Assembly: GCA_009103225.1 (NCBI GenBank)
Contig: RHPI01002532.1
Span: 1-46,746 of the forward strand
DNA from: Chlorokybus atmophyticus
Lineage: Eukaryota > Plantae > Mesostigma and Chlorokybus algae
DNA length: 46,746 nt
Reading direction: 5' to 3'
Position numbers and translations under genes: made by a program. Of the stretch, positions 1-46,746 are shown one piece after another (position 1 is the first letter of the stretch; each line of letters opens with the position of its first letter). Under the pieces are notes generated by a model. The model saw only the letters and a program-made list of their open reading frames with translations, made no database searches and was not told the origin of the DNA.

Positions 1-80
1 ACCCTAACCCTAACCCTAACCCTAACCCTAACCCTAACCCTAACCCTAACCCTAACCCTAACCCTAACCCTAACCCTAAC
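1..80 (-). repeat. Telomeric repeat array (TTAGGG)n, read as (CCCTAA)n; left chromosome end
   Basis: About 13 perfect CCCTAA units from base 1, ending in a degenerate CCCCAA unit. Confidence 0.97.
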
Positions 81-750
81 CCCAAATTTACAGAGCGCGC
101 TGAGATGCTTTTAGGATTGTATACTGTTCCAATGGAATATGTATGCATAGGTTTAGCATAAACGTTGTATTGTCGTTGCTGCCCATTTTACATTTTTACA
201 CCCGGATAGTCTGTGGCATTACTGTATGTGTCACATGATTACTCTTACGGTAATGACAAGTAAACCCCAACCCACACTAGCTTTTGCAAATTGTTCTTTA
301 GTTCAACCTTTTGCTATTTTAATTTAAATGTTAATGCATTGCATTATTGCCAGTGCTGTTGAGGCCTACAATACCTCTCGTTGATGTCTCAAGCCATTTC
401 AAGATTAATGAATTTCAGGTTGTAATGTATGTGTCACTACAGTACGACCACGTTGTCTTCCGGTGATAATTGCAAAAGGTCAATTCCTTCACCCTTAGAC
501 AAACCCCGTTATGGAAATTCCATGCTAGAATGGATGCCTTCACATACTATATACTCCATTCTTGTAGCGGGGTAAGACTGGCACGAGCCTTGTGCCAGTG
601 TCGTACGCTGTAGGCACTGGCACGCACGAATTTGCCAGTGTCTATTCGGGCGAAATGGCCATCGGTCGCTGGCTCAAAACACCGCATGCCAGTATGGGCT
701 AGTGTGGCACTGTGCTTGGGGACTGGCTTGCAAACCCTAGTGGCGGGAGC

Positions 751-3700
751 ATGGGCATGGAGGAGGCGGCGGCTGCCGGCGGGGGACCGCCGCTGATGGA
801 TCTGAACAGGTCGCCGGAGGCGCATGATGACGAGGAGAACGCAGACACGATCGCCACGCCCGTAGCCGCGGCGTCTTTCGCCGCACCTGCGGAGGAGCAG
901 CAGCAGGAGGAGCAGCATGCAGGCGCAGAGCCGGAGCCGGAACCGGAACCGGAACACGACCAGGAGCAGCAAGAAGAGGAGGTGGAACATGAGGAGGAGC
1001 ATGGAGGCAGCGTGGGCGCTGGCGATGGTGCCGAACTCGCGGCCGACGGCTACCCCGCGGAGTCGCCCTCGGCACCGCAAACGTCTGACGGCGGCAATGA
1101 CGCCGCGGAAGAGGAGGCCGTGCACGATGACCACCCCTCTGCGACCCCCACTGCGGACGAGGACTACCCGCCCGGTTACGAGTCTGAAGCAGCCACGCCT
1201 GCGGACACGCCTGGTGTACAGGTGGGTTGGGCTTGTGTATGATACGCTCAGGCGTCAGGTTGCAATCCCCTCGCTGTGCATTTCACGTGTGGGCATGCTT
1301 CTGAGCCATTGAGTTTTCCGGACCTTCTGGTCGGCAACCTAACTTGCAAGACTTGACACTGGGCAACAGCATTTGCAGATCATGCCTTGGAGCAGTGTTG
1401 CTACCACGAGCACAGTAACCTTTTGGCAACCATTGCACATGCATGCAGGGAGGAGATGGTTTTTGGAAGGATGTAAGGTCTTCACAGGATGCTGCAGCGC
1501 CTTCAGCTGGCGAGCCCGAGCCTGGCAGCAAAGCAAAACGTGCTCCGGAGGCTGAAAAGGAAGATAGGCGTTCGCGTCAAGTCAAGGAACGCAAAGCAGA
1601 AGTCGTTGAGCTCAGCTCCGCTTATGAGGAAGCCTTGAGAAAGCTCGATTCAAGTGTGCAGACAAAGCTGAGGCGGATGATTGACGATGGCAAGGTGAGT
1701 GTGGCCAAGCGCTACAGAATTCACAAGTTGTGGAAGCATTCGGTGTCACCGGAAGCTGTCCCACAGGCCTGCTCAGTCTTGTCGTTGGTTAGTTTGTTGC
1801 ATGCGAGCCGGATGCAAGCTTGGTACTGCGCACGCTATGCATCCAGCGTGGCCATGCTTTGCTGTGTGAACCAGACCGCGCCACAATGCAGCTTCCCCCT
1901 GGTAGGCTTCACCAGATGAGGTTGACATGCGGTCGCTGGAGGCGCTATCCGAGTTCTCTCCAGCATCAGCCGTTGACATTCTTGAACAGTACGCCACGTT
2001 TGACAAGACGAATGTGCGCAACAAGGCCTCCTATCTCATGGGGTTCATGAAGCGATACCGCAGTGATAAGGAACCTGGGGGCGGTAGCGGTAGGCCCACC
2101 AGCACGCGCGAAAGCGGCCGCCACCCAGATAGCGGCCGCCAGTCCAGGCAGGAGCGCGACGCGCGCGAGCGTCCGCCACCAGACTTGCGGATGTCGCCCG
2201 CCCTCTCGCGCGCGCTCGACAACCTTTACCGTCGTGGTGCCATCAAGCGCGGTGATCTTGATGATCGCTGTTTTGGTGAGCTGGTTCTCAGCTGATAGCG
2301 TCGCTTGCGTAGTTATCAACCCAGTCACCATCGCTCGTCGAGTTAAAAGCAAGCAATCCTGTCTTGACCACATAGTGCAAGCTGCGCGGATCGTGTTCAA
2401 CATGTCATTGACCCACTAGTTTGAGAGAGTGCGCTCCCTGTATGGGTGTGCTCTTAGTGACGTGGGGAGACAAGCACATGCTGCTCTTGTGCCTGGCCAG
2501 GATCGCAACCTGCATCGGCAGCGCATGCATGTGCCATATGTAAACGCAATGCACACTCATTGCAACTTGATGGTATGCTTATGACATTGTCTGGGCCGCA
2601 GATTACCTGCAGTCTTTGCCGGAGAGCATAGCGTTGGACTCGCTGTACGAGTTGTCCAGCTCTGCATTGAAAGATGTGCGCAACATCTCAGCATTCTTCA
2701 TGACGGTTTGTAGGTATGTAACTTTGAAGGGTCATTGTTGCAGCGACAGGTTGCACAGAGTGCTTGTTGTACACTTGGTGATAGCAAAGCAAATTGTGCA
2801 GACGCAACCTGCACAATGCTGGAGACAGGCTGCCTCCACAACGGCCACGATTACAAGGTCCACCACAACGCCCAGGGTATTCCGACAGGGGTGATAGGCG
2901 AGATCGGTATGACCGTGACCGGTACGATCGCGGCCGTGCTGGCTACCACAGGGATTACCCAGACTACTATGATCGCCGGCCATATTATGAACCAGAGCCT
3001 GAACCATATTCAATGCGCGGGCCACCACTGAGACCGCCGAGAGGCGATTACCCGCCGTCAAGGTCATCTAGAGGCGACTACATTGGTCCGGATGGACCAG
3101 GCCCCAGTCGCAGCCATCGCGGTCCTCCTGTACACCTGCCTCCTCCCCTTTATGAGGTGCCGACTGCATTGTATTTAAACCGTTCTGTAGACCTTCTTGT
3201 GATCTCACCTTCAACTGTTATTTTCAGCCTTCTGTTGATCGACTTTGGTCCTCGCCATCTGCGTTTCCGGAAGAGTTGAATTCGTATGCACCACCACCTA
3301 TTAGTGGAGGCTACGAGCCTGGCTACAGACCCGGGCGCTTGGCCCCATCCCATGTATCGTGCCACTGCGCGTTTGCGGTGTCCACCAGTCGATCTTGTCA
3401 AGCTCATGAGTCATAGCTGACGCTTGTTGTTTTCTTAGGTTCCACCACTTGTGCCTGAGCCTGAGCCACAGCGCTTGCAATCTGCAGTGGCATCGCGTAT
3501 CCAGTTTCTGTTTGACCAAGGCGTCTTTGATCCTCGTGACTTTGATGATCGAGCTTGGTCTATGCTGGCGCAGATGCCGGTAAGTTGCAAGACGTTGCCA
3601 ACATGATAGCTCTGAGTACTGCACTGCGCCACACTGGTATCAATCGCTTTACTTGCCAGGAAATTGACGCACTGGCAGCTCTGGATGAGTTGGAGGCAGT

Positions 3701-4100
3701 CGGCAGGCGAGATATGGGATCTGTCCGGAACCTGAGCGCCTATTTCATGGGCATAGCTCGCAAGTCAGCAATAGTGTAGCACTGCAGCCTGTTACACGTG
3801 ATGGCAACCACATTGACCTGCCAGCCCGTGTACTCTGTTGGTGAAGCAACTGCGACACTTAAAACATGTTTTGCAGGTATGGTTCTCAAAGACCGCCTGC
3901 GGCTTCGCCTCGTTTGCCGCCCATGCGCAATGGTGGCCGCACGCCAGCTCTGTATCCTTCTCGAGGGGATATCGAGCCTAGAGGTGGGTGCTGTGTCGTT
4001 TTCTTGCCAGCAGCTATCGTAGGCAGCACTAACATACAGGACAGGTGGGTATGGAGGGCCTCCTCCTCCGAGGGGTGGGGAGTATTCAAGACGGCGGTGA
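751..4100 (+). CDS. 10-exon gene, ~673 aa: acidic N-terminus, three hnRNP Q/SYNCRIP acidic-domain (AcD)-like repeats, Arg/Gly/Pro/Tyr-rich low-complexity linkers, no RRM seen
   Basis: Hand-spliced GT-AG exons 751-1221, 1488-1694, 1906-2275, 2602-2713, 2829-3156, 3228-3353, 3439-3579, 3660-3763, 3877-3983, 4045-4100 join in frame (2022 nt) to TGA 4098-4100. The motif recurs three times: VDMRSLEAL..VRNKASYLMGFMKRYR; LDDRCFDYL..VRNISAFFMTVCR; FDDRAWSML..VRNLSAYFMGIARK. It resembles hnRNP Q AcD (LDERAIDAL..VQNKSAFLCGVMKTYR). Confidence 0.85.
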
Positions 4101-6623
4101 CAACAAGCAGCGCGCTCATCGTACATCAGGCATTGCCCTCATCAGAGACAGTATTCCTGCCTGTTTTACACCCTTGGTGTCATGTGCTTGTCATGTTCGT
4201 TTGTAATGGGGTCTGGTGGCTGTTGATGGCAGTCATGAAGTTCTGAGCTTGTGCATGCACTGCGGTAGACAGTGCTGCTTGTGGCTACACTAGGGGCTTG
4301 CGTGTGCCGTCAGGTCAGTAGGCGCGAATATGGGATGGTTCTGGCAGCTGCTATTAGCTATGCGGGCTATTCTTTTCTTTTGCTCAATGCAACATAGACA
4401 TGTGTGGACGCAGGAAGTGGAACCCTGCGACCATAGGTAGGTCTGATGCAGGCGGTACTGTTCCTAACAACTACCATTGGCAAAAACTGGCTTGTATATC
4501 TGCAGCATGGTGCCGTGCACAGTAACCAACAATGCAGCAATTGCACCGTTGCTTCTGACAACGCACTTGTTGCGACAACTGTGTTTCGCCCAGTTAGCAC
4601 AGTTAGATACACGCTAACGTCATTCAAAGGAAACCTGCCTTTCCAAGTCAGAGTTTCCTCAAACATTACATGTCCATGCCAACCACCTGCAGGTGTACTG
4701 ATGTTGTGTTCATGTGTACGACTAGCAGTGTCGCTCTGCTAACTTTCAGCTGTGTACACTAACAGACATTGACAATGAGAGAGATCTCACCATATGAGCA
4801 GATAAGCCCAACAAACCGAAGTCTGTGCAAGGAGGAAGAGAGCCATGAACATGACAAGCGCCAAAGTGACGAAGCACACTGCCACGTCATGACTATCATC
4901 CCATGACCACAACCATGCACCCCACAACAGCTCACACAGAAGCATGCCCTGCACAGCGCGTGTGTGTGCACCCACACGCACCTGCTGCGAGCCATGTGCA
5001 TGCCCAAAACCCTTACATCTTTGAACACATGCGAACACACATGCACGCGCGCGCATCTCCACAACGTGTACATCAAGAAAAGTAACATGGGCAAGGGTCC
5101 AGGAACGTATCCATGCCTAATGCGCGCATGCACAGACGTGGGTGCGCACACGTGCGCACATAACCTGTTGCATCGGCACTCACCCAATGTGTCCGCTAAA
5201 CTGCGCCGATCCAGGTGATGATGATGCTGTATCACATGGGCACAAAAAGCATGGATCTGAATATGCGCATGGCCAAACGCATGCGAGGAAGTCTGCTAGT
5301 CAGGGGCCAGGCAGCGGCAACAGCACCATAGATTGTAGTCACATGAAAGCCGCTTCATTGGTACAATAGTGAATACAGGAGAACTCATTCACAAAGCAGA
5401 ATAGCAGTGCAGCCCACATCTGGTAAGGCGTCCACGGACCGCCTAGAGAGCGTGATGCGCAACACCCATATGGTGTGTGAGCAAACTCCAGAGGTGCTGT
5501 GTGTGCGTGTGCGTGCAGAAGTCAGAAGAGTTACAACGGTGCGTCGACTCGCCCCAGGTATTGTTGCCGATGGACCACCCGGCTAGCTAACCACAATCAA
5601 TGCTACAAACCCTCGCATACAATTCAACTGTGATGCTCGACCACTACTGCCCAGCCCAGTCACTGCACACATAGCGAGGTGTATCCGAAAACATAGGGTT
5701 GAGGAATGCTTGCAAGTAATGCGTGCATGGGTGTGTGCAACAGTGACAGAATTTAGTGTCAGCGAGCGAAGAATGGGGTTTAGGCTTTTGGCTTGAGGTA
5801 GGTACTACAACAACAAGCTGCAGCAAACTCACAGCACACACACCAGGGCCTACATCTCCATGATCCGTGTCTCACAAAATGTCATTGTCATCCCGCCTGT
5901 CACATCAGCCGCCGCCGGTCATCGGCAGCACCACACGTGTACCGCTTACCACAACAGACACGGCCGTGCGTGTGTGTCTCACTCACAGGACAGCACACGG
6001 TGGTGCGGTCTGTGCTGGCACGGCCGGTTGGCTGGCTGGCTGGCCACACGCGGGGATGCCTCATCATCAATATCAACCCCTGCCGCCATTCTCTCAGCCA
6101 CTGAGGGTGGGGTGGATAGGGATATGAACGACGGGAGTGATGGTGTATACGTGTAGGCTACCGCGACGTCCCGTAGCGGCGGCGGCGGTGTGACGCAAAG
6201 CCGCCGCCGCCGCTACGCAACAGAGCCAGGCATCTTACTACTGTGCGTGTCTTTCCGTAAGCAAGGACACGGCGGGCTGCGTTCCGGAGTGGATTAGCAA
6301 AAAGGCACCCACAGGGGCATCCGACGCATCCACGCGTGAAAAATGCGGAGCCTCTTGGCAATCATGCGCGCCCGTGTGCGTGATTGGCGTGACAAACCAG
6401 CTGGTGTGAGCGTGCTGCGCTTTGCTGTGTGTGTTGGTGTGGGCGCGGGCGGGGTACTTTGTACCACCTTTGACATCACATATCACACAGGCGGTGGCGC
6501 TAGTGCTCTAGGGAGAGCAGCAGGGAGCAGGGTGGTACCGGTGGGCGCGCCGTGAAAGGTGAGAGGTGCGACAGGGGTTGGTGTACCTGTGGATCTGGGT
6601 GGTGCATGCATGGCAAACAAGCT

Positions 6624-6625
<2 letters not shown>

Positions 6626-6688
<63 letters not shown>
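6626..6688. repeat. (CT)n microsatellite just upstream of the ATG of the secreted-protein gene
   Basis: About 31 TC units. Confidence 0.95.
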
Positions 6689-6692
<4 letters not shown>

Positions 6693-6737
6693 GCTAAGAC
6701 ACCGGGTGTTGCGCTGATCAGCTTCCCTCCCTACACA

Positions 6738-8074
6738 ATGTTGGGCCTCACGCGCACTCCCTCTCTCGTCATCTTCCTCCTGGTGGTCTCCGTCACCCTC
6801 TCCAGCCACACCAGGTTGGCCGCCGGCAACAACGTGGCGGTGTTCGAGTCCGGCAACGGCGCCCGCTACGTGTACAACAACACCGCCGTGAGCGTCTTTG
6901 TCAACCACGTCATAGAGGTGGAGAAGTACCAGGTGGGTATGAGAGAGAGGCAAGATAACACACACACACACATGGCTTGTGACTTGTGTTCAACTCCTCT
7001 CTCCCTCTCCCACCAGGTTCTCCTTCTCATCATCTCCTACGAGTACGGCGGCGCCAGGTGCAAGGGCGTCCCCAACACGTTCTTCCCTGGCGTGGTTGCC
7101 ACGACGGGCGACATCTCCGTGACCCTCCCCGCGCTGCGCGACCCGGGCATTGTGCCCGTGGTGGGACCCGGCAAGAACCAACTCACCTACGCAGTCGTCT
7201 TCCAGCTGGGGGACAAGGTGGGCAATGGGGAAGAAAAGGGGGGGAGCGTACAGAATTGTTGGTGTGTGTGTGTGTGTGNNNNNNNNNNNNNNNNNNNNNN
7301 NNNNNNNNNNNNNNNNNNNNNNNNNNNNNNNNNNNNNNNNNNNNNNNNNNNNNNNNNNNNNNNNNNNGGCAAGAAATGCCTGGTTGAGGGGGGGTGTCTT
7401 GAGTATGTGGGTGTGTGCGCGCGCGCTCGTGCACATCGAGGTAACGCGTGTGCGCTTGCTGTCAGATGGGCGACAAGGTGTGACTGAGTGGGGAGGGGCA
7501 TTGTGTTGATGCGTGGATGTGCATGTGTGTGCCTGCAGTCCCCCTGCCCCCGTGCGCCATTGGACATGGGCGGACCTTTCCCTGGCATCCCACTGTCGCG
7601 TGAAGATGCGCAAGCGGTGCTCTATGCGCCGGTTGTTGCCGCCGACAACATCATACAGGCGCTGGTGGGCATACTGCTGCAACCCACCACCGGACTTGGG
7701 GTAAAGGGGGCAAACATGCGCATGCACACATGCACCCACGCATACACGCACGCGTACACACGCGCCCACATCACAACTCCCTGCACACACGCCTTGTTGC
7801 CTATTGCACGGCACATCCAACTCATCGGCCCTTTGTGTGTGGGTGTGCGTGTGCACAGCAAACGGGCGTTACGCAAGTGGCGTCCGTGCAGGATCCCCCT
7901 CCTGCTGCCAACACTCACAAGTCTTCCCCCTCCCCCTCCCCCTCTCCTTCTTCCTGCAACGGCATGCCAGCGGCGCCGGTGCCACCGGAGAGCAGTGTGA
8001 TTTCTGTTGCCTCCTTCCCCGTGCTGCCAGGTGCTTTGTAGTTGTGTGCTTGTGCTTTGGGGGGGGGAGGGGGN

Positions 8075-8150
<76 letters not shown>

Positions 8151-8234
8151 CGGGGGGGGGGGGAGGGGGCGCAAACTGCTTGTGTGCGTGCTGCAGGTGT
8201 GAAGCTGATACGGCAAAAGCGCCAATGTTCCTAA
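6738..8234 (+). CDS. Putative secreted protein with Ser/Pro-rich linker; at least 5 exons, spans an assembly gap
   Basis: The N-terminus MLGLTRTPSLVIFLLVVSVTLSSHTRLAA is signal-peptide-like. Exons 6738-6932 and 7017-7217 are GC3-rich with GT-AG ends. Probable later exons are 7539-~7663, 7892-8030 (SPSPSPSP) and 8197-8234, with a consistent phase-1 junction to TAA. No family recognised. Confidence 0.6.
7279..7367. other. Assembly gap (89 N) after a (GT)n run
   Basis: N run. Confidence 0.99.
8058..8161. repeat. ~100-bp poly-G tract in an intron; true length doubtful
   Basis: Homopolymer with one internal n. Long poly-G runs are a common sequencing or assembly artefact. Confidence 0.7.
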
Positions 8235-8789
8235 GCACCTGTACGCAGGTGCGCAATGCAATGGGACATGATTGTGCAGTGCGCTTGCACGCGCATGCAC
8301 GCTTGTGTCCCCGTGCTTGCAAGGTTGGTTGCACTCTCTCGACGCATCTGTGTGTCTGTGTGCAAGCGCAGCTGCGGACTAGACGTGCTAGGTGTAAGCC
8401 AACAGCAGTCAGGTACGGCAGAAACACAGACATGCGAGGTCCACTTGCGCATCTCTGCACACACGCAGTATGGAGTCTCATCACTGAATGTCTGAGACGA
8501 GTTTAAGTTCATTCTGCATGTGTGGGTGTGCATGCAGGGTGAGAATAGACACAAACTTGTGTTTTATTTTGGAAGGTTGGAGCAGGAGCAAGCGGTGGCA
8601 GAGGGATATACACGCTGGCCAAGAGTATCATTACAAATACTACTTTTACATCATAGTCTCAAACGCTATTACTTCTCAAGGTCAAATGTAGCCATTGTCA
8701 TACCATGCGCGTGCAGAACATGAAGGTGTGTGAAGTCTTCAGACCTTTACGGTAATGCTATTGAGCACAGTAAGGGAGCGATAAAATGT

Positions 8790-9960
8790 GCAAGCGAGTT
8801 TGTTTTTTGGTGCGCAAATCCCAGGCAGTAACAGATGCGCAACCTTGATGCTCAAAGCGTTGACTGCGGCAAGAGCACCAGAGCCATGACAAGCAGCAGA
8901 ACAACGAACAACAATTGATGCCATACCAACTTGTGCTCGTGCTTACTAAATAAGTGAAAGCACAAGCACAATCGTAGTCCGTGTGCAAGCAGGTTATGGC
9001 AGCGCAGATGGCATCATCGCAGTCAGCAGCAACACACAAGTATATGTACAGTATACAACCATTGTAAAATGACCTTGAAAATAGATAATGTTTTAAACAC
9101 CATATTCTATTACAACGCAATGTATGCTCAGTCTTGAGGCATGTGGCCACCCATGCAGCACATTTGCCCGTAACCTTATGATGAAGAACCCAACATTCTG
9201 CAACTTCCGCGTCACAGAATGTTCTCTTGTAACGTTTGCATGATGCCATCACACAAGCATTTATATTACATATATATTACATTTGTAACATTATTTTCAT
9301 CACAAACATTTTGTGTCATGACGCTGCAGTAGTCAGTTATGTATACAACCTTTTTGTGCATATTGCCAGTGACCAGCTATATCGTCAGGCCATAGGCATA
9401 CCCATGGGCAGTAGTGCTGGAGTCTACCTGGCAAACTTTGATCTTTTCACTTATGAGTTGGAGGTTGTGGAGAGGTTGGTTGCGGCTGGACTGCGTTCAT
9501 TAGCGCTGGGGTTTGCACGCTATGTCTTGCGATATGTTGATGATGTTCTTGTTGTGGCATTGCCAGAGTTCATGCAGTGCATGTACTTGAATCTCACGTC
9601 ATTGCGGGGAGGGATCTACCCCCAGCACATGTTGACATTATCCAGTCAGAGCATGGCATGTGCATTCCGTTCTTATACTTGTTGATACTTTAATACCCAC
9701 AAGGCCTGGCAACGAGAGTCTACAACAAACTTAATACGGCACCTTTTAGATTCGTGCCGAGACGATGTGCTCCACACCCGGACGGCAACATCTCCAAGAC
9801 TTCAAAGCTGGGGTAGTGGTGTCTTAGTTTGTATGTTTTACACGCATATGCACCACGGGAGCACTTTCTGGATGCCATGGTGCAGCTGCTTAGAGACATG
9901 CAAAGGGATGGTTATATGATGCAGGTGATGATGTTGGCTAAGTTGCGTGCCAAGATGTTC
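8790..9960 (+). pseudogene. Degenerate Penelope-like retroelement reverse transcriptase (Naiad/Chlamys-like)
   Basis: YRQAIGIPMGSSAGVYLAN, RYVDD and GGIYP occur in ORF 9236-9685. A frameshifted thumb-like motif PHPDGNISKTSKLGVVVS*FVCFTRICT follows at ~9770-9860, and IPGSNRCAT at ~8815-8845 resembles the N-terminal RT motif. Stops and frameshifts are present; no endonuclease seen. Confidence 0.8.
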
Positions 9961-10012
9961 AGGAAGAGTGTACAGGGGAGACTATAAGTCCCTATACTTG
10001 CAAGCGGCCCAT

Positions 10013-10160
10013 TGTCGTGCCTTCCCTCATCGTGGCTGGAACTCGTCGTAAGCCACCTTGTCATGCATGTCCGCATGCTATTGTACACCATTAGACCATG
10101 TCATGCTGTCTCATGCACTGTCTCTCATCACGTAGACACGCACATGAAAGATGCGTGTCA
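10013..10160 (-). mobile_element. Putative short or truncated 3' LTR of the PHD-gypsy
   Basis: On the minus strand the purine tract AGGGGGTGG (10161-10169) directly precedes TGACACGC. A TG..CA boundary is plausible at 10013, but no matching second LTR was found. Confidence 0.4.
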
Positions 10161-12721
10161 CCACCCCCTGCAGCTGAGCACCAACGCCCTCGTGCGCCTT
10201 CAGCTAACTCAAACGCTCATCGTATAGTCCTCCTACACGTTGGACAGTACCATGCTCCGATGGAGATCTCCTTCAGTGGTGGACGAAGGCACTCTATGTG
10301 CCAACTTGCAACACACCTGTTGCATAGTAGCATGGTGTCCCAGCCCTCTGCTAGGCCACACCGCTCACAACGGTGGCCCACATTTAGTATTGCTAGAGCA
10401 GGTGGAACCACACTGTCATCCACGTTTAGCAAATGGCAAGGAGCGCAGCTCCTCATGTGCTCCTTGGTGGTCCCGGCATCAGCTCCCTCCAACAACAACA
10501 CACCATTATTGAGGAGCTTCACACAAAGGATGGTGCGACTCGCTCTCGTATCCAGCGTGTCCTTGGTCTTTCTCTGCAAGTAAGAAAAGTCATCTGGCTG
10601 AAACTTCTGCAGTCTTGGCTTGTAATAGCCACTCGTTACCCTAGCATAGCGCAACGTGTCGCGGTGTTGCGCCACTTGCAAGTTGCCAAGTGCGATTGGC
10701 ATGACATGCCGGAACAGCTCCGCACGCTTCACCATCTCCTTCTCCACACATTGGGATCCTTCGAGTCAAGCTTCTGCTCAACCTGTCTCCGGATTGATGC
10801 TGGCAATATGGGCTCCCTCCTATACAACATAAAGTAGGGGCTGTATGAGCTCAACGCAGCCTGCCGCGTCATGCGATAGCCTATCGCCAGCCATGGCAAC
10901 GCCAAGTCCCAGTCTCTCTTGTTGTGGTTGAGACAATACTTGCGAAGCCCCTTCTTCACCACATGTACCATTCTCTCAGCAAGCCCATCGGCCTGAGGAT
11001 GGTCACGGGAAGTCCTTTAATGGTCGTTGAAGGGTTGCGCCAACAAGTCATTGAACTGGCCACGAAACTCATTGCCTTGGTCAATGAGAACCTCAGCATA
11101 AGCACCAAATCTACCAAGGACTTGAACAAGGAAAGCCTCAGCCACAAGCTTGCTCTTCTTCGATAGCAGCGTCACGGCCTCAACCCACATTGAAAAGTGC
11201 TCTATCATCACGAGCACGTAACGATTGCCTCTCTTGCTAACTGGTAGGTCTCCTGCCAGATCTAGGGTTCACCGATATAATAGTCCTTGGATAGGCAAAG
11301 GGTGCAGCTTTGGGTGCTTGGCATTGAAGCTTGCCTTCACTGTATCGCACTCCACACAGCTCGCAACAACCCCTGCCACGGTAGACTGCATGCCAGCCCA
11401 ATATGCTGATTGCACAAGCCCAAGTGTCCTTTTGACACCAAAGTGGCCCATCTTCTCATGAAGCAGCTCCACAAGCGGCTTTCTCTTATGTGGTTGAGGC
11501 ACAATCCTCACACCATCCGGCATCAAGCGCACAAGGTGGTCTCCCTCCCACCGATAACGTTGCGCGCGTTGCCACAAGCGGTCTCGCGTCGCCGTGCTGC
11601 AACCAGCTTGAAACAGCCCGGTCTTGAGGTGATCAAGCACTTGCTCATCCCTCCATATGTCCTTTGAAGCCTCGGCTTCCTCCCCTTCAATGTCAATGAC
11701 CGTTGGGGCTGGTGCAGCCTCCAAAGGTGGCATCGCACCATTGTTGTTGCTCTCTTCAGCTGCGTTTGCGCGCAAAACCCAGCCACAAGCATGCCATAGT
11801 CATGCCTCGACTTACTCTCGTCCAACGATAAAGGATATGGGTTCCTACTCAGCCCATCCGCGTCCATGTTGTCAACACCAGCTCGGTGTTCAATCTCAAA
11901 CTCATACTCCTGCAGTATGAGAACCCACCTGACATGCTTCCCTGTGCGCTTATCATTGGTTATCAACCACTTCAAGGGGTGGTGGTTGGTGATGAGTGTC
12001 AAGGGACGGCCATAGAGAAACGATCCAATGTGAACAATGGCCCAAACCACTATCAGACACTCCCTCTCATAGGAGCTGTAGCTGGCCTCCGCGTTGTTGT
12101 TGCTTCGGCTACCGTATGCGACCACATACTCCTTGCCATCACCATCCTTCTAACACGAAACGGCTCCTATGCCCAAACGGCTCCAATCCGTGTGTAGGAT
12201 GAAGGGATAGTTGTAGTCCGCCCGTCTCAACACCGACGCGGTGCATAGCTTCTCCTTGAGAAGCTTAAAGGCACATTTGCACTCCTCCGACCAGCACCAG
12301 GCCTTGTCCTTCTTCAACAACTCATTCAAGGGCTTTGCAATCTTGCTATACCCCTCCACAAACCTTCGGTAGTAGTTCGCCAAGCCGAGAAACGCCCGTA
12401 GTTGGCTAATGTCTGTCGGTGCTGGCACTTGCACCAAGGCATCCACCTTTGCTTGTTGCACACGGACGCCATCCGGCACTATCTCAAGGCTAAGATAAGG
12501 GATGCGGTCAGCTCCGAACAAGCAGTTCTCCGGGTGACACCTCATGCCGCTCTCGCGCACGCGCTCGAACACGCGCTCTAAGTGCACGAGATGCTCCTCC
12601 ATCGTGTGGTTAAACACCAATATGTCATTAATGTAGCACCTTGCAAAGGGTAGACCACGAAGCACACGGTCCATCACACGCTAGAAATTCACAGGTGCAT
12701 TCTTCAAGCTGAGTGGCATGA
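10161..12721 (-). mobile_element. Decayed Ty3/gypsy pol: RT, RNase H, integrase and C-terminal PHD finger (REM1-like architecture)
   Basis: RT CYINDILVF (YxDD mutated) and LRAFLGLANYYRRFV; RNase H FILHTDWS and YSSYERECL; integrase HEKMGHFG..CVEC and GQFNDL..ERMVHVVK; PHD CERC..CNRC..WHIECLRPPL..WYCPTC at ~10226-10372. Several frameshifts. Confidence 0.9.
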
Positions 12722-12869
12722 TGTGACGGTGCTCGTGCCTTGTCACCTGTGAGTTGGTCCAATCAACATTCCTCTCACTAAGGCACGGTATTCACACCGA
12801 AACCTTGCCCCCTCTGCCAAGCACATACGCGCGCCGCGCCACTCGCGTACGCACGCGCATTGTCATGCC
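12722..12869 (-). mobile_element. LTR fragment of the same family as 34789-35459, interrupting the gypsy RT
   Basis: It starts TGTGACGGTGCTCGTGCCTTGTCACCTGTGAG and aligns closely over ~145 bp with 34789-34925. It sits right against the RT motif MPLSLKNAP. Confidence 0.8.
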
Positions 12870-12899
12870 AGCGGTTCAGGAGGGGCCAACCTCCTCGTT

Positions 12900-13500
12900 G
12901 ATGCCTACAGCCAGGCATTCTTACAGTACTGTAAGTGAAACGTATTGCCTTGTTGCAGACTGTCAACCACTCACAATAAAAAACCACACATGAGCACAGT
13001 TGACGGCCGCAATGGACAATTGGTCAAAAACTCATTGATGCATACGTGTCTCAGGCTCTCCTGCCTTGTAGTAAATGACGTGTATGTCATAAAACATGCG
13101 CACCACCTCACCACCTCGTTGTTGGCTCTTGCCATCTAAATTGATCAACTTGCTACAAGTTCAGCTTCCTCTTGACTGCAATGGGTGACACTTCTGGTCG
13201 CGACAGCCCTTATTGACCACCTACCGCGGCAGGTCTTGATGGGCACTTGCTGTCTAAGAGCAGGCTTTAGGTAGTCAACCAACATATTGCCTTCGTTGTC
13301 AACTTGGGGCTGTTGAATAACGAGGATCCATAGCACAAAATCATCAAATACAAGTGATGGGGGGTCAGTTGGCATGCGGAAGTCCAAGACCGACTTCTTC
13401 TCATCCTTATGTTTCACAAGCCGTGCATCCTTGTTGTCGGGCCATACAGGGAGAGGTATATCAGTGGCTAGCAATTGCATCTTTGGGTTTGCTGAAGTCG
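12900..13500 (-). pseudogene. Retrotransposon gag-like fragment
   Basis: FDDFVLWILVIQQP and LKPALRQQV resemble the Ty3 gag W..F...L and GL.P.+R..V motifs; in-frame stops follow. Confidence 0.4.
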
Positions 13501-13656
13501 TACACCGCGAAAATAAAAAGTAAACCATGTATGGTGCGGACGTCTGCACGAGGGGGCAATAGCGGGCGGTGGAAGCTGCCAACCAGGGTCAAAACCTGGC
13601 GTACAACCGCGAAATCCAACCATGGTCCCAATTCCTCGATTGTCACCGCTGGTTTA

Positions 13657-13802
13657 GCACTGACCGCGTCAGATTTGGTCTGAGAACAGTTAAAGCTTTA
13701 TATCCTTAATCGAGAAGGTTCCGACCACTACTTTTGGCGCTGACCGCGCCATATTTGGTTTAATAACAGTTAAAGCTTAAAGCTATCGTTAACCGAGAAG
13801 GT
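13657..13802. repeat. Two diverged ~80-bp direct repeats in the CACTA subterminal region
   Basis: GC.CTGACCGCG.CA.ATTTGGT....AACAGTTAAAGCTT...CGAGAAGGTT begins at 13657 and 13737. Confidence 0.8.
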
Positions 13803-14037
13803 TAGGAAGCAACATAAAAACAAACTAGCACCAATACCGCGCGCGCGAGGTTACCTACCTCAGTCGTCCCCAGCTAAACTCGAACCCAGGCATGCGGCAT
13901 ACCCATTATGCACCTTGTCGGCTGTACCATGCGGTCATTTATGTCGCAACTACTGAACGAGGTCAAATCTGAAGTTCATTTTGCAGTCAGGTCACCCTAG
14001 ACCTCGCTCGGTCGCAGAGCGAAAGGTGCGACCTAAT

Positions 14038-14205
14038 TGCGACCCACTGACCGAGGCTATTGTGCGGTCAATTGGAGCAAAAGGTGCGCCTTAAGCTGCC
14101 AACTGATTGAGGCTGATTCTCGTGCGACCCACTGACCGAGGCTATTGTGCGGTCAGTTGGAGCAAAAGGTGCGCCTTATGCTGCCAACTGATTGAGGCTG
14201 ATTCT
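14038..14205. repeat. 85-bp tandem duplication, two near-identical copies
   Basis: TGCGACCCACTGACCGAGGC...GAGGCTGATTCT begins at 14038 and 14123. Confidence 0.92.
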
Positions 14206-14823
14206 TGTTCAGAAGCAAAAGGTTCGCAACTTAATTGAGGCCAACAGGTGACTAAACGGGTTCGGACCGGGATGTCCGCGCGGCCTGGTACAAAATAGCG
14301 TACCAGGTGCGGTTCACAGTCGTAGACGTCTGAATTGAGGTGGTATTTTGCCGTGTAGGCTGGTAGCAGCTTGGTGACCGGCGGCACCAGGAATAAACCA
14401 TGGTGCGGATGTCCGCGGCCATGCATCCGCGCCATGCTTGGCGCGAATATCGTTGCACCAGGTTTTTGGCGCGGCCCGTTATATTAGGCCTGGTTTGATT
14501 TAATGGAACCCTGCTTTCAAATTGCTTTCCGCCATGGTAAGCCAGTATGTAAGGGAGCACCCTTAGTCTCTCCACACTTTGCCCAGCAGCTGTTGTCCTC
14601 GGACAAACATTGAAGGTTCCTCCAAAGTGCGCATATGCAATGCAGCAGAGTCCGCGTCCATGCATTGGTTGCCAGCAGCATCTTTCCAAAGGCTGTACGT
14701 GTGGACAGCAATGTAGACATTGCATTCTATGTGGAAGAATATGAGAATTTTGCTGATCATGGCAGGCCTAATTGCATCCAACATTACAGCATCCTTGCAG
14801 TCGCGCCTATGTCTGAGAATGCA

Positions 14824-14862
14824 TGTGTGTGTGTGTGTGTGTGTGTGTGCGTGCGTGTGCGT

Positions 14863-14890
<28 letters not shown>
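14824..14890. repeat. Compound (TG)n/(GA)n microsatellite
   Basis: Direct reading. Confidence 0.9.
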
Positions 14891-14894
<4 letters not shown>

Positions 14895-15239
14895 GCCACA
14901 ATGTTTACTGCAAACAATGGTTTCATTGACAGTCATTCACATTTGGCGACTGTCAATGCCAACTTTGACAGTCTGCGACTGTCAATGCGAAATGGACAGT
15001 CGAGACTGTGAAGGGAACATCATCAAGTGGACATCTCTACGGGTCTCACTGCCAGCACGTTCTCGTATACTAGGCCGTCCCTCATGTAGGCTTCAGTAGT
15101 AGTCACGCACTGTCCGCCGCGACTTAGTGTGGATGGCAATGTTCTCTTGTGTGCAAATGCGTCCGCACAAGGCGTTGTTCCCTTCGTACATAATGCTGCC
15201 TCGTCCAATCAATATGCCTTTGCCTTTGATGTGCTTAGT

Positions 15240-18200
15240 TTGCTTGGGTGACGATGATGATGTGCTGGGAGTGTGCCAAGGTGGGATATGCTTTCACAAG
15301 AGCCCATATCTCCTCTGCGTGCCTAATTGTAGCCAGCTCATACCAGGTGGACCCGTTGAATTCTATTTTACGGATTGCAGATAGTGCATTGGCGTCTCTG
15401 TGGAGCAACAGGCATGACGCGAAAGAGTCGCACAGACCAATTCCTGATACATACATCGCTTTATGAAGCTGATCTTGTAGTCTTGCTGCTGGATGGGGTG
15501 TTAACATATCACTTCACATAGCGCTCAAAGGCGTAGCACTGGAACACATAGTAGTCATATCGACGGATGGTGTCAAGCAAGTGGCAAGTTCCCGCAATGT
15601 GCTCCAAAATCTTCTTATTGGTGCTGAAGCAAATTTCACTATTTACCTTCCAGTACCTAAGCAATACATCAGCAAGCTCCAGATGGCCGGAATGCCAACC
15701 CACGCGGCGCAAGATGTCAAAGAATAAGCGAAATGTCATGTGGAGGCACATGACGAGGTCTCTCCTTTCTTTGCTTAACAACTTGTGAAAAGCATAAGGC
15801 ACAGCAAACAGCACAAAGAGCTGGTGCTCCTGCGCCTTCCACCATCTAAGGTGACTGCTGAGGCCATGTGGCCAGCGGTTACCATGCCTCAACTCCCTGG
15901 GCCGTGCGTTTCTCATCACAGTTAGCCGACTTTCAATCTTAGCCTTGCTAATCTGCTTGTCCCTACCATCTGAGTACTGGCTGTCAAGCTCTTGGCCAGT
16001 CCTGCAATTAGCGTAAGCGTGGTATCAAAGACCATGTCCTGGCATGGGTCGAACTTGTTGATATACATACATGCAGATGACGCGCCGACAACATCAACAA
16101 CACGAGCATGACTGCTGCTGATGCCATAGCATCCGCAGACATGCTGCACCGTGACCTCTTAGCTTCATCGCAACAAGTCCGGGGTTTTATACCCCACCAG
16201 TCTCTACACACGTTTACATTAGCAAGCATCGCGTGCGCTACACTCAGCTAATTGCTGTTTTGTAAGCTGTACTTTCTAGCTCATATTCAGAACTTTTCGA
16301 CAAGCTAAACCACGCCTGCTAAGGCTATGTATCCATTAAGCCGCGTTGATTCTCCCAAGACCTTGGTCAGCAGCATGGTCTGCATAGTCTAAACGAGTCT
16401 CGACTTGCTCAGTCCGAAGTCCACGTGCTCAGCCCATAGTACCTTCGACTCTCGAGTCCTGTGTGAAGGGCAAGCTAACCGGATATAGGCATCGCTTCGA
16501 TAATACCTTCAACAAAACTTGTACATCCGCAAAAGCATCCGCAAAGGCGACAGCCCTTTAACGCCATACTTCTTTGCCTTTTCTTTTTTGCAATTGGGAT
16601 CTTCTGTGCTTGCAACTTAATCGGCCAGCTGGTATGTGGCCTCTGCAAGGTTTTTAGCAAGTGGATGGCGACTGTGGTAACGGCTGCTAGCGTAGTGGAA
16701 ATCGGTCATGTAACTCCGAGTTTCTTCAACAACATCGTTGCCAGTGCTGGCATCTTGAGTAACTGTTTTGGTGACAATGGAGTATCGGATATGAGTTGCC
16801 AGCAGGCAATAAGCCCTGCAACCGCATAACCCGCCATTCTTGAACTGCCCCATCTCGCTTTGAGCGGGATTGTCATCGGCTATTCATAACCATGGCTCTC
16901 ACTACAATGTTATTACTTGCAAAACCCGCTGCATCAGGACGCATTGCTTGTTGAACAGCTACGCGTGTGAAGCCACGCGCAGAACACAACCGCGACTGTA
17001 AACATGGAATGTCCCGTACAGTGGACAGCTGCACAAAGATAGTCGTTGTCGACAGTCGCTGTTAAATCTTCCGAACGCTCTTAATGGACTTATAAAAGGT
17101 GGCAATTAATGAAGTGCATAATACTGATAGTCGTCTTGGATAGCCCTCAATGGATTGTGCTTACTCTGCTCCATTTGTTACAATACTTTTCTTAAGTCGA
17201 TAGGCAATGTTGACAGTTATGCTCACACAGCATTGCGCACGAGGTCTTGTGGACACATGTATTAGGCGTACCGGCCAAACGATAAGGGAGCATAATGTCC
17301 ACCTTGCTGAAATCCAAACCGTAGTGCGTAGGGATGCCCACGGCGTACAAAATTTTCAACTCATTCAGCATGGGCTTTATAAATGGGTAGACAGTCCTTG
17401 TCAGCGTAGAGTAGCTCGTCAACGGGGACAAATACCACGGGCATGATGGAAGAAGCCTGTGAGCTGATGCTTGCCTTCGTTGAGCATATGATGATAAGGC
17501 TGCTCCGCTTTGTAGCTGATGCGCAGCTGAAACCATCACTGTACAGCATGAGCGCAATGTTGCGCGGGTCTCCAGTACACTGCTGCGCAGCCTCTTCATT
17601 GTTATGGGAGCACTCGCAATGCCAATTTTGATAACCATCCCTGTGCTAGGACATGTCAATGCTATAATTGTAGCGTCCACAATCGCATTTGTTTGGCAGA
17701 GGAATGGTCTTTGTGCAATCTCAAAAAGGAGACAATTCTTTTCACTTGCTGCCATGCCAATCTTCCCATTGAGGCACTGGGGGCTGGTTAGTTGGCGTCG
17801 AGCCAGGTGTCTTTGTCTCGCCAGGCAGCAAGGTTGTCATGTAAAAGGTACTTGCAGCCACGGACCGAGCCTTGAACCAATGGGTGTACAGAAAGTTAAT
17901 ATACTCCCCACGTGTGCGCCCGCATTAACCTCCGCACAGCTATTTCCACAAGCGCTTCACAAGTTTGTGGCGACGGTAATCTGCTTCGTAGCTGTCCTCG
18001 CTATCATCGAACTTGGATGGGTAAGCATCAAGAAAGAGATAAGTGCACCGCGTGCATGCTGTATATCTCTGTGACTCTGGCATTCCTATAAAAGTCAGCA
18101 ATGCATTAACAGCCGTGATGTCAGCCGGCTGGGAGGGTTGCGCTGGTTGAGCAAGGCGTGGAGGTCATTGCGCAGCTGACTGTGGTTATAAGCAGAATCC

Positions 18201-19560
18201 TTGGCAAGCTGAACGATTGAACCCTCAGCGCCAAAAATAATCATCAGTACCATATTAATAAATGATTGCTAGGCATAAAAATCCTCCAAGTCTGTCAGCA
18301 CTGCCATGAACTTCTCCAGGATCTTATGTGAAAGTGTCTATGAGGTTTGTTGTTGGCAAGAAATGCCTGGTTGAGGTGTATTGCATTGTACTGAAGGCAT
18401 TGGCGGTGGGTGCATACTTTCTTGCACCGCCGTGTCCAGTCGCATGTGGGCCATGGCAGTCTTTAAGTCAATCAACTGCAAAAAGAAACGGGCTGTCAAC
18501 AACCGAAGTATGGTTCACAACGTTGTGCGCATAGCAGTGGGTGGACATGACAGTCGTATGGGCAGTCTTAGTGTATGTCCAACAATCTTGCGCGCTGTGG
18601 AGACTTCTTGCTGCTCGGGTTCTACAACAGCCTTTGTACTAGTTACTAGTCAGCGCATAAAAGTCGTCAATCGGCATGTTAACAGTCTCTTGCAGGTCTG
18701 GTTGTTGCCATGGTTGATGAGAGAGGGCAGCACTGCGTCGGTGGATTAGACTGATGTTGAAGTGAAGTTGTCACTGAACTGCCGCTGCCAGCCATGTTGA
18801 CTGTTGGTTGTCCATTGATGTGCAGTGGAGCTGTTGCGGCACTGCTGGTGCTGGCCATGTTGTCAGTAGGTGGTGGATCAGACTGATGTTAAAGTGGAGT
18901 TGTCGCTACACTGGCGCTGCCAGCCATATTGACAGTCCGTTGTCCATTGATGTGCAATGGAGCTGTTGCGGCACTACTGGTGCTGGCAACATCAATAACC
19001 GGCTGTTTACCTATATGTTGCCTTCGGTGGAGTGTGGCTGCCACTTCAGTGGTAGTGATGCCAGCCACATGGACAATCGGCTGTTGATTTGCGAGAGGCC
19101 TACAAAAATCCTGCATTTAGACCATATGCATTGGCATCATTAACTGACAGCAATATACAGCAAGGCAGCTAGTGCACGCAGTTCGTGGACAGTTTGTTAG
19201 CATAGTGAAGGTTGTCACAATAAGGATAGTAGGTGGCATGCACAGTTGACCGCGTGACCATTGTAGAGAAGCAAGTATAGTGAGCAAGTTAACTTACTGC
19301 ACATGCTGCTGGCTGATCTCGCCATTAAGCTAGTCGTGTGTGGCCTCAAGTTCATGGGCAGGCTGTGAGCTGTCAACATCTTGCTGGACATCAGGCGCAG
19401 CTCCCTGCTCCGGCAAGGGTAGGAAACTCTATTGGCTGTGATGGCGGTTGTTCACACAAGAGGTGTTTTGTTTACTCGCTGGTTGCGAGTTCATTGTCAG
19501 CTTAGCACTAATGTCTCTGGCAAAGTTGACAGCATTCTTGCTTGCCATTGCTATTCCGCC
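15240..19560 (-). pseudogene. TnpD/Tnp2 (Transposase_21-like) transposase, multiply disrupted
   Basis: DPRNIALMLYSDGF (~17530-17575) matches the CACTA DPRNVRLGL.TDGF catalytic motif. Also seen: PFIKPMLNELKILYAVGI; GLCGCRAYC; RWWKAQE; CHLLDTIRRY..YAFERYVK. Confidence 0.85.
18741..19110 (-). repeat. 66/132-bp coding tandem repeat (22-aa units) in the transposase N-terminal region
   Basis: 18741 and 18873 start near-identical 132-bp copies. The minus strand reads QP.V.MA..SS.AT.PLH units in one frame. Confidence 0.75.
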
Positions 19561-20054
19561 AACATTCCACCACCAAGGACACCGCCAAGGCCACCGCCAA
19601 AAGGCCGCCGCTGCCACTGCCAAGAGCTTCGCCGCTCACTCCCTCCGCCAAGCCACCTCACTGAACGCTAAAACCCTACTGCACATACCACGGTATTTAA
19701 AGCCCATGCACGTGAGTTGACAGTCGCACCATGCACGGTGCTTGACTCTATCGAGTAACCGCACACCGTTAAATATGCTTGGTTCGACGGTTACAGAAGG
19801 CTAAGCCTTGTACCTCAGCCTTTGCGCAAATCCGACTAAGGGGTGCCACATAACGGAATGTAGCGCATTGTTCACCATTCAGCTTTAGGGTGAGGTCGCC
19901 GATAAGCCCCTCGCTTGTCTCCTTCATAATTGTTGTGTAGGTTGTGGATTCTTGAGGTTCATCAAGTGACCCCCGTCCGTGCATCGCCTTCACTCGAAGC
20001 TATGAAAGGTGCGATTGACGGGCTCATCACTCAATAGCGCCCCCCCCCCCCCCC

Positions 20055-20222
20055 NNNNNNNNNNNNNNNNNNNNNNNNNNNNNNNNNNNNNNNNNNNNNN
20101 NNNNNNNNNNNNNNNNNNNNNNNNNNNNNNNNNNNNNNNNNNNNNNNNNNNNNNNNNNNNNNNNNNNNNNNNNNNNNNNNNNNNNNNNNNNNNNNNNNNN
20201 NNNNNNNNNNNNNNNNNNNNNN
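20055..20222. other. Assembly gap (168 N) inside a poly-C run
   Basis: N run flanked by C tracts. Confidence 0.99.
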
Positions 20223-20994
20223 CCCCCCCCCCCCCCCCCTTTTTGGTTAGCTGATGCCGCCAGCAGTGGTCCGCCTTTATTGGCCCACGCACGTGAGCAT
20301 TGACAGGCGCACCATGCACGGTGCAACTATCAGGGAGCTAAGCATGCGTCAGCGATGGTCCGCTTAATCATTATACTGCGGACCAACCTAGGACCATGCA
20401 TGGTTCAACAATCAGGGAGGACCGACCATGCATAGTCCGTATTTTTCCAAAATATCGGACCAGGAAGAGCTGTGAGTGGTCCGCAATCTTACGGACATGT
20501 GGACCTGTAAGTGCTTAGTTAGGTTTAGTTTGCGGACCATGGATGGTCCCCAATCAATATAGACATGTGGACCAATTAGAGCTTCATAAGGCGGCAGACC
20601 ATGTATGACGCGTGTTTGCTCATCCATAATGACCGATAAGCAAAGCGTGCACTAGTAACAGTCCGCCAAATTCCGAGTTGGACTAGCCACATGGATTTTA
20701 CTTATCGGAACATATATGGTCCGGCATTGTTGTAGTCCAGACCATGTATGGTCCTTACACCCATTGATAGTCGGACCGGCAGTATACCTAGTCCCGCTGT
20801 GGACCATGCATGGTCCGGACTTTCGTGGCCAATAGGACCGGTAATATATCTGATCCGGCTGCGCACCATACCTTATGCGTGACTGTGCGCCAGGATTCGC
20901 GGTCTCAAACGGACCAAGGACGATCCGTCCGCCGCGGACCAGGCGGTCCTAGACCGCGGGGGACGGACCATGCATGGTGCGCGGGGTCCAGGAA

Positions 20995-21400
20995 AGGAGC
21001 ATATCTGGTCTCCAAACGTCAAGCCGTGTGCTTGCGCCCCAACTTTGGCGCACCATGTGGAGAGGTCTCCTTCAAGCTCCACTATCTTGTCCTCGAGCCT
21101 ACCCACACGCGTAAGGAGTGAGTCATGCGGTGCCATACTTACCATAGCCCCCACTCAAAGCTCCAAGCAATGCATGCGTGCTTACTCCCTCGCGAGCGTA
21201 CACACAAGCGTCTTGAACCCCTCGGCCTTTTGCGCCGCCGTTCCCATGGCGATGTTGTTGAACGTCGCCTTCCTTGAGGTGTTCAACTCATTGAACGATG
21301 GCAGGGTCAACAGTGCCGCTTTTACGGGGGTCATGCGCCGCTCCCTCTGGCGTCCCCCCACTCAAGTTCATGCTCATGAATTAAGCGGCGAGGATGCTTG
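20995..21400 (-). pseudogene. 5' part of a retrotransposon gag-like ORF downstream of the PBS
   Basis: A long frame (MSMNLSGG...RVGRLEDKIVELEGDL) with internal stops begins ~150 bp after the PBS. It is cut by the CACTA end. Confidence 0.45.
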
Positions 21401-21526
21401 AGCCACAGTGCCCGAGTTGCAGCTAGCTTCCACATAGCGCCCTAGCACACACAAACTTCAATGAGTGCCCTCTAAGCAACTCTAGATAGGCCCACAAACC
21501 CAAAGGTACCCCACAATCTTAGCCTT

Positions 21527-21539
21527 AGCTCCGATACCA
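21527..21539 (-). promoter_or_regulatory. Primer-binding site for initiator tRNA-Met
   Basis: The minus strand reads ...ACTACA-T-TGGTATCGGAGCT, the plant-type iMet PBS (TGGTATCAGAGC) one base after an LTR-ending CA. Confidence 0.85.
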
Positions 21540-21540
21540 A

Positions 21541-22075
21541 TGTAGTGCCACCCTAGGCTTGAGCACTTAGCTCTCACCTAAGCAGGTTATGCACTCTACC
21601 TTATGTACGCACTCACACAGAAGTGCAAGCACTCTCACCGTGCATGCACTCACACATAAGTGTTAGCGCTCATTAACACCATGCATGCACTCTCACACAA
21701 GTGCAAGTGCTCTCTCGCACCGTGCATACACTCACACATACAAGCGTAAGCACACCCTCCAAGTGAACACACTCACACACAAGTATTACACAAGGCAACA
21801 CACCTTGAGGTTGAAGAAGCTTGGCACCCCCTTGAATGGCCTCTCGCCCGAACACCCCACTAGGATGACCCACACGAGCGTGCACACCAAGGCAATGCCA
21901 TCAACCCAAGCACAAATGCCTTGGCCTCTCATGCTAGCTCACTTATATACCCTTGTGGCTTATCTAATCCTCGAGGGTTGTGGGTGTCTCCACCCATGTT
22001 GCCTCGTTCGGACCCTAGTGTAGTCTAAGGCGGCCAACCAACTTGTAGCAAGTGTTCACACACACACCTACCACA
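21541..22075 (-). mobile_element. 5' LTR of a minus-strand LTR retrotransposon; outer boundary approximate
   Basis: The TGTAGTG edge is adjacent to the PBS, and a minus-strand TATATAAG lies at 21942-21949. The body is CA-rich. Confidence 0.65.
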
Positions 22076-24143
22076 TGTCCACACCTAATGTTTAAGGGGT
22101 TCTCACCCTAAGTGTAACCAACCAATGAGTTTGCCAGAACCTCATAGATTATCTTATGTATCTTGTGCCATATCTTATGGCCACACCAACACACATCTTC
22201 AAGAGACAATTAGTGTTTTTACTAATTGTTCTCGAATAAACATAGAGCCTTCTTGGCTGTAGCTTAGCGGCAAGTGCTGAGCGCGTCGTCGCGCCCCTCG
22301 GCGTGACGCCTACCGCGCTAACAGTCACGCCGCGTGACTGCGACTGCCGCTCGCGCGTCTTGCCGCGTGACGCGAGACTCACATGAGCACTTGCGGTGCT
22401 CGCCGAGGTTTGCAGATATGCGGTACTTTGTGACTAAACAGTAATCACGTATTCCATGAGTACTTGACCACCACATTGTTGGCAACAAGCACATATACTT
22501 GTTGTAAACTTATTATATGTATGTTTGCACACTTGCATATACACCCATATGATTTTCCAAGCACTTTACTTGGAGTATAAACTACCAGCGCATTACAACG
22601 AGAGCGGCTATCAGGTTACGCCGATCAGCATGTAATGTTACACGCCTGAACATTCCCTTAAGATATAAGATATATGCTCTCTTGTACAGCATCAGTGCGC
22701 AACATGCCTTCTTTTAATCGGCACCGATGATCACGATAACGCCATAAATTCAACTGGGAGTATTACGAACCCCGATTGGGCATGAGAGCCTTGCACATGC
22801 ATAGGCAGCCATATAGATCCCCACACACGGATCTCATGATTGTTCAATAAGGAAATTGCCTCCTTGCATAAACCGACATGTATACCAAGGCGCCCCACCA
22901 GTGCTTTGCTTGCGCAATTCTTTAGTTTACTAATGTCTATCATCATAATTACTTGGATGTGTTATATAATATTTGTATATATAACCTTCAATGCGTGCAT
23001 GGTTGAATGGGTTGCTATACGGATGGATGTATACACGTGTGCGTGTGCGTTCGTGCATGCTCATGATCATGATCGTGCATAGTCCCTAATAAGATTACAT
23101 ATTTGTAGATAGCCAAGTATGGTACACGAAGTATAAATATATAAAACAACGTAACATCGCCAAGTTACGGATGTCGATTTTTTGTTATTTGTATTTAAAA
23201 AGTAACACTAGCATGCTTATAACGCAATTATTGCCTATGTGCTTGTCAATCAATAAAGCTGATTTGGTGCAAATACCGCCGCTTGCAATCGCCTAGTGGC
23301 CTATGGCACTCAAAGTCATTACAATGTGCACATTGTAATTACCATATGATGCCAGTATTTTGCTGCTTGTACGGTACATGCACTTGCAGTTTATTGGTTA
23401 GGGCGTCATGTTTGTTTAATTGAATATCATAAAGCATAGGGTTTAATCCATGGACGCATGTGTTTTTGTATAATCATGTTGAAAATGCCGCGGCCTCGTG
23501 TGCCGCATATCGGGCATGACCGATGCCGTTGGCTCAAGATGTATCAATTTACACTGCATTTGCAACCACTTCATTTGCCACAAATACATAATAATGTTCA
23601 TTATCCGCTGGCCCGTCTTTAGTCAAAATGCGACCACAAACCGGCCGAATTCAATATGATGCGACATCAAAGAAACATGGGACTACTCATACGAGATTCA
23701 TACCATACATAGTCCGGCTTCCATTACAGTTGGACCGTCCATGCTCCGTCACTTAGCAGGGGCAGCTTGAATGTTAGGCGGTGCAACCTGCAGGTCAAAG
23801 CCCTTCCGAAACCTCCGGGGGGCGGCAATGCCGTGGCAGCGTTGCATGTGATCACTACCGCTGTCCTCGCCGTCGCCATAACCATTGTCAACCTGATGCT
23901 GACTGTATTTGGCCTTTCACGAAGCGTAAGGCGCCCGCCGCCACCACCACCGCCGCCGCCATGCGAATTGCTCAGCGCTAATACCGCTAATTGGCAAATA
24001 TGCTTTTCTGACGGCAGCATCAAATTGCAAAACATGTTAGCTTGCACACCGCCTAACGCTAAAGGACCATAAATGGCCCGTGCCTTCGGACCAGCATTTT
24101 CCCCTGCTAAGTAAATGATGTACCATTGATAGGGACAGTCATT

Positions 24144-24330
24144 GACAGTGGGACCATGCATGGTCCAAAGTTCATATGAATGGTCCCACGTTTTTTCCGG
24201 GGTCGCACCATGTATAGCTTGGTCAATTTCGCTCGCGTCCGAACCAGGTACAGTCGGGGGAGCGGACTAGAGACCAAATTATGATATTACGCAAATTTAG
24301 GTATCATTGGTCCGGCCAGCGGACTATTAA
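24144..24330. repeat. Orphan DNA-transposon subterminal fragment with a GGACCATGCATGGTCC palindrome
   Basis: Perfect 16-bp palindrome at 24151-24166 plus several GGTCC/GGAC half-sites. Confidence 0.55.
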
Positions 24331-24629
24331 ATGTACCGTTTATACAAAACAATTATATTAGAGTGTAAATGCAGCAAAAGCAGCTGGATCTCGTACTGAC
24401 GGCCGGTTGGCGACTATCGATTGTTATAATCACATGCTGTAATAGCATCATGTTATGTAAATCTAAACATGAATGGACAGCCGCAATTCGGCTGCCATGG
24501 TAATAAAAATACGACGTTTGGTTGGGGGGGCTGTCAAGATGTGCACGGCATGCCAGTAATCTTGTTGGGGGCTGTCAATAACAGCCCCTTTCAAATGAAA
24601 CATATACATACACATGCATACATACATAC

Positions 24630-24632
<3 letters not shown>

Positions 24633-24690
<58 letters not shown>
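24633..24690. repeat. (GT)n microsatellite
   Basis: About 29 units. Confidence 0.95.
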
Positions 24691-24694
<4 letters not shown>

Positions 24695-26279
24695 CAGAGT
24701 AGTTGAGATTGCAATAGTATGCATGATGCGTATGCTAGCACACGTGGCACAAGCGTGTGTATAACAGCTGCTTGTGTCTTGCATGAAGTATAATGTATAG
24801 AGTATAACATATGTCTATATGACACAATGTGTAACGCATGTGAATGTACAACATTTGCACAAAACATCAACATATCAATGATATGCCTTAATGTTAATTA
24901 CTATTCTCATATATACAGTAGTCCATGTAGTAATGCACGCGTTAAAGGTTACATATACAGGTTATATTACGTTATGTATTGTTACAAAGCTTGGCATGAC
25001 GTATGCGTATATATTATCATTGCATGCATGTATAAAGAACTTGTTTACAATACACATTTTGCAACTTGGTGCACATGCAATTATGGTATTTATAAGATAA
25101 TTGCACAGACAGCCCCTTACAGCTTAATGAGCCCGGCTGTCAATCAAGTACCGTATGTACCCCAACACAGTCCCCCCTTTTTATACAGCCCCCCCCTCGA
25201 TTTTGCTGAGGGGGACTGTGTACGGGGGGGGACTGTGTTACAGTAGGGGGGACTGTGTTGTGTAGCTGGGCGCAGCACAGTCCCCGCCCAAGATACGTCA
25301 TCCAACCTTCAAGTTACGCCCATGGTCGTAATTGGGGTTTTCTGCCGCCGAAACAGCGGCGTTAGGGTTGTTGAGCTGGTTGGCGAGGTTGTTGAGGTGG
25401 GGCGGCGGTGAACATGGTGGGGGCGAGAGCTGCAAGGCATGCAGCGCGCAACCGCTTGGAAAGAGAAGCTGCTGCTGCCAAGGAGGCTGCCAAGATAGCT
25501 GCAGAGGCGGCAGCCAAGGCACGTGAGGCGCCCACCAGGCTTGCGACAGAGGCGGCAGCAGAGCGGCTGGACGCGGGTGGTGCGCGGCCCACCGGCATCC
25601 AGAAGCGCGTCAATGCTGCCCGCACCAACAACGGGCGCAATAGGAGGTACAAGCGGCGAGCATTCACATGCCACCAAAAGGTATGTTTATGCAATGTGCT
25701 TTGTGTATTGGTAATAGTGCATGCTGTTACTGCTCAGCACAATCAGCGTGTGCATATGCAAGTTTGCTTAGCAGTGTTGTGTGCTGTGTGTACTTGTGAC
25801 AATGCATGCTACCACTGCTCAGCACAATAAGGGTGTGCATTTGCACATGTACTTAGCTGTGCTGCGTGCTGTGACAATGCATGCACGCTCACACACTTGC
25901 ATGCACGTGACGCATGTGTATGCGTGCATGCACTGTTGCTGCGTGCTATGTGTCTGGCTGGCGTGACTAACAAAGTGTTACATGCCAGCGCAAGTTCATT
26001 GACATTGCCAAGCATCTTGGCATGCAAAGAACCGAGCGCGAGCACGGCATCCACGCCAAGAGCTTGCGGAACTGGCTTAAGCAAGAGCTAGAGATCAAGT
26101 CTGCATGTGCAAGTGATTGTAGGCTAAAGGGTGGCGGGAGGACACTCTCAATTCCAGAACTTGACACTCTTGTGTGCAACTACATTGTTGACAAGAGGTC
26201 GCGTGGGTTGGGAGTGACACAAGGCATGATCAGGGTATGTTTATGCATGTGGTACACTTGTGTTTGCATCAAGGGCTGC

Positions 26280-26830
26280 ACGCACTTGCACGCACACACG
26301 CACGCGCACAGCTGCACCACTCTAGCATGCACACGCACACGGAGCTGAACCATGCACGCACGCACACGCACTCCCGCACGCACACGCACGCGCACATGCA
26401 CACACATGCACGCAGCTGCACACACACTCACGTACATGGCTGCACCACTCACGCACGCATACACACACGCACGCAGCTGCACACACACACTCACGTACAT
26501 GGCTGCACAACTCACGCACGCATACACACACGCACGCAGCTGCACACACACACACTCACGCACGCAGCTGCGCCAGCTGCACACCCACGCACCACTCGCA
26601 CACGCACACGCAGACGCACGCAGCTGCACACACACACGCACTCACACGCACGCAGCTGCACCACTCGTGCCCGCACTCATGCACCCACACGCACACGCAC
26701 ATGCACACGCAGACGCACGCAGCTGCACACACATGCACACACATGCAACAATGCACTGCACACGCACGCGCACACGCACACGTATCTCAAGGGCACAACC
26801 ACACACACGCACGCTGGTACACTCAGCAAA
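26280..26830. repeat. Complex CA-rich minisatellite (CACGCACGCAGCTGCACA units) filling transposase intron 2
   Basis: Direct reading; it lies between donor 26235 and acceptor 26877. Confidence 0.85.
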
Positions 26831-27330
26831 CGCACACACCAGCACTTCAATAGCTCAATCAACATGCATGTGTGCAGCTGGAGGCCAAGCGGCTAGTTGC
26901 TGAACACAACGCCAACCTCAATGATGATGGCGATAAGTGGCAGTTGAAGGCCTCCCTCAATTGGGTGGTGCGCTTCATGGCGCGCCATGATCTTACTGTA
27001 CGGGCACGCACTAAAGTAGGTCAGAAGCTCCCTCGTGATCTCGCACAAAAAGTTGAGGGCCACCGCATGTTCATTACCCTCATGAAGGAGCGGCACAAGT
27101 ATGCCTCCAGTCAGGTCGTCAACATGGATGAAGTTCCAGTCACGGTGGACATGCCCGCGACTCGCACGGTCAACCAGCAAGGCAGCCGCACTGTCACCAT
27201 GAACAACAGGTGAGACATGCATGCGCATGCAATCATGCAATCATTGCATGCTGATTCTGGCACAACACAACACATGTATGGCCTGGCCTCACACTCATTG
27301 AGCAGGCAACGAGAAGAAAAACATTACCGT

Positions 27331-27721
27331 GGTGTTGGCCTGTGCAATGGACGGCACCAAGCTACCGCCAGTCGTCATTCTAAAGCGCAAGACTCTGCCT
27401 TCTGATTTGATCATACCAGAGGTGTGGTGGTGTGGGCGAATGAAGCGGGCTGGATGGATGAGGCACACAAGTGTGAGTGGGTCGAGGCGGTGATGCGCAA
27501 GCGGCCGAAGCGGGTTTTTGGCACTTGGGTGTTGGCCTGTGCAATGGACGGCACCAAGCTACCGCCAGTCGTCATTCTAAAGCGCAAGACTCTGCCTTCT
27601 GATTTGATCATACCAGAGGTGTGGTGGTGTGGGCGAATGAAGCGGGCTGGATGGATGAGGCACACAAGTGTGAGTGGGTCGAGGCGGTGATGCGCAAGCG
27701 GCCGAAGCGGGTTTTTGGCAC
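27331..27721. repeat. Tandem duplication of ~194 bp (period 197) inside the DDE exon
   Basis: 27331-27524 recurs at 27528-27721, separated by TTG. Confidence 0.93.
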
Positions 27722-28571
27722 GAGAGTGCTGCTTTTCTGGGATTCCTTTTCAGCACACATGTGTGAGTCCGTGAAAGCAGCAACGCAGCTGGCGGTATCG
27801 ATCAAGCTGTCATTCCGGGTGGGTGTACGCCTATTCTTCAACCTTTGGATGTAGGGGTGAACAAGCCTTTCAAGGACATGCTTCGTGCACAGGTGAGTTG
27901 CTAAAATGTGCATGTGCTGATGTTGTGAGGAGTGCACAACTCACACGCTAGGTTGCATGTAAGTTTGTGTGCGTACCACCTGGGTGAGCTGCTCTTGGGT
28001 AAGGTTGCAATAACGGTTGTCATCTTAGGTTGTCAGTCATGATTAACATTGTGCTTTGTTGGTGTATGCAGTGGGCGTTGTGGATGGCAGACCCAGCCAA
28101 CCATTCCTACACTGCAAGCGGCAACTTGCGGCACGCGGACTGGTCAACCGTAGTGTCGTGGGTGCATCAGGCTTGGGAGGAGTTGTCAGTGCAGACCATC
28201 ATCAATGCCTTCAAGAAGGCGGGCGTGTGTGAAGCTGATTGGATCCCGGAGCAGGTCGTTGATGACAATGCGGACAATGTCGTCGATGTAGATGAGTTGC
28301 CGTTGGAGGTACAGGAAGAGCATGTGATCTCAGATTTGGAGAAGTTGCGTGTGCGCGATGAGGCCAATGCTTCAAGGGCTAACCATATCGAGCTATCCAG
28401 TGATGAGAGCGAGCTTGATAGCATGTGTACTAGCAGTGATGATGATGCACAGGAGGTTGATGGTGATGACTCTGATGATGATCTTGTGTAGTGAGAGATT
28501 ACTTGTGTTGGATGTTGTTGCTAGCATGTGTGATTCCCTCGCACGCACGCGCGCGTACGCACACACGCATG

Positions 28572-28607
<36 letters not shown>

Positions 28608-28866
28608 GAAACACACGCGCGCGCGCGCGCGCACACACAGCAGGCAGCGCGCGTTATATGTCAATACAATCCCCCTCAAGGGGAATACTAAAATGGGGGG
28701 GGGGACTCTAAGGTCAAAACACAGTCCCCCCCCCCAAATTTGCGGGGGGGGACTGTGTTGGGGTAAATACGGTAGCCGCCGACCGATTGCTGTTGACCAC
28801 CTGTCGGTGAGCATTTTCCGACAATCGGGGCGGCCTGTCAATAAGCTCAGAGTTATGTGTAGGGTA

Positions 28867-30350
28867 CGGTGCCCTAACTTCGGACTGATCCTAATTTCGG
28901 ACATCTGGCCTGTATGCGTGCTAAAGGAGCTGTAATTGGTGAACTCGGTGGCCAATTGGCTTGAAACTTGTGGCTGAGCTGTGATTGGCCATGATCAATG
29001 CCACTAGCTTGAAAGGACTATCCGAGTTGAACAAGGGCGCCAACTTTTGAACTTTTTAGAATTGTTTTTGCTGGTGGTTATGTGCAATGGACTTTGAAAG
29101 GGCGCCATTAATGATTGTGGTTAACTATCGCGGAGCACTTTTTTTCATGTGATAGCTTGTCCAATGAGGCTTATAATGAACCTTTAATTAGTGTATTTGT
29201 TAAGATATGCATCTGGCTATGGCCCAAATAGTGCTAGTACTTAAGTTGTTACGTGTTGGATGAATTTGCATACTAGTGCGTGTGAGGTTAGAGTAAGAGC
29301 AATGTAGATTGGGAGGTGGGTAATTTTTGTTAGTGAGCCACGACGAGGGTATATATAAACTAGAGTAGGCTGCACTGAGTAACACAACTGCTGCTGGTGA
29401 GTGTGCTTGACTGTGAGTGTGACAATGGTGCGTACTCGAACAAGAGGCAGTAACGAGAGTGGGAGTCCTTTAAGCGATGTGACCAACAACAGCCGAGTAC
29501 GTTCTTTATTGTATTGCTTGCTGGCTATACAAGTTTCTATCCGGGTGTATCCAAGCATGCTTGCTACTATGTTATGTATACCATGCTTTCATGCTAGCGG
29601 AACCAGTCAAAGAGGTGTAGGTCAGCAACGTGTGCTGACATATCAAGCTCTCATCCCTCTGGTTGGCATGCAGGCCCCTGAGGACCATACTCCCCCTGCC
29701 AGACGCAAGCGCAAGAATCCTTCCACCCCATCTGCGCTAGCCAAAGGCAGAACTGCAAGAAACATCAGCACACAAGACCTGCGCTCTCTCGTGCATGGCA
29801 AAGGGTTGAAGTATGCAATGTATTCTCTAAAGTCCCCCCTCATGAAAAGGATGATGGCAGCATGTGAGCTGATGCGCAGAGGTGAACGATCCCTACGTGA
29901 GGCGGCTGAAGACGTAGGTGTACCCAAGTCCACTCTGTCAGACTACTACCGCAGCCCCACAAAGTTTGATGACCCACGTGCACATGGCCGCATCCCCACC
30001 CTGTCACACTCAGAGGAAGAAATATTACTTCGCTCGGTTATTGACATGTGCAGACATGCCATGTATGTCACCGTCGTGCACAACAATGGGTGAATACAAC
30101 ATGCAACAGTGCAGCAAATAAGCATGTATGTTTAGCTGACTGACAGTGCGTGTGGCCAGGTGTTTCACGTTTTGAATGGCTCAGAGGAGAGATTGGGGCG
30201 CTTTTGAGAGATCCCGGGAAAGAAGTGGTGCAGACTATTCCTGTCACGCCACAACATAGCTATGAGAGTTGCAGAAGGCCTTGATTAACGTCGTTGGAAG
30301 TGGGCCACTAAGGAGCATGTGAGCGCCTTCTTTGTGTTGTACGAAAGGTT
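28867..30350 (+). mobile_element. 3'-truncated second pogo-like (Fot1/Jerky-like) transposon
   Basis: The end TA|CGGTGCCCTAACTTCGGAC has a repeated CCTAA(C/T)TTCGGAC motif, and TATATAAA lies at ~29352. HTH-psq SLREAAEDVGVPKSTLSDY is followed by CENP-B-type PGKKWCRLFLSRH in the next exon, which has stops. No DDE domain or right TIR. Confidence 0.75.
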
Positions 30351-33300
30351 GGAGAAGTTTACTTGCTTGCTACTGTTTAACAACGGTATTTCGTGCATGA
30401 CACACCTAACATCTTGTATGCACACAGGAGCATGCATACATGACCACACATTTGACGGCCGACCGCCGGTTATACAGCTTTCGTAACGGCGACCTACTGT
30501 TATGGCAATTGAGTGTATGTTCAGGCCCCTAATGGCGACGGTTGCTACGGATGAGTCAAACTTGACCCGCGGGCGGCCTCCGGCCGTACATAAGCCGCGA
30601 CGGTGACCAACCTACATTGGCAAGCAACACCACTCAGTTCCAATCCAGTCTCCTAAGAGGGACGAGCGATGGCGGCGAGTACCTATCAGTCCGGTTAGTT
30701 ATACGCGGTACACTTAATGGAACAATAGTACCATTGCGATGGTACAACAATTTTATCAAAGTATCATATATGGTACTCATCATTCGATTGTGTAATGGAG
30801 CCGTTGTATTTTGATGGTACGATCATACCATTGGACTTCAAGCCGTTGAGCGTTTAAAACGCAGCAGCGTTTAAAACGCTCAACGGCTTCATGTTCGAGG
30901 ACAGTTGTGCGGCGACGGCGGCGGCCGCAGTATGTGAATGTGTGTGTACACAGAGTAGTTGAGTTGTATGCATAATGTCATGTTAAGTGCAACAGCGCAA
31001 TCAAACCGTGCATCTTGCAGGCCAGGTCTGGTCAAGCCACCCTAGGGCGGTGGCGGCGGCGCCAATGGCATCATGCCATGATGGTAGTTCAGTTTGTTTA
31101 TATGTGTAATCTGTCATAGCGTATGATGCCGTTGTGTTGACGCCCTTGCCGATCAGACCAAGCCGCGGAGGAGCGGCGGCTAAGTATAAGGGTAGAGTAT
31201 CTACACCTATAGAATAGTAGTAGTAATAGTAGTAGCCCAATGTAGCTTACAATGTAGCGTAGCAACAGGTTGCAATGTAATTTATATATAATCTATTGAT
31301 ATTTTCATTTTGTGAATCAGTTAAGCTTGTGACTCGCCGTCTCTCACAGTTAACGACAATCGCATGCAGCACCTGCTCAAAACTAAACGGTACCGGTAGG
31401 TCCTGGGGACATTAACGTCACGTACTTTGAAAGTACCATGAGGTACCCCAAAGGTGTCTGATAGTTAGGCACCTTTGAGGTACAGTCGCCGGTACCTAAG
31501 TGTTAGGTACCAATTTGTTATGGTCAGTCCCCTTTGCTTGACTAATGGGTATTCAACAGGTACTTGTCAGTCTAGGTTAGTCTCTTTATGAAAACGGCCG
31601 TCGACTGATAGAGACGGCCGCTATATCAGGTCCTTGTATCGAGATTACAGGTGAACTGAGCCACGACAGTCCAACTGAATATCCTCAGGTGCACGGCCGT
31701 TGTCAATATTTGGTTGGCTGGTAGGGGAAACATTTTGCGACAATGCGGGCATGCATTAGAGCAATACTGCATGCGGCTGTAATGCGTGCTCATATGTTGT
31801 TACATACGTTGTAACCCACCCTTTTTGCAAGACCCCACCGCCAGGAAAATGCCCCTACCCTGAGTTTGGAGCCATATCGCACCGCGCGACGTTAGCAACT
31901 CACCACTCGATAATGCGCGGTGCAATGTAGCCCCCTAAACTCATTGCAAAGGGCAATTTTATAAAGCTTATGAAGTTGATTTTTGTAAACGCCCTTTAAG
32001 CATGACATACAATGTACGTCTACTTTATACCATTGCGTAACCGTTCCTGACGCACGTAGCAACTGACAACGCTTGCAGTGATCACTTCTACTTGGTTCTT
32101 AAAAAGTACAACGCTTGCTGCATGTCACATAATAACATAAGTCAATAGTTGCAATTAAAAAGTTGTATGTTTCTGTCACGATTTGGGATAAATTGCAACA
32201 GACCTCACTCATGGTAGCGTCTTTTGCTACCATAACCTTGTGGTCGGAGCCCAATTGTTACAATGGTAACGGAGCTTGATGTCTCAGGTTCGATTCTCGT
32301 AGGGAACTGAGGCAGATTCAAGGGCAAAAAACATTTGAGGCGGCTCGACCAAAGCTGGGCGCAGGTTCGCAACCTGCGCGCCGAGCCAAATTTAAGCTAT
32401 GGCTGCGTGAGCGGTCGCGCCGCGTTGGCGGGTCGCGCGATGAGGATGGCCGCTGCACTTCGATCAATTATTACCGTTCGTAGGCCGGTTACATAAGGCC
32501 GCAGGCGGACCGGTCGTGGTACGGCCGTGACCACGGCGACGTGGGCTAGGAAGTTGTTCATTGAATAATGAGGAACCCGTGGGTTAAATTAGGGAGGAAT
32601 GTTATAATTATTGTAACGGGAGCAATAATAATAGGGGTATTATTGCTACCTAAATATCACATTCTGTATAAATAAGTATCTAAATATGCTTATTTACACC
32701 TCTTTTTTACGTTTCCTCGCTTATTTGAAGGCTACAATGCTTTATCATAGCTTAAATAAGTCCCAATGGGTGTAGAACCGCTTATTCAAGCCTATTTAGT
32801 GTCACATTTAATAAGATGTGATCATTATCTCGTTAGTTCCTTACGATAGGTATCTTTCGATAGGTACCTTATCGATAGGTACCTTATCTGAGCTGTGATT
32901 TGCTCACGCTAGATTTCATAACTACCCTATCTGTAGGGTCGATGTCTAGTTGTGAGTTAATTATCGAGAGGTATATATTTGATATGCTCTTGATGTAAAA
33001 GGTGACATCAAACTGATGCGGGAACTTTTCAGTGCTCGGCTCAGTGGCGGCTACGCCGTTGAAAGGCTTGTCATAGGCGGTGTGGGTGTTGGGGAAGAGG
33101 ATTGAAGTTGCATCACCGGCGACGGTGGTGCTGTTACATTGGTATCCTGGAGCTTGGGGGAAACGTGGGTACTTATAGGGGGCGGCGACCTGCTTTCGGC
33201 CAATTGAAAGGCGTCAGCGGCGGCCTCATATTCGTCCACGCAGCCCAAGCTTCAATTTAGCTTCCCTGCGCTACCTCCACGTCGAAGCCACCCATCAAAG

Positions 33301-34008
33301 AGGCGGCCTCTCTACGTGTGAGGTACAATCACATATGTCGGTGACTTGCCTGCTTGCCAGGTGCTCGCCAAGTGCTTGCCAGTTGCACGTGTGTACTTTC
33401 ATGCACAATTATTCAGTGACTTGCCAGTGCACGAGTGCGGCTTGCTAGTGTGCCATCATTGCTTGTCACACTTAGTACACTATCATTGCTTGCAGTGATT
33501 GCCTGTCATTGCATGCGGTGATTGCTTGGCATTGTGCTTGCCACAGTGCATGTCACAGTTGGTCACTGTACGGCTTGCCTGTTGCATGCTAGTGACGTAC
33601 CTGTGACCTGCCAGCTACTTTTCCGGGTCGCTTACCCGGGTCCGTAAGTTCCGAACTAAGCTGTTCCCAAACCCTCCCCCTCTGACTTTGGCCTGGAGAT
33701 CGGGACTTGGTTAGGACAGTTTTGGGGAGGTTCTAGGACATATTGTTACAAACACTGTCTGTCTGAAACCCCCCCCGTCTGGCTTCGGCCTGAAGATTGG
33801 GACTTGGTTGAGGACAACACAGGGTTAGAACATTCTGGTCCCAATCAGACTTTCTCTGTTTGGTGACACTCCAGATCCAACCTTTTCTATTTTGAGACTG
33901 GTTTGAACTCTGTTTGGGACTTTTACAACTTGGGGTCATTTTGATCCTCGTTGAACCTGGTCCATTCGTGAGGTTCTCACCATTCCATTTTGCCTGTTTT
34001 GCAGACAA

Positions 34009-34560
34009 ATGGAAGAGAACTCGGTGCCCACCTCAAAGGGGGAAAGTTCGCAAAACGAGCAATTATCCCGTGAGGAGGAGTTTTCATCCATGGAGGATAT
34101 TTCCAAACCGGATGATGCACCTGATGAGTCTCATGCTGCTAAGGATGTGGATGGCTTGGTGGAGCCAAACGGGCCACCACCACCACCATCATTCGTGCAG
34201 CCTGCAATCTCACTTCGCTTGACAAAACAGGAGTTGATGGACCACTTTCTTGGCACCTATGATGAGGAGCCTCCTGAGGCAATTGTCTCGCCCGTCAACT
34301 TCCTCTTGTATGCGGCAGAAAAGATCTCAAAGCTCACCACCTTTATGGGGCGAGATTGGGAGGGGTCAATGGGTGAAAGCAAACGTGTTTTGAACATGAT
34401 CGAGCGCCTTCAACGTTCTGACAATGGTCCACCTGTTCAGGCGCTTGCTGGACCTGCCGAGTTTGTTCCCAACAAACAAGCGGCAATTTTCGACTGGCTC
34501 GTCAAGCTGAGACACTATGTCAACTCCCTTCACATTTCTTGTGACGATGCTCGTGCTCAC
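34009..34560 (+). pseudogene. gag-like ORF fragment preceded by a repeat-rich leader (33330-33850)
   Basis: IFDWLVKLRHYVNSLHI resembles the Ty3 gag W+..+..Y+ motif. The ORF runs into LTR-like sequence. Confidence 0.4.
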
Positions 34561-34788
34561 ATACACAGCACACAAGTCATACAACACATGTGTGCACACT
34601 GAGCACAGTCTTCACACCGGAACCTTGCCTTCCCTCGCGCATACGCATGCGTTGAGCCCGCACACGCACATGAACACTACTACTTCTCACACCAAGCAAG
34701 AACGCAGCAGTGTGCCTTGGATCACGCCTCTCTCAAGCATACACCAGTATACTCCATCAGAGAGCAGAAAGCAAAGTTGGTTGTATTT

Positions 34789-35459
34789 GTGACGGTGCTC
34801 GTGCCTTGTCACCTGTGAGTTGGTCCAATCCACTACCCTCTCACCAAGACACGGTATTCACACCGGAACCTTGCCCCCTCTGCCAAGCACACACACGCGC
34901 CCCGCCACTCGCGTACGCACGCGCATGCGCTCGAAGCTACACACCGACTTGTGTAGCGCCTTGGATCGTCACACAAGCAAGCACACACCAGTGGCCACAC
35001 GCTAGCAACCCCTGCTAACCACCACCAAGCTTGCACACCAGAAACTAGGGAGCTAAAGGTTGTATTGCAAATTGTAGAATGTCACTTTTATACCTACCAG
35101 TCTGCACATGCTACTGTCTAGACGATTCTAGCGCTAGACGGAACTAGAAGCTAAGATATTCTTGCAGAATCTTGTAGTACACTTCTAGACCTTTCCAACG
35201 CACCAAAGATCTCCTAATTTGCTGCTCATATGGTCAAGTTATACTACTTGGCGCCAGGCCCTTCCAGAAATCTGGTCGAGCCCTTCTCGACTGGCCCTCC
35301 GTTTTCTGGCACCTTCCGGACTGGTCTTGGGGCCCCGGTCGATATCCGCGGCAGACTCATAACTCGCCGATATCCGCCACAAGTCATTAAAAACATGTAC
35401 CTTACAAATAAGGCCTAAAACGGCCATGAAAATCACAGAATTTGGCCTTGACTGTTACA
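34789..35459 (-). mobile_element. 3' LTR (671 bp) of the chromodomain gypsy
   Basis: The minus strand has PPT GGGGGGGGAGGAG then TGTAACAG at 35459. The other edge, TGTGACGG at 34789, is an imperfect inverted repeat of it. Minus-strand TATAAAA at 35086-35092. Confidence 0.8.
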
Positions 35460-37340
35460 CTCCTCCCCCCCCCGGTGAGCTTTGTCCTCGAAGCTCGCGA
35501 GGTTGTCGTCGAGCAAGATAGGCATGCACAACGTCTGGAGCATTAGTCAAGTGTGCCTCTGGCTCCCAGGATGCTTCATGCAACGGATAGCCCTTCCATT
35601 TCACTAAGAACTTGCGTACGCCATGCACAAACTTCTCACCAAGGATGTCTTCTACCTCCCACTCGGGTTCACCGTCCGTGCCAACTTCGGGGGGTGGCCT
35701 TTCTGGCGGTTGTCCTCGATATGCTTTCAGAAGGGAGACGTGAAAAACGGGGTGCACACGCATGGTGTCGGGTAGCTCCAACTTGTACGCCACGTCCGAG
35801 ATAACTTTGCTGACCTTAAATGGTCCCAACCAGCGTTCATTCAGCTTGCGAACTCCCGTACGCACCTGGACGTGCTTCGCGGAGAGTAACACAATGTTGC
35901 CTTCCTGAAACGTGAGGTGTCGGCGATGCGCGTCCGCGTACTGCTTCTGCCGATTTTGTGCCACCAATAACGCATCCCTAGCTACCTTGTTAATGTCCGC
36001 GCACTTTGTAAGGAAGTCATTAGCTGCCTCCACACGCACGTCATGTTGTCGCGGTGTCCATGCCGTCAACGGTGTCAATGGATGTTGCCCGTAGTTCATA
36101 AGGAAGGGAGTGACACCTGTGCTTGCATTGTGGTGGTTGTTGATCGCAAACTCAACCAACTCAAGCAGCTCCTCCCAATTGTCTTGTCGCGCGGTAACGT
36201 AGCAACGCAGCATGTCCTCGATCACACGGTTGGCCCGCTCCGTTTGCCCATCAGTTTGCGGGTGGAATGCCGTGCTAAACTTCAGTGTGGTACCCAGTGC
36301 ACTATGCAGCGCCTCCCAAAACTTACTTGTAAAGCGCGGGTCGCGATCACTCACAATGCTTCGTGGTAATCCATGAGAACGAAAAACATGCTTCACGAAC
36401 AAGCGTGCTGCCTCCGGTGCCGTGCAAGACTCACTACACGGTGCCAAGCGTACCATTTTGCTGGTTTTATCGACGAACACAAGTATAGCGTCGTACCCTT
36501 CTTTTGTCTTTGGTAGCCCCGTGATAAAGTCCATGGTAACTTGCTCCCACTTGAACAATGGCACAGGGAGAGGTTGCAGCAACCCACCTGGCTTTTGGTT
36601 GCTTGCCTTCACCCTTTGGCATGCGTCGCACAACGCCACGTAGTCGCGATGCATCTCTCGCCAGTAAAAACGCTGTTTTAAGCTGGCCAAAGTCCTTTCC
36701 AACCCTTGGTGACCAGCAATGGGCACGTCATAAGCTTCCTTCAGCAACTTCACACGGATATGCGCGACGTTGGGGATGTACAAGCGCCCATGGTGCCACA
36801 GCAGCCCGTCGCGCATTGACCAGTGCCCACTTGTGTCCGTAGCTGTATTTTTCAGCTCTTGCAACACTTTCATACCCTCCGTGTCTTCACGAAGCACTTG
36901 CCGAATCTGGTCGGTCCACTCGGGCTGCACTTGAGCGAGTGCCTCAATTGCATTAAGCCGGCTCAGCGCGTCAGCAACACCATTTGACGTACCGGGCTTG
37001 TACTTGATATCGAAGTCAAAAAGTTGAAAGAACTCAAGCCATCGAGCTTGTCTGCGACTCAGATGAGGTTGTGTTTGTAAGTACCTCAGTGGAGAGTGAT
37101 CCGTCTCAAACACGAACTTTTTGCCTTCTAGAAAACAACGCCATTGTCGTAGCGCAATGACTTGCGCTAAAAGTTCCTTCTCGTGCACGGGGTAATTCAG
37201 CTCCGCACCACTCATCTTCTTGCTGAAGAATGCTACTGGTTGAAGGCCGTTGCCATGGTGTTGCTGCAAAACAGCTCCTACGGCTGTGTCGGACGCGTCG
37301 CAAGCCAAAATAAATGTCTTTTCCATGTTGGGGTGAGCCA
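35455..37340 (-). mobile_element. Chromovirus (Ty3/gypsy) pol 3' half: RNase H, integrase and chromodomain, still open; RT side cut off
   Basis: FILACDAS and YPVHEKELLA; GHQG..CDAC; VTMDF / VSDRD / QTE triad; GPF motif; chromodomain WEVEDIL..FLVKWKGY...SWEPE. Confidence 0.95.
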
Positions 37341-37920
37341 CACGGAATTTTTTCCACGGACCAGCCCTGGTCCGCACGTACGGACCAGGGCCAAAACGCC
37401 CGGGCGGCTTGGGGTCCGGACCAGGGTCGCCCGCCTTGGTCTGCACGCGGGGACCAGGGCTGGTCCAAACAGTACGTAATTGTCCCACGGTCCCCCAAAA
37501 AACCGGGCCAGCCCTGGTTGCTGTTATCATGACGAGCGCAATGGGACCAATGCTGGTCTGCCATGCGTGTTGCTGCATGCACCAAGGATGGTCCGCTCTT
37601 GGCACAGTTCTGTCAAAAGCATCACCACTACTGGTCCCGAGTAGCAGGACCATCCTTGGTTCGCACTGTGGGACCATGCATGGTCTACTTGTATCTTAAT
37701 GTCTAGCCCAGATGGTCTGCAAGGATGGTCCCGACTTGTGGGACCAACCATGGCTCTGCTGGCGGGACCATGCCTGGTCCACACCCAACCATTTCTTTGT
37801 ACCAGCCGAATCTCACTGCATTGGTCCATGCTTGCATCCAGGGACCAGCATTGGTGCACGACACCCGCTGACATCCTGCACCAATGCTGGTCTATGACCC
37901 ATGCACCAGCAATTCACGGT
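37341..37920. mobile_element. Terminus and subterminal palindrome array of a CACTA-like DNA transposon inserted in the gypsy pol
   Basis: It starts CACGG exactly where pol homology (..AHPNMEK) stops. GGACCA-N4-TGGTC(C/T) occurs at 37358, 37451, 37544, 37671 and 37765, with many half-sites. Confidence 0.7.
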
Positions 37921-38579
37921 AACCCATTCTATTATATAGTGCGTGTCTGGCAATCAGCGAGACCTGCAAAGTGTCAAACATCTATGCTAACTACAGCAGT
38001 GTTCTCATAGCTACTAAGATCACCAGCGCTCATAGCTTGCCTATGATGAGACTGAGCGCATGCTGCGCACACCATGTGATCTCGGCACTGCACGCACACG
38101 TTCCTTCTGTTCCATACTCTGCTCCATACTTGCAAATGTAGACGGCCTTTCAGATGAACGAGTGCACGCCGCGTGCACCAACAACAGATTGTCGTAGACA
38201 CTGCGCACGCACACTGCATTTGAGCAACACCGCAACTGTAAAACACAATGTACATTTCTTAAAGAATAGACACGTAACAGTAGCAACATGCAACAGTTGC
38301 AACTTTGCACATCTCTGATACCTATCATTTGGAGGATGCCATCCTGCTTGGCTCCCATCGCCCCATGAAGCGGAACCTCTTGGGCTCAGGCGTTTCACTT
38401 TCATCCGGCATGCCTGCATGCACAATGAGTGGCTAATGTGTACAATCACATACACAGAGACCAGACTGCTCGTACATGGCACTATTAGCTTATAGCTTAC
38501 CAGCTTATGAGCATACCCTATAGACTGCATTGTGACACTGTGCATTGGTCACAGCTACCAAGCCTATGAGCGGTCTATA

Positions 38580-40913
38580 AGCTCAAAACATACCTGGCCG
38601 TTTCCTCGTGTTTATCCAGCCCAGCTGACCACCCTGCGTTGGGTCTTCGCCCAGCCACTTCTTCTTCATTGCAAACTGCACAACCGCTTGCATGATACGC
38701 TGTGTTGGAATGCTGTCCATCCGGGCCTGGTCTCGAAAGGGAAGAGGTGCCACGCTCTCCATCAGCGCCACCTGCTTCTTCCGCCAGAATTCCCATTGCC
38801 GGCCAACCTGCGCCCTAGTAGGTGTTTGCTCAGTGCCACAGCACACAGCCGCCAGCATCTCCAGCTTCCTCATCATCCACTGAAACCTCGTGGTCCTGCA
38901 TGGGCACATCATCAGCACAACCAGAAAGCACTTGAAACAAGGAATTACGCGCACATAGCTGACAAACCTGATCATCTTGCTGCGCATTGGTGTTCAGTTC
39001 TTCAAGTACTCTCGCCTGGCATTCCCCCATCCGGACGTGCCTATTGAAGCTGCATTCACCGTTTTCACAGACGCAGGTGCCCATCTGGCTCATGAACATA
39101 AGTGGCCACTCAACCGTCACGCTCTGCACTCCATCAGTTGTCAGTGTCATAGGCGGTTCACATGTGCACACTTTAGCCAACTACACGCGACGCACGTCTC
39201 GCACTTGATGACATGCAGTGACAAAAGCATAGACTGTGCGTGACTGACAATCACCAACTTACCTCTAGCTCGGCGCGTGTGTAATGATCCGGTGTCTTGC
39301 CATGCATGAGCCTTTGCGACCTGATAGGTATGAACGGCCGCACGCTGTCGTCCTCCACGCAAAACACTGGCAGCCAATTAATGATCTGCACGCTGTATGT
39401 GCGGCAGGGCTCATCCACCTCGGCAATCTCAAGGATGGTGGCAATGGCCACGGGCACACATGGGTCTTCACGACTTGAGGATTGCATATCGTCAAAGACT
39501 TTGTCTCGGTCGTAATCGTCTGCATGTCTGCACCTCATGAACAGGCATCGTGTTAGATAACACAACACAACAGCTGTACATTCAGCTTGCTTCACTTCTA
39601 GTGGAGTTGTCACAGTTCAGGGTTGCAATCATACATGCGCGCACACAGTCCTTACCTGAATTTGAGCCAAGTAGCCCGCAGCACGTCATCTGGAAGGGGC
39701 CCGTCGCTCAAGGGGCACCACAGAACGACTGTCTGCGAAGGGCTGTAATCGTCAGGGCTGAAAACTCTGCCCCACCCTACAGACCGGCGACGAGCAGCTG
39801 TGCCGTGTTTGGCAGTTCGCTCTGCTTCTCGAGCATGCGCACGGAGCTGGACCCGCTGCTCCCTGGACTGTCCTTGGCGTTCACCTCGTTCTTCTTTAAC
39901 GCCCCTCCGATAAGTCCATTGGCGTTGTATGAAATATGCCCGGATGTGCTCTGCCAAGCAAAAGTTATAAGGATGTCCACATGTCCAAAAAGCTGCTTTG
40001 GTCTCATAAGGTGGCACCGTCCAAGACACTCTACGACTTATGCATTTCCATAGCTGAGACCGTAGGACTCATAGGCACTGTCCAGTGTCTACGACTTATG
40101 CACTCCATTGCTGTGACCTAAAGACTCATAGGCACTGTCCAGTGTCTGCTTATGCAATCCATTGCTTCTAGATGCTCATAGGCACTGTTGTCAGCGTCTA
40201 CGACGTATGCGTTCCATTGCTGAGACCTAAGGACTCATAGGCACTGTCCAGTGTCTACGACTTATGCCATCCATTGCTGAGACCTAAGGACTCATAGGCA
40301 CTGTCCAGTGTTCCAGCTTGACAAACAGTAACCGACCAACAGTGGCACCACTAACCAGTAGTAAAAACAGCTGGATATACATGAAGACTAGCTGAATTCA
40401 GCTGAACAGCAAGCCATCAAGTAACGCGACAACTTGGCAAGTAGCGTGATATCAACTGACTTGCAACAGTGGCAACACTGATCAGCAGCAACAACAGCTT
40501 GAGGGCTAGCAAAGCTTGCTATATGCATGAATACGGGCTAGTTTCACCTGAACAGTTACCGATCTACACACAAGGCATTCAGAGCAAACCTTCACAGAAA
40601 ACAACTGACCTCTGGACATGCGGAGCTCTATGCCTTCCCCAAACACTAGAGGCTCCAGCTCCGGCTCTAACTCCTCACATAACCTCTCCAGCTTGGCAAT
40701 GCTGGCCTGCGCTGCATGATCCTTGCTCCGCTTGTCGAAATTCACCTCCTTCCAACCTGGACCAGGGATTTGCTCCCACTGTTTGAGCTTGTTGGTGATT
40801 TTGTCCATGTTTCGCACATGGGTGGGGTGCACAGAGGAAAAGTTGTCCCTCAGGAACCTGTCCCCAGTTTTCTGGCCGTTGTTGCCACAGTTGAACACTT
40901 GGCTGGCAGAAGG
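38580..40913 (-). pseudogene. Multi-exon gene of unknown function, probably disrupted; one part is weakly BAH-like
   Basis: Exon-like blocks ~40913-40589, 40030-39656, 39525-39263 and ~39230-38970 have GT donors. At least one stop and an unresolved junction. Confidence 0.45.
40031..40311. repeat. Minisatellite of ~5 x 57-58 bp in an intron
   Basis: Unit CTACGACTTATGC..TCCATTGCTGAGACCTAAGGACTCATAGGCACTGTCCAGTGT at 40031, 40089, ~40146, 40198 and 40255. Confidence 0.9.
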
Positions 40914-41330
40914 CACTGCGGTCACCATTGTTACACTATGCACAAAGCACCTAAGCTTCCAGGTGACAAAAGGCTCACACAGCAGTCTATAGCACGCGAC
41001 TTATTGCAGCTGCGATAACCAGTGCCGAAGTCGGACTGCGCACAACGCACAACACATGCGCACAACGCACGCGCGAGCGAACAAAACTTCCAAATGACGG
41101 AACCTGACAACAAACACTTCCAAATGAATCAACTTCCAGTGCCTGTGACCTAGGGTTCGTCGGAGCGGCCTATGCGGTCGCCTGTCACGCCGCCGGCAGC
41201 CTGATGTTTGGTGTGCCTAAGGTAGTTCTGGCGGTGCTGGCAGAGGTGTGGTAGCGGAGTGCTGGCTTGTGTTGCACAAGAGTGTTATCCAGTGCAAGTT
41301 GTTGCAGAGATCAGCAAGCTGAGAAACACC

Positions 41331-44300
41331 ATGGATGATGACATCCCTACCGTGTCGGCGGCATCGTCGACTTCAGAGGAGACTCGGAGGCAGCCTTCAC
41401 ACCAGCGGACTTTCTATTGGCACTGTCCCTACTGCAGAACAAATGTGAAGGCGGGCCATTTTAAGTCCAACGGGCTTCCAGAAACCACACACACCAAGAC
41501 TGCAAAGATCGCGCAGCACCTGCACATCAGATATTGCAGGTACATGCGCAGACGAACCAACCAGGGCGGCAGGGAGACAGCAGATGAGCTGAAGGGACGG
41601 ATGGGGGATTCTCTCTCCAAAGCAGTACGGGTGCGTGTGATGTTGTGAAAGTGCGTTTGTTCTTATGGACTTGTAGACTCATAGACGTTGTATGCATGCT
41701 AGTGAACTGATATTTGGGCAAAAGACTATGCAACAAAATTGACTTACGTGAAGCATATGTTGGCGTGCAGGCCCTGAATCATCCCAAACAAAGCAGAGTT
41801 TCCGTCGACAACGTGCGGAGAGTCACCGAGGAGTATCTGCGAAAGCATCACACTGGAGCCTTTGCATTTGTAAGCACATGCAGCATGCAACTGTTAGCGA
41901 AAAAAATGCCATTACAACGCCTTGGTTGCTAACCTTGTCGCTTGTTACACAGAACAAGAAATTCTGGGATGACGCTGAGCACGATTACAACAACATCCCC
42001 CTCTACCCGAAGGAGCAAACCACACCAAAGCGGACAAAGCGGCAGCGGCAGCAAGGTTCAGGTGTTGCCGCTGCAGGTTCAGCGGCAGAAGCGTCAACAG
42101 CGGAGGAAACCGAGTTCGACTTCGCTGCGACAGAGACGAGGGAGCCAGAGGAGCTTGAGGAACAACTTGAGGATGTGATGCAGGAGGGGTCGGAGGAGTC
42201 AGCGCAGAAGGCTACGGAGGAGGTGGCCGAATTGGAGCAGTCTGAGGAGGAAGAGGTGGTGCCACCTGCAAAGAAACCGAGGCATGCCAGCTGGCGAGGC
42301 ATGAAAATAGGAACGTCATCGGCAGCCGGCTCTCCCAGAACTCCCCAAACACCTGCGAGTATCCATGCGAATACTCATAGACTGCTCTGATCAGGACATG
42401 TGCGCGTTGTCTTATGTCATAGGCCGAGACAGTCTGTGAGTCAATAAATGTATATGATATCCTTACCATTGTCTTACACACAGGGTGGCAGGGTGAACCA
42501 ACCTGTAGCCGATGCCCCACAGGCTACTAAGCCAAGGCAACACCGATCAGCGCAGGCCCGTGAACTGGCTGTGACCAATGCTGCAGCCGAGGTCAATCGA
42601 TTCACCAAGACGGGGATGAACGCTGTGGAGTTGCCACCGCCATCAGAAGAACATCTGCGGGTGCGTCTTTGTTCGCATAATATCATGCATGCTGATCACA
42701 TGCCATGGGCGCCATGCTGCATGCACTGCTTAGTTGCAGCCTATGACAATTCACACCAACTTACCGTCACTTGTTGTTTGCAGAGTGACAGAGAGCTTCC
42801 CAACCGCAAGCGCATACATAGAGCGACCGGTGACCCATGGCAGCTGTGGACGAATGGTCCAATTCCCATAGGCGAACTCTTCCATTTTGCTGGCAAAGAG
42901 TTCGTCATCAAGCCTTCCAATATCCCTGGCGCAGGGCTCGGCTTGTTCACCTGCCAGCCTATTAAGAAGGGTGACCGCATCATGGTCTTTGACGGCAAGT
43001 GGTACTCCTACCGGGAGATGCAGAAGACATTCCCTCAGAAGGAGCACCTGCACCACCAGCGATACCACCTGCAGGTCATCAGGGACGTGCCACGCCGCCA
43101 GAGCCCTGTCATCGATGGCCACCCTCGATATGGGAACATAGCTGGCTTCCTCAACTCCAGCCGCGATACGCAGTACAAACCCAACTGCCACATCATGGAC
43201 TCCGTTGATGAGGCTGCGGTGCAGGCAGCTGAGGTTAGGAGTCAGAGTGACATCGCCGCCGGGGAAGAGCTGCTCATGGAATACGATCCCTTCCCTCCAC
43301 CTCCAGACGAGCAACCTACAGACCATGTGAGTATATGCAGCCTGTGGCTCGTGCCTATAGACATCACTTGCTCTGCCAGACACTGTCTCCTGCTGTTATA
43401 GACTGCATCTGTGAGAGCTGTGCGGTCTATGACCTTGTCATTCAGCATTGCAAACAATGTGCTGATCACCGTCTTACCTCAGGTCATGGAGTACTTTTTC
43501 GAGGCGGCCAGAGAAAAGTTTATCAAGGAGGCAACAGAGATGGCAGCTCGCCATGGCGTCGCGCTCGAAGACGGCGCGTACCTCGCCGCTTGCACTGCAC
43601 CGCGTCAAGCTGGTGAATCTTTAGGCGCCTACACATGGAGGGTGCTGAAACGACCACAAGTCGCCCGAAATCAAAGACAGAATGTAAGTGTTGAGAACGC
43701 TTCGTCAGTGCATGGTCGTACATGTCATTGTGCATTCATAGACTGCACTTGTGTCACCAGAACGACACAGTCAATCACACTGTCAGAGAGGCGTCTGTAC
43801 GCCTTTTAAAAGGGATATTTGACTCAGCTGAAAGCAAGTGCGCTGAGCTTACACGCGTGCTAGATAGACTATTCCTGCTGTTAAGACAGATAGACTCCAG
43901 AATAGAACAAGAGAAAGAACAGAGGGTATGTTTGTGTTATTAAACGTAAATGAGTTGTGTGTAATTCGTGTTCTAACTGGTGGTTATGATTCGCAGAAAC
44001 TTACCAAGGAAGTGTTCCGTAAGGCAGAGACTACAATTCGCAAAGGCCTTCAAGAGATTGCCGCTCAGGGCGCCATGGTGACACGGGCTGCAAATCAGCA
44101 CAGGCTGAAGGAGCAGGATTATCAGTCAAGAATCGAGAAGACCATTTTGTCCATGGTGCGCAATGGTCTGAATGAAAGCAGGCGACATTGGTTGACTGAG
44201 GAGCAGATAGCTGCCGTGCGCACCAATGTTCAAAACGCCCAAGATACGACTGCACAGTGGCAGGCTGAGCAAAAGCAATTGCAGCAACGCAACAAGGCGG

Positions 44301-46746
44301 AGTGGGAGACACGCCGGCTACGCATCAACGCCATTGCTAATCGGAGGAAACAGAAGCGAGAAGTTTGGCTGGAAGAGCAGATGAAGACCATCCATTTTCA
44401 GGATCCAGGATGGGCTGAGAATTACAAGTCCTTGCGCGCATACCTCATCAACAAGTGGGAGTGCAACCATCCTTGGCCATCCATTCCTGCTGCAGCTCCT
44501 GGTCCGACTCCTTCTAGTGCTGCTTCTGGTGCTGCGGCTACCTCTAGCAATCCTTCTCAAGCTGCTGTTGATGCTGCTCTTGCCTCTGCTGCTGCTGCTG
44601 CTGCTGCACTTGCAGCATTGGGAGGGGTTTCGGGGCGACCTTCAGTTCCTCTAGTGTTTCCGGACAGGCCACCACAAGGAAGCGCAGAGAAGGATGCCAT
44701 AGACCGTGGCCATCAAACTGCTGGAGGGACTCCAGGAGGTGCTGCTGAGGGTCAGCATGTCAGCGGTAATGAACCTGCTGGAGGTGATGAACCTGCTGGA
44801 GGTCGTGATGAACCTGCTGGAGGTGATCATCATGAACCTGCTGGAGGTGATCATCATGGAGACGGCAGTGGTGATGAACCCAGCGATCATGAAAGCAGCG
44901 ATGATGACAGCAACGGTGACGGTGACGACGATGCTCGTAAGAAGTTGGAAGACGGTATCGCTGCTGCACGTTCAGGAGTCGCCAATGCCAGCAACATAGC
45001 CAAGTTGGTTGAAGGCTTTGTCCAGAACCTCCAACAGCAAGTGCCCCAACTTCAGGTAACCCTTGGCCAAAGTCAGCATTAGTCAGTCTATGGCTACTTG
45101 TGCGTCACAGGCCGCACTGTCCATTTCGGTCTATGACCCCGCTGTTTCGTGTTTGTGCTCTAACTTGGTGTTTCGATGCAGCAACACCTAGAAGAGGCGT
45201 CTACAAGCACCCAGGCCGTTGCATCCGCCAGCGCTGATGTCAAGCGCATCCATGCAGCGGAGTTATCAGCCGCTGTTGAAGCAGCAGCCAAGGCTAGCCA
45301 ACAGCATGCAGAGTTGCTGCAACAGGAGAAGAAGGCCAGAGAGGAGGCCGGGGGGCGCATACAGAAGCTGGAGGTGGCTCTTGCAAAGCAGGAGAAGGAA
45401 AGAGAGGAGGCCGTGGGGCGCATACCACAGCTGCAGGCCGCTCTCGATGCAGCCAATGCTGAGCGACAAAGGCTGCAACAGCAGGATCAGGCCAGAGCGG
45501 AAGACAGCCAGCGCGTACAACAGCTACAACAAACTTTGCAAGAGCTGGGAGAAATCAATGCTCGGCGTTCAGAGCTGGCGAGGGAAGAAGCTGAACGTCT
45601 GTGCGGTGAACGCCCTGCCTTGAAAGAGCACCTCACCCGCTGCAAGCGCATTGAAGATGACGTCAAGGCCGCCTTTAACAGGATCAGCGAGTTGGATGAA
45701 GAGTTGGTGCTGGCCTTGCAGCGTGAGGATGCAGCGCAAGAGTTGGTTGCCACCACTGCTGACAGGGACCGCCTACGACAGCAGTTGGCGACAGCCGAGG
45801 AGGCCAGGAAAAAGCAGCAGAACCTTCTTGACCAGCTTCAGCAGCAGCCCTCCGCGCAAGCACAAAAGCTCCAAGCAGAGGTTGACGCCCTTAATGCAAG
45901 ACTTCAGCGTCAGCAGTCACACCAAGACTCCATTCGGAAGCAGCAGGAAGACACGCTTCAGCACCAGTTGAGGTGGACCAATGCGGAGAGGCAACGCTTG
46001 GAAACAGAGAATGTGAGCCTACGGCAGGCGAGGAGCAGCTTCAAAGGATCAGCAGCAGCACGCTTGGAGGAGATCCAGAGCCTGTAGGAGCGCCTGCGCA
46101 AAGCCGAGGAGGTCTCGCAACAAGCGCGTGACGCTGCGCGCAAAGCCGAGGAGGCCTCTCAACTCCAAATCCAGCTTCAGCAAATGGCCTCCCTCCAGCG
46201 GCAGGCGCGTGAGGAGGCGGACCGCCTACAAAAGGAAAATGCAGAACTGAGTGAGCGCCTGCGCCAAGCTGAGGAGGTCAGGAAGAAGCAGCAGGAGAGC
46301 GGCGGCCAGCAGCAGCAGGAGGCGTCCACTCAGCAGAAGGCGCTTGAGGAGGAGGACCGTCTACGACAGGACAATGCAAGCCTGACTGAGCGGCTGCGCC
46401 AAAGCGAGGAGGCCAGGAAGAAGCTGGAGGAGAGCAGCGGCCAGCAGCAGCAGCAGGAGTCCTCCGCTCAGCAGGTGCGTGAAGAGGCGGACCGCCTACG
46501 AGAGGAGAACTTGCAACTGAGTGAGCGCCTGCGCCAAGCCGAGGAGGCCAGGAAGAAGCTGCAGGCGAGCAGCCCACGGCAGGACAATGAGAGCCTGCGC
46601 GAGCGCCTGCGCACAGGCGAGGAGGCCAGGAGGAAGCTCCGTGCAGCAGTGCAGTCTCGCGATGAAAAACTCGGGAAGGCCTCTCAACAGGCGCAAGAGG
46701 CTGGGCGCAAGCTGCAAACAGAGGTTGAATCTTTGACTGCTGAGAA
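41331..46746 (+). CDS. 9-exon gene: BED-like Zn finger, acidic region, SET domain, long coiled coil; 1283 aa to an in-frame TAG, frame stays open to the window end
   Basis: Exons 41331-41630, 41771-41869, 41953-42354 (needs a GC donor, gcgagt), 42484-42660, 42784-43326, 43483-43683, 43761-43925, 43997-45055 and 45182 onward join in frame. WHCPYC..AQHLHIRYC; SET motifs PSNIPGAGLGLF, GNIAGFLNSS and GEELLMEY at ~42900-43285. Confidence 0.8.
44770..44856 (+). repeat. Coding repeat GAACCTGCTGGAGGT (EPAGG) x4
   Basis: Direct reading in exon 8. Confidence 0.85.
46210..46570 (+). repeat. Three ~135-bp coding repeats (E.DRL..EN..L.ERLRQ.EE.RKK)
   Basis: Copies begin near 46211, 46350 and 46482, all in the coiled-coil frame. 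Confidence 0.8.

Follow-up and report, generated by a model that had tools for sequence, protein, structure and literature searches.

A multi-copy DNA transposon of Chlorokybus atmophyticus, probably of the CACTA/EnSpm superfamily, with a SET/coiled-coil passenger gene

The last part of a 46,746-nucleotide stretch of Chlorokybus atmophyticus DNA (contig RHPI01002532.1, forward strand; the window hereafter) is likely to be the left part (~9.4 kb) of a DNA transposon with multiple copies, probably CACTA/EnSpm, which carries a SET/coiled-coil passenger gene (37341–46746). The element interrupts pol of a gypsy/chromovirus copy; the surrounding region is subtelomeric and rich in transposons. The predicted product of the passenger gene starts with a Cys/His finger-like region, continues through NLS-like and acidic stretches, and combines a divergent SET domain with a long coiled coil.

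The interrupted pol fragment occupies 35455–37340 on the minus strand and retains RNase H, integrase, SH3 and chromodomain, the RT part having been severed by the insertion. Pfam identifies RT_RNaseH, Integrase_H2C2, rve, SH3_Tf2-1 and Chromo in the minus-strand ORF 35455–37677 and finds no RT in it; the initial ~110 residues of this ORF are read-through into the repeat of the element. RNase H, integrase and chromodomain here, together with the RT seen in intact copies, place the retrotransposon among the Ty3/gypsy chromoviruses, and RVT_1 lies upstream in full-length relatives of this pol. The break point 37340/37341 falls precisely at the RT/RNase H border, and the RT is missing because the transposon inserted there. 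Public sequence was consulted in the form of Logan assembled contigs of two runs, X1 and X2. Contigs of both match the gypsy element up to 37340 and then diverge from the window, as uninterrupted gypsy copies. On the minus strand, ...KKALTEAPV precedes LAHPN in their continuation; this encodes an intact pol and thus supplies the empty site, which reads ...GAGCCA/GGACTGG with the slash at the break. No RT resumes within 37341–46746 by tblastn. Two claims of an earlier note, made from the letters of this DNA, therefore hold: that a CAC-initiated, palindrome-rich end cuts a gypsy pol at the RT/RNase H boundary, on which Pfam and the empty-site contigs agree, and that pol fails to resume in the next 9.4 kb. 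The continuation of pol was found instead in the run contigs, which carry intact gypsy beyond 37340.

The end of the element, CACGGAATTTTTTCC (37341–37355, plus strand), begins at a base where three different left flanks converge in the contigs. Besides the gypsy pol, at least two further sequences flank it in X1 and X2; the contigs concerned match the window from 37341 (or 37339) on, and the sequences before that point are unrelated. The same end behind several flanks indicates a genuine terminus of a multi-copy element, in accordance with what had been proposed, and it is precisely at 37340/37341 that contigs from X1 and X2 end or fork. In the two runs, 68 and 50 contigs matched at 90–100% identity. 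Contig depth, which is not a copy number, was 19.8 and 12.7 over the terminus stretch and 20.6–25.2 and 17 over the gene stretch, and was judged equal between the two stretches in both runs. The multiple copies that had been anticipated are thus seen for the terminus, with the gene stretch at equal contig depth. In the window, the 15-mer terminus has a single exact copy, and one match with three mismatches at 37111 is within chance. Neither a second copy of the element or terminus nor the reverse-complement terminus (...GGAAAAAATTCCGTG) was found in the window, which ends at 46746, inside the element.

The terminus is followed by a palindromic array of about 520 bp. Between 37356 and 37900 there are eight GGACCA-N4-TGGTCC palindromes with at most one mismatch and 19 GGACC/GGTCC half-sites. 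The whole window holds 16 matches to this palindrome, against 0.19 expected, and 8 of the 16 lie at 37358–37857. One copy variant among the contigs lacks 90 nt between repeats (joint 37666>37757). Further inward, the interior at 37901–41330 (plus strand) has no detectable coding domain, as judged by Pfam on ten ORFs at 37.9–41.0 kb, which gave no meaningful match. This 3.4-kb interior contains a 57-bp tandem repeat in five copies (40030–40311, TRF) and copies of the motif ATAGACYGC. Inverted pairs of ATAGAC(Y)GC also sit in the introns of the SET/coiled-coil gene, where RNA hairpins at the motif pairs were not significant (fold z-scores of -1.8 to +1.0). Rfam and tRNA scans found nothing.

A deletion that brought a host gene against a transposon end, so that the gene is not cargo at all, would be in keeping with the 3.4 kb of featureless DNA between the terminus array and the gene and with a right end that lies outside the window. 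Such an origin is nevertheless very improbable. Contig depth is equal over terminus and gene in two runs, and diverged extra contigs of the same kind lie on both stretches. The motif ATAGACTGC, specific to the 9.4 kb, is common to the 5′ interior and the introns and ties one to the other. No orthologue of the gene is present among 1.8 billion representatives.

With the transposase, the right terminus and the target-site duplication beyond the window, in which the left junction alone is visible, assignment of the transposon to a superfamily rests on the CAC start, the subterminal repeats and outside leads. The element starts with CACGG at 37341, a boundary fixed by empty-site and other-flank contigs, and its subterminal repeats are arrayed in both orientations; only the CAC is common with the CACTA end consensus, bases four and five being GG. 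An outside lead comes from the liverwort Riccia sorocarpa, in which 1.3 kb separates a SET belonging to the same subfamily from a fragment of Transposase_21 (CACTA TnpD-type). Inverted repeats at that locus bound other nested elements, none of them enclosing the SET gene, and the link of the subfamily to a CACTA transposase is suggestive. At a Diphasiastrum locus with a SET of the subfamily, no transposase was found. Alternatively, the same cargo could ride on a cut-and-paste transposon that belongs to the CMC clade or its neighbourhood, whether Plavaka-like, Mutator-like or unclassified, and not to EnSpm/CACTA proper. The terminus, agreeing with the CACTA consensus in CAC only, would allow this, as would the Pfam search of 37341–46746, which found no Transposase_21/TnpD-type DDE transposase in this part of the element, the window ending inside it. 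Moreover, red-algal accessory genes shuttle among Plavaka, Mutator and Zisupton (10.1101/2025.02.11.637652). We regard this placement as unlikely, since termini of the CAC..GTG kind, accompanied by arrays of subterminal repeats, are typical of EnSpm (PMC12730594), and since the Transposase_21 fragment stands beside a subfamily SET in Riccia.

The passenger gene begins about 4 kb inside the element taken here as CACTA/EnSpm. The predicted gene has its ATG at 41331, in the context ACACCATGG, and seven plus-strand exons with all introns in phase 0, and it extends beyond the window end; exon borders are GT-AG throughout except for a GC donor at 42355. Homology searches were run exon by exon. Exon 1 (41331–41630) encodes the Cys/His finger-like motif CPYC...HLHIRYC. 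Exon 2 (41771–41869) has 33 codons in the GT-AG, phase-0 model, and exon 3 (41953–42354) encodes the NLS-like basic stretches PKRTKRQRQ and AKKPR flanking an acidic tract. Exon 4 (42484–43326) carries a Cys/His-rich pre-SET region and then the SET domain, and is followed by exon 5 (43483–43683) of the gene model. Exon 6 (43997–45055) encodes a charged helical part, with no usable match in ESM Atlas, and then Ala/Gly/Asp-rich low complexity with 18–24-nt repeats. Exon 7 (45182–46746) encodes a coiled coil with 135-nt (45-aa) repeats and continues past the window end. The long coiled coil that had been reported withstands examination: the heptad periodicity of 45182–46084 beats 500 of 500 shuffles, and no PDB sequence matches this exon.

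The finger was described in the earlier note as a BED finger. The CxxC...HxxxxxC pattern exists (C32, C35, H63 and C69 of exon 1), but the BED identity is not supported. Pfam gave no zf-BED match even at E up to 10, in exon 1 or the whole ORF, and the ESM Atlas neighbours of the finger are weak, unrelated small zinc-finger clusters with scores of at most 0.82.

The gene was also said to be cleanly spliced. The seven-exon, phase-0 structure stands as a prediction, and none of the RNA runs covers the region. This copy has an in-frame TAG in the coiled-coil exon (46085–46087), giving SL-stop-ERLR vs LSERLR in sister repeats, and at the exon 3 donor it has GC where the run contigs have GT (42356 C>T). 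All exon codon differences between the window and the run contigs (9/9) are non-synonymous, and this copy thus shows no trace of constraint. Judged by its letters, the copy at 37341–46746 is decaying: a nonsense codon interrupts the gene, and one splice donor is weakened.

The SET domain (about 42840–43320) is recognized by Pfam PF00856 at 42.1 bits against a cut-off of 22.4 (E 1.3e-10). The best phmmer match of the SET exon is at 7.5e-9, and a family profile matches EZH2 at 3.6e-23. A single-sequence structure prediction was of low confidence (pLDDT 35.7), and an AF2 model reached a pLDDT of 79.4 and a pTM of 0.76. The top Foldseek matches were MLL1, SETD8, NSD1, ASH1L and EZH2 (~1e-8, probability 1.00), and SET folds rank first in both the PDB and the viral structure searches. 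The agreement of Pfam, AF2 model and Foldseek confirms the SET domain claimed for this gene. GAGLGLF, the GxG of the SAM pocket, and GEELLMEY, with the Tyr of ELxxxY, align to the EZH2 motifs, and the invariant Asn residues are retained. At the NH(S/C)xxPN site the sequence reads FLNSSRDTQYKPN, NSS replacing NHS, and F takes the place of Y in (E)YxG. The gene model has no post-SET Cys cluster. A caution about activity had been raised on account of NSS and F, both of which are real. It is softened by nine aligned relatives from different organisms, all of which have Ser where the His would be; among them the flanking GNxAG..N is conserved and Y/F alternates at the (E)YxG site. The invariance of the Ser points to NSS as a maintained variant of a small SET subfamily, not a decay private to one copy.

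Whether the domain works as an enzyme may be weighed on the same residues. Changing the His of NHS abolishes activity in SUV39H1, and together with the F in (E)YxG and the missing post-SET Cys cluster this would suit a catalytically dead scaffold, the protein then being a coiled-coil adaptor or lysine-tail binder and no methyltransferase. Nevertheless, PR-type SET enzymes such as PRDM9 function without this His, EZH2 Y641F is active, and the present domain keeps the GxG, the invariant Asn and the C-terminal Tyr of ELxxxY, besides the conservation in the nine relatives. A dead SET is therefore possible, if somewhat unlikely.

The relatives of the SET are distant, at about 30–37% identity. No close homologue of the SET exon appeared in a word-indexed search of proteins of 175–555 aa, and an exhaustive search of the 1.8 billion representatives found none above 37% identity except a few short fragments. 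One of the closest, P0010, shares its metagenome contig with EsV_1_7_cys, DUF5901 and TnpB-like genes, and giant-virus SETs, including Phaeovirus, are among the fold matches. These could be taken to mean that the gene is part of an integrated giant virus rather than being carried by the transposon. The distance of the relatives, the six introns of the predicted gene, the presence of a transposon terminus no more than 4 kb away and the lack of any viral hallmark gene in the window make this highly unlikely.

As cargo of the transposon, an intact copy would produce a protein that enters the nucleus and may pair through its coiled coil. It would be a putative lysine methyltransferase, or a SET-shaped lysine-tail binder. 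The target might be chromatin or the transposition machinery, by which the silencing or activity of the element itself would be tuned. The subterminal palindromes are likely landing sites of the DNA-binding protein or proteins of the element, either transposase or SET protein. A full circuit, in which the SET/coiled-coil protein is putatively recruited to its own element via the GGACCA-N4-TGGTCC palindromes and the intronic ATAGAC(Y)GC pairs and writes a lysine-methyl mark there, is an improbable proposal at present.

Accessory proteins that bind repeated motifs of their element and alter its epigenetic state are exemplified by TnpA of maize En/Spm and VANC of Arabidopsis VANDAL. The subterminal arrays here resemble the TnpA site arrays of maize En/Spm. 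However, TnpA and VANC are without a SET domain and are not enzymes, and binding by the SET/coiled-coil protein is putative. If true, a self-recruited SET would be a sequence-specific chromatin writer of a DNA transposon, an enzymatic counterpart of VANC or TnpA. To our knowledge, few transposons have potentially chromatin-rewriting enzymes, and self-directed action of a SET has been demonstrated for none of them. The present family is young and multi-copy, in an early-branching green-lineage alga, with clear termini and two element-specific motif arrays. Its SET subfamily is shared with land-plant genomes. Such a family would lend itself to asking whether transposons manipulate histone marks directly.

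The architecture was thought in the earlier note to be undescribed. This has to be withdrawn, as SET genes are already known in HarbingerS, MuDR, Helitron and red-algal Plavaka/CACTA elements. What the copy described here contributes is an exactly placed left boundary, the matching empty site and signs of decay, not a new kind of system. Its SET shares the fold, GxG, invariant Asn and C-terminal Tyr with MLL1, SETD8, NSD1, ASH1L, EZH2 and giant-virus SETs, but differs from cellular and viral SET methyltransferases in having NSS for NHS and no post-SET zinc cluster, with an identity of at most 37% to any of the 1.8 billion representatives. SET genes occur in Phytophthora HarbingerS and MuDR families (Kojima & Jurka, Repbase Reports 2014, cited in PMC12730594). 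These, like the present element, are DNA transposons that acquired a SET histone methyltransferase gene, but they belong to other superfamilies, and a coiled-coil fusion is unreported for them in the text consulted. Helitrons have likewise captured SET genes (bioRxiv 10.1101/2025.02.11.637652). In red algae, the Plavaka/EnSpm gene PAG2 joins an N6-adenine DNA methylase to a SET, and self-directed modification of chromatin or DNA has been proposed by its authors (bioRxiv 10.1101/2025.02.11.637652). Compared by description only, the Chlorokybus gene differs from PAG2 in its SET followed by a long coiled coil and in its host lineage; within 37341–46746 Pfam recognized no methylase domain, either in the exons or in the ORFs, the C-terminal part of the gene lying beyond the window. 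The two nonetheless have much in common: both are found in giant cut-and-paste elements, of the CACTA superfamily in the red algae and most likely so in Chlorokybus, with a SET accessory gene beside inverted-repeat arrays.

The minus-strand gypsy-type pol at 35455–37677 is an ORF of 740 codons whose Pfam domains (RT_RNaseH, Integrase_H2C2, rve, SH3_Tf2-1 and Chromo) begin at residue 113, and no RT domain was found in it by Pfam. Its relatives in the protein collection, of which the named ones are from Closterium and a fungus, carry RVT_1 upstream of the RT_RNaseH-to-Chromo domains. Logan contigs assembled from two public sequencing runs, X1 and X2, were compared with window 36900–42899. In each run, a contig tracks the gypsy to 37340 and then departs from the window sequence; translated on the minus strand, the departing part reads ...KKALTEAPV immediately before LAHPNMEK, which is an uninterrupted pol. 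The empty site therefore reads ...GAGCCA joined directly to GGACTGG. Further contigs match the window from 37341 on (one group from 37339) and have unrelated flanks. Empty-site and other-flank contigs thus establish that the element starts at 37341 with CACGGAATTTTTTCC and is present at no fewer than three sites. The interruption of pol by a transposon end, claimed in the earlier note, is thereby a true terminus, and pol does not resume over the next 9.4 kb, as claimed, since no RT-like sequence was found in 37341–46746.

The palindrome GGACCA-N4-TGGTCC is matched 16 times with at most one mismatch in the window, against 0.19 expected, and half of the matches (8/16) fall in 37358–37857. The palindrome stretch at the left end of the element holds 19 GGACC/GGTCC half-sites, about 10 times the window density. 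One contig variant omits 90 nt between two palindrome repeats, as would be expected if repeat number varies among copies. Palindrome clusters, mostly GGACCATGCATGGTCC, are also located at 20391–20980 and 24064–24166. Beyond the palindrome itself, these two clusters do not resemble the 37341 element; an assembly gap precedes the first, and large ORFs are absent between them.

Transposon debris crowds the window, which holds a pair of gypsy-type pol genes as well as microsatellites and assembly gaps. The window opens with 13.7 perfect copies of ACCCTA (1–82), a TTAGGG-type telomere repeat, and the region is therefore subtelomeric or a scaffold end. The second gypsy-type pol (10217–12677, minus strand) is fragmented, with RVT_1, RNase H and Integrase_H2C2; in its last ORF, a PHD finger (PF00628, 9.4e-8) replaces the chromodomain of the other gypsy. 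A 139-bp stretch downstream of the interrupted pol (34788–34926) is 93% identical to 12722–12860 in the second gypsy-like element. A perfect tandem duplication of 197 bp at 27331–27721 (2.0 copies, 100% identity) may have arisen recently or may reflect an error of assembly.

Inside the element, no domain-bearing ORFs were found in 37901–41330, a stretch that contains five tandem copies of a 57-bp repeat. The SET gene starts at ATG 41331 (context ACACCATGG). With splicing predicted from the genomic sequence, it has seven plus-strand exons: 41331–41630, 41771–41869, 41953–42354, 42484–43326, 43483–43683, 43997–45055, and 45182 to the window end. Every exon length is a multiple of three, the predicted donors are in order GTGCGT, GTAAGC, GCGAGT, GTGAGT, GTAAGT and GTAACC, and all introns end in CAG. 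Contig depth, which is not itself copy number, is equal over the terminus and gene stretches (~20 in X1 and 13–17 in X2; gypsy, 72–192). This argues that gene and terminus are equally numerous, as they would be if the gene is cargo of the element. Dozens of extra contigs, 90–99% identical, cover the compared stretch.

The exons were searched singly. Exon 1 displays the pattern C32-x2-C35 ... H63-x-H65-x3-C69, proposed earlier to be a BED finger. Its residues are spaced much as in a BED finger, yet Pfam gave no zf-BED match even at E 10, and a language model placed it only weakly, near generic zinc-finger clusters; the motif is a candidate zinc finger to which no type is assigned. Exon 3 encodes an acidic tract between two basic NLS-like stretches, and exon 4 a Cys/His-rich stretch followed by the SET domain (PF00856, 42.1 bits; cut-off 22.4). 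Several further results support the SET assignment. An exhaustive phmmer search of 1.84 billion representatives gave 54 matches at E ≤1e-3, all inside the SET core, the best at 7.5e-9 and with identity of at most 37% apart from some short fragments. A profile built from the query and 31 matches hit EZH2, MLL1, ASH1L and NSD at 1e-23 to 1e-18. With the same alignment, AlphaFold2 produced a SET model (pLDDT 79.4, pTM 0.76) that Foldseek matched to MLL1, SETD8, NSD1, ASH1L and EZH2 at E ~1e-8 and, in the viral library, to giant-virus SET proteins. Exons 6 and 7 are rich in E/Q/R/A/L with Pro of ~1%, and 45-residue repeats make up the end of exon 7 in the window. Heptad periodicity in 45182–46084 exceeds that of 500/500 shuffles, bearing out the long coiled coil.

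The SET domain retains the GxG motif as GAGLGLF, along with the invariant Asn residues and the GEELLMEY Tyr, and departs in having Phe for Tyr in (E)YxG and NSS for NHS. Both substitutions, raised earlier as a caveat on activity, are confirmed. However, in an alignment of the query with eight relatives, GNxAG(Y/F)xNS is invariant, so NSS is a trait that the subfamily maintains rather than a sign of decay in this copy; the (E)YxG site is Tyr or Phe, and the N-flank LW..G.PIP..F.F.G..Y is common to all nine. The His of NHS is reportedly required in SUV39H1, PR-type SET enzymes do without it, and EZH2 Y641F is said to be still active. The NSS subfamily is small: a profile search gave 17 matches, mostly short metagenome or Logan contigs, with the lycophyte Diphasiastrum and the liverwort Riccia sorocarpa as named members. 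In Riccia (CM100799.1, locus L004, 10188–13230), an ORF matching Transposase_21 (1.3e-23), a fragment of the CACTA TnpD family, lies 1.3 kb after the SET gene. Both sit within a nest of other elements, and the proximity is suggestive, not conclusive, of a tie between this SET subfamily and CACTA. A 1166-codon RING + Peptidase_C48 ORF lies 3 kb further, in its own inverted-repeat-bounded element. P0010, among the closest SET matches (L001 10001–10498, JGI metagenome contig Ga0590115_0004573), is neighboured by EsV_1_7_cys, DUF5901, Methyltransf_24, JmjC and Cas12f1-like TnpB genes, a context that resembles giant-virus DNA.

A second motif, ATAGAC(T/C)GC, is found from 38520 to 45140, both within introns 3–6 of the SET gene and further left in the 5′ interior, often as inverted pairs 24–50 nt apart. 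All five exact copies of the 9-mer ATAGACTGC in the window are inside the element, as are 11 of 18 matches with one mismatch; the element makes up 20% of the window. The introns align on a common bipartite motif, and RNA folds pair the halves with stability no greater than that of shuffles. Putative protein-binding sites are possible, as is a common origin of the introns. At 40983–40990, contigs of both X1 and X2 have 15 bases that the window lacks (AGTCTATAGCACGAG, or the same insertion read in a shifted frame); copies of the element thus differ here in their number of ATAGACT motif units.

The gene had been described as cleanly spliced, but it is not fully clean: an in-frame TAG replaces a Ser codon at 46085–46087 (SL*ERLR against LSERLR in sister repeats), and this copy alone has the GC donor at 42355, as both X1 and X2 have T at 42356. 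The donor is weakened here, and 9/9 exon codons differing from the X1/X2 contigs change the amino acid. Together, the TAG, the donor and the nine codons are consistent with drift of this copy since its insertion.

The stretch 37341–46746 is thus a copy of a CACTA-like transposon that carries cargo; the copy is decayed and is cut off by the window end. The observation in the earlier note is confirmed, and its interpretation is partly supported. The earlier note knew of no description of the architecture. For finger, NLS, SET and coiled coil in combination, no description was found in full-text literature on CACTA or EnSpm with a SET domain, yet DNA transposons that carry SET genes have been recorded before. 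HarbingerS and MuDR of Phytophthora are cited as such in PMC12730594, and the Bostrychia preprint (bioRxiv 10.1101/2025.02.11.637652) reports that Helitrons have captured SET. Red-algal Plavaka, of the EnSpm superfamily, carries a three-gene cassette in which PAG2 combines an N6-adenine methylase with SET and adjoins inverted-repeat arrays (same preprint). Unlike PAG2, the visible part of the element has no methylase; the idea is common to both, the architecture is not. SET cargo in DNA transposons is already known, and the element is a variant of it with a differing architecture.
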